DNA of 64,000 nt. Source: Syntrophales bacterium. Its GTDB lineage: Bacteria > Desulfobacterota > Syntrophia > Syntrophales > UBA2210. Both the position numbers and the translations under genes were made by a program. Position 1 is the first letter of the stretch; every line of letters begins with the position of its first letter. Below, one piece after another: positions 1-64,000 of the stretch. A model generated the notes under the pieces. The model did not search any database. It was not told the origin of the DNA and saw nothing but the letters and a program-made list of their open reading frames with translations. The stretch spans positions 1,184,001 through 1,248,000 of the forward strand of contig CAXXNF010000001.1 of the NCBI GenBank assembly GCA_963666365.2, read 5' to 3'.

Positions 1-740
1 CACCTGGGACCCAGTCCCCGGCGCCACGCTGTACGGATTGACCGTCACTGCCACCCCCGGGGGCACCGCTCTCGACTGGGGATCGACGACCGGGTGCCAT
101 TACACCGTCGAGAATCTGGCCAACGGCCAGACCTACTATTTCCGCGTCCAGGCGGCAGGAGGCGACTTCTGGTCCGCCTGCTCCGACGAGATCAGCGCGA
201 CCCCGACGGAGGCACTGCCCCCGGCCCCCACGGGACTGTATTTCGTTCCCGGCAATAGCCGGATCAGTCTCCTCTGGAACGCCATGGACGGGGTGACCTC
301 CTATGCGATCTACCGCCGGACCGCCGCTGATCCCTGGCCGGTTGAACCGACCGCAACCACGACAGGAACTCTGTTCAACGACGCAGGGCTCGTCAACGGC
401 ATCGCTTACTTCTATGCTGTCACTGCCGTGAACGAGGCCGGTCCTGGAGCCTGGTCCCTGAATGAGCCCTCTTCCACCCCGGTGGATACCGCCCCGGCTG
501 CCCCGGTCAAGGTCACGGTCGTCCCCGGCAACACCCAGGCGACCGTCACCTGGGACCCCGTCCCCGGCGCAATCCAGTACGGACTGACCGTCGCTGCCAC
601 CCCCGGGGGCAACGCTCTCGACTGGGGATCGACGACAGGGGTTCATTATACCATCGGAAACCTAGTGAACGGCCAGACCTACTATTTCCGCATCCAGGCA
701 GGAGGCGACGTCTGGTCCGCCTACTCCGACGAGGTAAGTA
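1..740 (+). repeat. Intragenic direct repeat, period 546 nt (two FN3 domains)
   Basis: cacctgggac.c.gtccccggcgc at 1 recurs at 547, and the following ~190 nt are near-identical (e.g. ctcgactggggatcgacgac, aacggccagacctactatttccgc). Confidence 0.85.
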
Positions 741-1132
741 CTATCCCCAATCCGGATGCCCATATCGGCAATCTGTCCGGCAGGATCGCTACAAACCTCG
801 CCGGTCATGCCGGCCTCGGGGTCGCCAATGCCACGGTTAGCCTCCAGGGTACGGCCTATTCTGCCCAGACCGACGCCAACGGGGACTTTATTATGCTCAA
901 CGTTCCCTATGGGAATTATACGCTGGTGGTCACGGCCGCCAACATGGAAACCAGAATGGAGACCATCTCTCTGAACTCTGCGAGTCTGGCGGTCGCGGTG
1001 GCGGATCTGGCGCTGCCGACGTGCCCCGCCTGCGTCAGGGGTGATGCCAACAACGATCAGCGGGTCGGATTGGAGGATGTGATCTACGATCTCCAGGTGA
1101 CATCCGGCATCAGGCCGGCTGAGACACCGTGA
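2..1132 (+). CDS. Fibronectin type III repeat surface protein with carboxypeptidase-regulatory-like (CarboxypepD_reg) domain and C-terminal dockerin-like motif; 5'-truncated by window
   Basis: Frame is open from nt 2 (TWDPVPGATLYGL...). Repeated FN3 motifs (W..V.GA..Y, L.NG.TYYFRVQA), then G..LSGRI..GV.NATVSL..TD.NG.F..LNVP.G.YTL, ending GDANNDQRVGLEDVIYDLQ. Confidence 0.8.
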   Translation, partial: TWDPVPGATLYGLTVTATPGGTALDWGSTTGCHYTVENLANGQTYYFRVQAAGGDFWSACSDEISATPTEALPPAPTGLYFVPGNSRISLLWNAMDGVTSYAIYRRTAADPWPVEPTATTTGTLFNDAGLVNGIAYFYAVTAVNEAGPGAWSLNEPSSTPVDTAPAAPVKVTVVPGNTQATVTWDPVPGAIQYGLTVAATPGGNALDWGSTTGVHYTIGNLVNGQTYYFRIQAGGDVWSAYSDEVSTIPNPDAHIGNLSGRIATNLAGHAGLGVANATVSLQGTAYSAQTDANGDFIMLNVPYGNYTLVVTAANMETRMETISLNSASLAVAVADLALPTCPACVRGDANNDQRVGLEDVIYDLQVTSGIRPAETP

Positions 1133-1325
1133 TGGGGCGACAGGGGCCCCCATCAGGGCGCCCTGTCGATCGCCAGCGGACGGTTTTCAATAATGAAATG
1201 GCAAAGAGCGCAACCGAACGTTATCTGGCAAAGCTGCTTGCTGAAATCCGCATAATCGGGAATCAGGAAGTCACTCTGAAGTAATGATATTTGATTAACT
1301 GTCAAATTTTCATTTCTTCCATCCC

Positions 1326-1376
1326 TTGCAAAAAAAGATAAATCATATTAAACTGGTCTGAAACCAGTCTAAGGAG
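1326..1376 (+). promoter_or_regulatory. Sigma70-type promoter with overlapping inverted-repeat operator and RBS for the phd/vapC operon
   Basis: TTGCAA(1326)-17 nt-TAAACT(1349). Inverted repeat ACTGGT-N5-ACCAGT at 1352-1368. AAGGAG at 1371. Confidence 0.65.
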
Positions 1377-1381
1377 CAGCT

Positions 1382-1621
1382 ATGAAAACGGTAGGCGCCT
1401 ACGAGGCAAAAACGCATTTGCCCAAACTTCTCGAGAGGGTTGCAAAGGGGGAACGGATAGCAATCACGAAGCACGGTGTTCGTGTAGCTGTCCTACAGCC
1501 TCCGGACCTTGAAAATTCCGTTGATGTGAGAGCAGTCATTGCCGAACTTCGCAAATTGAGAAGCAGGCACGGCCTGGGAGGACTCACCATTCGTGAATTG
1601 ATAGAGGAGGGAAGGCGATAA
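1382..1621 (+). CDS. Type II antitoxin, Phd/YefM (prevent-host-death) family
   Basis: MKTVGAYEAKTHLPKLLERVAKGERIAITKHG..VA.L is the Phd/YefM signature; 79 aa; directly abuts a PIN gene. Confidence 0.92.
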   Translation: MKTVGAYEAKTHLPKLLERVAKGERIAITKHGVRVAVLQPPDLENSVDVRAVIAELRKLRSRHGLGGLTIRELIEEGRR

Positions 1622-2044
1622 ATGAGTGATCCTTTTGTGGTGGATAATTCCGTCGTGATGTCGTGGTGCTTCAAAAATGAAACAAACGAGTATGCCGATG
1701 CCGTGCTTGATCTTCTTTGCGAAACTACGGCCTTCGTCCCTTCAATCTGGCCTTTGGAGGTTGTTAATGTATTGGTGACGGCGGAACGAAGGGGACGGCT
1801 GAGCGAAGCGGACACGGTGCGATTCATCACGCTTTTGTCTCAGCTGCCCATACATGTTGAACAAGAGCGGCCGGAACGAATTATGAAGGATCTGACGGCC
1901 TTGGCCAGGGAGCACAATCTGTCCAGCTACGACGCTTCATATCTCGATCTTTCGATGAAAAGAGGACTTTCAATCGCCACGCTGGATGCGCGGCTGATGG
2001 AAGCAGCAAAAAAAATAAATGTTTCACTTTTGTCTGTCTCGTAA
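1622..2044 (+). CDS. vapC: Type II toxin, VapC/PIN-domain ribonuclease
   Basis: FVVDNSV, WPLEV.N, LSSYDASYL, ATLDARL supply the PIN acidic tetrad; 140 aa. Confidence 0.92.
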   Translation: MSDPFVVDNSVVMSWCFKNETNEYADAVLDLLCETTAFVPSIWPLEVVNVLVTAERRGRLSEADTVRFITLLSQLPIHVEQERPERIMKDLTALAREHNLSSYDASYLDLSMKRGLSIATLDARLMEAAKKINVSLLSVS

Positions 2045-2084
2045 AAAACTAACACGGAGAAGGCATTAAAATCAGGAGGTCCCG

Positions 2085-4217
2085 GTGACTAACGACCTGC
2101 CCCCCAGTCCGAAAGCGGATTCCTCGCTCATTGCCCGTCTGCGCAACAGGGCGTTCAAGGTGGATATTGTTTTTCTCTTCTGCGCCATTATCATCCCCAC
2201 CGTTCTTACCGTCACGACCTTCAGTTACCACCAGAACAGCAAGGCGGCCCTGGAAATGACCCACGATCTGGTGAAGAAGATCACCGACTCGGTCATGGAC
2301 GCGACCATTAATTATCTCAGACCCGCGCAGATATATTCGGAAATCACCGCAAATGTAATGGCCCATGCCCCCGAGGACCTTTCCACGGCGCCACATCTGG
2401 ATCGCTATCTCATGGGCGTGGTGCGCAGCAGACCCCACATCAGTCTCGCCTACTACGGAACAGATCAGGGCGATTTCCTGGCGGCGGTCCGCCTGAGACC
2501 TGAAGACCCGGTAATGACTCGTCTTATCAATAGACATGCCGACCCGGCTGTCATTATTGAAAGGATCTATGATGACCGTTTCACCGCAATAAAGGAAACA
2601 CATTCTACTGAGGTTGTCTACGATCCCCGGCAACGCCCCTGGTATAAGGGATGTAAACAGACCGGAGAGACCTATTGGACCGACCTGTACGTGTTTTCCT
2701 CCACGGGGAAACTGGGCGTCACCGCCGCCGCACCGGTAAAAGGACGGGAGGGAACTCTCCGGGGAGTCGTGGGAACCGATATCACCCTGGAGGGACTCTC
2801 GACCTTTCTCAAACGCACAACCATCAGCAAGGGGGGTACAATTTTTATCATGACCCGCAAGGGGCAGCTGGTGGCCTTTCCCGATCCCGACCGGATGGTC
2901 AGGCTCGAGGGAGGAAAGATTGTGTCGGTGCAGGCCTACGAACTCAATGACAGGCGCATAAACGATGCGGTGCACCACCTTGAAAATACAGGCGAATCCA
3001 TGTTCACGATTGAAGTAGAACACCAGAGAATCATGGCCTTTTTTACTCCCTTTCCAAAGGATTTCGGAAAGGACTGGCTTATCGCCGTCATTGCCCCGGA
3101 AGATGATTTTGTGGGCCCTGTCAAGGCGACCCATACAAAGACTCTCATTATGTCCGGGTTTATCCTTCTTCTTGCTGTGGGGTGCGGATTCCTCTTTGCG
3201 AGGAACCTTTCGCGGCCCATAGAAGCGCTCACCAGCGAACTTCGCGGGATTAAAGGGTTTGACCTTGCTCGAAGACCGCCGGTCGTCTCGGCCATTTTTG
3301 AAATTCAGATGATGGCCGAGGCAGTTGAATCAATGAAAAACGGGTTGCGGGCCTTCGGCAGGTATGTGCCTACCACGCTGGTCAGACAGTTGATAGAGTC
3401 GGGAGAAGAGGTTACTCCCGGCGGACGGGAGCGAGAAATCACCCTGTTTTTCTCCGATGTGGCCGATTTTACCTCCATATCCGAACAAATTCCCGCCCGT
3501 GAATTAATGGTCAATCTATCGGAATATATGGATGTAATGACCTGCGCGATCAACGAAGAAAAGGGAACCGTGGATAAGTACATCGGAGATGCGGTAATGG
3601 CATTCTGGGGAGCGCCCGTGCCGGACGATCTGCACGCCCTTCATGCGTGCAGGGCTGCACTCAGGTGTCGGTGCGCGCTTGATGAACTCAATGTCCGGTG
3701 GCGAACAGAAGGCAAGATCCCCTTCATAACGCGGATAGGAATCCATACGGGATTTACCATAGTGGGAAACATGGGGTCCACCGAACGGCTCAACTACACG
3801 GTACTGGGAGATAATGTCAACCTGGCAAGCAGATTGGAAGGGGTCAACAAGGTGTACGGCACATCAGTGATCATAAGTCAGGCAACGCACCGCTATGTAA
3901 GAAACGACTTTATAATTCGCCCCCTGGATATCATTGCCGTGAAGGGCAAACTTACCAGCGTAGTGATCTATGAGCTTATGGGAGATCGGGAATCCGCCGA
4001 TGCCCAGAGACTGGACACACTGGCCCGAGAATTCTCCCGCGCCTTTGATCTGTATCTGCACCGTCAATGGGATCAGGCCGTGGAAATCCTGGAACATCTC
4101 AAGTCAGACTTCCCTCACGACGGGCCGGTTACGCTACTTCTGGAACGATCCCTCCATTGCCTGCAGAACGACCCGGGACCCGAGTGGAGCGGTAGTGTAA
4201 GACTCGACTCCAAATAA
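2085..4217 (+). CDS. Membrane class III adenylate cyclase (TM-dCache-TM-HAMP-CYC, TPR-like tail)
   Basis: Cache motif YDPRQRPWY; FFSDVADFT; VDKYIGDAVMAFWG; GIHTG; NYTVLGDNVNLASRLE. GTG start with CAGGAGG RBS. Confidence 0.92.
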   Translation: MTNDLPPSPKADSSLIARLRNRAFKVDIVFLFCAIIIPTVLTVTTFSYHQNSKAALEMTHDLVKKITDSVMDATINYLRPAQIYSEITANVMAHAPEDLSTAPHLDRYLMGVVRSRPHISLAYYGTDQGDFLAAVRLRPEDPVMTRLINRHADPAVIIERIYDDRFTAIKETHSTEVVYDPRQRPWYKGCKQTGETYWTDLYVFSSTGKLGVTAAAPVKGREGTLRGVVGTDITLEGLSTFLKRTTISKGGTIFIMTRKGQLVAFPDPDRMVRLEGGKIVSVQAYELNDRRINDAVHHLENTGESMFTIEVEHQRIMAFFTPFPKDFGKDWLIAVIAPEDDFVGPVKATHTKTLIMSGFILLLAVGCGFLFARNLSRPIEALTSELRGIKGFDLARRPPVVSAIFEIQMMAEAVESMKNGLRAFGRYVPTTLVRQLIESGEEVTPGGREREITLFFSDVADFTSISEQIPARELMVNLSEYMDVMTCAINEEKGTVDKYIGDAVMAFWGAPVPDDLHALHACRAALRCRCALDELNVRWRTEGKIPFITRIGIHTGFTIVGNMGSTERLNYTVLGDNVNLASRLEGVNKVYGTSVIISQATHRYVRNDFIIRPLDIIAVKGKLTSVVIYELMGDRESADAQRLDTLAREFSRAFDLYLHRQWDQAVEILEHLKSDFPHDGPVTLLLERSLHCLQNDPGPEWSGSVRLDSK

Positions 4218-4398
4218 TATCACAGAAACCGCTCGTTCGAAGTTGCAGATACGCGGGTATCGACAGTCCGGTCACCACATACCTGTACTCACCGGTTCAA
4301 CTATATTTTTTTCTATTGATTTTCCCGCAGAGAAGGCGTAGTGATCCGTTCCGCTCAGATCGATTTCTTTATGGCGAGGTAGGACCTGTGTCCAGCTT

Positions 4399-5628
4399 AT
4401 GATCCCTGTTGTGATTGTGGCGGTTGTGTTCGTAATGATTGCCCTGCGGCGCATCGGCAAATTGCCGGTGAAAATATGGCACATAATGCTGGGGGGAGCG
4501 CTTGTATCGCTTGCAACCGGTTCAATCTCACCCGCAGGCGCCGTTCGCGCCATACAATTCGATATCATCCTCTTTCTTTTCGGTATGTTTGTGGTCGGTC
4601 AGGCGCTCGAAGAGAGTGGATCGCTGGCCTGGCTTGCCTATCAGCTATTTAAGAAACTACAATCACTGGATCTGCTGGTTCTTGCCATCATGTTCGGCAT
4701 GGGGTTTGTGTCGGCCTTTCTCATGAACGATACGGTGGCCGTGATCGGCACCCCCATCATGCTGTATCTTGCACGACAGCATTCCATTGCTCCCAGGCTT
4801 CTCCTGTTTGCCCTGGCCTTTTCCATCACCATAGGCAGCGTGATGAGTCCTATAGGAAATCCACAGAACTTACTCATTGCGATTTATGGAAACATTGACA
4901 ATCCTTTCGTCACGTTTCTGCGCTATCTCTTTATCCCTACAGTACTAAATCTTCTGGTCTGTTATTTGCTGTTACGATGCGTTAACGGCAGACATTTCCG
5001 CCGCAGTCCTCTGAATCACAAACCTGAAACAATCAGAGATCTGCATCTCGCCCGGCTTTCCTTTGCAGCGCTCATTATGATTGTTGCCATGGTGACGTCA
5101 AAAATAATTCTGGTCTTTCTTGGATCCTCCTTCGATTTCAGATTAACCTATATCGCACTTGTGGCTGCCGCGCCTATTCTCATTGTGAGCCCGAAGCGAT
5201 GTGGTATTGTCCGTCATATCGACTGGACAACCCTCGTTTTTTTTGGGGCCCTTTTCGTCCTGATGCAAAGCGTCTGGGATGCCGGTTTTTTTCAATCGAT
5301 TATCGCGCAGATCCCTTTCGATATGACCTCCGGATCCATGATTTTTGGTGTCAGCGTGCTCTTGAGCCAGCTGATTTCAAATGTTCCTCTTGTTGCGCTT
5401 TACCTTCCACTCATAATGGAAAGCGGTGCTTCAACGGAACCGATGATGTATCTTGCCGCAGGAAGCACTATCGCCGGGAATCTCTTTATTCTCGGGGCGG
5501 CCAGCAACATAATCATCATTCAAAACGCCGAAAAACACGGCGGCGCAACCCTGGGTTTTTTTGAATTTGCCGCCGTCGGCATTCCTCTGACGGTAATCAA
5601 TGTGGTGATCTATTGGCTTTTCATATAA
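4399..5628 (+). CDS. ArsB/NhaD/SLC13-superfamily anion permease
   Basis: Highly hydrophobic; SAFLMNDT, IGSVMSPIGNPQNLLIA, SQLISNVP, STIAGNLFILGAASNII. Confidence 0.85.
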   Translation: MIPVVIVAVVFVMIALRRIGKLPVKIWHIMLGGALVSLATGSISPAGAVRAIQFDIILFLFGMFVVGQALEESGSLAWLAYQLFKKLQSLDLLVLAIMFGMGFVSAFLMNDTVAVIGTPIMLYLARQHSIAPRLLLFALAFSITIGSVMSPIGNPQNLLIAIYGNIDNPFVTFLRYLFIPTVLNLLVCYLLLRCVNGRHFRRSPLNHKPETIRDLHLARLSFAALIMIVAMVTSKIILVFLGSSFDFRLTYIALVAAAPILIVSPKRCGIVRHIDWTTLVFFGALFVLMQSVWDAGFFQSIIAQIPFDMTSGSMIFGVSVLLSQLISNVPLVALYLPLIMESGASTEPMMYLAAGSTIAGNLFILGAASNIIIIQNAEKHGGATLGFFEFAAVGIPLTVINVVIYWLFI

Positions 5629-5724
5629 AGGAACAGGGAGGCATCCTAAAGCGGTCGGCGCCGTCAAGGCGGCGGGAGTCTTCACTCCGTGGTGAAGCAA
5701 CGGCGACGGCGAGCGACTGCACGC

Positions 5725-7572
5725 CTACAGAGGCCACACCAGCAATAACAGGGGAACGGCGACGGCAACAACCAGGGCTTCCAGCGGCAGGCCCAGCTTC
5801 CAATAGTCGCCGAAACGGAACCCGCCCGGCCCGAGGATCAGTGTATTGTTTTGATGACCGATAGGCGTGAGAAAGGCACAGGAAGCCCCCACCGCCACTG
5901 CCATCAGAAAGGGGTCCGCACTGACTCCCAGATACCCGGATGTACTGATCGCTATGGGACACATCACGGCAGCGGTGGCGGCATTGTTCATCATGTCGGA
6001 AAGGAACATGGTAACAATCAGGATCACGGCCATACCCACAACGGCCTGCCCCTGGGCGAAATACTCAATCAGAAACCGGGCCATCATATCGGCGGCGCCG
6101 GTGTGCTCCATCGCCCCGGCCACCGGAAACAATGCGCCAAGCAGTATTATTACGGGCCAATCAATCGCATGATAGACCGTTCGAAGAGATACCGTCCTCA
6201 GTGCCATGGAGGCCAGTACGCCGGCGGTGAAGGCAATGGCGGCCGGTACGAGGCCGAAGGCTGCCCCGCCGACGGCAAGCGCCATAATGACCACGGAAAT
6301 AAAGGCCTTGCGTTTATTTGGAATACGAAGCGCCCGTTCCGCCAGTGGAACACAGCCGGAATTTTCGGCGAATTCGGACAGTGCGTCAGCTGCCCCCTGC
6401 ATCAGCAGTAAGTCGCCGGGGCGGAAGATCATCTTCCGCAGCCGTGATGTGGAGCGGCGCCCCTGACGGGACAGCGCAAGAAGGTTAACGCCGTAGCGGG
6501 TGCGCAGCATGATGTCGCTTGCCGAGAGACCCGTCAGATCAGAGCCGGGGAGAACCGCGTACTCTCTGAGCACGATCTCCTGTGCCGTGAGGGGTTTTTC
6601 TTCACGTTCTTTACCGTCCTCTGAATTTTCTTCCTGCCCCTCTCCTTCTTCCCCATCCGGCTCTTTTGGTTTTGGACGCTTTGATTCTTCGAGCTTTAAC
6701 CCGAGACCGGACAGCGTTTCGGCCAGGGCGTCCGCCTCAGCTTCGATTACCAGGATGTCGCCGGTATAGACCATACGACTTTGACTGGGAGGTGTAAGGC
6801 GCACTTCGTTTCTCACCAGCCCGATGACCTGGGCACCGCCTCCTGCATCATCCAGAAGCGCTTCAACTTCCCGAAGTGTGAGGCCCGCGGCCTTGCTCCC
6901 CTTCTCGACGCGGGCTTCAGTGAGATAGGCTTCCGTATCGAAACCTTCCGATGCGGCCTGCTTTCTGATGGGAACGAGCCTCCAGCCGATGAGCGCTACA
7001 AAAAGAATGCCCGAGGCGGCCACCGCCAACCCTACCGGCGTAAAGTCAAGCATGGCAAAATTGCTCCCGCCGTTTTGGGCGCGGAAGCCCGATACGATCA
7101 GATTGGGTGGTGTTCCGATCATGGTGGTCATGCCGCCCAGGATCGATCCGAAGGCCAGGGGCATGAGGACGCGCCCGGGGGGAATTTCCCGGCGCGAGGC
7201 AACCTGCAGGGCAATCGGCATCATAAGCGCCAGTGCACCGACATTGTTCATAAACCCTGAAAGCACCGCAGCGACTCCCGTGAGTGCGGCAATGGTAACA
7301 GTGGGGCCCGCCGACGCCGGCATGATGCGACGCACCAGCACATCGACGGCGCCCGAATTCTCAAGCCCTTTGCTCAGAATCAGCACACAGGCCACCGTTA
7401 TGACTGCAGGGTGGGCAAAACCGTAAAATGCATCCCCCGTTGATACCAGTCCGGTGAAGACACAGGCAAGCAGGGCCCCGGTCGCCACCATGTCATGGCG
7501 CCATCTCCCCCACAAAAACATGGCCATCGTAGCCGCCAGAATGGAAAGGATAACAATCTGTGGGCCTGTCAT
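5725..7572 (-). CDS. SLC13-family permease with two TrkA-C (RCK_C) domains
   Basis: SGFMNNVG, GGMTTMIGTPPNL, soluble RCK_C segments, MNNAATA, FLTPIGHQNNTLILGPGGFRFGDY. Start set at MTGPQ (alternatives up to 7605). Confidence 0.88.
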   Translation of the reverse strand: MTGPQIVILSILAATMAMFLWGRWRHDMVATGALLACVFTGLVSTGDAFYGFAHPAVITVACVLILSKGLENSGAVDVLVRRIMPASAGPTVTIAALTGVAAVLSGFMNNVGALALMMPIALQVASRREIPPGRVLMPLAFGSILGGMTTMIGTPPNLIVSGFRAQNGGSNFAMLDFTPVGLAVAASGILFVALIGWRLVPIRKQAASEGFDTEAYLTEARVEKGSKAAGLTLREVEALLDDAGGGAQVIGLVRNEVRLTPPSQSRMVYTGDILVIEAEADALAETLSGLGLKLEESKRPKPKEPDGEEGEGQEENSEDGKEREEKPLTAQEIVLREYAVLPGSDLTGLSASDIMLRTRYGVNLLALSRQGRRSTSRLRKMIFRPGDLLLMQGAADALSEFAENSGCVPLAERALRIPNKRKAFISVVIMALAVGGAAFGLVPAAIAFTAGVLASMALRTVSLRTVYHAIDWPVIILLGALFPVAGAMEHTGAADMMARFLIEYFAQGQAVVGMAVILIVTMFLSDMMNNAATAAVMCPIAISTSGYLGVSADPFLMAVAVGASCAFLTPIGHQNNTLILGPGGFRFGDYWKLGLPLEALVVAVAVPLLLLVWPL

Positions 7573-7748
7573 ATCAATCCGCGCCTCCATAATTGCCTGC
7601 GGCATACCATTAATTTGCAGACATCAACCGGCGACGAGGGCGCCATTTCACTGAGCATTTGGATTATCCAACAGCATGTATTCGCATGGGTGATTGCAGT
7701 TTAATAGGACATGCGTGCCGGTGACACAATTTCCTACTGAACGCCTGT

Positions 7749-8708
7749 TCAGCTTCGATCCTCAATCTCTATCCCCCGGCGTTTGACTGCCTCGGCATGC
7801 TGGAGAAGTCTTTCCGCCGCGGCTCGGTCAAGGACATAGATCATGCGGCCGCCCTTTTCGGCGTAAATCTTCCCGTAGGATATGGGAACCAGCGGCGTGG
7901 GATCATTCAGCAGTGATTCGGCGATCGGTTCCGTTTTGCGGCTGCCGTTGGCAAGGAGAATCACCGTGCGGGCCCTGTACACCAGTTCCGCACCCATGGA
8001 AACGGCATAGGAAGGACTTTCCTCCCGGCTGGTGAAATGACCGTCGGCAACGGCGTTCTCAATCGTGTTCTCATCCAGTTTGACCAGCAGCATCCGGTTC
8101 CCCTCAAAGGGAATGCCCGATTCATGAAAGGCCACGTGGCCGCGTCCGCCGACGCCGATTATGTGCAGATCGATGCCGCCGCATTGAAGAATCTTCCGCT
8201 CGTAGGCATCCAGGATGGAAGTGCGCACCCAGCGCAGATACTCGGACTTCGCATCGGGCTTTATCACCACCGCCTTTCCCCTGTCGGCGCCCTCTTCCCG
8301 CCAATCCCCCGGATTTGCCTCAAGCTCCCGGATCAAGGTTTTCTGATCGATCAGGGTTCCCCAGGGAACATTCGTTTCTTTAAATTTTTTATTGAGCAGC
8401 CCGAACAGTTCCTGAATCATAAAAAAACTGTAACTTTCAGGATGGAGCGCCCGCTGCTGAGCGTTTTCTCCGGGAAGACCGACATATTCATCCAGATTGA
8501 AACTCTGAATTCGGGCGCTGTCAACGAGACCATCATTGGCCGCCCGGGCCAGATGTTTGTAGAGCCCCGTGGGCGAATTGCCCGTGGCCAATCCCAGCGT
8601 AAAGGTGTCTTTGTCAGCCAGCGCCGCACTGACGGCGTCTATTGCCAGCCCTGCGGCAACCTCGCTCATGTGTTCAAAATCTCTTGTGACGATCACATTG
8701 AAGGACAT
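7749..8708 (-). CDS. nagB: Glucosamine-6-phosphate deaminase/isomerase family protein (NagB-like, divergent)
   Basis: LGLATGNSP, FNLDEYVGL, GGIDL.IIGVG..GH.AF.E, A.SMG, ILLANG.RK. Start set at MSFNV. Confidence 0.78.
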   Translation of the reverse strand: MSFNVIVTRDFEHMSEVAAGLAIDAVSAALADKDTFTLGLATGNSPTGLYKHLARAANDGLVDSARIQSFNLDEYVGLPGENAQQRALHPESYSFFMIQELFGLLNKKFKETNVPWGTLIDQKTLIRELEANPGDWREEGADRGKAVVIKPDAKSEYLRWVRTSILDAYERKILQCGGIDLHIIGVGGRGHVAFHESGIPFEGNRMLLVKLDENTIENAVADGHFTSREESPSYAVSMGAELVYRARTVILLANGSRKTEPIAESLLNDPTPLVPISYGKIYAEKGGRMIYVLDRAAAERLLQHAEAVKRRGIEIEDRS

Positions 8709-8739
8709 CCTGTTTTCCCCCTGTCTGTAATATGCCGGA

Positions 8740-10089
8740 TCAACCGATTGTTTTTTTGACCACCTCGGCAATCTGTGAGCAGTACTGAAACGTTTCCTCC
8801 CGGGTGGGGCCTTCCACCATCACGCGGCACATATTTTGCGTGCCTGAGTAGCGAACGAGGACCCGACCACTTGTTCCCAGTTTTTCCTCGACCGATTTGA
8901 TGACGGCAACCATTTCCGGCACCGTCGATATCTCGGGTCGTGATTTTGTATCCACATTGATCAGGGACTGAGGGAACACATCCATCACCTTGGCCAACTC
9001 GGACAGCGGCTTCCCCTCTTTTCTCATGGCGGCAATCACCTGAAGCGCCGTAATGATTCCGTCGCCTGTGGTGTGATGCTGAAGAAATATTACATGACCC
9101 GAGTCCTCTCCACCGATTGAGGCGCCCCTGGCCTGCATCTCTTCCAGCACGTAGCGGTCGCCCACCTTGGTCATGACGGAGTCGATTTTTAGTTTTTCAA
9201 AGGCCGCGGAGAGGCCGATATTACTCATTACCGTTCTCACCACAAGATTGTTCGTCAGCGCCCCTTCTTTTTTCATAACGTCGGCGCAGACGGCAATGAT
9301 CTGATCCCCTGTCAGGACGTTTCCTTTCTCATCGACAGCAATGAGGCGGTCGCCGTCGCCATCGAAGGCAAAGCCCACATCGGCACGCTGCTTCAGCACC
9401 TCGGCTGCCAGGGTTTCCGGATGCTGGGAACCGCAATTGACATTGATGTTCTTTCCATCGGGATCATCAAAAAGGGTCGTCACCTCCGCCCCCAGTTCCT
9501 CGAAGGTCTCCGGCGCCACCCGATAGGTCGCGCCGTTGGCACAGTCGAGCACCACGTTATTGCCTTCCAGGCTATGCTCGCGGGGGAATGCATGTTTTAA
9601 AAAGACTACGTACCGACCCCGGGCGTCGTCCATGCGAAAGGCCTTGCCCAGTTCAGCGGGAGGGGGAAGCATTTTTTCCATTTTGTTTTCCAAGATCATC
9701 TCTTCAATGGCTGCCTCCGTCTCATCAGGCAGCTTGAAGCCTTCGTGCGAAAAGATCTTGATCCCGTTATCCTGGAAAGGGTTGTGAGAGGCCGATATGA
9801 CGATGCCGGCATCGGCTCGCATGCTGCTGGTCAGAAAGGCGATACCCGGCGTGGGGATGACGCCCACGAGAATGGCATCGACTCCCATGGAACAGATGCC
9901 CGACACAAGGGCATTTTCCAACATATAGCCGGAAAGGCGTGTGTCTTTCCCAATCAGTATTTTGGGATGATGGCCCTTGCGCTTGAACATGTACGCGGTT
10001 GCTCTTCCTACACTAAAGGCCATTTCCGCCGTCATCGGATATTCATTCGCCACGCCTCGTATTCCGTCGGTTCCGAACAGTGTGCCCAT
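8740..10089 (-). CDS. glmM: Phosphoglucosamine mutase
   Basis: LFGTDGIRG, GKDTRLSG, ISASHNP, DGDGDR, GGEDSGH, TGDG, RYSGT. Start set at MGTLF. Confidence 0.95.
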   Translation of the reverse strand: MGTLFGTDGIRGVANEYPMTAEMAFSVGRATAYMFKRKGHHPKILIGKDTRLSGYMLENALVSGICSMGVDAILVGVIPTPGIAFLTSSMRADAGIVISASHNPFQDNGIKIFSHEGFKLPDETEAAIEEMILENKMEKMLPPPAELGKAFRMDDARGRYVVFLKHAFPREHSLEGNNVVLDCANGATYRVAPETFEELGAEVTTLFDDPDGKNINVNCGSQHPETLAAEVLKQRADVGFAFDGDGDRLIAVDEKGNVLTGDQIIAVCADVMKKEGALTNNLVVRTVMSNIGLSAAFEKLKIDSVMTKVGDRYVLEEMQARGASIGGEDSGHVIFLQHHTTGDGIITALQVIAAMRKEGKPLSELAKVMDVFPQSLINVDTKSRPEISTVPEMVAVIKSVEEKLGTSGRVLVRYSGTQNMCRVMVEGPTREETFQYCSQIAEVVKKTIG

Positions 10090-10178
10090 ATACAGCTCCT
10101 TTGCAGTAATGTATACAAAATAACGCAGATATCTACTACAGCCGCAGCTGTTTTGCAATACGAAAGCCGGTCTATTTT

Positions 10179-11180
10179 TTATGGAAAAATGATCTTCTGA
10201 ATGAGCGCGGCCAGTTTTTTCGAATCATGACGGGCAATGCCGCCCACCATGCTCAATAAATCGCCGGCATGCAGCACCCGTTCGTTCCAAAAGGAATCGT
10301 CTCCATCGAGTGACACAAACTCCGCCTGTTCCTGTTCCCGATACTGTTTCAGGAGGGCGGGTTTTGGCTTTGCCGTGTTGTAGAGGACGCCATCGACGTA
10401 ACGGCCGATAAAAAACTCGATATTTTTTACGAAGTCATAACAGTCAAAGCCGTCGGTTTCTCCGTATTTAGTCATTATATTCACCACGTAGAACACTTGC
10501 GCCCCCGTGCCTGCGATCGCCTCTTTCACTCCGGGCACCAGCAGATTGGGAATGATGCTGGTATAGAGATCGCCGGGCCCGATAATGATGAAATCGGCCC
10601 TGCGAATCGCATCGATGACAGGCGGATAGGGGGACACATCATCTTGATGGTGCGGGACAAGGTAGATATCCTTGATCCTCGCCCGCTGAGTGTTATGGGG
10701 CGCATTGATCGCCCTTTGTCCGTAAATGCGGCTTCCGTCGGTCAGCTCGGCCACAAGCGTGGCCTTGTCGATGGTCACCGGCAGGATGGTCCCGCGGGCA
10801 TCAAGAATTTCCGAAAGGGCATTAACGCCGGTGGCAAAACTGCCCGTGTATTCCGCCAGCATGGTCAGAAGCATATTGCCTGCATTGTGCCCCTGCAGTT
10901 TTCCGTTCCCGCCCAGCCTTTTCAGCAAGATCGCACGGACCATCTCCCGTTGAGGAGAAAGAGCCAGCACACATTTCAGCACATCGCCGGGAGGCAGAAT
11001 GCCCAGCTCATCACGAAGCCGACCCGTGCTGCCCCCGCTGTCCGCCATGGACACAACGGCAGTTATATTGACGTCTTCCAGATCACGGAGCCCCGAAAGC
11101 AGCGCAAATTGGCCGCTTCCGCCACCAATGGTGACTACTTTCGCCGCGCCTTCGCATGTCTTCACCGGGGAACCCCCCAC
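10179..11180 (-). CDS. yvcK: YvcK/GlmR (UPF0052, CofD-like) UDP-GlcNAc-binding protein
   Basis: VVTIGGGSG, DSGGSTGRLRDELG..PPGD, GH..GN, IIIGPGDLYTSIIPNL, N.MTK.GET, RHDS.KLA. Confidence 0.9.
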   Translation of the reverse strand: MGGSPVKTCEGAAKVVTIGGGSGQFALLSGLRDLEDVNITAVVSMADSGGSTGRLRDELGILPPGDVLKCVLALSPQREMVRAILLKRLGGNGKLQGHNAGNMLLTMLAEYTGSFATGVNALSEILDARGTILPVTIDKATLVAELTDGSRIYGQRAINAPHNTQRARIKDIYLVPHHQDDVSPYPPVIDAIRRADFIIIGPGDLYTSIIPNLLVPGVKEAIAGTGAQVFYVVNIMTKYGETDGFDCYDFVKNIEFFIGRYVDGVLYNTAKPKPALLKQYREQEQAEFVSLDGDDSFWNERVLHAGDLLSMVGGIARHDSKKLAALIQKIIFP

Positions 11181-11298
11181 TCTCTTGCAGTGCCATGTGT
11201 CACGGTATGATCATCCCTCTCCAATGGCAGCGAATATATCAGACATCGCGGGAGTTTCAAAGTCATAAATAGGGTACCATGCATCTTCGCTTTTTTTA

Positions 11299-11327
11299 TT
11301 GACATCCAGGAAACCTCCACTTAGATT
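11299..11327 (+). promoter_or_regulatory. Putative sigma70 promoter for the C1 peptidase gene
   Basis: TTGACA(11299)-17 nt-TAGATT(11322), about 40 nt upstream of the GTG start, which has an AAGGAG RBS. Confidence 0.55.
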
Positions 11328-11367
11328 CCGGGTATGCAAAGCAATCTGTAAATAAACAGACAAGGAG

Positions 11368-13059
11368 GTGTTCGTGTCTCGATGGGTTATCGTCATGGGC
11401 ATTGTCATACTCACGGGGATGTTGTTCACGCCGGCCCATGCCGGCGATTTCGGAAGAACCGCGCCCCTCAATCCTGCCTTTGAGGCATGGCGCGCAAAAG
11501 TCAGGGCAGACAGAGCGGTCTGCGTCACAGCAAAAACCCGCCGCATTTCCGGTAGGCGTCCTTCTCCGGTCAACCTCAGTCACCTGTTCAATCGATCCAT
11601 CGTGCCCCCGTCAAGAACGGTTCAGAATGCCGCAGGCGCCTTCCCTTCACGATACGATCTCAGGAACACCGGGAAGGTTTCACCGGTGAAGGATCAGGAT
11701 CCCTGGGGGAGCTGTTGGACCTTTGCGACCATGGGTTCCGCTGAATCCTCGGCTCTCGGAAGGGGATGGCAGTCACCGGACTTCTCGGAAAAACATCTGG
11801 CCTGGTTCGGTTACACCGATGTCAGCCCCGCCCTGGTGGGATTTGATCGGGTGAAGGAAAAAAACATATACGATCAGGGAGGCTCCGCCACTATTGCGGT
11901 GGCCCTGCTGAGCCGTTGGACGGGCATTGTGGGCGAGGGCGATGTCCCCTATGCGGATTTCACGACGCCTCCTCCGGCAGATGCGAAGAATGCCGCTCTT
12001 TTGAATGCATGCCGCATAGCCCCGGCGGGGGTATATTTTCAGAAAAATGTCAAATATTTGGTCCAAAACTACGGCGCTGTCAATATCGATGTCTATATTG
12101 ACGGCGAGGGGGAAGAGGACGAGGATGAAACCCTCAACTCAAGCTATAATCCTGAGAGGGCGGCCTTTTATTATGCGGGCGAGTCAGCGGAAAGTAACCA
12201 CGCCGTATTGGCGGTAGGCTGGGACGATGCCTATTCCAGAGAAAATTTTCTGATAGAACCGCCCGGAGACGGTGCATGGATCGTGCGAAACTCCTGGGGG
12301 GATGACTGGGGCGACGAGGGGTACTTTTATGTGTCCTATTACGATAACGTCACAGGCGCACTGGAAGACGAGGATGCCTTCGCCTTCGAGGTCGTCCCGC
12401 CGCAGGCGTATGACGGATGTGATTTCCATGATCCCCTCGGCGTTACCGGCGCCTATGCGGTCGGAAACAACGACGGCGATCAGTGGTTCAGCAATGTCTT
12501 CACTTCGGACAAAACGCAGAACCTGCACGCCGTCGGCCTCTTTGCAATGAATCCGGATACCACCATGACTATTTTCGTCTATACCGATATCGATGCATTC
12601 AATCCCCGGTCAGGGGCCCTTGCGCTGAGTCCATGGACCGTCGCCTGCGCGATTCCCGGATACTACGTCTTAAACCTCGAACACACCGTTCCCGTCATGA
12701 AAAACCAGCAATTTTCCATAGTCGTCAACACTCGGGCGCCCGATGCGGAATTTCCCATCGCAATCGAAAGTCCGGAAGGTGAATTTTCCAGCAAGGCGAA
12801 GGCTTCGAAGGGGCAGAGTTTTGTCAGCGCCGACGGCGCCTCATGGAAAGACCTGACGGAAGAAAAACCCAACGCCAATGTATGCCTCAAGGTCTTTTTC
12901 ACGGCGGGACTGGAACAGGTGATAGGGGCGCTCCAGGTCATGCAGGGAATGGCGACGCCCTCCACGGACGGGGGTGTCATCAATGATGTGGACAACGACG
13001 GGAAAATTGGATTTGCCGAGGCGCTCTACACCCTTCAGGTCAATGCCGGATTACGGTAA
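11368..13059 (+). CDS. Secreted papain-family (C1A) cysteine peptidase with lectin-like domain and C-terminal dockerin-like motif
   Basis: Signal peptide ending AHA; PSRYDLR, VKDQ..WGSCWTF (catalytic Cys), NHAV (His), VRNSWG (Asn); tail DVDNDGKIGFAEALYTLQ. Confidence 0.9.
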   Translation: MFVSRWVIVMGIVILTGMLFTPAHAGDFGRTAPLNPAFEAWRAKVRADRAVCVTAKTRRISGRRPSPVNLSHLFNRSIVPPSRTVQNAAGAFPSRYDLRNTGKVSPVKDQDPWGSCWTFATMGSAESSALGRGWQSPDFSEKHLAWFGYTDVSPALVGFDRVKEKNIYDQGGSATIAVALLSRWTGIVGEGDVPYADFTTPPPADAKNAALLNACRIAPAGVYFQKNVKYLVQNYGAVNIDVYIDGEGEEDEDETLNSSYNPERAAFYYAGESAESNHAVLAVGWDDAYSRENFLIEPPGDGAWIVRNSWGDDWGDEGYFYVSYYDNVTGALEDEDAFAFEVVPPQAYDGCDFHDPLGVTGAYAVGNNDGDQWFSNVFTSDKTQNLHAVGLFAMNPDTTMTIFVYTDIDAFNPRSGALALSPWTVACAIPGYYVLNLEHTVPVMKNQQFSIVVNTRAPDAEFPIAIESPEGEFSSKAKASKGQSFVSADGASWKDLTEEKPNANVCLKVFFTAGLEQVIGALQVMQGMATPSTDGGVINDVDNDGKIGFAEALYTLQVNAGLR

Positions 13060-13126
13060 CCGTTCACCAATAGACGTTTCACGTGACATATTCATTTTCT
13101 CCCGCAAGAGGCAGAGAAAAATTTTT

Positions 13127-14401
13127 TTATTTCTTCTTGCCCTCAGCACCGCTGCGTCTCTGCGCGATATTCTGTTCTTTTTTTTCCCCGGTACGATGCT
13201 CAAGATTCCACACTCCGGCGATAGGCGTCCCGCAGAAGGCGCACCGGCCCTTTTCCACATGCAGTTCCCTTATAAGATACCCCTCGCGCACTACCAGCGT
13301 GCGCGTGCAGCCGGGGCAATAGGTGATGCTCGAATCGCCCGGTCCTATATTCCCCACATAGACATAGTGCAGTCCCATGGCCATGGCTGTCCTTCGCGCC
13401 TCTTCGAGAAAGGAGATCGATGTGGGGGCGAGGGTTGTCAGTTTGTACCGGGGGAAAAACCTTGAAAAGTGAAGGGGGCAGTCGGGGCCGATCGTCTCCA
13501 GCATCCAATGACACATCCGCTTGATCATCTCGATATCATCGGTATAGGTCGGCACGATAAGGGCGGTGATCTCGAACCAGACGCCGTTCTTCTTCAATAT
13601 TTCCAGGGTGCGAAGCACCGGTTTCAGGCGCCCCGCATTCAGCCTCCCGTAAAGCTCTTCCGAAAAGCTCTTTACATCCACATTTGCGGCGTCGATGACC
13701 TTGCAGAGCTCGTGCAGGGGCGTCTCGTTGATGTATCCGTTGGTAACCCAGATGTTGCGGATGCCTTTCAATCGTGCCTGCCGGGATGTATCCAGCATAT
13801 ACTCGAAATAGGTGGTGGCCTCGGAGTAGGTATAGGCGATGGACGGGCAGTTCGCCTTGCAGGCCTCGTCGACGACCGCATCGGGAAACATATCGTAAAA
13901 ACGAACCTCCTCCGGCTTGACCTGCGATATTTCCCAGTTCTGGCAATTGAGGCAGTGAAAACTGCAGCCTGTGGTGGCGATGGAAAAGACGGTGGACCCG
14001 GGAAGAAAGTGATAGAGCGGCTTTTTCTCTATGGGGTCGATGTGGACGGCACAGGGATTTCCGTACACCAGGGTATAGAGTGTGCCGTCCTTGTTCACAT
14101 GGGACTTGCAGCGACTGCGGGCATTGGGAGGCAGTATACACCTGTTGGGACAGGTCAGGCAGCGAACGGTTTCTGCCGCCAGTTCTTCCTTGAAATAGAC
14201 CTCCTTCGACCATTTCCAGAGCCTCTCCGGCGCATCGTTGAGCGTAACCCTTTTCATGTTTTTCCCGGGAAGGGAGGATGATGCGGAAAGGACCCTCAGA
14301 GGATCGAAAAAAAGGACCGTCGACCCGGCCATGCCCGCCGTCAGGAGTTCCCTTCTTGTCATCATGAAGGGAGTTCGTTGTTTTTCACCTTCCATCTTCA
14401 T
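13127..14401 (-). CDS. amrS: AmmeMemoRadiSam system radical SAM enzyme with N-terminal twin-arginine-like leader
   Basis: C..CP..C, DPIEKKPLYHF.PG, GCSFHCLNCQNWEISQ (CxxxCxxC), AYTYSE, TNGY, LHFSRFFP, YVYVGN, C-terminal CPGC/CAFC. Confidence 0.9.
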   Translation of the reverse strand: MKMEGEKQRTPFMMTRRELLTAGMAGSTVLFFDPLRVLSASSSLPGKNMKRVTLNDAPERLWKWSKEVYFKEELAAETVRCLTCPNRCILPPNARSRCKSHVNKDGTLYTLVYGNPCAVHIDPIEKKPLYHFLPGSTVFSIATTGCSFHCLNCQNWEISQVKPEEVRFYDMFPDAVVDEACKANCPSIAYTYSEATTYFEYMLDTSRQARLKGIRNIWVTNGYINETPLHELCKVIDAANVDVKSFSEELYGRLNAGRLKPVLRTLEILKKNGVWFEITALIVPTYTDDIEMIKRMCHWMLETIGPDCPLHFSRFFPRYKLTTLAPTSISFLEEARRTAMAMGLHYVYVGNIGPGDSSITYCPGCTRTLVVREGYLIRELHVEKGRCAFCGTPIAGVWNLEHRTGEKKEQNIAQRRSGAEGKKK

Positions 14402-14430
14402 ACTCTCCCTCACTTGTCCTCGCGTTCCTT

Positions 14431-16584
14431 TCAGGACAGGCGTCCTAGTGTACCAACTAATCCAAGAACGATCAACAGCTTACAGAGAAGCACAAGCAGG
14501 CAGGTTCCCACGATCCCCAAAATCGGAACCAGAAGAAGACTTACCGCAACGGCGCCCAGACTTCCACCGATCAGATCAGCAGCATACAGTGACCCGGCCG
14601 CCTTTTGCGGGACCATCCCAAGGAGTCGTGCGGCAACGGGAAATTCGGCGCCTGTCAGCGCCCCCGCAATGATCGTGAGCAGCGCAAGCGTCCCGGGCGC
14701 AAGCACAGCCACACCCCAGCGAAGAAGGCATATCAGCATCACAAGGTAGCATAGGGTGACCACTTCGATGGAGAGCAACGAACGGAGCTGCACCGATTCC
14801 CGCCGGTTCGCGCACCAGCTTCCCAGGGCGAGACCGCACATAAAAGCGGCAATGATCAGACCGATACCGGTATAGACGCTCCCGTGCAGAATCTGATAGC
14901 AGAGGAGGATGATCACCTCGATCGACGAGGCGGCAAAACCTGTGACAAAGATGGTCTTCTGAATCATTCCGATACGATACAAATAGAGGGCGCACAGGAT
15001 CGCCGCCACGAGAAGTCCCGTGCCATGGCGTTCCTGGAACTGGGCCAGCCATCGCCTCATCTGATAAAGATAGGCCCAGGGATGAAAATCATCATTTGCC
15101 GGAACCTGCGGCATCAGGCTCTCCCGAAGAAAGGCTGCCCGTTCCTCCGTCACGCGCCCTCTCAAATAGCGTTCGTTCACATAGGCCGTCTCGATGCCCC
15201 GCCTTTCCGCATGTGAGGCGATATCGGCGGAGAGAGGATGATCGGAGGCGATACAGACGATCCGCTCCCCCGGAATGAAGAGGACCTGCCCCCACACTTC
15301 CTTCAGGGCATTTCCGATGGTGGAAAGAAACAGTGCCAGATCGGGGCTTATGTAATGCTCGGCGCCTGAAACCGAAAATGAGAAGACGCCTCCCGGTGTG
15401 AGAATACGCCTGACCTCACGGAAAAACTGAACGGTATAAAACCGATTCAGTTGAAGCGAAAGCGGATCGGGAAGGTCCACAATCACGGCATCGTATCGAA
15501 ACTGCGTGGTGCGTACAAATCGGCGCCCGTCCTCCGCGTGAAGATGCACCTCCCCGGGAAAGGAGTCCCTGAGATGTCGCGAGGCGGCATCGATAATCTC
15601 CGGGTCGAGTTCCACATAATCGAGCCGGACCGGACGGTATTTCATTATCTCGCGCACCGTGCCGCCGACGCCTCCCGCCACCAGCAGGACCTCATCGATA
15701 TTTTCCCTCTGCAGCAGAGCGAAGTGCACCGCTTCTTCGCTTTCGACAATATTGGGAGTTGAAAAGAGGTGTCCCCCGTTTTCGAAAAAGGATATCTGTT
15801 CGCGGTCCTTCGTCACAACGATGCGCCCGTAAGGCGATTCCCGGTAATCGAGGATTGTCTGTTCCGGATAGAGCCACTTGATTGTCGTTGCATCGAGGGG
15901 AATCAGCCACATCACACCCATAAGGACAAGCATGCCCGCAACGGCGGGGGCGCTGCGCCGGACGCGCCGGGACGGCCCGTCACACCCGATGAAAAGGGCG
16001 GCTGCCAGGCAGAGAAGGGCAGGAACAAACAGAAGGTCTAAATTTGTCATCCATCGGACCAGCAGAAAGGTAAAGAGAAGTCCTCCCAGAATATCGCCGA
16101 TATTGTCAAAGAAATAGACCTCTCCGACGCTTCTGCCGTCCGCTTCGCGGGAAGGCAGCACGGCACAGGCCAGGGTCAGAAGCCCCCCGGTGACGAGACA
16201 GTAGGGGGCAAGGAGGAGGGCGGCCCAGAGAAACAGTGCACCCGGCGCCGGCAGTTCCCCCGGAATAAATGCGACATTCCGCACGAGCCTGATCAGGACA
16301 ATATGTGCGATGGGAAAGAGGGCAACCAGGGGAAGGGAAAGGCGAAAGAGGGTCATCTGAAGTGCAGGCGCGGTCACAAAACGGCCGAGCCATGCACCCA
16401 GACCGGAAAAGAGGAGCCAGAGTGAGATGAGGATCCCCAGGACGAGTTCATTCCCCGCAAAACAGTTGATGAACTCCCGAATCACCGTAATCTGGGTGAT
16501 TACGTGTGAAATCCCCAGGGCCGTCACGGCACAATAGAGGGGAATCGACGCATTTCGATACCGCACCGGAAAGACCTCCGCCAC
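14431..16584 (-). CDS. Membrane-bound spermidine-synthase-like / class I SAM-dependent transferase (multi-TM - SpeE-like - multi-TM)
   Basis: Q....RE.....GNEL; ESPYG.I.V; VLLVAGGVGG; YVELDPEI; DGRRFV; YDAVIVDLPDP; N.FYT..F; LYAADLIG. The start is uncertain (see findings). Confidence 0.8.
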   Translation of the reverse strand: MAEVFPVRYRNASIPLYCAVTALGISHVITQITVIREFINCFAGNELVLGILISLWLLFSGLGAWLGRFVTAPALQMTLFRLSLPLVALFPIAHIVLIRLVRNVAFIPGELPAPGALFLWAALLLAPYCLVTGGLLTLACAVLPSREADGRSVGEVYFFDNIGDILGGLLFTFLLVRWMTNLDLLFVPALLCLAAALFIGCDGPSRRVRRSAPAVAGMLVLMGVMWLIPLDATTIKWLYPEQTILDYRESPYGRIVVTKDREQISFFENGGHLFSTPNIVESEEAVHFALLQRENIDEVLLVAGGVGGTVREIMKYRPVRLDYVELDPEIIDAASRHLRDSFPGEVHLHAEDGRRFVRTTQFRYDAVIVDLPDPLSLQLNRFYTVQFFREVRRILTPGGVFSFSVSGAEHYISPDLALFLSTIGNALKEVWGQVLFIPGERIVCIASDHPLSADIASHAERRGIETAYVNERYLRGRVTEERAAFLRESLMPQVPANDDFHPWAYLYQMRRWLAQFQERHGTGLLVAAILCALYLYRIGMIQKTIFVTGFAASSIEVIILLCYQILHGSVYTGIGLIIAAFMCGLALGSWCANRRESVQLRSLLSIEVVTLCYLVMLICLLRWGVAVLAPGTLALLTIIAGALTGAEFPVAARLLGMVPQKAAGSLYAADLIGGSLGAVAVSLLLVPILGIVGTCLLVLLCKLLIVLGLVGTLGRLS

Positions 16585-16684
16585 GAAAATGGATGGACTT
16601 GCCTGATTCGCTCATTGAACTCCTGCAGAATATCTCTAATACCGGATTTTATCAACACCGGACTGGCACATAGCCAGCGGACCG

Positions 16685-17806
16685 TTACTGAAATAACCGC
16701 CGGTATTCCCCGTAGCCTTCCTTTTCCAGATCCTCCAGGGGAATGAACCGAAGGGCCGCCGAATTGAGACAGTATCTCCTTCCCGCAGGGGGTGGGCCGT
16801 CGGGAAATACATGCCCCAGATGCGAGTCGCCCCGCCTGCTGCGCACTTCCGTCCGCAGCATCAACAATGTGCGATCCTCCCGCTCCACGATATTGTCCGG
16901 CTCCAGCGGCCTGGTAAAGCTGGGCCAGCCGGTGTTCGAATCATACTTGTCGAGCGAACTGAAGAGGGGCTCTCCGGAAACAATATCCACGTAGATTCCC
17001 GCTTTCTTGTTGTTCCAGTACTCATTGTCAAATGCCCGTTCCGTCCCTTCGCGCTGCGTTACCTCGAACTGGAGCGGGGTGAGCCGTTTCCGCAGCGCCT
17101 CATGACTCGGTTTGGCGTAGCCGTCCGATCCGGACGCACATTCCGGGCGCGGGCGCTCGTCGCTCCATGCCTTTTTCAGAAAGGCATCCCGGCCGGAACC
17201 GCTGCGGTAGTTTCTGTAGCGAATCGCCTGTTTCTTGTAAAAATCCTGATGGTACTCTTCAGCCTTGTAAAAAGTGGTGAATTTTACTATCTCCGTGGCA
17301 ATGGGTTTCGTAAAGAGACCTGTTTTTTCAAGGGCCTGCTTCGATTCTTCCGCCAGGCGCCTCTGCTCCTCGTCATGGTAAAATATCGCACTTCGATACT
17401 GCGACCCCCTGTCGACAAATTGACCCGACCCGTCGGTAGGATCGATATGACGCCAGAACACATCGAGCAGTTCCCTGTAGGAAATTCTGCGGGGATCGTA
17501 AATCACCTGCACCGCCTCGGCATGCCCCGTGGCGCCGCCCGCTACCTCCTCATAGGTTGGATGTTCCCTGTGACCGCCGGTATACCCCGATATGGCTTCG
17601 AGCACACCCTCCACTTTCTCAAAATCGGACTCTACACACCAGAAACAGCCCCCCGCAAAGGTCGCCACGGCAGTCTCTTCAGCTTGTACGTTCATGATAT
17701 CCTCCTTCTTTTTTTCAGTCCCTTCATCCGCAAAGGGATACAGTCTCACAATAAAAAGCCCCATGATCAGGATAACTGCCACAAGGGCCATTCGGTTCCT
17801 TTTCAT
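16685..17806 (-). CDS. msrAB: Bifunctional peptide-methionine sulfoxide reductase MsrA/MsrB with N-terminal signal/anchor
   Basis: [28 protein letters not shown] (MsrA); GTERAF, GWPSF, HLGHVF, RYCLNS (MsrB). Start set at MKRNR after GGAGG. Confidence 0.95.
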
Positions 17807-18016
17807 CGTGTTCCTCCTCCATGAAAGACGGGGATGGTGTGCACAGGCGCCCATCATACCGTTCCCTGTTTTTTCTTTCACCTTAATATAATCACCCTTT
17901 GCGTCATTGCATAATCACAACACCCGTATCAGGTTCTTGCGCACTTCCTGAAGGAAGAATCGCCATCGCCATGGGTGTTCGTCCTGATGGGGAAACTGAC
18001 TATTTCTAAAATGCCG

Positions 18017-18045
18017 TTGACATCATAATGGTCATCATCTATAGT
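18017..18045 (+). promoter_or_regulatory. Putative sigma70 promoter for the M15-mpaA-spmAB operon
   Basis: TTGACA(18017)-17 nt-TATAGT(18040). Confidence 0.6.
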
Positions 18046-18124
18046 TCACGGCAAGGTTCTATTCATCAATTCAAAGAGATATAAAAATACGTTGACATGA
18101 CCGGGTTGGCATATTTTTTCACCA

Positions 18125-18826
18125 TTGAAGGACATTGAGAAACTGGTGCTTGGCGAAGCGGCGGAACGGATGGTTCCTGCGGGGGACGCCGGCGATAGGG
18201 GAGTGCTCATTCATCCCGATGTGCTGGATGCCTTTCAGCTCCTGCGCAGTGATGCGGGAAAAGAGGGATTCGATCTCAGAATCCATTCAGGGTTCCGGTC
18301 GTTTGACGGGCAGCTCACCATCTGGAACCGGAAAGTCCGTGGAGAACTGGCGGTTCTCGATGATCATTCAAAAAAGATACCTGTCGACACCGTACACAAA
18401 AAGGATTTACTGTTTTACATTCTGCGCTGGTCGGCATTGCCGGGTGCAAGCAGGCACCACTGGGGGACGGAAATCGACTACTACGAATTTAACGGGTGCG
18501 CGGCCGGCAGAAAAATCGATCTTATTCCCGAAGAATATCGAGACAGCGGGCCCTGTGCACGAGCCGACCGCTGGCTCAATTCCTGCATTGCCGAAAAAAA
18601 GGCGCACTCCTTTTTCAAACCCTATGCCCGTGACAGGGGAGGAGTGCACCCCGAACCGTGGCATCTGAGCTGGGCGCCTCTGGCCGACCACTGTCAGAAC
18701 GCACTGAAGGCCGATCTTCTCCTTGCAAAACTGCAGGCCTCTCCCATTCTGCTGAAAGAGTTCATTGTCGACGCCTATCCTGAAATATGGAACAGGTTCG
18801 TCATCAATGTGGAAAGTTCCGGATGA
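18125..18826 (+). CDS. M15-family (VanY-like) Zn D,D-carboxypeptidase
   Basis: SGFRSF..Q, WSALPGASRHHWGTEID (SxH...D), EPWH. Confidence 0.88.
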   Translation: MKDIEKLVLGEAAERMVPAGDAGDRGVLIHPDVLDAFQLLRSDAGKEGFDLRIHSGFRSFDGQLTIWNRKVRGELAVLDDHSKKIPVDTVHKKDLLFYILRWSALPGASRHHWGTEIDYYEFNGCAAGRKIDLIPEEYRDSGPCARADRWLNSCIAEKKAHSFFKPYARDRGGVHPEPWHLSWAPLADHCQNALKADLLLAKLQASPILLKEFIVDAYPEIWNRFVINVESSG

Positions 18827-19518
18827 TGCTGACCAGTACACTGCCCTACCCTTCAAAAATATTCGGCACGACTCGCACCGGTCTGCCGCTGGAATATTTC
18901 ACCGGATCGGCACAGGAGAACCGGAAGGGCGGCCTGCTTCTCATCGCCGGGACTCACGGTGATGAAGCTGACGGCGTGTTCGTGCTGAGCAGAGCGCTGC
19001 GGGCTTGCGCCGCTCTGAGAAATTGCACGGTGGTGCTGTGCACCAATCCCGAAGGCCTATTGAGGGGAACAAGGGCAAACAGAAGGGGCGTGGACCTGAA
19101 CCGGAACTTTCCGTCACGAAACTGGAGATCGCAGCCCGTGATGGTGCGGTCCTTTGCCGACGGACCGAGAGATCTCGCCCACTCTCCCGGAGACAGTCCC
19201 TCGTCGGAACCCGAAACGCGTCATCTGCTGGCACTGTTGAGCGAACTCAAGCCCAACCATATCATCTCTCTCCATTCGCCGCTGGGCTGCGTCGACGCGC
19301 CGAAAGAGAACCGCCTGGCCGATTTTCTGGCAGCAAAAACCGGTTTACGGCGGGTCTATGAAATCGGATACGAAACTCCCGGATCCTTTGGAAGCTGGGC
19401 CGCTGAGAACGGCCACAGGCTCGTCACCTTCGAGCTGCCGAAACAAGGCGGTGAAGATCTGGTCAGAAACTATTCACCGGTGTTCGCCGGATTAATGGAA
19501 AATGGAATGGATGGCTGA
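18823..19518 (+). CDS. mpaA: Murein peptide amidase A (M14 Zn carboxypeptidase)
   Basis: AGTHGDE, NPEG...G.R.N..GVDLNRNFP, SEPET, SLH.P, IGY.TPGSFGSW, T.ELP. ATGA overlap with the upstream stop. Confidence 0.85.
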   Translation: MMLTSTLPYPSKIFGTTRTGLPLEYFTGSAQENRKGGLLLIAGTHGDEADGVFVLSRALRACAALRNCTVVLCTNPEGLLRGTRANRRGVDLNRNFPSRNWRSQPVMVRSFADGPRDLAHSPGDSPSSEPETRHLLALLSELKPNHIISLHSPLGCVDAPKENRLADFLAAKTGLRRVYEIGYETPGSFGSWAAENGHRLVTFELPKQGGEDLVRNYSPVFAGLMENGMDG

Positions 19519-19519
19519 C

Positions 19520-20752
19520 ATGGCACTCAATTACATTTGGGTCGGTTTTTTCATAATCGCCTTCGTGACGGCCTTGATCAAACTCATTTTCCTGGGCGAC
19601 CTGCAGGTTTTCTCCGAGATAATGAATGCAACCTTTTCGATGTCTAAAACGGCCTTTGAGATTGCGCTGGGCCTGACAGGCGTGCTGACCTTCTGGATGG
19701 GGATAATGAAAATCGGTGAAGCCGGCGGCGTAATCGGCCTGTTGACGAAACTTGTTCGGCCCTTTTTCAGCCGGCTCTTTCCCGGAGTCCCGGCGGACCA
19801 TCCCGTACACGGTTCGATGGTGATGAATTTCGCGGCGAACATGCTGGGTCTGGACAACGCCGCGACACCGATCGGGCTCAAGGTCATGCAGCAGCTTCAG
19901 AAACTGAACCCCTCGCGGGTCGAGGCCTCGGATGCGCAGATCATGTTTCTCGTTCTGAACACTTCGGGCCTGACGCTGATACCTGTCGGCATTATGGTCT
20001 ATCGGGCACAGGCCGGCGCTGCAAATCCCGCTGATATCTTTATTCCGATACTGCTCGCGACGTTCTTTTCGACACTGGCCGGATTGCTGGCGGTCGCGGC
20101 ATACCAGAAGATCAATCTTTTCGACCGGGTACTCATGGCGTATCTGTTAGCCGGGTGCGCGGTGATCGGCGGTCTGTTATGGTATTTTTCATCCCTTCCG
20201 CAGGAGCAACTGTCGCTCCTGTCGACCGCCGTCGCCAGCGTGATTCTTTTTTCGGTCATCTCATTGTTCATTCTGACGGCAGTCGTGAAAAGGGTCAACG
20301 TCTACCAGTGCTTTGTGGAAGGTGCGAAAGACGGTTTTTCCATCGCCGTCAAGATAATCCCCTATCTGGTGTCGATGCTGGTCGCGATCGCCGTCTTCCG
20401 TGCTTCCGGCATCATGGATGTGCTCCTGGAAGGGGTAAAGGGGTTCGTGAATCTCTTCGGATTCGACAGCAGATTCGTCGATGCCCTGCCCACGGCGATG
20501 ATGAAACCACTTTCGGGCAGCGGCGCACGCTCAATGATGGTCGATGCAATGACGGTCCACGGTGCGGACTCTTTCGTCGGCCGCCTGGCTTCGACCTTTC
20601 AGGGGGCGACGGACACAACGTTTTATATCATCGCCGTATACTTCGGATCGGTCGCTATCAGAAAAACACGTCACGCGGTCGTCTGCGGGCTCATAGCCGA
20701 TGCCGCAGGCATCATCGCTGCGGTTTTCATCGCCTATCTGTTCTGGGGATGA
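19520..20752 (+). CDS. SpmA/SpmB fusion (nucleoside recognition Gate-domain membrane protein)
   Basis: LFP.VP..HP, N..ANMLGLDNAATP.GLK, FLVLNTS, FVEGAKDGF, KPLSGSGAR, TDTTFY.IAVYFG.V.I.KTR. Confidence 0.9.
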   Translation: MALNYIWVGFFIIAFVTALIKLIFLGDLQVFSEIMNATFSMSKTAFEIALGLTGVLTFWMGIMKIGEAGGVIGLLTKLVRPFFSRLFPGVPADHPVHGSMVMNFAANMLGLDNAATPIGLKVMQQLQKLNPSRVEASDAQIMFLVLNTSGLTLIPVGIMVYRAQAGAANPADIFIPILLATFFSTLAGLLAVAAYQKINLFDRVLMAYLLAGCAVIGGLLWYFSSLPQEQLSLLSTAVASVILFSVISLFILTAVVKRVNVYQCFVEGAKDGFSIAVKIIPYLVSMLVAIAVFRASGIMDVLLEGVKGFVNLFGFDSRFVDALPTAMMKPLSGSGARSMMVDAMTVHGADSFVGRLASTFQGATDTTFYIIAVYFGSVAIRKTRHAVVCGLIADAAGIIAAVFIAYLFWG

Positions 20753-20848
20753 AGAGGCCGGCCGGCTTTTTATCCATGTACAGCGGTTGCGCAAAAAAAT
20801 TAAATCCGGCGCACATTTTACCCCATTTCGCAATTCCCGCGCTTCTCC

Positions 20849-20877
20849 TTGACAGACCTGCGGCAATCCCATATATT
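20849..20877 (+). promoter_or_regulatory. Putative sigma70 promoter for the MinD-like operon
   Basis: TTGACA(20849)-17 nt-TATATT(20872), 50 nt upstream of ATG 20928. Confidence 0.6.
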
Positions 20878-20927
20878 TTCACCCATTATTACTTATGGTT
20901 CAGACATGCCTGACGGGATGAAGACAC

Positions 20928-21686
20928 ATGGCCAAAATCACCGCAATTCATTCGTTTCGCGGCGGCACGGGAAAATCGAACACCACCGCCAATATCGCCG
21001 CACTGATTGCCGCACAAGGCATGCGGGTAGGCGTGGTGGATACGGATATCCAGTCCCCCGGCATCCACGTACTGTTTCGCTTCGATCCGAACCGGGCAAC
21101 CTATTCCCTGAACGACTATCTCTGGGGGAAGTGTGATATTATCCATACGGCCCATGACGTAACGTCGCTGGTGGACAGCCGCATGGAGGGGAAAATTTAT
21201 CTTATACCCTCCAGTGTAAAAACAGGCGATATCGCGCGGGTTCTGCATTACGGCTACGACGTGAATCTGCTGCGAGAGGGCTTTCTGAAACTGATCGACG
21301 CGCTGGCCCTCGACTATCTTTTTATCGATACGCACCCGGGACTGAATGAGGAAACACTTCTGTCGATCGCGCTTTCCGATACCATGATTATCATTCTCAG
21401 ACCGGATCAACAGGATTATCAGGGAACGGCGGTAACCGTCGAAATATCGAGACAGCTCGATCTTCCCCGGATTTTCCTTGTGCTCAACAAGGTTCCCCCT
21501 GCCTGGAGCAGGCAGACCTTGGCTGCAAAGGCCGCTGAAACCTACGGCTGCGAGGTGGCGGGCGTGCTTCCTCACAGCGATGACATGATGACACTGGCAA
21601 GCGCGGGGATATTCATAACAAAGTACAGGGATCACACGCTTACGCGGGAATTTGAGGCCATCGCCCGCAAAATAGGAGAGGCATAA
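20928..21686 (+). CDS. MinD/ParA-family P-loop ATPase (orphan; RGGTGKS variant)
   Basis: IHSFRGGTGKS, VVDTD..SPG, YLFIDTHPGL, LVLNK; no amphipathic C-terminal membrane-targeting helix evident. Confidence 0.9.
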   Translation: MAKITAIHSFRGGTGKSNTTANIAALIAAQGMRVGVVDTDIQSPGIHVLFRFDPNRATYSLNDYLWGKCDIIHTAHDVTSLVDSRMEGKIYLIPSSVKTGDIARVLHYGYDVNLLREGFLKLIDALALDYLFIDTHPGLNEETLLSIALSDTMIIILRPDQQDYQGTAVTVEISRQLDLPRIFLVLNKVPPAWSRQTLAAKAAETYGCEVAGVLPHSDDMMTLASAGIFITKYRDHTLTREFEAIARKIGEA

Positions 21687-21770
21687 CGACATCGGGAAGT
21701 AAATCCGCCGTCATTACAGGACGGCGGCACCGTTCCGGAACGCACAGATTTGTGAAAAACGTGACATACT

Positions 21771-22832
21771 ATGATTACACCGGCAACACTCATCGGGTTC
21801 AATAATGACAACTCCCGCAAAACCCTGTTCGCGGCGGGTCTCACCTGGGCCTGCCTGTATGGTTTCCTGAACCTCCTGTCAAACACGTTCGTCCTTCCCG
21901 CCGCTCCGGTTATTGCCCTGCGACCTCAGATTGCCATTCCCATGACCGTAGGAATTATTTTCGGCCCTGCGGCGGGGTTTCTGACCGGCTGCCTGGGGAA
22001 CATACTGGGGGACGCGCTTTCCGGATACGGAATTATGACCTTCTGGAACTGGCATATCGCCAACGGTCTTATGGGATTTGTACCCGGCCTCATCCGTTAT
22101 CTCAAAGTACAGGACATTTGCACCGTCTGGGATTTTGCGATACTGCAGATTGCCGTCGTCGGCGCCAGCGCCTTTGCCGTGGGCGCCGCCGTAGTGCTGG
22201 ATATATGCTGTATTCACGTGATGAAGTTTCCCGAGTCGGTAAATTCGTGGATACTTCCTGCGTTCATTACCGATGCCGTCAACGGATTCGTGCTGGTCCC
22301 GCTCCTGCTTCTCGCACTGCGACGGGTCGTCGTCACGCTGGAAATCCGCACAATCCTCATGGTAAGCTTCCTGCTGGTAGCAGCCATACTGAGCACATCG
22401 ATGGCCATTACCTGGTCCGTGTGGGATATACTGATTTCAAAGGCTGCCATGATCGATACGTTTTACTTCGCCGGCATCCTTTCGGTAGTGCTGCTCAGTG
22501 CCGGATTTACCGCGGCGGTGTTCTTTGTGCGGCGCATTACCCTGCCCATCAAGGGACTCACCCGGACAGCGCAATCGGTGGAAAAGGGGAACTATGACAC
22601 GGAGCCGCTTGATTCCCTTTCTCAACGCTCCGACGAACTGGGACATCTGTCGAAGGTGTTTCAGCATATGATCGAAGAAGTACACGGCCGGGAGGAAAAA
22701 TTGCAGCGCCAGGTTGAAGAGCTGCAGATCGAAATAGACAGGAAGCAGCAGGCCCGGGATGTTGCGGAAATCGTGGATTCCGATTATTTCCAGCACCTGC
22801 GAAAGAAGGTAAAAGAATTCAGAAAACCCTGA
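21771..22832 (+). CDS. Membrane protein: ECF S-component-like domain + 2 TM + HAMP + short coiled-coil tail (no enzymatic output domain)
   Basis: LRP..AIP...GIIFGP.AGFLTG.LGN.LGD.LSGYG...WNW.IANG.MG (S-component); ITLPIK.L...A..V..GNY...DELG.L...F..M (HAMP); tail LQIEIDRKQQARDVAEIVDSDYFQHL. Confidence 0.8.
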   Translation: MITPATLIGFNNDNSRKTLFAAGLTWACLYGFLNLLSNTFVLPAAPVIALRPQIAIPMTVGIIFGPAAGFLTGCLGNILGDALSGYGIMTFWNWHIANGLMGFVPGLIRYLKVQDICTVWDFAILQIAVVGASAFAVGAAVVLDICCIHVMKFPESVNSWILPAFITDAVNGFVLVPLLLLALRRVVVTLEIRTILMVSFLLVAAILSTSMAITWSVWDILISKAAMIDTFYFAGILSVVLLSAGFTAAVFFVRRITLPIKGLTRTAQSVEKGNYDTEPLDSLSQRSDELGHLSKVFQHMIEEVHGREEKLQRQVEELQIEIDRKQQARDVAEIVDSDYFQHLRKKVKEFRKP

Positions 22833-22848
22833 AAAGGAGTGCAGAGCA

Positions 22849-23805
22849 ATGAGAGCAGTCCTATTTGACGGCGCCCTTCGCTATGAACCTGACCATCCGA
22901 CGCCATCGGCGCCACCGGGATGGGCACTGATCCAGGTCAGAACGGCGGGCATCTGTAAAACGGACATGGAACTGACAAAGGGGTACATGGGATTCAAGGG
23001 TATCCTGGGGCACGAATTTATCGGCACGGTTGCACAGTGCGACGACCCGCAGTGGATCGGAAAATCGGTGGTGGGAGAGATCAACGCCGCCTGCGGCTCC
23101 TGTGAATGGTGCGCCCGCGGACTGGGGCGCCACTGCCCCCATAGACGCACACTGGGGATCGACCGCCTTGACGGATGCATGGCCGATTACTGTATACTGC
23201 CGGTGGCCAATCTTCTCGAAATTCCGTCCGAGCTCTCCGAAAACCGCGCGATATTGACGGAACCGCTTTCCGCTGCCTGCGAAATCCTGGAGCAACTGCC
23301 ACTGAGCGGCACGGAACGGGCGGTGGTGCTCGGAGACGGACGCCTCGGCATTCTCTGCGCCTGGGTGCTGGCCACGATGCTTTCCGATGTCGCCATTATC
23401 GGACATCACCCGGAAAAACTCGCCCTGGCGGCCTGGCGTCATATACAACAGGCATCTTCCCCCGATGAAATTGCCGGGAATGTCGATATCATCGTCGAAG
23501 CCACCGGTTCGGGACAGGGCATTGTGGAGGCGATGGCCTTGTGCCGTCCGCGGGGAACGATTGTGCTGAAATCAACGGTCGCTCTTCAGGGCGACGTCAA
23601 TCTCGCGCCGATAGTCATCAACGAACTGACGGTGCTCGGCTCCCGTTGCGGACAGTTCAAGGATGGGCTGCAGGTGCTGGCTGACTACCCGGATATGCCG
23701 GTGGAGCGGCTCATCACCGCACGATATCCCATCGAAGAAGTCGAAAGGGCCTTCACTCGGGCCACCGAGCGTGACGCTCTGAAGGTGCTGCTGGATCTTA
23801 CATAG
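22849..23805 (+). CDS. Zn-dependent medium-chain dehydrogenase/reductase (threonine dehydrogenase-like)
   Basis: AGICKTD, LGHEF.G, CGSCEWC..G...HC, EPL, VLGDGRLG, VEATG, GSRCG. Confidence 0.92.
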   Translation: MRAVLFDGALRYEPDHPTPSAPPGWALIQVRTAGICKTDMELTKGYMGFKGILGHEFIGTVAQCDDPQWIGKSVVGEINAACGSCEWCARGLGRHCPHRRTLGIDRLDGCMADYCILPVANLLEIPSELSENRAILTEPLSAACEILEQLPLSGTERAVVLGDGRLGILCAWVLATMLSDVAIIGHHPEKLALAAWRHIQQASSPDEIAGNVDIIVEATGSGQGIVEAMALCRPRGTIVLKSTVALQGDVNLAPIVINELTVLGSRCGQFKDGLQVLADYPDMPVERLITARYPIEEVERAFTRATERDALKVLLDLT

Positions 23806-23829
23806 AGGACTGGTATCTACAGGACAAGG

Positions 23830-26415
23830 ATGACGGCTATGGCAGGCAATGTGGGCGACCTCCTGCAAAAACTGATTCGGGAAGAGCGGCAGGGTGAAAA
23901 GACGCTGTCGGGGACTTTCTCCGCTCCGGGACATCTTACCACCCTGGGCGCACCGCTCATCCCGGTGGCGGAAGGACGCTACAGGATAGATATTACGGGA
24001 ATACGGGTATTGAGAAACCTTTCGACCTTTATTCACCTGCTGACCGGCGAGGTGCTCGAGCAGTGCGGCTTCGGCGTCACCGATATCATGGTAAAAAGAA
24101 AAGTGGATGCCCATCTGACTCCGGAACTCTCGGAGGCCGGAGTAGATTGGGTGATGGTCTACGCCAGACTCGACGCCGCAGAGCATCTGCCGCGTTATCA
24201 CAATTCATTCAACCGGGACATGCAGCTCATCTTCAGCATGCTCCAGACCGTCCGATGGGGCGGACTTCTTTTCCCGGATTTCTTCAATCTCGATGCCGGC
24301 GCGAAAGACGCCCCTCTCCCGGCCCTCCTTTTTCCTTTTCACCTGGATATCGCCGACAGGGAAGAAAGCCATTACATGCTTCTGGAGTTCAACCGTCCGG
24401 GACGGTTTCTTCGTGTGACAATCGAGGATGCCCCATCGTCACGATTGCAGTTGAAGCATATTTCTCACCGGGTCGTCGACAATATACATCGTGCGGCCTA
24501 TCTCCCCCCCGATATGCACCATATTGCCGGACAGATTCACCAGGGCATTCTGAGAGAATGCTTCAACAATCGGACCGAATACAAGGAAACGCCGGATCGG
24601 CAATCGGCGCTCTTTGACCACCTTCGACAGGGGGGGTTGGACAGGCTGGGATCACTCTATTTTCGATGGACCATCGAAGATATTCAACCGCTTATTCTCA
24701 GGGAAAATGAGGGCCCATCCCTCAATGAAGCGCAGGCGCTTCTGCACAAAGAACTCATGCTCCTCCAGGACCCGGATGTGCGTTTCCAGTTGCACGAGGG
24801 ACACATCATCGAAATGCAGGCCGATCAGTATCGTGTCTTTTTCTCCCTCTCCCGTCGTCACACCTGTCTCAACATCAGCCTGAGCGAAGAACCCCATTTC
24901 ACTACCCTGAACGATTATTTCGAGAAAATGCCCCTCCTGAAAGAGGCAGCCGTCCAGCGGGAAGGATCACTTCATGGTGTGCGTCTTTTTCTGATTCATC
25001 ATATTACGGCGGAGGTGCTCGGGCTTATCAGGGCCTTTCAAAAAGCCGGATGTGAGTTCATCACCACCCTGTTTGTAAAATACGCCGGCGTCGTACCCGA
25101 CGAGTACTTTGAAACAATCCTTTCCCTCCCCGACGATTCCTTTCGGTTCTGTGGAATTCACAGGATAGAAACGCCGCGCACCATGGAAAGCCGTTATGTG
25201 ATATCACAGCAGTATTCCGATATTTCAGACCTGCAGTTCCTCGACACAATACTGTGGGAGGAACGACGCGATTTCAAGGATGCCATGCGTCTGGTAGCGG
25301 GTCATCTCTTCTTTGAAGAGGCGATTCGCTGTAGAAAAGCGGGAATCACCCTTCTACTGGTGGAGGACGGCGGATATCTGTCGCCTCTGATCAACAGATT
25401 CTGCCTGGAACAAAAGACGCTGGGCGACGTGCTGCGCGCTTTTCACGTTGATGCCGCCGCCGAGGGGAATCCCGATCTTGCATTGCCGGAAGAAGACTGT
25501 GAGGCGCCCGTGGCGGAGTGGCTGGCTGAAATATTTGCAGGCACTGTCGAACACACAAAAAACGGTCACGACGAGAACGCAGAGGTAATGCATGAATACG
25601 GAACACTTCGCTTTCCTCTTGCGAGCATTGCCGTATCCCGTCTCAAACGGGGCCCGGAGGCAAAGGAGTGTGCGATTGCCATACTCAACGCCGTCGAAAA
25701 CATCCTGCACCGTCAGGGATTGCTCCTGTCTCGGCGGCGGGCCCTGGTGATCGGTTCATCAGGCGCAATCGGACGGCGCCTTATAGATGAGCTCTCCCAT
25801 CGCCTGATCGAAGCACCTCCCGCCGGCGTCGACATCGCCGCATCAGACATCGCTACAACGCACCTGGAAGTCAGGACCCTTGAAGAACTTGACAGAAGTA
25901 TCCTTTATGGCATCGATATGATAATCGGCGCCGCCGGCAGGTCCGTGATGACGGCAACGACACTTGCGGATATGCTGATAGAGGGCGCGCAAGAATTCCT
26001 CTATTTTGTGAGCGGTTCGACGAAAACGGTGGAATTCACCGAAGTGGAAACGTGGCTTCACTCGCTGATGGCGCAAAAAAATCCCCGCATTGCAGGTCAT
26101 CATATCGAGATCGCCCACGCACCGCTGCGGGACCTGCAGACATCGGCACTTCTGGGACATGAGGTACGGATCGCATTTTCCGACGGCGCCATCCCGCCCA
26201 AACGGCTCTACCTTCTGGGCGAACTGACGCCCATTAATTTCCTCTACTACGGAATCCCCAGAGAGATTCTCGATGACGTCATGCGCCATCTCTTCCGGGT
26301 ATCCGTCGGGTTGATAGAAAGAAAAAAAGCGGGGGAACCGCTTCCCCGCCGGCTCCTCGCCGTCGATCACGACATCGATATGGATGCACGGCGGATCGAC
26401 GCCCCGTTCTCTTGA
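23830..26415 (+). CDS. 861-aa protein: unknown N-terminal ~375 aa + divergent S-adenosylhomocysteine hydrolase (AdoHcyase)-like NAD-binding fold
   Basis: Motifs in AdoHcyase order: IHHITAE, VEDGGY, VEHTKNG, SRLK...E, ALVIGSSGAIG, GVD, IGAAG, LLGELTPINF. Confidence 0.6.
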   Translation: MTAMAGNVGDLLQKLIREERQGEKTLSGTFSAPGHLTTLGAPLIPVAEGRYRIDITGIRVLRNLSTFIHLLTGEVLEQCGFGVTDIMVKRKVDAHLTPELSEAGVDWVMVYARLDAAEHLPRYHNSFNRDMQLIFSMLQTVRWGGLLFPDFFNLDAGAKDAPLPALLFPFHLDIADREESHYMLLEFNRPGRFLRVTIEDAPSSRLQLKHISHRVVDNIHRAAYLPPDMHHIAGQIHQGILRECFNNRTEYKETPDRQSALFDHLRQGGLDRLGSLYFRWTIEDIQPLILRENEGPSLNEAQALLHKELMLLQDPDVRFQLHEGHIIEMQADQYRVFFSLSRRHTCLNISLSEEPHFTTLNDYFEKMPLLKEAAVQREGSLHGVRLFLIHHITAEVLGLIRAFQKAGCEFITTLFVKYAGVVPDEYFETILSLPDDSFRFCGIHRIETPRTMESRYVISQQYSDISDLQFLDTILWEERRDFKDAMRLVAGHLFFEEAIRCRKAGITLLLVEDGGYLSPLINRFCLEQKTLGDVLRAFHVDAAAEGNPDLALPEEDCEAPVAEWLAEIFAGTVEHTKNGHDENAEVMHEYGTLRFPLASIAVSRLKRGPEAKECAIAILNAVENILHRQGLLLSRRRALVIGSSGAIGRRLIDELSHRLIEAPPAGVDIAASDIATTHLEVRTLEELDRSILYGIDMIIGAAGRSVMTATTLADMLIEGAQEFLYFVSGSTKTVEFTEVETWLHSLMAQKNPRIAGHHIEIAHAPLRDLQTSALLGHEVRIAFSDGAIPPKRLYLLGELTPINFLYYGIPREILDDVMRHLFRVSVGLIERKKAGEPLPRRLLAVDHDIDMDARRIDAPFS

Positions 26416-26468
26416 CACGCGAGAAACTGTTGCAAGGCGCATCAAAAAAAGAAAAGGATAAAATCGCC

Positions 26469-27539
26469 ATGAAAAAAATTACATTGGTCGTTATCGTGTG
26501 CACTGTGCTTTCGCTCCTCTATGTCGCCTCCCCTGTCCTTGCCGCCGAAAAAATCGTCTGGCGGGCCCAGTCCAGCTATTCGGCGGGACTTCCCCAGCTT
26601 TACTCGCCTGCCGCCTATTTTGCTAAAAATATAGAAAGGCTGACCGATGGACGTCTCGTGGTCCGGCTCTCGCCGGGAGGAGCCGTCGTCCCCGCCCTGA
26701 AGGTGTTCGACGCCGTCAGCGCCGGTACCCTCGATATAGGGTTTACCTGGGCCGGCTGGTGGGTGGGTAAATTTCCCGCCTCGGTCCTCTTCGCCAACTC
26801 CTATCCCAACGGTCTTCAGACGCAGGAGATGCTCGGATGGATCTATACGGGAGGGGGACTTGATCTCTGGAACGAGCTGTACCGGGGGCATGGTGTGAAG
26901 GTGCTTCCCCCCTACGGCATGCTGGGATCGGAAAATTTCTGCTGGTCCCACAAGCCGATCAGATCACTGGAGGATTTCAAGGGCTTGAAATTCAGGACCG
27001 TGGGCATCTGGGGACAGTGTCTTGAACGCCTGGGCGCCCGTGTGGTCACGCTTCCCGGCGCCGAAGTCTATCCCGCGCTGGAACGCGGAGTTATCGATGC
27101 CTGCGAATTCGGCACCCCGGCCATCGACAAAAAGTTCGGCTTTGAGGAAATCTGCACATATCTCCTGCTCCCGGGCATTCATGAGCCCTGCGCCCCCCTG
27201 GAAACGCTGGTCAACAAAAAGTCATGGGAAAAACTCCCCCCCGACCTGCAGTACAAGGTACAGATCCTGCTCCGCGAATCCTGTTTCCAGGCAATGAATC
27301 GCGCCCTGAAAGAAGACGCCGAAGCTATGGAGTATTTCAGGAACTACAAGGGGCTCCATGTTTCGAAACTCTCGCCTGAAATGCTTGCGGGAATCACCCG
27401 TATCGGTGATGCGGTACTAAAGGAACATGCGGAAAAAGATCCCCTCTTCGCCAAAATTTTACAGTCGCAGATCGCCTTCAGAAAAAAGGTGGAACCTTAC
27501 GCGGAACTGGTGCGAATCCCCTATCCCTATGCAAAGTAA
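26469..27539 (+). CDS. dctP: TRAP transporter substrate-binding protein
   Basis: Signal peptide (VLA-AE), W..QS, VFDAVS.G, KPI.SLEDFKGLKFR, EVYPALERGVIDA.E. Confidence 0.92.
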   Translation: MKKITLVVIVCTVLSLLYVASPVLAAEKIVWRAQSSYSAGLPQLYSPAAYFAKNIERLTDGRLVVRLSPGGAVVPALKVFDAVSAGTLDIGFTWAGWWVGKFPASVLFANSYPNGLQTQEMLGWIYTGGGLDLWNELYRGHGVKVLPPYGMLGSENFCWSHKPIRSLEDFKGLKFRTVGIWGQCLERLGARVVTLPGAEVYPALERGVIDACEFGTPAIDKKFGFEEICTYLLLPGIHEPCAPLETLVNKKSWEKLPPDLQYKVQILLRESCFQAMNRALKEDAEAMEYFRNYKGLHVSKLSPEMLAGITRIGDAVLKEHAEKDPLFAKILQSQIAFRKKVEPYAELVRIPYPYAK

Positions 27540-27545
27540 GATAGT

Positions 27546-28052
27546 ATGGCCGTTATCGCAAAATGTATTGACCATGTAAGCGCCCTGTCGGGAAAAATCG
27601 CGGCATGGCTCTGCCTTGTCCTGATAGGAGAACTCGTCTACGATACAGTTGCCCGCTACGGATTCAACGCCCCGACCGAGTGGTCCTATGACATTTCCTA
27701 CATGTTCTGTGGAACACTCTTTATGATCGGCGCCTCCTGGACCCTGCTTCAGGGTGAACATGTGCGCATAGGTATTTTCTATGACCGGGCGTCGCCTCGC
27801 GTCCAGGCGGCACTTACCATTGCCGGGTATATTGTATTCTTTTTCCCCTCGATGGCAGCGCTTCTCTGGTATGGGGCCGACTTCGCGCTCGCCTCCTGGC
27901 GGATGCAGGAACATGCCGGCGTCAGTATGTGGTCGCCGCCGATTTATCCTTTCAAGACCATCATTCCGATCGCCGCGCTGCTGTTACTGCTTCAGGGATC
28001 GGTGCTCTTCGCGCGCACAACAGTCCGGCTCGTGAAAGGCGAACCCTCATGA
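27546..28052 (+). CDS. dctQ: TRAP transporter small permease
   Basis: 4 TM; VARY.FN.PT.W, HVRI..FY, P.YPFK; lies between dctP and dctM. Confidence 0.9.
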   Translation: MAVIAKCIDHVSALSGKIAAWLCLVLIGELVYDTVARYGFNAPTEWSYDISYMFCGTLFMIGASWTLLQGEHVRIGIFYDRASPRVQAALTIAGYIVFFFPSMAALLWYGADFALASWRMQEHAGVSMWSPPIYPFKTIIPIAALLLLLQGSVLFARTTVRLVKGEPS

Positions 28053-29377
28053 GCCTCAGCCCGGGAATGCTTATCATCATGCTCTTTGCCGGCCTGATTA
28101 TCGGTCTTGCGATGGGATTTCCCGTACCCTTCGTCATGCTCGGCGTTTCAATGGCCGTGGGAGTAGCGGGGACCGGAACGGCATATTTTCCCATGATGAT
28201 TCTCCGCATTTTCGATACCATGCAGAACTACATCCTGATCGCCATCGTGCTGTTTGTCTTCATGGGCATTATGCTGGAGCGGTCGGGCGCGGCGGAACGC
28301 ATGTTCTCGGCGGCCCATATTCTTCTGGGCGGTCTGCGCGGCGGTCTTGCCGTCGCCGTTGTGCTTGTCTGTACGATTATGGCGGCCGCGACGGGCATCA
28401 TGGGCGCCCCCGTGATCATTATGGGACTCTTTGCGCTGCCCGAAATGTTGAAACGCGGATACGATCCCACCCTCAGCTCCGGAACCATCTGTGCGGGAGG
28501 CACCCTGGGCATTCTCATACCGCCCAGCATCATGCTGGTTGTCTACGGGCCCATGGCCGGTCTTTCGGTAGGAAAACTCTTCATGGGCGCGGTCATTCCC
28601 GGCTTGGTCCTGGCAGCCCTCTATACTGTATATATTCTGGGAGTGTGTCGGCTGAACCCGGGAAAAGGACCGGCGCTGCCGCCGGAATTACGCAGAACCC
28701 CGGCAAGAGCGAAGATTTTCATGACCGTCACATCGCTCTTCCCGACGCTCATCCTTATCTTCTCCGTACTCGGAACGATTTTCTTCGGCATCGCGGCGCC
28801 TACGGAAGCGGCCGCCGTTGGGGCGGCGGCCAGTCTGCTTCTGGCGCTTGCCTATGGAACACTCACCTGGCAGACTCTCAGAGAGGCCCTGTACCGAACC
28901 GTGACCGTATCGAGTATGATCATGCTGATCGTGGCCGCCGCCTTCGTCTTCACGGGAACGTTCATGCTTGTGGGCGGCGGCGATCTGGTGAAGGAAGGGC
29001 TTATGGAGCTGCCCATAGGGCGCTGGGGCATCTTTCTCGTCATGGCTGCGGCCTTCTTTGCCTTCGGTCTCTTCATGGAGTGGGTCGGCATCGTGCCGAT
29101 CCTGGTGCCTATTTTCGCCCCCCTTATCATCGAACTGGACTTCAACCCCCTTTGGGCAGCTGTTATTTTTTGCGTGGTGATGCAGACATCCTTCCTGACG
29201 CCCCCCATGGCGCCGGCCCTCTTTTATCTCAAGGGGGTCGCCCCGGAGAACATCGGATTCGGACGTCATATTGTGAAGGGTGCGGTCCCCTTTATCGCAC
29301 TGCAGCTCATCGGCATCATGCTGCTGATCCTCTTTCCAGAGCTGATCCTGTGGCTCCCGGAAATGATGTTCCGATAA
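28049..29377 (+). CDS. dctM: TRAP transporter large permease
   Basis: LFVFMG..LERSG.AE, GGLA, P.ML.RGY, GTLGILIPPSI, PTEAAAVG, SFLTPP. ATGA overlap with dctQ. Confidence 0.93.
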   Translation: MSLSPGMLIIMLFAGLIIGLAMGFPVPFVMLGVSMAVGVAGTGTAYFPMMILRIFDTMQNYILIAIVLFVFMGIMLERSGAAERMFSAAHILLGGLRGGLAVAVVLVCTIMAAATGIMGAPVIIMGLFALPEMLKRGYDPTLSSGTICAGGTLGILIPPSIMLVVYGPMAGLSVGKLFMGAVIPGLVLAALYTVYILGVCRLNPGKGPALPPELRRTPARAKIFMTVTSLFPTLILIFSVLGTIFFGIAAPTEAAAVGAAASLLLALAYGTLTWQTLREALYRTVTVSSMIMLIVAAAFVFTGTFMLVGGGDLVKEGLMELPIGRWGIFLVMAAAFFAFGLFMEWVGIVPILVPIFAPLIIELDFNPLWAAVIFCVVMQTSFLTPPMAPALFYLKGVAPENIGFGRHIVKGAVPFIALQLIGIMLLILFPELILWLPEMMFR

Positions 29378-29460
29378 AATTCCATTATTGAACATTCACC
29401 ATCGTTATGAACGGCCTATTCAGCCGCCCGTTTTTTTTGCATCGGCTGAAGCAACGAGGC

Positions 29461-29527
29461 GGTAATATTACATTGACAATCATTACCATGCGCATTAGTA
29501 TTACCGTATTACCTACATATGAGAGGA
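29461..29527 (+). promoter_or_regulatory. Promoter/operator of the mazEF-like TA operon
   Basis: TTGACA(29473)-17 nt-TAGTAT(29496). ATTACC at 29482, 29500 and 29508 and its inverse GGTAAT at 29461. GAGGAG RBS follows. Confidence 0.65.
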
Positions 29528-29534
29528 GCACATC

Positions 29535-29765
29535 ATGCAAACAGTCATAAGCAAACTTACCACTAAGTATCAGGCTACTGTTCCTAAATCAGTGAGAAAA
29601 AAACTGAATCTCAATTCTGGCGACATCATTGCCTTTGACATCGATGGCGATATTATAAAACTCAGAAAAGCAACTCCCACGGATGTTGATTTTTTCAATG
29701 CCCTGGTTCCTACGCTCAATGAATGGAATTCAGAAAACGATGAGGATGCATACCATGACCTATGA
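29535..29765 (+). CDS. AbrB/MazE/SpoVT-family antitoxin
   Basis: SKLTTKYQATVPKSVRKKL.L..GD.I.F; acidic tail L.EW.SE.DE.AY.DL. Confidence 0.9.
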   Translation: MQTVISKLTTKYQATVPKSVRKKLNLNSGDIIAFDIDGDIIKLRKATPTDVDFFNALVPTLNEWNSENDEDAYHDL

Positions 29766-30096
29766 ACCGTTTGATGTGGTGATTGTGCCATTTCCATTCA
29801 CTGATGCAGCTCAGACAAAAAGAAGACCGGCCCTGGTACTGTCGCAAAATACGAATTTAGGAAATAAAATCGGGCACTCCATATTGGCCATGATTACAAG
29901 CCTGAAAAACGCTCCTTGGCCATTGGACTGCGAAATCAAGAGCAGAGACCAGTCGGGATTGACCGCACCTTCGGTTGTCAGGATGAAGCTATTTACCCTC
30001 GACAATAGGTTTATAATTAGAAAAATCGGACACTTATCTAAAGACGATCAAAAACAAGTTAAACAAAGCCTCTCACAAATTTTCGATTACCTGTGA
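29755..30096 (+). CDS. mazF: MazF/PemK-family endoribonuclease toxin
   Basis: DVVIVPFPFTD....KRRPALVLS, AMITS, GL..PSVVR.KL.T, IG.L; overlaps the antitoxin 3' end. Confidence 0.9.
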   Translation: MTYEPFDVVIVPFPFTDAAQTKRRPALVLSQNTNLGNKIGHSILAMITSLKNAPWPLDCEIKSRDQSGLTAPSVVRMKLFTLDNRFIIRKIGHLSKDDQKQVKQSLSQIFDYL

Positions 30097-30248
30097 TTTT
30101 AAAATCCAGCACGCCTTTCCCGAAATTGCGAAAGGTTGTTTTACATATCAGAGAAGATGGGGTATTAGTGTTTGATATCGGAGAGATCAAAGAGAATACG
30201 CGGGCCTTCGAACGCTGCGTGAAAGAGCCCCCGGGAGTCACAAGATAG

Positions 30249-31160
30249 ATGAACAAACTCGTGATGTTTTTTCTGTGCTGCGTCCCGCTTGCGGCGGGTA
30301 TGCTCGCATCCGGCGCCGACCGTGCATGGGCGGAGGGGACGGCTCGTTATTCAGTTACGATGGCGCCCCTTCATCAATTCAAGACAGACCTTGATCAGGG
30401 CGGATCCTATGAGATGTCGGGCTTTCTTCTTCATTCGTCGCTCACAGAGCCGATGAGCGCGCGCGTTGATGTCGGCGTCGCCCTGCGGTATGCCTACGAA
30501 GAGTACAGGTTCGAAAATCCTGTCTTTACCGGCCAGGCGCGACCCTGGTCGGAGGTTCATACCGTTCAGGGAGCGTTCTTCTATGTCCGCACTATGGATA
30601 ATGGCTGGCGCATGCGCCTTTCACCGTCCCTCCGCTTTTCCGGTGAATCAGGGGCAAAAACCAGTGACGCTGTTGCCTGGGGAGGTTCGCTGTCCTTTTC
30701 CCGCCTGGTGAAGCCCGGCTTGATGCTGGGAGCGGGGATCGCCTACGTTGACGATATCGACAGGCGATCGGTGCTTCCCATCGTGATGGTCCGGTGGGAT
30801 ATTACCGATCGTATGACGCTGGGGACGGCGCCCGGATCGGGTCCGGCAGGCCCTGCGGGAATGGAACTTACCTATAGGATTGACGACAAGTGGACCATGG
30901 GGACGGGCGCTGCCTGGCGTTCACAGAAATTCAGGCTTGACCGGCATGGATTTTTCTCCGATGGCGTGGCGCGATCCCGCTGTCTGCCGATCTGGGTGCG
31001 TGCATCCCGCTCCCTTACCGGCAATGTCAGTTTTGATTTCTACGGCGGCGCCCTGCTCGCGGGAAGTCTCCGCATTGATAATGCCGGCGGCAACCGAATC
31101 GCCGACGACGATTACGCAAGCGCGTTCTTCCTGTCGTGCATGCTGTCGGCGCGGTTTTGA
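30249..31160 (+). CDS. Putative outer-membrane beta-barrel protein (DUF6268-like)
   Basis: Signal peptide (AWA-E), alternating amphipathic beta-strands, LP...V.W motif, C-terminal ...LSARF. Confidence 0.6.
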   Translation: MNKLVMFFLCCVPLAAGMLASGADRAWAEGTARYSVTMAPLHQFKTDLDQGGSYEMSGFLLHSSLTEPMSARVDVGVALRYAYEEYRFENPVFTGQARPWSEVHTVQGAFFYVRTMDNGWRMRLSPSLRFSGESGAKTSDAVAWGGSLSFSRLVKPGLMLGAGIAYVDDIDRRSVLPIVMVRWDITDRMTLGTAPGSGPAGPAGMELTYRIDDKWTMGTGAAWRSQKFRLDRHGFFSDGVARSRCLPIWVRASRSLTGNVSFDFYGGALLAGSLRIDNAGGNRIADDDYASAFFLSCMLSARF

Positions 31161-31231
31161 GGGATAATTCGCAGGCAGTGATGGGGCAGTGAGGCTTTGC
31201 AGAACCTCATACTGCACACCGGTGATGCGTT

Positions 31232-31729
31232 ATGACCCGATTTTCAAGGCAGAAACAATTTATCGGACTTGTTGCATGGCTCCTGGTCGCCTACAGTGCC
31301 TCCGCCATCGGCGGTATCGCCTCGGTCAGCGCGGGGGAGTTGTACGCGCAGCTTGTTCGGCCGGCATGGACACCGCCGCCCTATGTCTTTGGCCCTGTGT
31401 GGATGACACTTTACACCCTCATGGGCATTGCATCCTGGCTGGTGTGGCGTGTCGGAGGATTTGCCGCGGCATCGAGCGCGCTTACCCTCTTTCTTCTACA
31501 GCTGGCGGCAAATGCCCTGTGGACATGGCTGTTTTTCCGATGGCGCCTCGGCGCGACGGCCTTTGCCGACGTACTGCTTCTCTTAGCCTTGATCATGGCA
31601 ACGATCGTCAGCTTCCGGCGCGTAAGCGCACCGGCAGGCATACTAATGATTCCCTATCTTTTGTGGGTAGCTTTTGCCTCAGTACTGACGTACAGCCTCT
31701 GGCACATGAACCCCCGGATTCTGGGCTAA
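31232..31729 (+). CDS. tspO: TspO/MBR tryptophan-rich sensory protein
   Basis: Y..L.RP.WTPP..VFGPVW..LY.LMG, QL..NALWT.LFF, PYL.WV.FA. Confidence 0.93.
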   Translation: MTRFSRQKQFIGLVAWLLVAYSASAIGGIASVSAGELYAQLVRPAWTPPPYVFGPVWMTLYTLMGIASWLVWRVGGFAAASSALTLFLLQLAANALWTWLFFRWRLGATAFADVLLLLALIMATIVSFRRVSAPAGILMIPYLLWVAFASVLTYSLWHMNPRILG

Positions 31730-32850
31730 TTCCGGGGACAGTACAGGCGCTTTTTCAGTTTCATGATTCTTGTATACGATTGGTCGATTCGTTCCGCCCG
31801 CACCCTCCCGCCATGGACCAGCTTCCTGATGATTGCACCGGCGCGGGTGGCGATGTCCTCTTCATAGACGGAGTTATTGCCGAAGATGAGGATATCGCAG
31901 CCGGCCGTGATGGCCCGTTCGATTGCCATTTCAAGGCCGTAGTGCAATCGTATCGCTCCCATCTGCATGTCGTCGGAAATGACCACCCCCTCATAGCCGA
32001 GATCCCGCCGCAGTATGCCCCCGATAATTGCGCGGGAAAGGGTGGCCGGCCAGCGGGGATCGAGATGTTCGTTTACGATATGGGCCGTCATCACCATATC
32101 GGCCTTCCCCGATCCTATGAGGGCCGCAAAGGGCTCCAGTTCGCGGGCCGACCAGGTGCGGGTCACATCAACGAATCCCCTGTGAGAATCAGCGGTGGAA
32201 CTTCCATGCCCGGGAAAATGCTTGATCGCCGAGAGCACCCCTCCGGCGTGGAAGGCGTCGATCATTGCCTCGGCATGGCGGATCACACAGGCGGGATCGG
32301 AAGAGAAACTCCGCTCGATCTTTCCGATTATCGGGTTTTCCGGATTGACATTGAGATCGACAACGGGCGCGAAATTCAGATTTATTCCCAGGTGTCGGAG
32401 CGTTTGAGCCGTAATTTCGGCAGCCTTTCCTGTCTCCTCGACGTTGTCGCGCCTTCCCAGGCACCCCTCAGAAATAGAGGGCGGAAAGCCGAACCGGTCC
32501 TTCAGGCGGCAGACCTTTCCCCCTTCCTGGTCGACAGCCACGAAGAGGGGGGCTGTTGAGGCTTCCTTCAGCGTACGCACCAGTTTTTCCACCTGCGCAG
32601 GAGAGGAGATGTTTCTCACGGGGCTTTTTGACGGCACGTCATAATCGAAAAGTACGACGCCGCCCACTCTCCCCGCACGAATATCCTGTACAATGGGACT
32701 TTCTTCATCGACTTCACACCCTCGAAATCCCACCATGAGCATCTGGCCGATTTTCCCATCGATGTCCACCCTTTCGGCGAGAACCGGCGATGGGGGAAAA
32801 AGGCAGGGCACAAAAATGCCGAGCAGCAAATAAATATATCGTATCGTCAT
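31726..32850 (-). CDS. nagZ: Glycoside hydrolase family 3, beta-N-acetylhexosaminidase (secreted)
   Basis: KIGQM...GF, VDQEGG.V.R, NFAPVVD, RSF, KHFPGHG....DSH, MTAH, SDDMQM. Confidence 0.88.
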   Translation of the reverse strand: MTIRYIYLLLGIFVPCLFPPSPVLAERVDIDGKIGQMLMVGFRGCEVDEESPIVQDIRAGRVGGVVLFDYDVPSKSPVRNISSPAQVEKLVRTLKEASTAPLFVAVDQEGGKVCRLKDRFGFPPSISEGCLGRRDNVEETGKAAEITAQTLRHLGINLNFAPVVDLNVNPENPIIGKIERSFSSDPACVIRHAEAMIDAFHAGGVLSAIKHFPGHGSSTADSHRGFVDVTRTWSARELEPFAALIGSGKADMVMTAHIVNEHLDPRWPATLSRAIIGGILRRDLGYEGVVISDDMQMGAIRLHYGLEMAIERAITAGCDILIFGNNSVYEEDIATRAGAIIRKLVHGGRVRAERIDQSYTRIMKLKKRLYCPRN

Positions 32851-32930
32851 GCACGTGTTCCTGTTCGGTAGATCATGGAAAAGGCATCACATTGTGCGTC
32901 ATTTATCGCGCCTGAAGGGAAAAGGATAGG

Positions 32931-35234
32931 CTATTTTTCCTTCATGACCCAGATGCCATTCCACTCGGCGCCGGTATCACGCTGCTTCAGTGTTTCGCAG
33001 CGCTTGATGTACATTTCCACCAATCCATCACGGCAATTCAGGCAGAGCGCCTCATTGAAGGCATCAATCGCCTTGTTCCAGGTCCCCTTCCGATAATACT
33101 CGAGACCGCTCTTGAACTGGCTCACCGCCTCCATGAGATTGGGAAAGCTTTCGTCGGTATGGTAATCGAGCACTTCATATATCGCCACCGGCTCGCTCTT
33201 CCCCTTGACGACAACCCGGTCGACCTCGCGGACACGATAGGTGCCGCGCAGTTTCTTGTAGGTGTTTTCACTGATGAGTATCTGCGCATGGTACTGCTTG
33301 CAGGCGCTTTCCAGTCGTGACGCCAGGTTTACGCCGTCGCCGATAAGGGTATAATCCATCCGCTTCGGCGATCCGATGTTTCCTGACACTACTGCATCCG
33401 TATTGAGGCCGACGCCTATGCGAACCTCCTTCTTTCCCTGGGAAAGCCGTTCGCGATTCCAGGCATCGAGATGGTTGATCATGGAAATGGCGGCCCGCAC
33501 GGCGCGGTCCTCATCGTCCCCGTGAGAAACAGGAATGCCGAAGGCAGCCATGATGGCATCACCGATAAATTTATCCAGCATACCGCCTTCCTGTTGAATG
33601 CACTCCACCATAATCGTGAAATACTCATTAAGAAGCGACACTGTCCCCTGGGCGCCCAGTTCCTCCGTCAGGTTGGTAAAACTCCGAATATCAGAAAAGA
33701 GAATGGTGGCCGTCTTGCTTGTGCCTCCCAGAATATCCTCGCCCCCCGCCAACAGCTGATCGGCAAGATCGGGATCCATGTAGCGTGACATGGTCGATTT
33801 CATCCGCTTTTCGCTGGTGATATCGTCAAATACGATCATGGAGCCGAGTTTCTTTTTTTCCGCACTCACAAGCGGCAGTACCGTCAGATTTACGGAAATG
33901 TTCTCACCGCCGAAGGCAAGCAGGGCATCCATGGTGACATCGGAGGTTTTACTCTCCTCGACACGGGTCACTTTTTCCAGAATCCAGGCATTGTTGCCGG
34001 CAAAAAACTCATCGGCCTTACGCCCGATAATATCAACCTCATGGACCTTCATGATCTTCATGCCCGCCGCATTGCAGGTGACGATTGCACCCTCTTCATT
34101 GAGGGTTACCACGCCGTTGGTCATGCTTTCGAGGATGCTTTCGCTGTAATTCTTCATATTCTGCACATCGTCGAAGAGCTTCGCGTTTTCGAGAGCGATC
34201 GAAATCTGTGCGGTAAACGCCTTGAGCCGGGCCTCATCTTCCTCAGTAAAGGGGCCGCCGATTTTGTTCAACACCTGGGTCACGCCGATTGTTTTTCCGC
34301 TTTTGTTGACTACCGGCACGCATAGAATTGAACGGGTAAAAAACCCCGTCTGTCTGTCGAATGACGGGTTGAATCGAAGATCGGCATAGGCATGGGGGAT
34401 ATTAACTGTTTTTCCCGAGGTAAAAACAGTCCCCGCAATACCCAGGTGATTGGGAAACCGAATCTCCGTGGCGCCCAACCCTTCACCCACCTTTGAAAAG
34501 AGTTCCTTTTTCTTTTCGTCATTGAGAAAGAGTGTGGACCGGTCCGCCTTGAGCATGCGCGTCGCCTCCGACATAACTTTCTGCAGAATCGCACTGAGAT
34601 CGATTTCCGAAATCACGTCGGCGACAATATCGAAAAACTCCATTTCCTGCAGGCGTGCACGCTGCATCTGCTCCACGAACTGCGTGCTCTGGAGGGTCAC
34701 CGCCGCCTGCGTCGTCATTGCCTCGAGCAATGCAAGATCGTGCGCGGTAAAACGACCCGTTTTTTTATTTAGAGCCTGTGCAACACCGATAATCTCTCCC
34801 TTGGCCGTCTTGATGGGAGCGCAAAGAATCGATCGTGTCACAAAACCGGTTTGTTCGTCGACAGTGCTGTTGAACCGGGGATCGGCATAGGCATTGTGGA
34901 CGATCGTTCCTACGCCGGAGACAAAGACATCACCGGCGACTCCGGAGTTATTGAGAATTCGGATTTCCCGTTTGAATGATCCCTGGGCCACACGAGAGTA
35001 CAGTTCGTCCGTTTCTTTATCATTTAAAAAAATGGTGCCGCGCTCTGCGTCAAGTTCCCGCGTAGTTATCTCAACCAGCGTTTTGAGCATTTCATCGAGG
35101 GTTTCAAAGGCGGAGATCGTTTTCGACACAGTGAGCAGCATCTCCGCCTGATGCAGCTTTATGCCCATCCCCTCCGGCGCCGCGTCGTCCTGGGGACCGG
35201 AAACCGCCACGTTATGCCTGTCAGCCTCTTTCAT
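32931..35234 (-). CDS. Soluble class III adenylate cyclase, GAF-GAF-PAS-CYC (CyaB-like)
   Basis: Two GAF domains (DAY/HAY.D.RFN...D..TGF.TRSILC.P...NK), PAS, LFSDIRSFT, LDKFIGDAIMA.FG, MDYTLIGDGVNLASRLE. Confidence 0.93.
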   Translation of the reverse strand: MKEADRHNVAVSGPQDDAAPEGMGIKLHQAEMLLTVSKTISAFETLDEMLKTLVEITTRELDAERGTIFLNDKETDELYSRVAQGSFKREIRILNNSGVAGDVFVSGVGTIVHNAYADPRFNSTVDEQTGFVTRSILCAPIKTAKGEIIGVAQALNKKTGRFTAHDLALLEAMTTQAAVTLQSTQFVEQMQRARLQEMEFFDIVADVISEIDLSAILQKVMSEATRMLKADRSTLFLNDEKKKELFSKVGEGLGATEIRFPNHLGIAGTVFTSGKTVNIPHAYADLRFNPSFDRQTGFFTRSILCVPVVNKSGKTIGVTQVLNKIGGPFTEEDEARLKAFTAQISIALENAKLFDDVQNMKNYSESILESMTNGVVTLNEEGAIVTCNAAGMKIMKVHEVDIIGRKADEFFAGNNAWILEKVTRVEESKTSDVTMDALLAFGGENISVNLTVLPLVSAEKKKLGSMIVFDDITSEKRMKSTMSRYMDPDLADQLLAGGEDILGGTSKTATILFSDIRSFTNLTEELGAQGTVSLLNEYFTIMVECIQQEGGMLDKFIGDAIMAAFGIPVSHGDDEDRAVRAAISMINHLDAWNRERLSQGKKEVRIGVGLNTDAVVSGNIGSPKRMDYTLIGDGVNLASRLESACKQYHAQILISENTYKKLRGTYRVREVDRVVVKGKSEPVAIYEVLDYHTDESFPNLMEAVSQFKSGLEYYRKGTWNKAIDAFNEALCLNCRDGLVEMYIKRCETLKQRDTGAEWNGIWVMKEK

Positions 35235-35664
35235 GAATTTCCTCTAATTTCATTCGCATCTGCTGAATAGTTTCCTTCAGATGTTCACATTCGCTCCGTG
35301 CATCCCGCCTGAAGGCCTGAACGCGCTCATCGCAGTCGGCTCTGGTACGTTCAAGTTCGGCTCGAAGCGCCATAATTGTGTCTTTCAGTTGCTCGATTTC
35401 GGCATTTGCCGCCACCACTGCTTTTTGCACACTCTCGGCCTTTTCAATAGAGGCCTTTTCCAGCTCTTCGCGCAATGACACGATGGCCGCTTTCAGTTGG
35501 GAAATTTCACTATTCGCACCTGCAAGGGCGCGCTGAACCGCCTCTTCGCGGGCAATCTGCATCTTTTCCAGTTCGCTGCGCAGGGCCTGAATCGTCTGTT
35601 GCAGGTCTCGTTTTTCGGTATGCAGCTCATAGAGCTCTGCTTCCCGTTCTTCCGAAGATTTCAT
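35221..35664 (-). CDS. Coiled-coil protein with 36-aa tandem repeats, overlapping the cyclase start
   Basis: All-helical composition; repeats of E...L...I..LR.ELE; 14-nt overlap with the downstream cyclase. Confidence 0.75.
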   Translation of the reverse strand: MKSSEEREAELYELHTEKRDLQQTIQALRSELEKMQIAREEAVQRALAGANSEISQLKAAIVSLREELEKASIEKAESVQKAVVAANAEIEQLKDTIMALRAELERTRADCDERVQAFRRDARSECEHLKETIQQMRMKLEEIHERG

Positions 35665-35822
35665 GCTATCCGCACCCTCGCGCGTACATCCAAAGCCCCC
35701 ATGTCATGATGCCGCGCCTCATTAATAGGGGCAGTCTAAAACAGTTTTGATCTCCTGTCAAAGCGATACCCATGGACGTATATATTCCGGAGATGTGCAC
35801 TCTTCAGGAGACGCTCCGCTTT

Positions 35823-36908
35823 TCACCCTCGGTATCGCCGCACCTTCATCTCGCCGTTCAGAACCCCGAGGGCGCTCATCGCCAGCGCACGCATCTCGTC
35901 TTCGCCGGCAAAGACAAAAAGGGGAGCGATAAAGCGTGTGTCGCCAGTGATCCATCGCAGAAGCATCCTTGAGCGGGCCAACCCTCCCGTCAGCACAATG
36001 CCGTCCACCTTCCCCCTGAGCACCACGCTCATAGCGCCGATATATTTGCCTATCTGATAGGCCATGGCACGATAGACCAGGCGGGCCTTTCGATCGCCCG
36101 CCTGTATCATTGCTTCCACCGTCTCTGCCGACGCCGTTCCGCAATAGGACACCAGGCCGCCGGCGCCGACAACCATCCTTTTCAGCGCCTCTTTATCGAA
36201 TCGATCCGATGAAAGCAGTTCTATTACCTCAAGCACAGGAAGCCCACCGGCACGCTCCGGAGTAAAGGGGCCTTCGCTGAGACCGTGGGTGCTGTCGATC
36301 ACACGCCCCTTTCGATGAGCGCCCACGGTAATGCCGCCGCCCAGGTGAGCGACCACAAGATTGACTTCTTCATATTTTCGGCCCAGCCGCACCGCCGCTT
36401 TTCGTGCCGCCGCTTTCTGGTTCAACGCATGAAGGGCGCTCTTTCGTTCGATATCCCTCAATCCCGATATGCGCGCCACCGGTTGAAATTCATCGGTGCT
36501 TGGGGGGTCGGCGACAATCGCACCTACCCCCCGGCTTCGGGCAAAGGCCAGGGCTATGGGCGGCCCCAGGGCCGACTGATGAACTCCATAACGCCCCTCG
36601 CGCAAATCATTACACATTCTTTCATTAATCTCATACACCCCTGCCGGCCCGGGACGCATCAGCCCTCCCCTGCTGATCACAATATCGATCCTGTGGCCGT
36701 CGCGCTCCTGCCTATGGGCAAAGCGCAGGAAATCCTTCCTTCGTCTTTCAAACTCCTCCTGCGGCCCGCACTGGCAGTTCCTCTCGGTAGACCTGTAGTA
36801 AAGTGATTCCTCTGCGATCCGCTTCATACCCTTGAAAAATGAAAGCTTCGTCGACGTCGATCCTATATTGAGGACAAGAATCCCTGCGTCAGTTTTTCGT
36901 GGTTTCAT
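35823..36908 (-). CDS. buk: Butyrate kinase
   Basis: LN.GSTSTK, RGG.M.P, HALNQKA, AHLGGGITVGAH, EGPFTPERAG, LTGGLA, GEDEM. Confidence 0.92.
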   Translation of the reverse strand: MKPRKTDAGILVLNIGSTSTKLSFFKGMKRIAEESLYYRSTERNCQCGPQEEFERRRKDFLRFAHRQERDGHRIDIVISRGGLMRPGPAGVYEINERMCNDLREGRYGVHQSALGPPIALAFARSRGVGAIVADPPSTDEFQPVARISGLRDIERKSALHALNQKAAARKAAVRLGRKYEEVNLVVAHLGGGITVGAHRKGRVIDSTHGLSEGPFTPERAGGLPVLEVIELLSSDRFDKEALKRMVVGAGGLVSYCGTASAETVEAMIQAGDRKARLVYRAMAYQIGKYIGAMSVVLRGKVDGIVLTGGLARSRMLLRWITGDTRFIAPLFVFAGEDEMRALAMSALGVLNGEMKVRRYRG

Positions 36909-37806
36909 GAGCACTCTCGCACATCAGGGAGGCCAGGGCCAGATCGGCCATGCCCGTTCCTCCGGGAATAAAAGGAACGTTGAGGATCGCCGGACAGCGA
37001 ACCCCGGCGACAATTCCCGCAACCTGAAACCTGCCGATAAAGGTTAACAGTTGCGCAAGGGCATAGCCCGATTCGATGTCGGGGGTCATGTATATATGAC
37101 AGTCTCCCGCCACCGGACTGCGCACCCCCTTTCTTCGTGCCGCATTGCCGTCGAGGGCGCAATCGATATCGATAGGCCCTTCGACGACGGCTCTGCCGAA
37201 TCGCCCCCGTTCCGACATTTTGGACAATGCCGCCGCATCCAGGGTTGAGGGTATCTGAGGATTCACCTGCTCGATCGAGGTCAGAGCCGCGACATGGGGG
37301 CGCTCCATGCCAAGCATGGCGGCCACGGCAAGGGCATTTTCCACGATCATGACCTTTTCCACAAGGGAAGGGGAATCGTTAAGATAGGCATCGGTGACCA
37401 TGGCCAATCGGTTTCTTGCCGCCAGTTCAAAAAGCGCCACATAGCTGGGAAGGCAATTTTTCTTGCCCAGTCCCTTCGGATCAAGCACAGTCCTCACGAA
37501 TGCCGCCTGCGCGACGGCGCCCTGCATAATCATGTCGGCGTTCCCGGATTTCACGATTTCCACGGCTCGGCAGAGGGCCTCTTCTTCACTTTGCGTTGTT
37601 ACTGTTTCCGCCTGCATTTCCGAAAGGATTTCGCGGCACCCCTCCAGATCCTGCTCTCTCCCTACAAACAGAGGGCTGATGAATCCCGCTGCAGAGGCTT
37701 TAAGAATCTCATTGACCACATAACCGGAGGGACGACAGACTACCACGAGCCTTCGGCATGGTCCCTTTTTCGCTTTTTTGATGATATCGGCAAATGATGT
37801 CAGCAT
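36889..37806 (-). CDS. ptb: Phosphate butyryltransferase-like protein (divergent)
   Basis: AV..VK.G.AD..M.G, TDA, P...EK..I..NA, VAAL...E.VNP..PST.DAA.L..M..RG, VEGP...D.A; directly upstream of buk; lacks the C-terminal LTSR motif. Confidence 0.75.
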   Translation of the reverse strand: MLTSFADIIKKAKKGPCRRLVVVCRPSGYVVNEILKASAAGFISPLFVGREQDLEGCREILSEMQAETVTTQSEEEALCRAVEIVKSGNADMIMQGAVAQAAFVRTVLDPKGLGKKNCLPSYVALFELAARNRLAMVTDAYLNDSPSLVEKVMIVENALAVAAMLGMERPHVAALTSIEQVNPQIPSTLDAAALSKMSERGRFGRAVVEGPIDIDCALDGNAARRKGVRSPVAGDCHIYMTPDIESGYALAQLLTFIGRFQVAGIVAGVRCPAILNVPFIPGGTGMADLALASLMCESAHETTKN

Positions 37807-37836
37807 GTTCCCTGAACCACTCCTCCTTCAATATGA

Positions 37837-38433
37837 TCAGGAGAGTGTTGCCCGTCTTAAATCATCCCGTGTATTGAGGTTCCGAAACATTTTGCCCTCT
37901 TCGTCGAAGGATGTAATTACCGACTCCGGAATTTCCTTCGTTTTGCACTGTTTATAGAACCCCCGGATCTTCAGCAGATCCTGATCAATAAGCCTGCGGA
38001 TGAAGGGAAGACATTTTTTTGAATAGATCGCATGAAGGGGCTGAAGCCCCGAGGCAAGGGATGGAACCAGAATATCGTAGGTACGTGGCTGCACCTTCAT
38101 GTAAGAAATAAATTCTTTATTAAGGAAGGGCATGTCGCAGGGTGTCGCGAAGGTGTGTTCGAAGGCGGCGTAAAAAAGCCCCGTATAGAGCCCGCCGAGA
38201 GGACCCTTGCCGGGGAAGATGTCAGTGACGATTTTAACGTCAAACTCCACATAGGCAAGGGGATCGTTGGTCACCACAATCGTTTCCTCGAATGACTCGC
38301 GGAAGATTCCGATAGTCCGCTCAATTATACGCGTACCCTCCACTTCGAGAAAGGCCTTGTTTTCACCCATGCGCCGGTTCTTTCCCCCGGATAGAATGAT
38401 CCCCGTCATGGCCTCACTGTGCTTCTCGGACAC
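37837..38433 (-). CDS. mobA: Molybdenum cofactor guanylyltransferase
   Basis: IILSGG.NRRMG.NKA, D...G.GPLGGL, PCDMPF, QPLHAIY, F.NLNT. Confidence 0.92.
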   Translation of the reverse strand: MSEKHSEAMTGIILSGGKNRRMGENKAFLEVEGTRIIERTIGIFRESFEETIVVTNDPLAYVEFDVKIVTDIFPGKGPLGGLYTGLFYAAFEHTFATPCDMPFLNKEFISYMKVQPRTYDILVPSLASGLQPLHAIYSKKCLPFIRRLIDQDLLKIRGFYKQCKTKEIPESVITSFDEEGKMFRNLNTRDDLRRATLS

Positions 38434-38637
38434 CGTCGCTCACTCTCTTTTCTATCAATATCCGTGGCTATACACAAGCTCGCTCAGCCTGTCAACATTT
38501 CTTCTTTTCTTACCGATATTCCCATTTTTCGTGAGAGAACGCCTTACCACATCTGAAACGGGTTTCTTTTTCATCTAATCTGTGCTTATATGTGGCCGTC
38601 TTGTTCCGACAAGGCATCCTCTTCGAGAGGAATGGCC

Positions 38638-40173
38638 ATGAAACAGAATACTATTACTAAAAAAGCATCTGTCCATATCAGCTCATCGCTTCAAGGAAAA
38701 CCCGACGGCGACGCTCCGCACCTCGACGGTCCCTTTGATGAGGATTTCTACAAAATTCTGGCCAATAATTCCCAGGTCGGCGTGTATATCATGCAGGAAG
38801 GGAAATTTCTCTTTGTCAACACACGCATTCTCGATTACTCCGGCTATGTGGAAGAAGAGCTGCTTGCACTGAACTCGACCGACATCATTCACCCCCAGGA
38901 CAGAGCGATGGTAGCCAAGCAGGCAAGCCGCATGCTGAAGGGCCAGAGGTTTTCCCCTTATGAATTCAGAGTCATCACCCGGGACGGGCGCGTAAAGTGG
39001 ATTATGGAGACAATCACATCCATAAGCTTCAGGGGATCGCAGGCCATCCTGGGCAATTCCATGGATATTACCGAGCAAAAGGAAGCGCGCAAACGCCTTG
39101 AAGAACTGGAAGCCCTGGAATCCTCTATTCTTGACGCCATCCCTCAGGCGGTGGTGGGGCTGCACAACCGACGCATCAATTTTGCGAATCACGCCGTCAG
39201 AAACATATTCGGCTGGAGCAGGGAGGAACTCATCGGTAAATACGTAACCATATTCTACCGCAATGACGATGACGCCGATACGATTGCCCGTCTTTTCTAC
39301 ACAACACTGGAAACACAGAGAACCTTTATTACCGAATTCCCCTGCAGGCGAAAAGACGGCCGTGAAATTCTCTGCAGGATGAAAGCGTCCCGTATCGGTG
39401 AGAAACTTCGGGAACGGCGCATTGTCATAACCTACGAAGACATCACCGAGCAGAAAAAGGCGGAGGAAGAACTCGAGCGCTCCCATGAAGAACTGAGAAG
39501 TCTTTCCACGCACCTGCAACTGGTACGCGAAAAGGAAAGCACCCGCATCGCCCGCAGGATTCATGACGAGCTGGGGCAATCACTGACGGCTCTCCAGATG
39601 GACCTTTCCTGGCTGGATAACCGGCTGCCGAAGCGATCAACTGTCCTCCGGGAAAAGGCAGGAAAAATGGCCCGTCTGGTCGACTCCACCATTGACAGTG
39701 TGCACAGGATCTCCACGGAGCTGCGACCGATCCTGCTCGACGATCTGGGACTTCTTGCGGCGATTGAATGGCAGGCCAATGACTTTCAGAACCGGTCGGG
39801 CATTGCCTGCGAGGTGACCTTTGACTGCAGGGAACGGTCGATCAACAAAGATGCGGCCACCGCCCTGTTTCGCATTTTTCAGGAGACCCTTACCAATGTC
39901 GCCCGCCATGCCAGTGCCACCGCTGTCGCTTTGACATTGAAGGAAACGGGAAACGAACTTATCATGGAGGTTGCCGACAACGGGCGCGGCATTACGGACG
40001 AACAGATTGAAGATTCCAGTTCCTTCGGAATAATGGGCATGCGGGAACGGGCCAACTTTTTGGGCGGCGCCGTTCATCTTAAGGGACAACACTTCAGGGG
40101 AACGACGGTCAGTGTCACCATTCCACTGCACCAGGAAGGAGCATCCGATGATACGCATTCTCGTGGCCGATGA
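38638..40173 (+). CDS. Cytoplasmic PAS-PAS sensor histidine kinase (HisKA_3, NarX/UhpB type)
   Basis: Two PAS/PAC domains; RE.E..RIAR.IHDELGQ.LT; LRP..LDDLGL; FRI.QE.LTNV.RHA; DNG.G; G..GMRER. Confidence 0.93.
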   Translation: MKQNTITKKASVHISSSLQGKPDGDAPHLDGPFDEDFYKILANNSQVGVYIMQEGKFLFVNTRILDYSGYVEEELLALNSTDIIHPQDRAMVAKQASRMLKGQRFSPYEFRVITRDGRVKWIMETITSISFRGSQAILGNSMDITEQKEARKRLEELEALESSILDAIPQAVVGLHNRRINFANHAVRNIFGWSREELIGKYVTIFYRNDDDADTIARLFYTTLETQRTFITEFPCRRKDGREILCRMKASRIGEKLRERRIVITYEDITEQKKAEEELERSHEELRSLSTHLQLVREKESTRIARRIHDELGQSLTALQMDLSWLDNRLPKRSTVLREKAGKMARLVDSTIDSVHRISTELRPILLDDLGLLAAIEWQANDFQNRSGIACEVTFDCRERSINKDAATALFRIFQETLTNVARHASATAVALTLKETGNELIMEVADNGRGITDEQIEDSSSFGIMGMRERANFLGGAVHLKGQHFRGTTVSVTIPLHQEGASDDTHSRGR

Positions 40174-40777
40174 TCACGCCGTTGTGCGCGAAGGGGTAAA
40201 ACAGATAATTGCCGATGTCCGCGACATGGAGGTAAAAGACGAAGCGACCAACGGCCAGGAAACACTGCATAAAATATCGAAGCACTCCTATGACGTGATC
40301 CTTCTGGATATTTCAATGCCGGGCAGAAGCGGCCTCGAAGTCCTGGAAGAGATCAAGAATCAGTACCCCCGGCTTCCCGTACTGATACTCAGTATGCATC
40401 CCGAAGAACAGTACGCCGTAAGAGCGTTACGCGCCGGTGCATCGGGCTATCTTACAAAGGCAAGCGCGCCCCAGGAACTGATCGGCGCCATACGCAAGGC
40501 ATCTATGGGAGGCAAGTATGTCACCCAGTCTCTGGCGGAAAAACTGGCGCTGGAGCTCGATCTGGGAACCGAGAAGCCTCGTCACGAACTGCTCTCAAAC
40601 CGCGAATATCAGGTGATGCTCATGATTGCTTCCGGCAAATCGGTCACGGAAATAGCAGCCGACCTGTGCCTGAGCGTGAAAACCATCAGCACCTATCGGG
40701 GACGCATCATGGAAAAGATGGCCATGAAAAAAAATGCCGAACTCACCCTTTATGCCGTAGAGAACAAGCTGCTCTGA
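40148..40777 (+). CDS. NarL/UvrY-family response regulator
   Basis: ILVADDH..VREG, LLDISMP, LSM, GYLTK, LS.RE..V..G....EIA..L.LS.KT.STYR. Confidence 0.95.
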   Translation: MIRILVADDHAVVREGVKQIIADVRDMEVKDEATNGQETLHKISKHSYDVILLDISMPGRSGLEVLEEIKNQYPRLPVLILSMHPEEQYAVRALRAGASGYLTKASAPQELIGAIRKASMGGKYVTQSLAEKLALELDLGTEKPRHELLSNREYQVMLMIASGKSVTEIAADLCLSVKTISTYRGRIMEKMAMKKNAELTLYAVENKLL

Positions 40778-41006
40778 ACCGCTCATCGTGTAAGATAAAT
40801 CCCGCCGATATCTCAGGCGCCACTACACTAAAAGTCAGACAAATACCGTCATACTGTGTATCGACCTTCCGACAGAAGAAAGAGACACCGCCCGATAGAT
40901 TCTCTATGACAGTCGTGCTAGACACTCTATACTCCTTGATTTCATGGAACCTACGGTCTTAGGGGGGGCGGAAGACCTTAGAGCAAATTGATGCAGAGGT
41001 AGAGTC

Positions 41007-43688
41007 ATGGCACACAGGATGAGTAAATTTTCTGACAACATGGAAAATGCACCACACTTCGAAAACGTGTCTCCCGGAACAGAGCAGACGCTTCTGGGCG
41101 CAGAGGAAAAGGCAATCCTCCGCCGGGCGGTGCGGGAAAATCGAAGTTACCTGATGGAACACGAATGCAAAGAAATCCTCGAAGGAATGGGCATTATCAC
41201 CACGGGATTTCTTGTAGCCGCCACGGAGGACGATGCCGTGGAAATGAGCAGGCGTGTGGGATATCCTGTGGTCCTGAAGATCGTCTCGCCCGACGTGGTT
41301 CATAAAACCGACGCCGGAGGCGTCACACTTAATCTGACAGACGATGAGGCCGTAAGGGCAGCCTATCGGGATCTCATGGAGACATTCAAATATCAGCATA
41401 TCGTGGGCCTCTCCGTTCAGAGGATGGCGGCGCCGGGAATCGAAGCCATCATTGGCGTGACGCGCGATCCATCCTTCGGACCCGTCCTTATGTTCGGCCT
41501 GGGGGGCGTTTTCGTGGAGGTGCTGAAAGATGTGTCCTTCAGGGTGCTCCCCATCACCGAGCGGGATGCCGACGAGATGATCGAAGAAATCAAGGGAGCT
41601 GCGCTTCTCAAAGGCTATCGGGGCCATTCCGTTGATATCCCCTCTCTGAAATATCTGCTTCTCCGGATTTCACAGCTTGGCGTCGAGCACCCCGAAATCA
41701 GAGACCTCGACCTGAATCCCGTATTTCTCTATCCCGACGGGTACCTGACCGTCGACGCACGGATTTTTGTCGAAGAAGTCCCTGAGAAAATCCATGAACA
41801 GAAACGTGGCTCGGGAGATCTGCGCGACTTCTTCTACCCGCGAAGCATCGCCGTCCTCGGCGCCACCGATACACAACACAAGCTCGGCTATAATGTCTTT
41901 CATAATCTCATTTCTCATGATTTTAAGGGAGCGCTCTATCCGATCAATCCCCGGAAAGAATCCGTGCTCGGCATCAAGGCCTACGCCTCAATTCTCGATG
42001 TGGAAGATCCCGTCGATGTGGCCATTGTTATTGTGCCTGCTGATGCGGCTACTCGGGCAATAGAGGAATGCTGCGAAAAGGGGGTGCGCTACATTGTTGT
42101 TGAAACGGCGGGTTTTGCCGAAACGGGCGACGACGGTAAACGGGCCCAGTCACACCTCGAAGAGATCGTGAGGAGCAAGGAGTGCCGCATTCTCGGCCCC
42201 AACTGCTCCGGCGTGATCAATACCCATCACCATATGGTGCAATCCCTTGGCATACTTGACGATCTCGGCAAGGGAAACGTCGGGCTGATCGCCCAGGCGG
42301 GCGTCTATGCCGCCGGCATTCTCACGGGACTTCGCCACATTATCGATTTCGGCATCGTGGCAACCATCGGCAACAAAATGGATATCAACGAAACGGACAT
42401 CCTTGAATATATGGGTGACGATGAACACATCGATGTTATCGCCATGTATATGGAAGACGTGAAAAGCGGCAAACGCTTTGTCGATGTCGCCGAACGGGTG
42501 TCAGCCAAAAAGCCTGTGGTGGTCCTTAAGGCGGGAAGAACGGAAGCGGGTAAAAAAGCCGTTTCGTCCCATACGGCATCGATGGCCGGCAATGACAAAA
42601 TAAACAGCGCCGCCTTCAGACAGAGCGGCATTATCAGGGCCCGGGACAATGAACATCTGTTCGCCCTGATGCGGGCGTTCTCAAAACAGCCCATCCCCTG
42701 GGGCAGCAGCGTGATGGTAATTACCTACACCGGTTCGCTGGGAGTGGCCGCCACGGACATGCTGTACCTCAGCAATCTGAGGCTCGGCGCCCTGGAGCCT
42801 TATCTGCAGAACAGACTGCGAAACGTGCTGCCCTCTTATCTGAATATTCAGAACCCCGTCGACTGTTCTTTCAGCATGGACCCGGCCCAGGTGAAAAGCC
42901 TGATCGAAATCGGCGTTGAAAGCAGCGACGTGGACAGCTTTATCGTCATTATACAGGGCGAGATGATGGCCTCTTTCGTGGACACCCTGAAACATATCGA
43001 TTACCGGGGAAAGCCGATTGTCTGCTGCGTGGCCTGTAAGGAATTCATGATGGACAACGTAATAAAAATGGAACAGGCCGGCATCCCCGTCTACTCCACC
43101 TCTGAAATGGCGGCGGAGGTGCTGGGTGAGATGTATCGGTACGGCGTCAGACAGCGCACGACGATCTCCGATTCCATTGCCCGGCATCTGAAACAGGATA
43201 GGCTGGTGATTGACAATGTCCCTCTGCGCCTCCGCCTGATCAACCAAAGCGACATCGACTCATGGATGAACTTCGTCAACGGCTGCTCTCCTCGTTCCCT
43301 GTGGATGCGCTTTTTGTCTCCCTTCGTGCCGACCCCCCAGAGGGCACGGCGTTTCTGTGATCTCGATCCAGCGCGCGAAGTTGCGGTGGTGGCGGAGATG
43401 ACCGAGGACGATCACAGCAAATTGGTAGGGATTGCCCGTCTTCTCAAGGATCCCGGATGCAAGGAGGCTGATTACGCCCTCATAGTAGCGGACCCCTGGC
43501 AAAGAAAAATGCTCGGGTGCCTCATGTCGGAACAGTGCCTGGAGCTTGCCCGGCACTGGGGCGTCAACAAGGTCAAGGCGGAAACGATTCAGCAGAACTT
43601 TCCCATGCTTCGGGTGTTGAAGCACTGTAACTTCTCTCTTGAGTTCAAGGACGGCAACATGGTCTTCATGTCGCGCGATCTGGAATAG
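41007..43688 (+). CDS. ADP-forming acyl-CoA synthetase-like / GNAT acetyltransferase fusion (order: ATP-grasp beta - CoA-binding/ligase alpha - GNAT)
   Basis: GYPVVLKIVSP...HKTD.GGV, D..FGP..MFGLGG, LDLNP, VDAR (beta); P.SIAVLGA, YPINP, LGPNC.G, SSHTAS (alpha); S..S...RF, GIAR, V.D.WQ...LG (GNAT). Confidence 0.85.
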   Translation: MAHRMSKFSDNMENAPHFENVSPGTEQTLLGAEEKAILRRAVRENRSYLMEHECKEILEGMGIITTGFLVAATEDDAVEMSRRVGYPVVLKIVSPDVVHKTDAGGVTLNLTDDEAVRAAYRDLMETFKYQHIVGLSVQRMAAPGIEAIIGVTRDPSFGPVLMFGLGGVFVEVLKDVSFRVLPITERDADEMIEEIKGAALLKGYRGHSVDIPSLKYLLLRISQLGVEHPEIRDLDLNPVFLYPDGYLTVDARIFVEEVPEKIHEQKRGSGDLRDFFYPRSIAVLGATDTQHKLGYNVFHNLISHDFKGALYPINPRKESVLGIKAYASILDVEDPVDVAIVIVPADAATRAIEECCEKGVRYIVVETAGFAETGDDGKRAQSHLEEIVRSKECRILGPNCSGVINTHHHMVQSLGILDDLGKGNVGLIAQAGVYAAGILTGLRHIIDFGIVATIGNKMDINETDILEYMGDDEHIDVIAMYMEDVKSGKRFVDVAERVSAKKPVVVLKAGRTEAGKKAVSSHTASMAGNDKINSAAFRQSGIIRARDNEHLFALMRAFSKQPIPWGSSVMVITYTGSLGVAATDMLYLSNLRLGALEPYLQNRLRNVLPSYLNIQNPVDCSFSMDPAQVKSLIEIGVESSDVDSFIVIIQGEMMASFVDTLKHIDYRGKPIVCCVACKEFMMDNVIKMEQAGIPVYSTSEMAAEVLGEMYRYGVRQRTTISDSIARHLKQDRLVIDNVPLRLRLINQSDIDSWMNFVNGCSPRSLWMRFLSPFVPTPQRARRFCDLDPAREVAVVAEMTEDDHSKLVGIARLLKDPGCKEADYALIVADPWQRKMLGCLMSEQCLELARHWGVNKVKAETIQQNFPMLRVLKHCNFSLEFKDGNMVFMSRDLE

Positions 43689-43947
43689 ATTTTACTGTCC
43701 GCTACGGGAGATTCGCCCCTCGATCATATTGATCGACTTCTCCCCGAAAGGGAAGCTGCTTCCTCGGAGGTTGCAGCTTTCCTTTCTTTTTTTGCAGTCA
43801 AACCTTATTGGCCATCAGGTCGTTACGAAAAAAACTTGCGAAAACGCACGCCTGGTATTAGCATCATCCCTGTTCCATCATTATTGCAACATTGAACCGT
43901 TCGATCCGGGAAACCCTATCATGCAAAGGGCAGAAAAGGAGGTACCC

Positions 43948-44769
43948 ATGAATTACACCACTATTTTTGTTACGATTGACGAAGGAATCGCCATCATTAC
44001 CTTGAATCGCCCTGAGGCCATGAATGCCTGGAACGCAGCCATGGCGATCGAAATTACCGATGCACTGACTACTCTCGACCGGGATGATACGATTCGCGCC
44101 ATTGTCGTTACCGGGGCCGGATCTGTTTTTTGCGCCGGCGCCGACCTCTCGGGCAACGATGCATTCCCTACCGATGAACAGGACTATGCCGGCCTGCGAA
44201 GGGCCCTCGGCTTTCCCTCCATCATGCCCCGGCAGCTCAGGAAGCCCGTACTCGCTGCCATTAACGGCCATGCCATCGGCGTGGGCATTACCTTTCCCAT
44301 GTCCTGCGATATCCGTTTCGTGGCCGAAGATGCCAAGATCCAGTTCGCCTTCGTACGCCGCGGCATTCTGCCGGAGCTTTCGTCCCACATAACCGTGGCG
44401 CGAGTGGCGGGCTTTTCCACGGCGGCCGACCTGATGCTGACGGGAAGAGTGATCAGGGGAAAGGAATTTGCGGCAATGGGGCTTGCCTCCGAGGCGCTTC
44501 CGGCAGCCGACGTGCTTCCGGCGACGATTGAACGGGCACGGGAGTTTCATAAAGCGGCCCCCGTTTCGGTCGCCATATCGAAACGCTTCCTCTGGGAGGG
44601 ACTCACCTCATCGGCCGCTGAAATCGACGCAAGGGAATTTCCCCTCTTCGTATGGATATGCGCACAACCCGATGCAGCCGAAGGAGTCATGTCCTTTCTG
44701 GAAAAACGGAATCCCCGATGGACCATGAAGGTAACGAGCGACCTTCCCGATCTGCTTGATAAAAAATAA
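43948..44769 (+). CDS. Enoyl-CoA hydratase/isomerase (crotonase) family protein
   Basis: ITLNRPE.MNA, FCAGADL, KP..AAING.AIG.G, CDIR, F..RG..PE, EG..SF.EKR.P. Start set after AAGGAGG. Confidence 0.92.
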   Translation: MNYTTIFVTIDEGIAIITLNRPEAMNAWNAAMAIEITDALTTLDRDDTIRAIVVTGAGSVFCAGADLSGNDAFPTDEQDYAGLRRALGFPSIMPRQLRKPVLAAINGHAIGVGITFPMSCDIRFVAEDAKIQFAFVRRGILPELSSHITVARVAGFSTAADLMLTGRVIRGKEFAAMGLASEALPAADVLPATIERAREFHKAAPVSVAISKRFLWEGLTSSAAEIDAREFPLFVWICAQPDAAEGVMSFLEKRNPRWTMKVTSDLPDLLDKK

Positions 44770-45167
44770 TGTCTTCTACGAATACACCTACTGTTCATTT
44801 TACCGATACAACGGGTGGAGCGGTTGCGGCGCGGCAATGGAATTTCGGGGACGGCGTCACGAGCACCGATCAGAACCTGATCCATACCTACAGTCAGTAC
44901 GGAAAATACTCCTCATGCCTCACGGTGACCGCACCCTGCGGATCCCGCAGTACAACGAAACATCACTACATCTTTGTCTTCCATCAGGGAGTTGACGTCA
45001 ACGGTGACTCCACAATAGATCTGGCCGATGCGATCACGGCTCTGCAAATCACCGCCTATCATAAGGATGGGGTCATTCGAACGAATCAGGCACCCGACGT
45101 CAACAGCGACGGGAAAACGGGAATCGAAGAGGCGATATATTTACTGCGATGGTTATCGGAGGATTAA
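44769..45167 (+). CDS. Small PKD-domain + dockerin-like protein, possibly a truncated remnant
   Basis: V.FTD......W.FGDG.TST.QN..H.Y...G.Y...LTV (PKD); two motifs DVNGDSTIDLADAI..LQ and DVNSDGKTGIEEAI..L; no signal peptide. Confidence 0.65.
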   Translation: MSSTNTPTVHFTDTTGGAVAARQWNFGDGVTSTDQNLIHTYSQYGKYSSCLTVTAPCGSRSTTKHHYIFVFHQGVDVNGDSTIDLADAITALQITAYHKDGVIRTNQAPDVNSDGKTGIEEAIYLLRWLSED

Positions 45168-45459
45168 TTTTTTATTTACATTTTCCGCAGAATCTGTTAC
45201 TGACCATCCAGCACTATGGTCACAGTAATGCGGGCGGTCACCCACCTCCTTCTCCACGCCCGCATTACACCTCCTATCTCTTCGATACAATTGCATATCA
45301 TTCAACATTCTTCCGAGTACAGCTTCTTTGAATGCGTTCCTACATCAAGGTCATACAGTGACCCGATTTACATATTTTTTTAAATTTACAAATATTTCGG
45401 GATACAGGAACTGCCGTTTTCGAACGAATATTATCGGCAAAACCGGAATAAAGGAATGG

Positions 45460-45499
45460 AAAAGAAAAGATAGGGCCTGCAGCTCACGCCGCAAGCCCT
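45460..45499 (-). terminator. Rho-independent terminator downstream of tRNA-Val
   Basis: Minus strand AGGGCTTGCGG-CGTGAG-CTGCAGGCCCT (11-bp stem, two G-U pairs) followed by ATCTTTTCTTTT. Confidence 0.75.
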
Positions 45500-45507
45500 T
45501 GAAATCA

Positions 45508-45582
45508 TGGTAGGCGGTACTGGATTTGAACCAGTGACTTCTACCGTGTGAAGGTAGCACTCTCCCGCTGAGTTAACCGCCC
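45508..45582 (-). tRNA. tRNA-Val (anticodon CAC), CCA encoded
   Basis: Reverse complement GGGCGGTTAACTCAGCGGGAGAGTGCTACCTTCACACGGTAGAAGTCACTGGTTCAAATCCAGTACCGCCTACCA: 7-bp acceptor stem, CTACC/GGTAG anticodon stem, TTCAAAT T-loop. Confidence 0.97.
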
Positions 45583-45689
45583 GGATGAGGCCTGTGACAT
45601 TATCCTAAAGTGTCGTTGATTGCAAGCCAAAAATCCATGGGAGGCATGATTTTAAAGGAAGATTGTGCGGTTCAATACCCGTTCTCAAA

Positions 45690-45718
45690 TTGACTTAATT
45701 CCTATTTTTTTCTATTAT
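45690..45718 (+). promoter_or_regulatory. Putative sigma70 promoter
   Basis: TTGACT(45690)-17 nt-TATTAT(45713). Confidence 0.55.
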
Positions 45719-45766
45719 ATAGGTGCGGACAAAAAAAGGCCGACAGCGGCCGGAGGGAGGTTACAG

Positions 45767-46060
45767 ATGAAAGCGAGTATCATTTTTACCGGTACGGGCC
45801 CTATTCTTATTCTCACCTCATACGCATCCTTAACTGATCCGGATTTCGTCGATAAGCTTGCGGCAAAGGGAATCAAAAAGTTCATCGCCTCGGAGCTTCC
45901 GCTTGAGGAAGTCAAAAAGAAGTACGGAGAGCACTTTACTATAATTCTGAATGACCTGCACCAGACCGACGACCTTCGGGTCCTCGACTACAACGGCTAC
46001 AACATATTCAATTCTTTCTCCTTTGCAGAAATGGGCAAACCGATTTACTACGAACCGTAA
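45767..46060 (+). CDS. Small hypothetical cytoplasmic protein (97 aa)
   Basis: Strong GGAGG RBS, own promoter, protein-like composition (IIFTGTGPILILTS...KGIKKFIA.E...DLRVLDYNG). Confidence 0.75.
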   Translation: MKASIIFTGTGPILILTSYASLTDPDFVDKLAAKGIKKFIASELPLEEVKKKYGEHFTIILNDLHQTDDLRVLDYNGYNIFNSFSFAEMGKPIYYEP

Positions 46061-46160
46061 GATCTTCTATTGACCGGGCAGCGTGCCGAAAGGAAAAGAC
46101 AGCATCAACAACGTGCGGGGAGCATTATCGCCAAATCTCCCCGAATGAGGGGGTGTGTCT

Positions 46161-46937
46161 TTAAAAGCGCCCTTTTCTGCCCTCCCCTTTTTTGAAACGT
46201 CGGGCGCCGGCCTGTGATTCGCCGCTTCGAATCACGCCCATGCCGAGCTGGAATTCAAGGGCAAGGGCCTCGTCAAAGGGGAGATCGAAGCCGCGATAGA
46301 CCGCCTCGCGATCGCTGCGAAGGCAGCGCTGGGGAAACGCGGCTATTTCGGCGGCAAGCGTTTCCGCCACCTGCCGTGCCTGCCCCTGCGGGACCACACG
46401 GTTCGCCAATCCCATGGCGAGGGCCTCCTCGGCGTTGACCGGGCGGCCCGTCAGGATCATGTCGAGTGCCCTGCTCATTCCGATCAGCCGGGGAAGACGC
46501 AGGGTTCCCCCATCGATAAGCGGCACACCGAAACGACGGCAGAAGACACCAAAAACGGCATCTCTCTCTACCACTCGCAAGTCGCAGAGACAGGCCAGTT
46601 CAAGTCCGCCCGCCACGGCATAGCCTGACACGGCGGCGATAACGGGCTTGCTCAGTCTCATGCGGGTGGGTCCCATAGGACCATCGGCATACATATTTTC
46701 CTGAAGACGACTGCCTTCATCTTCGCGCGCCTCGGCGAGCGCCTTCAGGTCGGCGCCGGCGCAGAAGGTTCCGCCGGCGCCCCAGAGAACTGCCGCTGAA
46801 AGGCCCCTATCGCTCTCAAAGGCACGAAAGGCATCGGCCAGCAGCCGGGCTGTTTTGGCATCGACGGCATTGCGCGCCTCCGGACGATCGATAATAATGG
46901 TACAGACAGCATCTTTCCGTTCAATCCGGACTTTCAC
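46161..46937 (-). CDS. Enoyl-CoA hydratase/isomerase family protein
   Basis: IDRPEARNAVD, FCAGADLK, GPMGPTR, KPVIAAV.G.AVAGGLELA, FCRRFGVPLIDGG. GTG start assumed. Confidence 0.92.
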   Translation of the reverse strand: MKVRIERKDAVCTIIIDRPEARNAVDAKTARLLADAFRAFESDRGLSAAVLWGAGGTFCAGADLKALAEAREDEGSRLQENMYADGPMGPTRMRLSKPVIAAVSGYAVAGGLELACLCDLRVVERDAVFGVFCRRFGVPLIDGGTLRLPRLIGMSRALDMILTGRPVNAEEALAMGLANRVVPQGQARQVAETLAAEIAAFPQRCLRSDREAVYRGFDLPFDEALALEFQLGMGVIRSGESQAGARRFKKGEGRKGRF

Positions 46938-47017
46938 GGCATCGGCCTCTTCGTGAGAAATTAAAAGAGAAGCCGGCGCCCCCACTGTAGAAGGGAATCC
47001 GGCCGTACATATCCTGC

Positions 47018-47821
47018 TCAGGCGCCTTTGAAGTTGGGCTTGCGCTTTTCGGCGAATGCAACCATTGCCTCTCTGCAATCGTCGGAATTGAGCAGCAGCA
47101 TGTTCTTGTGAACGGCCAGCGCGATGCCGTCGCGAATCGAGGCGAACCGGCTGTAATTAAGCACTTCTTTTGTGTTCTGGACAGCCAGTGGCGCACTTTC
47201 CTTGATTTCTTCGGCGAGCTTTTGCGCTGCGGCCATGAGGGTGTCCTGATCGGGACAGACTTCAATCACCAGCCCCATCCGCTCCACCTCCGCGGCGGAG
47301 AAGAAACGGCCCGTGTAGGCCATCTGTCGCGTAGAGGCCTGACCGATGATAAAGGGCAGTCTCTGAAGCACGCCCATATCGGCCACGATGCCTATGCGCG
47401 CTTCGCGCAGTGAAAAACTGGCATCTTCCGTACAGAGACGCAGATCGCAGGAAGTGATGATGTCGAGCCCGGCGCCGACGCACATGCCATGAACGGCGGC
47501 GATAACCGGTTTTTTGCACTCTTCTATGGCATGGCAACATTCGAAGATATCCTTATCGTGCAGGGGGATGTCAAGCATGTTGCGTGGATTGCCGATCAGA
47601 CCGCGCGACATGGCGTCCTTCAGATCGAGTCCCGCCGAGAATATGCGGGCATTGCTTTTCAAAATGACGACCCACACATCATCCATTCCTTCAAGCTCAT
47701 GAAATACCTCAGTAATCTCCGTGGCAAGCTCCATGCTCAGTGCGTTTAAACTTTCCTTTCTATTCAAGGCAACGGTTGCGACATGATCTTCCGTGGTGAC
47801 CTCGATCCATTTATATTCCAT
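47018..47821 (-). CDS. Enoyl-CoA hydratase/isomerase family protein (dienoyl-CoA isomerase-like)
   Basis: LNR....NAL, FSAGLDL, KPVIAAVHG.CVGAGLD, E..IG..AD.G.LQRLP, F.EKR.P.F.G. Start set after AAGGAGG. Confidence 0.9.
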   Translation of the reverse strand: MEYKWIEVTTEDHVATVALNRKESLNALSMELATEITEVFHELEGMDDVWVVILKSNARIFSAGLDLKDAMSRGLIGNPRNMLDIPLHDKDIFECCHAIEECKKPVIAAVHGMCVGAGLDIITSCDLRLCTEDASFSLREARIGIVADMGVLQRLPFIIGQASTRQMAYTGRFFSAAEVERMGLVIEVCPDQDTLMAAAQKLAEEIKESAPLAVQNTKEVLNYSRFASIRDGIALAVHKNMLLLNSDDCREAMVAFAEKRKPNFKGA

Positions 47822-47960
47822 AAGGACCTCCTTTGCGGGGTGTGGTAGTATTGAAGAGTCTCTACCACCAAAATAAAAAAAATACAATCCAAGATCCCAG
47901 GGACGCGATTCTGGCGATACCGTTTCGGCTGTGCTATGGTAATTTTTTGGAGGAATTGTT

Positions 47961-48773
47961 ATGAAAAATACTGTTGCAGAAGATTATGCAAAGTTGGACA
48001 GGCCCGAAATTCTGTCCGTCCTTTTCTATCCCCGAAAGGAAGACGACTCTTTCGACCGCAGGAAGGGTGGTTTCGAAATGCTGATTCCCGTGGCTGAGCA
48101 CGTGTCGGTGGGCGCCTGCCTCTACCGCGCATCGAAGAACGCTCCCACCATCCTCTTCTTTCACGGAAACGGAGAAATTGTGGCGGATTACGAAGACATC
48201 GGTCCTCTCTACGCACGGTGCGGGATTAATTTTCTGGCAGTCGATTACCGGGGATACGGCCGCTCGAAGGGATACCCGACGGTGACGGCGATGATGGCGG
48301 ACTGTCACGCCATCCTCGCCTGCCTGACCGAATGGTTCCGCAGAGAGCATTACACTGGGCCTCTCATCGTCATGGGACGATCGCTGGGAAGCGCCTCCGC
48401 TCTGGAACTGGCATATCGCCACAGCGATACCCTGGCGGGGCTTGTGATCGAAAGCGGGTTCGCCTATATGATGCCCCTGCTGCGACTGATGGGAATTCCC
48501 TTCGCCTCACTGGGCATCTCTGAAGAGGACGGGTGTCGCAATATCGAAAAAATCAAAGCCGTGACGATACCCACGCTGATTATTCATTCCCAGTACGATC
48601 AGATTATTCCCTTTTCCGACGGAAAGACGCTCTATAACGCATCGGGAACCGACGACAAGCGTCTCCTCATGATCCCCGGCGCTGATCACAATACCATATT
48701 TGCCCAGGGATTACGGGAATATATGGCGGCGATCGAGGATTTCACGAAATCGCTGACTCCGGCACAGTCATGA
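47961..48773 (+). CDS. Alpha/beta hydrolase
   Basis: LFFHGNGE, DYRGYG.S, MGRSLGS (nucleophile elbow), ESGF, IH...D..IP, GADHN. Confidence 0.9.
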   Translation: MKNTVAEDYAKLDRPEILSVLFYPRKEDDSFDRRKGGFEMLIPVAEHVSVGACLYRASKNAPTILFFHGNGEIVADYEDIGPLYARCGINFLAVDYRGYGRSKGYPTVTAMMADCHAILACLTEWFRREHYTGPLIVMGRSLGSASALELAYRHSDTLAGLVIESGFAYMMPLLRLMGIPFASLGISEEDGCRNIEKIKAVTIPTLIIHSQYDQIIPFSDGKTLYNASGTDDKRLLMIPGADHNTIFAQGLREYMAAIEDFTKSLTPAQS

Positions 48774-48834
48774 CGAAGGAGCTGCTTCTCTGAGGTTCTG
48801 CAAAGGCCTCTCCCCATACCGCCGCCTTTGCATA

Positions 48835-49365
48835 CTATTTTTGCCCGCGTTTCTCCGCTATCTTCTTCTGCTCGTCGAGGATAATGCGGGTTGCCATACG
48901 CGCCGTTTCACCTACAAGCGTGGAGCATTTTTCGGGCATTCCCGCTTTGAAGGCCTCTTCCATTTCTTTGGGGTCGTACAGATTGTAAAATCTTCCCACC
49001 AGCTTCTTCTGAATATCACAACACCGACAGGTACCGTATTTTTCCAAAAATTCATCATGCAGTTTTTTTGACAGCATGCAGGCCTTCAATTGTTTCATTA
49101 TATTGCCGAAATCTTCAAGTGAGCGCCCGAAAAAGTACCCGATGGCCAATGTGCCGCCCGACAGGGCGCCGCAGTGACCGTTGCCGGTAAGCCCAACCCC
49201 GTCGGCAAGTCCCGTGGCGGCCCTGAATACCGCCCCGTCCTGAACTCCCAGGGCTTCGAACACACCCGCAAGGGTGCATTGCGGACAGCCGCCGCTTGCG
49301 AGTTCATAGGCTTTCGCGCGATCGAAGGCACGCTGCAGAATATCTTCTTCTCGATCTCCCATCAT
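48835..49365 (-). CDS. C_GCAxxG_C_C family putative redox-active protein
   Basis: GCPQC, G.G..G.CGALSGG, F...YG...C, C...V. Confidence 0.85.
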   Translation of the reverse strand: MMGDREEDILQRAFDRAKAYELASGGCPQCTLAGVFEALGVQDGAVFRAATGLADGVGLTGNGHCGALSGGTLAIGYFFGRSLEDFGNIMKQLKACMLSKKLHDEFLEKYGTCRCCDIQKKLVGRFYNLYDPKEMEEAFKAGMPEKCSTLVGETARMATRIILDEQKKIAEKRGQK

Positions 49366-49452
49366 AGTGTTTCCTCCTCTTTCATAAGTATAATTTCTGG
49401 TTTTCATGCCCCGCGACCGGCGTCGCCGCCGGGACTCATATCGCGGTGGCGT

Positions 49453-52365
49453 TTACAGCACTTTGAATATTTCCAGGGCAAGATTCCCTTTTTGCATCGC
49501 CGCCTCTATGGCATCTGCCGAACCGAGCACCTTTATCGACCCTCGATGGCACACTTCGGCGAGTACCTCGGCAAATTCGGTGAAGTGTGCCGCGGTGGTG
49601 GCGCGCACCTCGTCCCGGATCTTCTGACGGTCTTCGTCGGTGCTCCCTGCCAGCGTCCGAACCATCGATGCGTATCCCTTGGCATCGGGCAGCATGTAGG
49701 CATCCATATCGCCGATAGCGCCTATTATGGCCTTTGTCAACTCATCCTGACTTAGGCTCAATTCCTTTAAAAACCGGGATGTCTCATCAAATATTTGCAG
49801 CGTTTTGAGAAGATTCGGGTCCCGATAGGAAAGGAAGGTCAGCACGCCGGAAAGCCGGTCGAAAGAACAGAACGCCCCGTAGGCGCCCCCCTGCACCCGC
49901 ACACGTTCCCATAACCAGGTGGTGCGCAGATAGCGGGCAATGACCCCGACGGATCCGTGATATCGATAGCCCTGCCGGTATAAATCGGCCCCTTTGCCCA
50001 CATAGTTTACCTGTGAAGGGGCCACCATCGCCTCGTGAGGAAGGATCTCCTCCCGATTCCAGGGAGCTCTGGAAAAGGCGCGCTCAGGCATGCAGTCCAT
50101 AAAGTGATGAATCCGGGGCTCTATTGCCTGCCATCCCTCTTCGTCAATGGTGACATTGACGAGCATTGCCTTCCGGTTTATGATAAGCGCTGACAGTTCA
50201 TTCAGGATGCGGAGGACCGATTCCCAATCCTCTTCAATCATCGTTACCAGCCTGCGCAAAAAGAAGAGATAGCTTATTCCGCCCATCTGCTCAGCCGCCC
50301 AGTCCGCCTCGTTAAACTGGGCGCGCAGGCGAAGATTGACCACCTGATGGCCGCCCGGTATCAGCCGCTGTTCCATCCGCGCCTTTTCTTCCAGGGCCAT
50401 CTGTTTGAATCGCCCTTTATCGTCAAAGCGGGGTGTAAGGAGCAGATCACTCATAATATCAAGCAGATCATCTACCTGATGACGCATCCCCTTTCCCCTC
50501 AGGAAAAGTTTTGCCGTTGTCTGATCGCTTCCGTGGACAAGGGACAGGATGGAAGAAGTGTGAATGCCCCCCGTTTTTCTGCCGATCCGCTGGAATACTT
50601 TGACATAATCCTCCTTTTCGGTACCCATCTCCAGCAGGGCCCTGCTGAAAAGGGGAAGGTAGGGGATATAGCCTTGGGGCACGGTATGGATGTCGAATCC
50701 CGCATCGATATAGGCAATCCCGCTGGTAAAGAGATCGTGATACAGGATGGGCGCCCCGGCATGGTTCAAGGTGACGGAGGGGATGATTTTGTTGTATCGA
50801 TCAAGATCGGAAAGCGCAAGCGACGGTATCGTCCGGAGCGCCTCCGGCGGATCGGGCGCTTCCTGCATCGCTTTTAAGACCTTGGCTTCCTGCACGATTT
50901 CATCGAGGCGGCGACCATCCATTTCAGCCTTTATCCTGGCCAGTGATTCTTTTTCCTCCTCTTCTCTTTTCTTTCTCAATGCGGGATCGGGGATGAGATT
51001 GACCCGCGTCCGGTGTGGATTCTCCAGAAAATAGCGGCGGATAAGAGTCTCAAAAAAGGCCCTGTCCGATCGTATCTGCTCTTTGAGCGCCTCAAGCGGC
51101 TTTTCGTAGGCAACCAGCGCAAGCGGATCGGCGTCATAAAGCCAGCCGGTCAGCGCCCGCAGCATCAGAATCAGCCCCCGGGGATAACTGCCCGTGTTGT
51201 TCTCCCGCAACCCGAATTCCAGGGTATTGACGGCTGCTTCTACGGCATCGGCCTCTATGCCCGATTCGGCAAGTTCAGCCAGGGTCTTCATGATCAGATC
51301 TTCAACGGCCTGTATCCGTTCCTCGGGAACCCCCTTCATTCCTACGGAAAAGAACATCTGGCGCAGTTCATCCTCCAGGCCGCCGCCGACAATATCCTCA
51401 CCGAGCCCCGATTCAATAAGGGCCTTTCTGAGGGGTGAGCCGGGCGTACCGAGAAGTATGTAGCTCAACACATTGAGGGCCATGTTGGAATCTACATCCA
51501 CTGTTTCGTCAAAGAGCCAGTTGAGAACGATCATCCCCTTCTCATCCCCTTCTTCACCCGCGTCAAAGTGACGGGTAAGACTTCGGGGCCCCTCGAATTT
51601 CGGTTGCAGGGGTATCGATGAATCGATGGAAAGGGCATCGTATTCCTTAAGATATTCATTGACGAGCCGCAGCCGCTCTTCAGGATCGTCGTCGCCCCAG
51701 AAAAATATACGGGCATTCGACGGATGATAGTACCGCCGATGAAACTCACTGAACCGCTCATAGGTAAGATCGGGAATCTTCTCGGGGTCGCCTCCGGAAT
51801 CGAACCCGTAGGTCGTATCGGGGAAAAGCGATTGCTGCGAGTATTCGGCCAGAAGACTTTCCGGCGAGGAATAGGCCCCCTTCATCTCGTTGTAGACGAC
51901 ACCCAGATACTGAAGGGGATCTTCGGGATGTTCGAGATCAAAGTGCCATCCTTCCTGTTTGAAAATCTCCGGCGTAATGCGGGGATAGAAGACAGCATCC
52001 AGATAGACGTCGATCAGATTATAGAAATCCTGTACATTCTGACTTGCCACGGGATAGCAGGTCCGATCGGGGTAGGTAAAGGCGTTGAGAAAGGTCTGGA
52101 GGGAACCCTTCAGAATTTCCACAAAAGGTTCCTTCACGGGATACTTTCTCGACCCGCACAGCACCGAGTGCTCCAATATATGGGCCACACCGGTCGAATC
52201 CCCGGGAGGCGTGCGAAAGGTAATGCCGAACACCTTGTTTTCATCGTCATTTATCATCGAAAGCAGTTCAGCGCCCGTTTTTACATGCCGGTACACGCGC
52301 GCCTTCGTTCTGAATTCGTTAATGTCCTTTTCATAGACAAGCTGAAATCCGTGCAGACTTTTCAT
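49453..52365 (-). CDS. M16C insulinase-family metallopeptidase (presequence protease/PreP-like)
   Basis: DSTGVAHILEHSVLCGS (HxxEH), FLNAFTYPD.T.YP, GVVYNEMKG, RV.GGAYG, SYRDP. Confidence 0.93.
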   Translation of the reverse strand: MKSLHGFQLVYEKDINEFRTKARVYRHVKTGAELLSMINDDENKVFGITFRTPPGDSTGVAHILEHSVLCGSRKYPVKEPFVEILKGSLQTFLNAFTYPDRTCYPVASQNVQDFYNLIDVYLDAVFYPRITPEIFKQEGWHFDLEHPEDPLQYLGVVYNEMKGAYSSPESLLAEYSQQSLFPDTTYGFDSGGDPEKIPDLTYERFSEFHRRYYHPSNARIFFWGDDDPEERLRLVNEYLKEYDALSIDSSIPLQPKFEGPRSLTRHFDAGEEGDEKGMIVLNWLFDETVDVDSNMALNVLSYILLGTPGSPLRKALIESGLGEDIVGGGLEDELRQMFFSVGMKGVPEERIQAVEDLIMKTLAELAESGIEADAVEAAVNTLEFGLRENNTGSYPRGLILMLRALTGWLYDADPLALVAYEKPLEALKEQIRSDRAFFETLIRRYFLENPHRTRVNLIPDPALRKKREEEEKESLARIKAEMDGRRLDEIVQEAKVLKAMQEAPDPPEALRTIPSLALSDLDRYNKIIPSVTLNHAGAPILYHDLFTSGIAYIDAGFDIHTVPQGYIPYLPLFSRALLEMGTEKEDYVKVFQRIGRKTGGIHTSSILSLVHGSDQTTAKLFLRGKGMRHQVDDLLDIMSDLLLTPRFDDKGRFKQMALEEKARMEQRLIPGGHQVVNLRLRAQFNEADWAAEQMGGISYLFFLRRLVTMIEEDWESVLRILNELSALIINRKAMLVNVTIDEEGWQAIEPRIHHFMDCMPERAFSRAPWNREEILPHEAMVAPSQVNYVGKGADLYRQGYRYHGSVGVIARYLRTTWLWERVRVQGGAYGAFCSFDRLSGVLTFLSYRDPNLLKTLQIFDETSRFLKELSLSQDELTKAIIGAIGDMDAYMLPDAKGYASMVRTLAGSTDEDRQKIRDEVRATTAAHFTEFAEVLAEVCHRGSIKVLGSADAIEAAMQKGNLALEIFKVL

Positions 52366-52472
52366 TATGTGTGAGACCCCTTTTCTTCGATCCCCTTTCA
52401 TACTTGATTTTTTTCACTGCTTCAACACTCTTCTGAACATTCTTTCCGCGGGATGCGCGAAATGAGAAAAGA

Positions 52473-52501
52473 TTGACTTGCTGCCATACAGCCGGTATCA
52501 T
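52473..52501 (+). promoter_or_regulatory. Putative sigma70 promoter
   Basis: TTGACT(52473)-17 nt-TATCAT(52496). Confidence 0.5.
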
Positions 52502-52532
52502 TCCGGTCAGATTCCAATTACAGGGGCTGCCC

Positions 52533-53282
52533 ATGACTGCCGATGAATATCAAGAAGCCCGCGGGGTCGCGCAGGAAATTGCCGATTCTCTAGATCCTCC
52601 CCTTTTTTACCGTGACAAAAAGGAAGAATGCGCACTCTCGCGGCGCCTAATGGGGGAAACCCCTCTGGTTGAAGCCTGCGTCTCTATATTAAAGGAAAAA
52701 AAGGCCTCCTACGGTCATGGGCTGTCCCATGCCTGTAAGGTTGCCGTCGATGCCGGGGCAATAATTATCGTGGAAGGGTTTGACGGCGCACCCGGCCTGC
52801 GGAGACTTGTCTTTCTTGCCCACATTGCCGGAGTGCTTCATGATATCGCCCGTTCGAATCCAGATCACGCCCACCTTGGGGCGCAGGAAGCGGGAATCAT
52901 TCTGGCCGGATTCAGTCTTCCCGGCCCAGACATTAAGGCAATCACGGGGGCAATTGAAAATCACGAGGCCTTTCAGCCCTCCAAACCACTGGATACCAAA
53001 TCCGCCCAGCTTCTTTCCGATGCACTCTACGATGCCGACAAGTTCCGCTGGGGTCCCGATAATTTCACGGAAATGATCTGGGACATTCTGGCCCCCCGCA
53101 GGGTTCCCGTGGCAAAACTGATGGAGCGATTCCTTCCCGGCCTGAAGGGAATTGAAAAGATTCGGGATACCTTTCGCACCGAAACCGGCAAAAGATACGG
53201 TCCCGATTTCATCGACAGGGGCGTCATGATAGGCCTGGAACTCTACCGGCGTCTCGGCGGAACCGATACCTACAGACAATAA
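52533..53282 (+). CDS. HD-domain phosphohydrolase family protein
   Basis: HG..H...V, LHDI.R, HA..GA, I..H, LYDADK. Confidence 0.8.
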   Translation: MTADEYQEARGVAQEIADSLDPPLFYRDKKEECALSRRLMGETPLVEACVSILKEKKASYGHGLSHACKVAVDAGAIIIVEGFDGAPGLRRLVFLAHIAGVLHDIARSNPDHAHLGAQEAGIILAGFSLPGPDIKAITGAIENHEAFQPSKPLDTKSAQLLSDALYDADKFRWGPDNFTEMIWDILAPRRVPVAKLMERFLPGLKGIEKIRDTFRTETGKRYGPDFIDRGVMIGLELYRRLGGTDTYRQ

Positions 53283-53477
53283 GTCAACTGACAATTCTTT
53301 TCCGGACAATCTCTCTTGCCTGATACTGTTAAGGGGAGGGACACCGTTCATAGCATTGGACTTTCACGAGCATTCGCGATAGTATTGGATAAAAATGTTG
53401 TGCACTGAAGTAAGAGCCCCTTGGGGAGAAGCACCGCCCCCCGATAACGCTACCAATGAGTGAGGAGGGATAGTATC

Positions 53478-53927
53478 ATGTTGACCGCTCGCGATATCAT
53501 GACCAGCAACATCGTGACTGTAGCACCGGACACGGAAATTGTAGAAGCGGCGAAACGCCTGCTTGAACAGCACCTCAACGGTCTGCCCGTAGTGAATGAG
53601 GCGGGCAGGCTTGTCGGCATCATATGCCAGGAAGATCTCGTCATGCAGCAGAAGAAAATTCCCCTTCCCTCATTTTTTATGCTGCTGGACAGCCTTATAC
53701 CCCTCAAATCCTCCAAATCCATTGAACGGGAGATTGAAAAAATCGCCGCCGCCACCGTGGAAAAGGCCATGACAAAGAACCCCGTCACTATCGGCCCCGA
53801 AACCAGTATTGAAGATATCGCCACTCTTATGGTTACCAAAAAAATTCATACGCTTCCCGTGGTGGAAGGGGAAACGCTCATCGGCATAGTGGGAAAGGAG
53901 GATGTGCTTCGAACCCTCATGCCCTGA
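53478..53927 (+). CDS. CBS-domain pair protein
   Basis: ARDIMT, GLPVV...G.LVGII...DL, V...MT, LPVV.....GIV...D. Confidence 0.92.
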   Translation: MLTARDIMTSNIVTVAPDTEIVEAAKRLLEQHLNGLPVVNEAGRLVGIICQEDLVMQQKKIPLPSFFMLLDSLIPLKSSKSIEREIEKIAAATVEKAMTKNPVTIGPETSIEDIATLMVTKKIHTLPVVEGETLIGIVGKEDVLRTLMP

Positions 53928-53947
53928 CCCTTCATTGCAAGGCCTCG

Positions 53948-54490
53948 TCACGGCTCCTGCGGCGGGCAGGACGCAAGCCATCGATCGAGGGCGGCTGCGG
54001 CAAGGCAGGCTCTCAGCTGATCACAGACGCGCAGGTCCGTGGGAAAGGCCATCGCTTCGGGAAGCGCATCAAGGGGAAAAAACTGAACCTCGCCTGCATC
54101 CGATCCTGCATGCGGGATGCCGCCCTTTCGCGTCCCCCAGAACCAGATTCCCACTGTCTGACGTTGGCGGTCATGAAAATTTGAGTGCACGGCAAAGACA
54201 GGACCGAGATGTACATCCAGCCCCGTTTCCTCCTTGAATTCCCGTGCCGCCGCACCGCGTACATCCTCGTCCCATTCCAGATGCCCGCAGGGAATGCACC
54301 ACATTCCTTCATAGGAGCCGAGACGTTTCACCAGGAGAATCTGGCCGTTCTCGACAAGAATAACCGCCACCCCCACCGTTGGATTGCGATAGTACACAAC
54401 ATCACAGGAGGGGCAGTACTTTCTTTTTTTATCGCCTGATGTCTTGACTGCCAACTGAGTCCCGCAGGCGGGACAGTAACAAAATTCCAT
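53948..54490 (-). CDS. NUDIX hydrolase with N-terminal zinc ribbon (ADP-ribose pyrophosphatase-like)
   Basis: YCP.CG...CP.C....Y.NP; Nudix box G..E.DE....AAAREF.EETG; SDA. Confidence 0.88.
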
Positions 54491-54690
54491 AGCGGCGCCT
54501 CGCTCCGCCAACGGGAAGAACCTTTTCCCGATCGCGTATTTATATACCCCCGGACGGTACGCGCCAATCATAGGAAAAAGAACCCTGTCCTGTCAAAGGA
54601 AAGATTCTCCACCCACCCGGGGACTGCTATCTCTTGACAAAAGCGGGCCGCTCTCATATATGCAGGGGAATAACAAGGAGACGATTCACC

Positions 54691-55731
54691 ATGCGCATTG
54701 ATGAACGCACCATCGAGGCAGTAGGTAAAAAATTTTCACGAGAGCTTGTCGATCCGGTAGAGGTTGTCCTTTTTACCACTGAGCTGCCCACGGGCAGTTG
54801 CGACAACCGGGGATACAATGAATTCGCAGAGGACCTTCTTGAGGCATTTGAAGAAATAAGCGACAAGCTCTCGATTACACGACTGGATCTCTATGGTGCG
54901 AGGGGAAAGGACCTCGGACTTATCATATCCCCCACCCTTCTTATCGGCGTCGAAGGCCGTTATCCCGTCCAGTACTGGGGGGCGCCCACCGGTGAGGAAG
55001 GGGGAATTTTCATCGAAACGATCGTGACGGCTTCCCGCCGGGAGACAGGTCTCAGCGCCCGATCGCGGGAGAAAATAGACGCCATTGACCGCAGGACCCT
55101 CATCGAATGCTTCGTGGCGCCCGAGTGCCCCCACTGTCCCCGCGCCGTTTTCCTCGCACACAGGATTGCGCTTACCTCGGGCGGCATAGTCACTTCACGG
55201 TGCATCGACGTAGTCGAATGCATGAACAGGGCGCTTGAATTCAATGTGACATCGGTGCCGCACATGGTCATCAATGAAGATCCCTCGTCGATGCTGAGCG
55301 GCGTGCAGGATGAACGGACCATGGTCAACAGGGTGCTCGCCTACGGATCGAGCCGGGCGGATGAAATTCTCAGGGAAGAGGAACGACGTCGGGCCGCCTT
55401 TCCCGCCCACCCGGGACATCCCGTCGATCTGACCGACGCCACCATCGATCATGCACTCGACGCCTACCCCTTCCTGGTGGTTGACTGCTGGGCTTCCTGG
55501 TGTGCCCCCTGCACCACCCTCCGTCCCGTTATAGATTCACTGGCCCGGACATTGAAAGCACAGGTCGTATTCGGCAGGCTCGACGTGGACACCAACGGCG
55601 AAAGCGCCACACGCTTCGGCGTCCAATCCCTGCCGACGCTGCTCATTTTCAAAGAGGGCATCCACGCAGGCACGCTCTTCGGCATCATGACGGAAGAAAG
55701 CCTGGCGGAAAAAATAATAGCCTACCGGTAA
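54691..55731 (+). CDS. Protein-disulfide oxidoreductase (AhpF-NTD/PDO-like) fused to thioredoxin
   Basis: G.P.G.E...F, F..P.CPHCP, V.SVP; C-terminal D.WA.WCAPC, FGVQS.PT...FK.G. Confidence 0.8.
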   Translation: MRIDERTIEAVGKKFSRELVDPVEVVLFTTELPTGSCDNRGYNEFAEDLLEAFEEISDKLSITRLDLYGARGKDLGLIISPTLLIGVEGRYPVQYWGAPTGEEGGIFIETIVTASRRETGLSARSREKIDAIDRRTLIECFVAPECPHCPRAVFLAHRIALTSGGIVTSRCIDVVECMNRALEFNVTSVPHMVINEDPSSMLSGVQDERTMVNRVLAYGSSRADEILREEERRRAAFPAHPGHPVDLTDATIDHALDAYPFLVVDCWASWCAPCTTLRPVIDSLARTLKAQVVFGRLDVDTNGESATRFGVQSLPTLLIFKEGIHAGTLFGIMTEESLAEKIIAYR

Positions 55732-55735
55732 GACA

Positions 55736-56002
55736 AACCGCAAATTGACACGAATGAACATAAATAGACACAGAGAAGTCATAATCATTCGCGTCCATTA
55801 ACGTTCATTCGCGGTGCCAGTCCCAAATATTTAACCGCGAATTGACACGAATAAACATAAATAGACACTGAGAAGTCATAATCATTCGCGTCCATTAACG
55901 TTCATTCGCGGTGCCAGTCCCACGTATTTAACCGCGAATTGACACGAATGAACACTGATATAAAAACAATGAATTCGAGTCCATTAACGTTCATTCGCGG
56001 TT
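55736..56002. repeat. Three tandem REP/MITE-like imperfect palindromic units, period 97 nt
   Basis: Units start at 55736, 55833 and 55930 with AACCGC(G/A)AATTGACACGAAT; their palindromic right arm ends CCATTAACGTTCATTCGCGGT. Located between convergent genes. Confidence 0.9.
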
Positions 56003-56028
56003 GCTTTCAGGTGTCGGCTGACGATGTG

Positions 56029-56505
56029 TCAGGGGCGTGGTGGCAGTACTTCAAAGGGGGAATCGTGAAGCCATCCTACCTCCATCACCCCCCAGAGGCC
56101 GGCGAGGATGGCCTCGGCGGCATCGTGGCGCAGTGAGGTGGGGTTGGGGGCGCCGGACCACTGGATAACGCGGCGGGCGATTTCGTCGGCATGCTCTTTC
56201 GCCTTTTCTCCGCTTCTGCGGTTCCGGGGGATCAGAAAGCGGGTGCGCCAGGTTTCCGCTGAAATCTGAAGCACCGCAATGTCGTGCTTTCGCGCCTCTG
56301 CGATCCATAGATCAGCCGGGTTACCCCCTCCTTCAAGTACAATCCATTGCAGATCCGTGAGGGCCTTCAGGACCCCGGGAATCCCCCTTTTCAGGCGAGA
56401 GGCGGCGCCGAAATTCTGGGATCGATACCACTTCAGACGGCCGTCGTCGCCGAAAATGGCGAATCCCGTTTTCACGCCGCAGTCAACGGCAAGCAGCGAG
56501 GCCAT
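56029..56505 (-). CDS. Hypothetical protein with RNase H-fold, RuvC/YqgF-like motifs
   Basis: LLAVDCG..TG.A (beta1 Asp), IVLEG (Glu), I.A..WR, HDAAEAI. Confidence 0.6.
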   Translation of the reverse strand: MASLLAVDCGVKTGFAIFGDDGRLKWYRSQNFGAASRLKRGIPGVLKALTDLQWIVLEGGGNPADLWIAEARKHDIAVLQISAETWRTRFLIPRNRRSGEKAKEHADEIARRVIQWSGAPNPTSLRHDAAEAILAGLWGVMEVGWLHDSPFEVLPPRP

Positions 56506-56514
56506 GAAAAATCC

Positions 56515-56817
56515 TTATTCTGCTTCTTCTTTCGCGGGCAGGTCGGCATCTTTCAGCTTCGTGAGAAATGCCTCCACATCTGTCTTTTCGTCATCGAAGG
56601 TCACTTCGGCGACTTTTTCATTATGATCGGTGGTCACTTTCACCACACCCTCAATACCCTTCAACAACACCCGCACCTTGGTCGCCAGACCGGCGCTGTC
56701 CGCTGCGGGAACCTTCAATGTGACCGTCCGTCTGGCCGCCCAGACCGTCTCCCCTGCGGCGGCAAAGACGATAAGGCACAGACCGGCTAAAAGCATGGCG
56801 CCTCGTTTCCTGTTCAT
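56515..56817 (-). CDS. Exported HMA-fold (MerP/CopZ-like) protein lacking the CxxC motif
   Basis: Signal peptide (VWA-A); TVTLKVP......V...L..IEGV..V........A.V.FD...T; metal loop reads AADSAGL. Confidence 0.65.
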   Translation of the reverse strand: MNRKRGAMLLAGLCLIVFAAAGETVWAARRTVTLKVPAADSAGLATKVRVLLKGIEGVVKVTTDHNEKVAEVTFDDEKTDVEAFLTKLKDADLPAKEEAE

Positions 56818-56899
56818 TCCGGATTCCTCCCCTTCCATTTCTGGACACATGGGCAATTCTCAATCCTTTACAGGCAGATACAATGGCACCTGCCCCTTA

Positions 56900-58189
56900 T
56901 CATCTGCATCGGCGGCAGAGGCGGTTTCGGCGATAGATCAAGGCATGCCAAAGCTCCGAAGATTCCTCGGCACTTTCAAGCGCCTGATCCACCAGCACCA
57001 TTGCCTTTTCAAAATCACCGGCGCGGTGCTCACACCACTTGGCCATCTCCTGCAGGGCAAAGATATCGGCCGGATCATCGCCGATCATACGCTCCCAGAT
57101 TTCTACCGCCTCTTCCCACCGGCCCCGGCGTTTGTGGAAAAGGGAAAGGGCCTTGTGCGCCTCTTTCCTCAGCAATCCTTTATCGGCCAGTATTTCAAGA
57201 AGTTGCACACCTTCCGCGTGCGCTCCCCGTTCTATAAGGAGTCGGGAGGCCGCAAAAAGATCGTCATGAACGGCGCCGCCGTCGCACCCTGCCGGATCGA
57301 TCAGTTCCGCAAGATGCACCGCGAGCACCGCCATGGAAATCACATCGAAACGATTGTGGAGAAACACATCCTCCAACACCCCGGCGTCCCGCCTTCGAAG
57401 CCAGTCGAAATAGCGCTGAGGTATTTCGTATCCCGGAACGTCTCCCCGGCGGCGAAATCCGAGAATTTCCGCTTCCAGTGTCGCAAGCCGGCTGTTTTCC
57501 AGGCGGTGACCGACCAGACGCCGTGACGGAAATAGGAGATCCAGGTGGGGCATATCGGCAAAGGGATCGCTCCGGCGGTTCAGTATGAAACGGGTCCTGA
57601 GAAGACCGATATCGAAGGCCTTCCCGTTGAAGGTAATGACAAATTTCCGGGTCTTTACGATGTCGTTCAGGAGCGCCAGCGCCGCAGCTTCATCGGAAAA
57701 GTCCCGAAGAAATATCTGCTGCGTGACAAAAGACCCTGCATCCCACCACCCGAGACCGATCAGAAAGGCCGTTGTTCCCGTTCCCCCGGAGAGACCCGTC
57801 GTTTCCGTGTCCAGAAAAAGCCCCTCGACTGCGCTGCACCGGGCAATCCGCTCGTCCCCGGCAAGAAGGGCGGCACGACCCATATCGAGGGCGGCGCCAT
57901 CGCCGACGGGGCGATGACCATGGAAGATCGAAGCCGCTGTTACCGCCGTGGACACAAAGCAGGCACCACAGTCATTCCGCCTTTCCTCACCGTCGATCAC
58001 CCTTTCCAGCGGACGCGAGTCAGGACGGGTTTTCGCCGGTGCAGGCATCTGCTGCGGCCGGCGCGCCATGATCGCGTCTATTCGCCTGCGGAGCGCGCGC
58101 ATCTCTTCTCGCGGACCTACAGCTTCTCTTTCTTTGTGTCTGTGGGCATTTTCGCCGGTAAGACGATTCAGCCTGTCTCGCACGTCCAT
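56900..58189 (-). CDS. mrfB: YprB/MrfB-like RNase H-fold (DEDD) exonuclease with TPR tail
   Basis: FLDTETTGLSGG.GT.AFLIG, TFNGK.FD, H.DLL, L..LE...LG..R..D.PG..IP, HN..D; C-terminal TPR helices. Confidence 0.85.
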   Translation of the reverse strand: MDVRDRLNRLTGENAHRHKEREAVGPREEMRALRRRIDAIMARRPQQMPAPAKTRPDSRPLERVIDGEERRNDCGACFVSTAVTAASIFHGHRPVGDGAALDMGRAALLAGDERIARCSAVEGLFLDTETTGLSGGTGTTAFLIGLGWWDAGSFVTQQIFLRDFSDEAAALALLNDIVKTRKFVITFNGKAFDIGLLRTRFILNRRSDPFADMPHLDLLFPSRRLVGHRLENSRLATLEAEILGFRRRGDVPGYEIPQRYFDWLRRRDAGVLEDVFLHNRFDVISMAVLAVHLAELIDPAGCDGGAVHDDLFAASRLLIERGAHAEGVQLLEILADKGLLRKEAHKALSLFHKRRGRWEEAVEIWERMIGDDPADIFALQEMAKWCEHRAGDFEKAMVLVDQALESAEESSELWHALIYRRNRLCRRCR

Positions 58190-58191
58190 GA

Positions 58192-60558
58192 TCAACTCGC
58201 GACTATCTCCAGGATAGCCAGGGCAACCTCCTTGGCCATCGGTCCCACTTCCAGGGTCGGGCCGACACAGGTGGGACACCCGTGGGTGCAGGGGCAGCTC
58301 TTGATGAGACCTCGCGCCGATTCGACAAGTCGGTCGTGGGACTCGAAAAGCAGCTCCGAAAAACCTATCCCGCCGGGATAGGCATCAAAAATAAACACGG
58401 TGGGATCGAAATCGTCAACCCCCACGGAACCCTCTCCGGGTCGTGGCGCAACACCCGCCGCGAGAGACCGTCGCCCTCCCCCCCTCTGGACAAACCATTC
58501 ACCCGATTTATCGCCGATACATCGGTCGAGATCACGAATGTCGGCCATAAGCAGCATGGCGGCCAAATGGTGGAGTCCGTAGGCGAGACCGTTCATGCCG
58601 TCGATGATATCGGCCTGCGTAAAGGGGAGCCGCGCCAGATCATCACGGGGAACGGTAAACCAGTAGCTGGTGGTGTGCATGTCCTTTTCGGGCAGTGTCA
58701 CCTCACCGTAGCCGACATTTTCGGCGGTATAGAACTTTATCTTTTTGTAGCCCACCACCTTGCGCACCACTTGGACCTCGCCGTGTTCGACGATGACCCG
58801 CCTACGGCGTTCCGCCTGGAAGGCATCGATCACCCGGACATTGGTGTAGGTCATGGCGTCGGTGAAATAATCCACCTCCACCTTTCGCACGTAGGCCTTC
58901 TTCCGTTCCAGATCCAGCATATCCACATGGTACTGCTGCGATTCCACCATATAGATCGCCTCATCGTGCACCGTGGTGTAGGCGCTGTCCCAGTCCACCT
59001 CGGCAATCACCCGGTGGTTGCCCCGATCCGTCGTATCGACTACCACCACATTTTCCGGGTTTATGCTGCGCAGGCTCACTTCGTCGGCGGGATAGCTTTC
59101 GGCGGCCCAGTGCCATCGGTCATCCACCCGATGGAGCACCCCCTTTTCCTCCAGATAGTCCAGCAGTTCCTCGATCGGTTCGGCGCCGAACCTTTCCCCT
59201 CTCTGGAAAGGAAGTTCAAAGGCAGCGCTTTTCAGATGGTGGAGCAGGATGAGCAGATTATCGGGATTGACGCGGCAATGTTCCGGTGATTGCGAAAAGA
59301 AGTAGTCCGGATTTTCCGCCAGGTACTGATCCATGGGATTGCTCCGGGCAATCAGCACGGCGAGACTGTGCCCCATCCGGCGGCCTGCTCTTCCCGCCTG
59401 CTGCCAGGTGCTTGCCACGGACCCCGGATATCCCGCCATGATGCAGGCCTCCAGATCGCCGATGTCGATGCCCAGTTCCAGCGCATTGGTGCTGACCACT
59501 CCCATTACCTCCCGTTCTCTCAGGCCGCGCTCGATCCGGCGCCGCAGATTCGGCAGATAGCCGCCGCGGTAACCCGTCACGAACTGACCGTCTACGGGCC
59601 CTTTCTTGCGAAAAAGATCCTTAAGATACTTGGTGAGAATCTCCACATTGAGACGGCTCGTGGTAAACACAATTGTCTGGATGCCGTTTCCGATAAGTTC
59701 CGAGGCCATTTTCCGCGCCGGCGTGAGTGCAGACTGACGGATGCCCAGTTCCCGGTTCACAATAGGGGGGTTATAGAGTATGAAGGTTCGTCTCCCCCGG
59801 GGCGCACCGCTTTTGTCAATGCACTCCACCGGTCGTTCAAGGAGTCGTTCGGCGTGTTCCCGGGGATTGGCCACGGTAGCGGAACAGCAGATGAAGAGCG
59901 GATCTGCGCCATAGAACCGGCAGATGCGCACAAGTCTCCTCATTACATTAGTGAAATGGCTGCCGAAGACGCCACGGTACACATGGAGCTCGTCGATCAC
60001 GACATAGCGAAGATTTGCAAACAGTTTCTGCCATTTGGTGTGGTGGGGCAAAATACCGGCGTGGAGCATATCGGGATTCGTCACCACTACATGCCCCTGC
60101 TTGCGTATCGCCTGACGGGCATCGTCGGGGGTATCGCCGTCGTAGGTGTAGGTTCTGATATCAACGCCCAGTGCGCCGATCAATCCGTGTATCTCATACA
60201 TCTGGTCCTGGGCCAGCGCCTTGGTCGGAAAGAGGTAGAGGGCCCTCACGGCCGGTTCCTCGAGAATTTTCTGTACTACGGGGATGGTATAGCACAGGGT
60301 TTTTCCGCTTGCCGTAGGGGTCACCAGAACGAGATCGTTCCCTTGACGCACGCACTCAATTGCCTCGCCCTGATGACTGTAAAGCTGATGGACACCTCTC
60401 GCCTCCAGGGCGGACCGGAGACGGGGGTCAACCCACTCAGGATAGGGAACGAAACTCCCTTCGTCGGCGGGAATGTATTTCAAGGCCCTGATGTTTTCCG
60501 AAAAGCGCCGCTCGCCCTCTTTTCGGGCCAGCCACTCATCCATGGTCAGCTTCGCCAT
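58192..60558 (-). CDS. mrfA: YprA/MrfA/Hrq1-like DEAH-box helicase with DUF1998 zinc domain
   Basis: LYSHQ, TPTASGKT, PTKALAQDQ, TNPDMLH, IDELH.YRG.FGS, SAT, STNALELGIDIG, QQAGRAGR, CPC..GCP.C. Confidence 0.9.
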   Translation of the reverse strand: MAKLTMDEWLARKEGERRFSENIRALKYIPADEGSFVPYPEWVDPRLRSALEARGVHQLYSHQGEAIECVRQGNDLVLVTPTASGKTLCYTIPVVQKILEEPAVRALYLFPTKALAQDQMYEIHGLIGALGVDIRTYTYDGDTPDDARQAIRKQGHVVVTNPDMLHAGILPHHTKWQKLFANLRYVVIDELHVYRGVFGSHFTNVMRRLVRICRFYGADPLFICCSATVANPREHAERLLERPVECIDKSGAPRGRRTFILYNPPIVNRELGIRQSALTPARKMASELIGNGIQTIVFTTSRLNVEILTKYLKDLFRKKGPVDGQFVTGYRGGYLPNLRRRIERGLREREVMGVVSTNALELGIDIGDLEACIMAGYPGSVASTWQQAGRAGRRMGHSLAVLIARSNPMDQYLAENPDYFFSQSPEHCRVNPDNLLILLHHLKSAAFELPFQRGERFGAEPIEELLDYLEEKGVLHRVDDRWHWAAESYPADEVSLRSINPENVVVVDTTDRGNHRVIAEVDWDSAYTTVHDEAIYMVESQQYHVDMLDLERKKAYVRKVEVDYFTDAMTYTNVRVIDAFQAERRRRVIVEHGEVQVVRKVVGYKKIKFYTAENVGYGEVTLPEKDMHTTSYWFTVPRDDLARLPFTQADIIDGMNGLAYGLHHLAAMLLMADIRDLDRCIGDKSGEWFVQRGGGRRSLAAGVAPRPGEGSVGVDDFDPTVFIFDAYPGGIGFSELLFESHDRLVESARGLIKSCPCTHGCPTCVGPTLEVGPMAKEVALAILEIVAS

Positions 60559-60626
60559 TTTCTCCTCGCCCGCACAGGGAATGAATTGAAGGGGTACGCC
60601 CGGGTGTTCCTTGTTCTTCAGGGCTG

Positions 60627-60655
60627 AGTATATGAGGGTGGCAGGGGCCTGTCAA
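60627..60655 (-). promoter_or_regulatory. Putative sigma70 promoter of the mrfAB operon
   Basis: Minus strand TTGACA(60655-60650)-17 nt-TATACT(60632-60627). Confidence 0.65.
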
Positions 60656-60700
60656 GCTCTGTTCGCAGCCCCGGGAAGACAGGCGCATACCGAAGGAAAA

Positions 60701-60746
60701 AACAACCCTGCGCAGGGTTGTTATCATTCCACACCCTGCGCAGGGT
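60701..60746. repeat. Two copies of a perfect palindrome (22 bp and 14 bp)
   Basis: AACAACCCTGCGCAGGGTTGTT (60701-60722) and ACCCTGCGCAGGGT (60733-60746). Confidence 0.85.
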
Positions 60747-60853
60747 TTCTCGCACAGATACTATTTTTTCGCATACAGGAGACATACCGGACGGGGATAA
60801 TTTCTTCCTGCCCCGGTGTATGCGTATACCCGGAGTCCTTTCTTGTGACTCCT

Positions 60854-62215
60854 CTACTTCGTGACCCTGCCTTTCAGACCCGGATCGAGGGGCGCCTGGC
60901 AGAACTCGGGTGGAATGACGGTAACGGCGCCGCAATAGGCGGCATCTTCCTGGAACTTATTGGGAAACTCGTATACCGTGGCAAAGAGTTCCTGAATGAT
61001 CTGATGATCGTCGGCGCGCATCTTCATTATTCCGCCCGTAATTACCCTGAATTGGTCACCTTCCCAGGTTTCGATAACCTTATCCGCATCGGTGGTGCCA
61101 GCCCGTTCTATGACACTGTAGAGCCAGTAGTTCGAATTGATTGTCTGCCCGTACACTGTGCCGGGCCATTTGTACTGCACTGTATTGTAGGGATGGGTCC
61201 ACCCTTTCCAGGATTCGTGAAAGAGCTTCACAAAGGCGTTGTTGCTGGGCCTGTCGAGACTTATGGTATAGTCGAACACATTGACGCAGCCCACGCCCGC
61301 CGGACCGCCGATTGCTTTATAGGCGGTTGCGTCAGTCACATAAATGTTTGCAACGGGGAGATTCACCCCAAGCTGGCGAGTTGTCTTCAGCAGGTTTTCC
61401 GCATCTGGTTTCCAGTCGCCCGTAAAGATCACTTCGGCATCGGAGGCGGTGATTTTGGTCACATAGGGAGCGAAATCCTTCAGGAAGAGGGGATGAAACG
61501 ATTCGCCGACAATCGTCGCATCGGGAACATATTTCTTTAATCCGTCCTTGAATTGTTCGGCAAGGTCGTGACCAAAGCTGTAATCCTGGTTCAGGATATA
61601 AAATTTTCGCTCCGGACGCGTTTTAAAATAATATGCCATCGCATGGGCAAACTGTGTCGAAGTAAGGCAGGGGCGGAAGGTATAGCGGTTGAAATTATCC
61701 GCATTCATCGTACTCTCGGACTGGCTGTGGGGATTCACATAGACGGTCTTATACTTTTTGGCCACATTCTGCGTAATAAGGCAGAGATGGCTTCCCGAGT
61801 TTCCCCAGAGGAGATCGACTTTGTCTTCCAGGCAGAGCTTTTCGCTTACTTTTTTGGTCTGGGCTGCCTTGCCCTGATTGTCTCCCTTGACGATTTCGAT
61901 CATCTTCCGCTTGCCGTCGACCATGACCCCGCCACGTGCGTTAAGATCGTAGGCGACAAAAGCATTTGTCATCCAGTAGATCTGGCCGTTCCCCGCCGCA
62001 GGCCCCGAAAATGCATCGATAAGACCGACCTTAATGGTGTCCACGCCACTTGGATTTTCATAGGTGGCAGGATTAAACTTTGTCATATCGGAAATCTTAC
62101 TGACATCCACTCCCGGCACATCCGCATTGGCAGCCATAATGCCGCAACAGAACACTAGCGCAACAGTCAGGCACCATGCCGCCATAACTCTGGAAAAGCG
62201 AACCTCACGCATCAT
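60854..62215 (-). CDS. ABC transporter substrate-binding protein, Leu/Ile/Val-binding (Peripla_BP_6) family
   Basis: Signal peptide; IKVG....SGPAA..G, N..GG....G, Y.FR, QDYSFG, DF.PY..KI....A; no permease or ATPase genes adjacent in the window. Confidence 0.85.
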   Translation of the reverse strand: MMREVRFSRVMAAWCLTVALVFCCGIMAANADVPGVDVSKISDMTKFNPATYENPSGVDTIKVGLIDAFSGPAAGNGQIYWMTNAFVAYDLNARGGVMVDGKRKMIEIVKGDNQGKAAQTKKVSEKLCLEDKVDLLWGNSGSHLCLITQNVAKKYKTVYVNPHSQSESTMNADNFNRYTFRPCLTSTQFAHAMAYYFKTRPERKFYILNQDYSFGHDLAEQFKDGLKKYVPDATIVGESFHPLFLKDFAPYVTKITASDAEVIFTGDWKPDAENLLKTTRQLGVNLPVANIYVTDATAYKAIGGPAGVGCVNVFDYTISLDRPSNNAFVKLFHESWKGWTHPYNTVQYKWPGTVYGQTINSNYWLYSVIERAGTTDADKVIETWEGDQFRVITGGIMKMRADDHQIIQELFATVYEFPNKFQEDAAYCGAVTVIPPEFCQAPLDPGLKGRVTK

Positions 62216-62359
62216 CCTATCCTCCTTTGTCTTTTGTTAGTGTAATGAATTATTAATGATGAAGAATCCCTCATGTACTCCAATAGCGCACTAGAGCATA
62301 AGAACATGGATTAAGGAATATGAGATAATTACCTGCACAATGGGAGCTCAATGCTACCA

Positions 62360-63226
62360 TTACGCCAGTGACAGGAGATAGGATCGCAGATTCACGCCCC
62401 GATTTTGCAGTCCCAGCTTCCGTCGGATATGTTTTCGATGAAATGCAACGGCGTGAGGGCTTACTCCCAGAATAGAAGAAATTTCCTCTGTCGGTTTTCC
62501 CTCCCTCACAAGACCGGCGATCAACAACTGCTTGGGGGTAAGCGCCGCATTGAGATTTTTCATTCTTCGCACAAGGGGGAGTGCAATATTCTTAAGATTC
62601 TGCTCAATGACGTCTAACTGCAAGAGAATGTGTTCATCCCTAAGATTGGCTTTCAGAAACTCGATTGAGGGAACGATTAATTCCCATATATTTGAGATGA
62701 ACTGCTCCTCGGCCTCATTCTTGTCTGCTTCGATTTGCTGCAGGAACGCCTTCAGCGCGGTGTTGGTATCTTCAAGCGTTTCGGTGCGTTTTTGTAACTC
62801 CTGTTCCACCAGTTTCTGCTGCGTGATATCCCGAATGGACTCTACCGCACCCACCACGTTTCCGCGAGTGTCGTAAAATACATTCGCTTTTGCCCAGAGA
62901 TAAAGCTTCTTCTTGGTAAAAAATCTGTCAATTTCGGCAACCAGTACATCCCGGGATTTTTCTATGAAGCGATAATGACAATTTTCCGTCGTCGGAAGGT
63001 TCCGGGACAGCACATAATCGATGAGCATGGGCCTTTTTTTCTCGTAAAAGGGAATCGCGTATTCATAGTCGCCCTTGCCCAGCATATCCTCTGCGCTCAC
63101 ATCGACAAGCGACTCCATGGCTCTGTTCCAGACAATCACGGTTCCCTCGCGGTCTACGGCAAAGACGGGATCATGCATTCCATTGATGATGTTCCTCATG
63201 AGAGGTTCAGCGTCTTTGATGATCAT
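62360..63226 (-). CDS. PAS-domain + LuxR-type HTH transcriptional regulator
   Basis: D..G.V..WN.A.E, GA.ESIRDIT, coiled linker LE..NTAL, LTP....IA.L...G....EI...L.VS...V..HR..IR.KL.L. Confidence 0.88.
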   Translation of the reverse strand: MIIKDAEPLMRNIINGMHDPVFAVDREGTVIVWNRAMESLVDVSAEDMLGKGDYEYAIPFYEKKRPMLIDYVLSRNLPTTENCHYRFIEKSRDVLVAEIDRFFTKKKLYLWAKANVFYDTRGNVVGAVESIRDITQQKLVEQELQKRTETLEDTNTALKAFLQQIEADKNEAEEQFISNIWELIVPSIEFLKANLRDEHILLQLDVIEQNLKNIALPLVRRMKNLNAALTPKQLLIAGLVREGKPTEEISSILGVSPHAVAFHRKHIRRKLGLQNRGVNLRSYLLSLA

Positions 63227-63699
63227 TGATGCCCTTTCAATATTTCCCTGGTGATGCGGAACAAAAAAGGCCCTGGTGCACCGGTACTGCCGACCTCTTA
63301 CTAGTGTTCCGCTGTTGCCCGACAATAGATCATCTTTGATTCACGAGGTATGACTTGGATAGTATGGGATCTGAAATCACTACCTGTCAAGAAATTTTTA
63401 CGGGCCGTCACATCCCCGGGAGTACAATATTCACAAAACTCCTATATGCCCTCAGCTTTTTCCCTGAAAGTCTTTCAGGTTTTTTCACCTATGAATTCAA
63501 ATATCTCCCGATAGTTCTCTTTCGAAGAGAAGTGTACAAGGGCATTGACAGAATGATTACAGGGTAATTGACGCTCCGAGACATTTGCATAATTTCCTTT
63601 TCTGTTATTCCGGCACTGCCCGGGATCCCGGGAGTATCTGAAAAACCGGATACCTCCAGGGAAGGAATCGAAGCGATTTAAAAAGAGGGAGACGCTGCA

Positions 63700-64000
63700 A
63701 TGGAAGAAAAGATTTACCAGCCGGGGGAATGTTATGATTATCAGTTAACGCTGGACAAGCTGCTCATTACGCCGATTATCTACTCGCCGGATCAGGAAAT
63801 CCTGTATCGCGACAAAAGCAGATACACCTATCGAACATTCTATGAGCGGATTCACCGGGAGGCGAGCGGTCTTGAAAAGCTGGGGGTAAAAAAGGGCGAT
63901 ACGGTCTGTGTGTTCGACTATGACAGCCCCCGTTTTCTGGAAACCTATTTTGCCGTCCCCATGATGGGGGCCGTTATGCACATGATGAACTGGCGCTCGT
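63700..64000 (+). CDS. Medium/long-chain fatty-acid-CoA ligase (AlkK-like), 3'-truncated by window
   Basis: Not in the ORF track (no stop). My translation after a GAGGGAG RBS: MEEKIYQPGECYDYQLTLDKLL...PDQEILYRD..RYTY..FYERI...ASGL..LGVKKGDTV...DYDS.RFLE.YFAVPMMGAV.H..N.R. Confidence 0.85.
   Translation, partial: MEEKIYQPGECYDYQLTLDKLLITPIIYSPDQEILYRDKSRYTYRTFYERIHREASGLEKLGVKKGDTVCVFDYDSPRFLETYFAVPMMGAVMHMMNWRS

Follow-up and report, generated by a model that had tools for sequence, protein, structure and literature searches.

In the window, by which we mean the whole 64,000-nucleotide stretch of Syntrophales DNA analysed, a gene for a MinD/ParA-superfamily ATPase is followed by a gene for a membrane sensor that ends in a conserved tail of 48 residues. 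We consider it probable that this pair is one instance of a widespread signalling module, in which the tail serves as a portable output element, docking on the RGGTGKS-type ATPase and switching it. The tail is conserved, stands behind many kinds of input domain and is tied to this ATPase by co-occurrence, gene adjacency, fusion into one chain and matched paralogues. This linkage points to a bacterial signal relay that has not been described: searches of full-text literature, in which subscription journals are mostly uncovered, found no account of the tail, the ATPase clade or their pairing, and none is given in the ParA/MinD passages of PMC9953108. The features of the locus are collected in Table 1.

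Table 1. Features of the ATPase-sensor locus; positions are those of the window.
Feature	Position	Strand	Basis or remark
Sigma-70-like promoter match, TTGACA-17 nt-TATATT, 11/12	20849..20877	+	consensus match only
MinD/ParA-superfamily ATPase gene	20928..21686	+	252 aa; ORF as in the preliminary description
Deviant Walker A, SFRGGTGKS, residues 9-17	20952..20978	+	translation and alignment to MinD/Cfd1 P-loops
Membrane sensor gene: ECF-S-like domain, two more membrane helices, HAMP, tail	21771..22832	+	353 aa
ECF-transporter S-component-like domain, residues 37-184	21879..22322	+	PF07155, 65.4 bits, cut-off 26.7
HAMP domain, residues 251-305	22521..22685	+	PF00672, 35.5 bits, cut-off 25
Conserved 48-aa C-terminal tail, residues 306-353	22686..22829	+	alignment A1, profile, AlphaFold2 model
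Zn-dependent alcohol-dehydrogenase-family gene	22849..23805	+	17 bp past sensor; cluster 7
Gene for 861-aa protein, SAHH-like fold in C-terminal ~500 residues	23830..26415	+	fold search; cluster 8

The ATPase

The ATPase exceeds the Pfam cut-offs of PF10609 ParA (62.3 bits), PF13614 AAA_31 (58.9 bits) and PF01656 CbiA (54.5 bits), and by these fold-level matches, together with its P-loop Lys/Ser, switch aspartates and Walker B aspartate, it is assigned to the ParA/MinD (SIMIBI) P-loop superfamily. It does not reach the equivalog models for MinD (TIGR01968, 55.9 bits with a cut-off of 212.9; archaeal TIGR01969, 66.3 with 201.75), for ParA (NF041546, 48 with 180) or for the Mrp/NBP35/ApbC group (ApbC, 36 with 348; MrpORP, 53 with 450). 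The CxxC motif that defines the Mrp/NBP35/ApbC Fe-S carrier ATPases is absent, C69 being the sole conserved cysteine in alignment A3 (46 sequences). The closest solved relatives include the FleN chains 5j1j and 8pb9, with E values of about 1e-7 to 1e-6.

The preliminary description had read the Walker A motif as RGGTGKS with an arginine at the place of the signature lysine, and both the HMMER alignments and A3 bear this out. The motif is SFRGGTGKSN; its arginine, R11, lies opposite the signature lysine of solved MinD and Cfd1 chains and is kept in at least 90% of A3, with one exception seen, a histidine at locus L009. In the same alignment G13, T14, G15, K16 and D38 are invariant, and S17, D40 and D134, which include the Walker B aspartate, are conserved in at least 90%. 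With the catalytic residues K16, S17, D38, D40 and D134 kept, the protein is predicted to be a working ATPase, and judged by its sequence it belongs to a distinct clade with arginine at the signature-lysine position. Relatives make up at least 7999 clusters at E≤1e-40, named just “MinD/ParA family protein”, and identity to clade members of three phyla is 53-70%. Little follows the core fold in the protein, and conservation in A3 is lost over the last ~10 columns, so that a conserved C-terminal amphipathic helix is not evident.

The absence of minC, minE and parB from the window, stated before, was confirmed and extends in part to the genome. A domain search of the whole 94%-complete genome found neither MinE (PF03776) nor MinC (PF03775); in 14 named genomes used as positive controls, PF03775 was found in 6 and PF03776 in 4. 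The only ParB of the genome (ParB_N) is located outside the window at C1:1310887, beside its own ParA at C1:1311325.

The membrane sensor and its tail

The sensor gene follows the ATPase gene on the same strand after a gap of 84 bp. Behind its HAMP domain Pfam and NCBIfam detect no output domain and only 48 residues remain, exactly the string quoted in the preliminary description, which had seen a HAMP domain followed by nothing more than a short tail. In the AlphaFold2 model of the sensor (mean pLDDT 82.9) the HAMP AS2 helix passes straight into the first third of the tail as one continuous helix (289-321), which is followed by two short helices (324-335 and 338-351).

The ECF-S-like membrane domain had escaped the earlier account. 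It is the sole PF07155 domain of the genome and scores 50 with the NCBIfam riboflavin-S-component model (cut-off 99). The 94%-complete genome yielded no match to EcfT/CbiQ (PF02361), hence the domain is no subunit of a transporter in this case and is likely the ligand-sensing part of the sensor. That the protein is instead an ordinary ECF S component with a regulatory appendage, beside an unrelated ATPase, we hold to be extremely improbable. The PF07155 score of 65.4 bits and some homologue records named “ECF transporter S component” would suit it, but the missing EcfT/CbiQ, the single PF07155 domain and the low riboflavin-S score do not, nor do the many unrelated sensor domains that precede the same tail and the genome-wide link to the ATPase.

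In alignment A1 of the tail R2, E3, L13, D18, I29, Y34, F35 and R46 are invariant, and the two short terminal helices bear the motif V.EI...DYF..L..K...R. The tail profile matches the own genome at the sensor (E 1.1e-24) and at no other place, and this match, spanning profile positions 2-47, stops one residue short of the C-terminus. Searched against 1.84 billion proteins, the profile retrieved 2298 representatives at E≤1e-3, 1017 of them at E≤1e-10; judged by the E value in the sensor and by these 2298 representative proteins, the match is not a product of chance. Searched by itself, the tail matched no NCBIfam family, and in Pfam it gave sub-threshold coiled-coil noise only.

Conservation of the tail was a point on which the idea of an output domain could have failed, and it did not: all 99 HAMP-bearing receptor homologues, of about 340 aa, end in the tail, which was recognised by its motif in 96 and by eye in the other 3, among them one that a contig end cuts. 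A second such point was that homologues might prove longer, with a kinase, cyclase or MCP domain behind the tail, which would make the receptor a truncation. Among the best 150 tail-bearing proteins, 147 have at most 40 residues past the last tail element; in the 79 tail loci 88 of 88 tails finish within 36 residues of the C-terminus, and a classical output domain (kinase, cyclase, MCP) stands behind the tail in none of the 86 tail proteins scanned. To go by these comparisons the receptor is complete and not truncated.

What precedes the tail, which is nearly always C-terminal, varies over the kind of range about which the preliminary description had asked. Domains found among the 86 tail matches of at least 150 aa are HAMP (51), Cache (16), GAF (11) and receiver (about 10), more rarely cNMP-binding (3) and CHASE2 (2), with nSTAND1, CheR_N and ECF-S once each; 9 of the 86 have no Pfam domain. 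There are also small soluble carriers of one domain, such as cNMP-tail proteins of 200-257 aa and a receiver-tail protein of 223 aa. On domain content, this range is that of a modular output domain. Moreover, some proteins carry the second half of the tail as a tandem array of 2 to about 7 copies, which is what one would expect of a docking motif.

Linkage of tail and ATPase across genomes

The preliminary description stated that similar tails occur beside this MinD subtype in Cyanobacteria and Chloroflexota, and a search for related loci with 8 close tails as query proved this right. In a sample of 753 genomes from three phyla (ATPase threshold E≤1e-40 in the own phylum) we found both tail and ATPase in 68, the tail only in 3 and the ATPase only in 3, counts that overstate the statistics because related genomes are not independent. 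In the own phylum (301 genomes) the tail occurs in 4 and the ATPase in the identical 4 genomes, the genes being adjacent in each; here the pair is limited to just 3 genera. Chloroflexota (251 genomes) have both in 32, the tail only in 2 and the ATPase only in none, while the figures for Cyanobacteria (201 genomes) are 32, 1 (a weak match) and 3 (one weak). One tail-only genome, G301, has two tails, and MAG incompleteness may lie behind some of the genomes with a single partner. The co-occurrence with the RGGTGKS-type ATPase that had been named as a check is therefore almost perfect in three phyla, and the genes are often neighbours: the ATPase gene lies within 6 kb at 52 of the 79 tail loci and is directly adjacent on the same strand at 38, in both gene orders. 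The other 27 loci lack an ATPase gene over that distance, and a contig end interrupts 12 of them. Many cyanobacteria have their tail and ATPase genes at distant places. Several different tail proteins of a genome share one or two ATPases.

Furthermore, among the 115 ATPase homologues that reach 442 aa or more, 93 join sensor, tail and ATPase in one chain, with cNMP, dCache, HisKA-REC or PAS as the input part. Five other loci (L027, L031, L037, L040 and L045) were rejected as tail-ATPase fusions; their overlapping ORFs are in different frames and represent adjacent genes. The pairing extends to paralogues. Two ATPase paralogues occur together at 8 Chloroflexota loci, and at all 8 of them a tail of a separate subtype stands directly upstream of ATPase-2, with mean identities of 68% between tails of subtype 2 versus 38% between subtypes, and of 75% among ATPase-2 proteins versus 55% between the paralogues. 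A predicted complex of two ATPases and two tails with ATP and Mg scored 0.66-0.72, and one control with an unrelated partner 0.64; the prediction thus weighs on neither side of the question of binding.

Conservation, co-occurrence, adjacency, input range and the sensor-tail-ATPase fusions together support the earlier suggestion that the tail is an output domain linked to the ATPase. On a rival proposal the tail would be nothing but a coiled-coil dimerisation helix of the generic S-helix type, lacking any specific partner, and would lie near the ATPase through coincidence or shared genomic-island ancestry. The straight extension of the HAMP AS2 helix by the first third of the tail and the weak sub-threshold Pfam matches, which are to coiled-coil families, agree with an S-helix. 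We nevertheless regard it as very improbable: the invariant columns D18, Y34-F35 and R46 are non-heptad, co-occurrence is near-perfect in three phyla with both gene orders, fusions recur with different sensor types and the tail subtype is matched to the ATPase paralogue.

Operon context and the winged-helix partner

The genes for ATPase and sensor stand first in a conserved operon, ahead of those for the Zn-dehydrogenase and the SAHH-fold protein. Both of the latter genes are present in 10 of 10 loci with an ECF-S-type sensor, which come from MAGs labelled Desulfobacteraceae, Syntrophaceae, Smithella or similar. The promoter match falls within the 175-bp gap that precedes the ATPase gene and is a possible operon start, with 4 promoter-like sites found in the scanned region and 4.0 expected from shuffles. 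No chemotaxis genes appear in the operon among its ORFs and domain matches. The 861-aa protein has no match in Pfam or NCBIfam, and a sequence search against PDB gave nothing below E 0.25; Foldseek with its model (pLDDT 75.8) against PDB retrieved S-adenosylhomocysteine-hydrolase chains at E 2e-13.

In most lineages a small winged-helix protein (~110 aa, with a conserved N-terminal helix) is encoded right after the ATPase. It is frequent, not universal, being present at 30 of the 79 loci. In the own genome an HMM built from 16 of these proteins gave a best E value of 0.0036, which is unconvincing, and the protein occurs at 0 of 10 loci with an ECF-S-type sensor. To speak of an orphan pair is thus too narrow for the module, which has this third member in most lineages, even if none was found in the own genome. 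We also considered the N-terminal helix of the 861-aa protein as an ATPase-binding peptide like that of the winged-helix partner; an HMM of 21 partner peptides was searched in the own genome, the helix was absent from the 859 weak matches, and the candidate was dropped.

The usual job of ParA/MinD ATPases is to position cargo and not to relay signals, which counts against a signalling role, and some of them position chemoreceptor arrays, as PpfA does with TlpT and ParC with ParP. On such a model the ATPase would be ParA-like, the tail a cargo tag by which sensors are placed or spaced, and the winged-helix protein a ParB/ParG-like adaptor. Membership in the ParA/MinD superfamily, the winged-helix gene right after the ATPase gene in most lineages, which resembles small type-Ib partition pairs, and the one or two ATPases per genome that serve several tail-bearing proteins all favour positioning. 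Yet we think it unlikely. The tail always comes after a module that transmits signals (HAMP, GAF, receiver, cNMP, PAS), at the position that an output domain would occupy; many of its carriers are soluble proteins of small size and a single domain, which would be unlikely cargo for spacing; the 93 sensor-tail-ATPase fusions fit cis regulation better than cargo transport; and the winged-helix adaptor was not found in the own genome.

Proposed mechanism and its implications

In the signalling scheme that we prefer, we infer direct binding of the tail to the ATPase, the direction of its effect on ATPase activity, the ligand and the effector. Binding of a ligand to the ECF-S-like membrane domain would alter the conformation of the HAMP domain, and through helix 289-321 the alteration would reach the two short helices at the terminus, which bear the conserved motif. 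The tail stands where a receptor would otherwise have its kinase, cyclase or MCP domain, beyond the signalling helix that leaves HAMP; in other proteins it follows GAF, cNMP-binding, receiver or PAS domains rather than HAMP. The short helices would then dock on the ATPase, altering its ATP-dependent cycle between monomer and dimer, the way in which MinE acts on MinD and the N-termini of ParB proteins act on ParA. The ATPase in turn would act on an effector, in most lineages the adjoining small winged-helix protein. In the present lineage, where that protein was not found, the Zn-dehydrogenase and SAHH-fold genes of the operon would be the nearest candidates for the regulated function.

The linkage data are silent on the direction of information flow. 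SIMIBI-class ATPases include the insertion and assembly factors Get3, FlhG and BcsQ, and the ATPase might likewise be an assembly or quality-control factor, or a regulator, of the sensors, which it would recognise by the tail as a handle. This reversal strikes us as quite improbable: membrane and soluble carriers have just the tail in common, so that one can hardly picture an assembly requirement common to them all; the sensors would remain without an output of their own, and the model places the tail where the signalling helix delivers its output.

Under the signalling reading, the module may moreover represent a further class of prokaryotic signalling, in which a docking tail of ~45 aa is the transmitter and a dedicated, dimerising MinD/ParA-type ATPase with arginine as its “signature” residue the receiver, acting on winged-helix proteins or enzymes; for this broader proposal we see the chances as evenly balanced. 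Its peers would be two-component, chemotaxis, cyclic-nucleotide and partner-switching systems, with thousands of sensors of standard input type using the tail. The window would then hold a minimal two-gene form, wired to an ECF-S-like membrane domain that binds a ligand and to a dehydrogenase/SAHH-fold operon.

Sensors without an output, in which HAMP, GAF, receiver or cNMP-binding domains are followed by nothing, are a long-standing puzzle of genome annotation, and at least 2298 protein clusters of such sensors gain a concrete and testable partner. If the reading is true, a large conserved group of the “MinD/ParA family” gains a role beyond cell division and DNA partition. Since the module comprises two or three proteins and an interaction element of 48 residues, binding and ATPase assays as well as structures are easily feasible, and if the mechanism is true, engineering would gain a compact sensor-to-switch module. 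For the own organism, it suggests that the dehydrogenase/SAHH-fold operon is under the control of a membrane sensor of a vitamin-like or nucleoside-like ligand.

Comparison with known systems

The nearest parallels are MinD-MinE and ParA-ParB (ParF-ParG, McdA-McdB). The ATPase is of the same superfamily and size, with P-loop, switch aspartates and Walker B intact; it is tied, here by genomic linkage, to a short and conserved helical stretch that a separate protein carries, and in most lineages of the module a small partner of DNA-binding type is encoded beside the ATPase. In contrast to MinD and ParA, arginine replaces the signature lysine, MinC, MinE and an adjacent ParB are missing and the scores are far below the equivalog cut-offs. 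Moreover, the partner element is the C-terminus of sensors with classical inputs and is sometimes fused to the ATPase.

PpfA-TlpT of Rhodobacter and ParC-ParP of Vibrio couple ParA-like ATPases to receptors by way of a short stretch in the receptor or in an adaptor, and the coupling of a ParA/MinD-type ATPase to receptor proteins is what they share with the present pair. However, they position large MCP/CheA/CheW arrays, whereas the tail carriers have no MCP domain, are often small or soluble and have diverse inputs. With FleN (FlhG) and FleQ the module would share, in other lineages, an ATPase dimer switch that modulates a DNA-binding protein, the winged-helix partner. FleN differs in keeping the signature lysine and in having no sensor-tail input, and FleQ is an AAA+ enhancer-binding protein, whereas the partner in the module is the ~110-aa winged-helix protein, not found in the own genome.

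Receptors that end in a histidine kinase, cyclase or MCP domain have the same input domains, and their HAMP AS2 helix likewise runs unbroken into the next element, as it does here over residues 289-321. The difference lies in what follows, an element of 48 aa with its own invariant motif at the terminus in place of an enzyme or an MCP bundle. In the conservons (Cvn) and in MglA/MglB the target of the sensor is a small P-loop NTPase rather than a kinase cascade. This sensor-to-P-loop-NTPase logic is held in common with the module, although those systems use Ras-like GTPases with roadblock partners and the module a SIMIBI-class dimerising ATPase with a sensor tail.

The ATPase and its clade

The ATPase encoded in the window exceeded the Pfam cut-offs for ParA (PF10609), AAA_31 and CbiA and came well short of all NCBIfam equivalog cut-offs (bacterial MinD, 55.9 against 212.9; ParA, 48 against 180; ApbC, 36 against 348). 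The nearest solved structures, Cfd1, MinD, FleN and Soj, were distant (E 6e-10 or weaker). Alignment to MinD bore out the arginine that the preliminary description had placed opposite the signature lysine of MinD in the Walker A motif (SFRGGTGKSN), and this arginine was at least 90% conserved in a 46-sequence alignment of the RGGTGKS-type clade. In the same alignment the catalytic set (K16, S17, D38, D40 and D134) was retained, C69 was the single conserved cysteine, the CxxC motif was absent and the final ~10 C-terminal residues were unconserved. By membership tests the ATPase belongs to none of MinD, ParA and Mrp/NBP35. MinC and MinE had no match anywhere in the 94%-complete genome, whose sole ParB adjoins a different ParA outside the window; therefore the initial observation, including the absence of minC, minE and parB from the window, is confirmed.

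Genes of the module and its surroundings (window positions)
Feature	Position	Strand	Remarks
Three upstream genes	18125-20752	+	VanY-type D-Ala-D-Ala carboxypeptidase; M14/AstE-like carboxypeptidase; membrane protein with two 'Gate' nucleoside-recognition domains
ATPase gene	20928-21686	+	ORF of 252 aa
Sensor gene	21771-22832	+	ORF of 353 aa, 84 bp from the ATPase gene, same strand
Zn-dehydrogenase	22849-23805	+	after the sensor, kept in 10/10 related loci
861-aa protein	23830-26415	+	after the Zn-dehydrogenase, kept in 10/10 related loci

The sensor and its C-terminal tail

The sensor comprises an ECF-transporter S-component-like domain (residues 37-184), HAMP (251-305) and 48 further residues, in agreement with the claim that only a short tail stands behind HAMP. 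In its AlphaFold2 model (mean pLDDT 82.9), eight long helices precede HAMP, the second HAMP helix is continuous to residue 321 and two short helices (324-335 and 338-351) lie beyond. The tail was matched by no Pfam or NCBIfam model; across 21 aligned tails, R2, E3, L13, D18, I29, Y34, F35 and R46 were invariant. Among 5.8 billion proteins searched, 111 relatives of the sensor were recovered. HAMP is present in 99, every one of which finishes with the tail (96 recognized by motif and three by eye, one of the three being cut by a contig end); the other 12 are simple ECF-S-like proteins that lack HAMP and tail alike. The receptor is not truncated, and its tail is a conserved element standing at the signalling helix's output end. 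No EcfT was found in the genome and its sole PF07155 domain is that of the sensor; therefore the ECF-S-like part does not act as a transporter subunit in this genome, the simplest reading being a ligand-binding input.

A profile built from the 21 tails and run over 1.84 billion representative proteins gave 2298 matches at E<=1e-3 and 1017 at E<=1e-10. Among the 150 best matches, a median of 7 residues followed the last tail element, with at most 40 in 147. The Pfam survey, covering 86 matches of at least 150 aa, placed before the tail HAMP (51/86), Cache (16), GAF (11), receiver (about 10, several with HisKA), cNMP-binding (3), CHASE2 (2) and nSTAND1, CheR_N and ECF-S domains (1 each), with nine proteins lacking any Pfam domain there. 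Kinase, cyclase, GGDEF and MCP domains occurred in none of the 86, so that homologues running on into such a domain, the mark of a truncated receptor in the preliminary description, were not encountered. Such varied inputs without a classical output match the pattern that an output domain should give, and since no such output domain is present, the sensors belong to neither the kinases, the MCPs nor the cyclases. Some proteins carry tandem copies of the tail's second half (..DYF..LQ.KA..LR), two in P0112 and P0169, three in P0113 (nSTAND1) and about seven in P0239 (CHASE2), a behaviour that fits a self-contained docking motif and suggests multivalent docking.

Linkage of the tail to the ATPase clade

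Scanning one genome per species gave 79 tail loci, mostly from Chloroflexota, with some from Cyanobacteria and Desulfobacterota-type MAGs and a few from Actinomycetota. An ATPase of the clade, in nearly all cases with SFRGGTGKSN, lay within 6 kb of the tail in 52 loci and directly adjoined the tail gene on the same strand in 38 (23 after it, 12 before it and 3 with overlapping ORF calls); a contig end cuts 12 of the 27 loci lacking it. Across 753 genomes, tail and ATPase occurred together in 68, the tail alone in three, the ATPase alone in three and neither in 679, counts that come from related, hence not independent, genomes and carry no P value. Both were present in 4 of the 301 genomes of the window's phylum (none with one partner only), in 32 of 251 Chloroflexota (tail only in 2, ATPase only in 0) and in 32 of 201 Cyanobacteria (1 and 3). 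The four carriers in the window's phylum represent three genera, and the two genes are adjacent in all four. The Chloroflexota tails without a clade ATPase at E<=1e-25 come from two genomes, G390 and G301 (the latter that of locus L008, with two tails in the genome), which are either incomplete MAGs or real exceptions to the pairing.

The two partners are also found in one chain: profiles detected the order tail-then-ATPase in 93 of 115 ATPase homologues of at least 442 aa, fronted by cNMP-binding (~505 aa), dCache (~760 aa), HisKA-receiver (~720 aa) or PAS (~507 aa) domains. Further ATPase fusions involve a glutaminase (P0431), PrsW intramembrane protease (P0446, P0460) and a winged-helix domain; a Ser/Thr kinase with FHA is the partner in P0433. 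Genes for PrsW (cluster 14) and adenylate-cyclase/STAND proteins (cluster 6) recur near the module.

In eight Chloroflexota loci with two ATPase paralogues, a distinct tail subtype stands directly upstream of ATPase-2, and a winged-helix gene downstream of it, in 8/8. Subtype 2 tails share 68% identity with one another against 38% with subtype 1, the corresponding values for ATPase-2 being 75% against 55% with ATPase-1. The eight genomes are probably related, which points to one or few old, kept duplications rather than eight events. A tail-adjoining paralogue with the P-loop FRRGTGK[ST], more deviant still in that the first of the two glycines is replaced, was noted at L023:6994-7758, L071:6183-6935 and L011:8274-8894, with odder versions at L057 and L078; it may be a non-catalytic relative.

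Predicted mode of action

Co-occurrence, adjacency, fusion and subtype pairing tie the tail to one ATPase clade, and sequence analysis, as far as it reaches, supports the earlier interpretation of the tail as an output domain linked to the ATPase, binding and function being predicted. We somewhat favour the tail as an output module that docks on the ATPase and switches it. The direction of information flow is not fixed by these data, and the main rival reading of the association, a positioning role for the ATPase with the sensors as its cargo, seems to us rather unlikely. As an output module, the tail would dock on the ATPase through its terminal helices, whose presentation would alter with the state of the sensor; docking would shift the ATP-dependent dimer cycle, in the way that peptides of MinE and ParB act on the ATPases of their own systems, and the ATPase would then act on an effector, in most lineages probably the winged-helix protein. 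In working, the module is most like the MinD-MinE and ParA-ParB pairs, and in having a DNA-binding-type partner it resembles FleN-FleQ.

The winged-helix protein is conserved, has a winged helix of IclR/MarR-like type and follows the ATPase in 30 of the 79 loci. It occurs in a small form of ~105-130 aa and in a form of 700-990 aa that includes an amino-acid-permease-like membrane domain. Long forms with an Aa_trans/Trp_Tyr_perm domain were seen at L021:1171-3333, L027:6967-9183, L040:1295-4219 and L017:2475-5438, the winged helix lying near residue 600 in L017, L040 and L058; its tethering to the membrane argues that the ATPase, not DNA, may be what this domain binds.

The variant in the window

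Neither the window's genome (best E 0.0036) nor the 10 loci with an ECF-S-type sensor gave a convincing match to the profile of the small winged-helix protein. All ten have the order ATPase, sensor, Zn-dehydrogenase and ~850-aa protein, which the window repeats (gaps of 17 and 25 bp), with a strong promoter-like match, by consensus only, directly upstream of the ATPase gene. The 861-aa protein had no Pfam or NCBIfam family and no PDB sequence match; its model (pLDDT 75.8) gives the C-terminal ~500 residues a two-Rossmann fold like that of S-adenosylhomocysteine hydrolases (SAHH; Foldseek E 2e-13), and its N-terminal ~350 aa had no match. The variant of the module in the window thus belongs to a Desulfobacterota-type genome and combines an ECF-S-like input with a conserved dehydrogenase/SAHH-fold operon, no winged-helix partner being found. 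Database names for the module's proteins are merely 'MinD/ParA family protein', 'CHASE2 domain-containing protein' and similar, and a full-text literature search, with most subscription-journal papers outside its coverage, returned no description of the tail, the ATPase clade or their pairing. The pair is common in Chloroflexota (32-34/251) and Cyanobacteria (33-35/201); its rarity in the window's own phylum, together with an ATPase identity of 53-65% between phyla, would fit horizontal acquisition.
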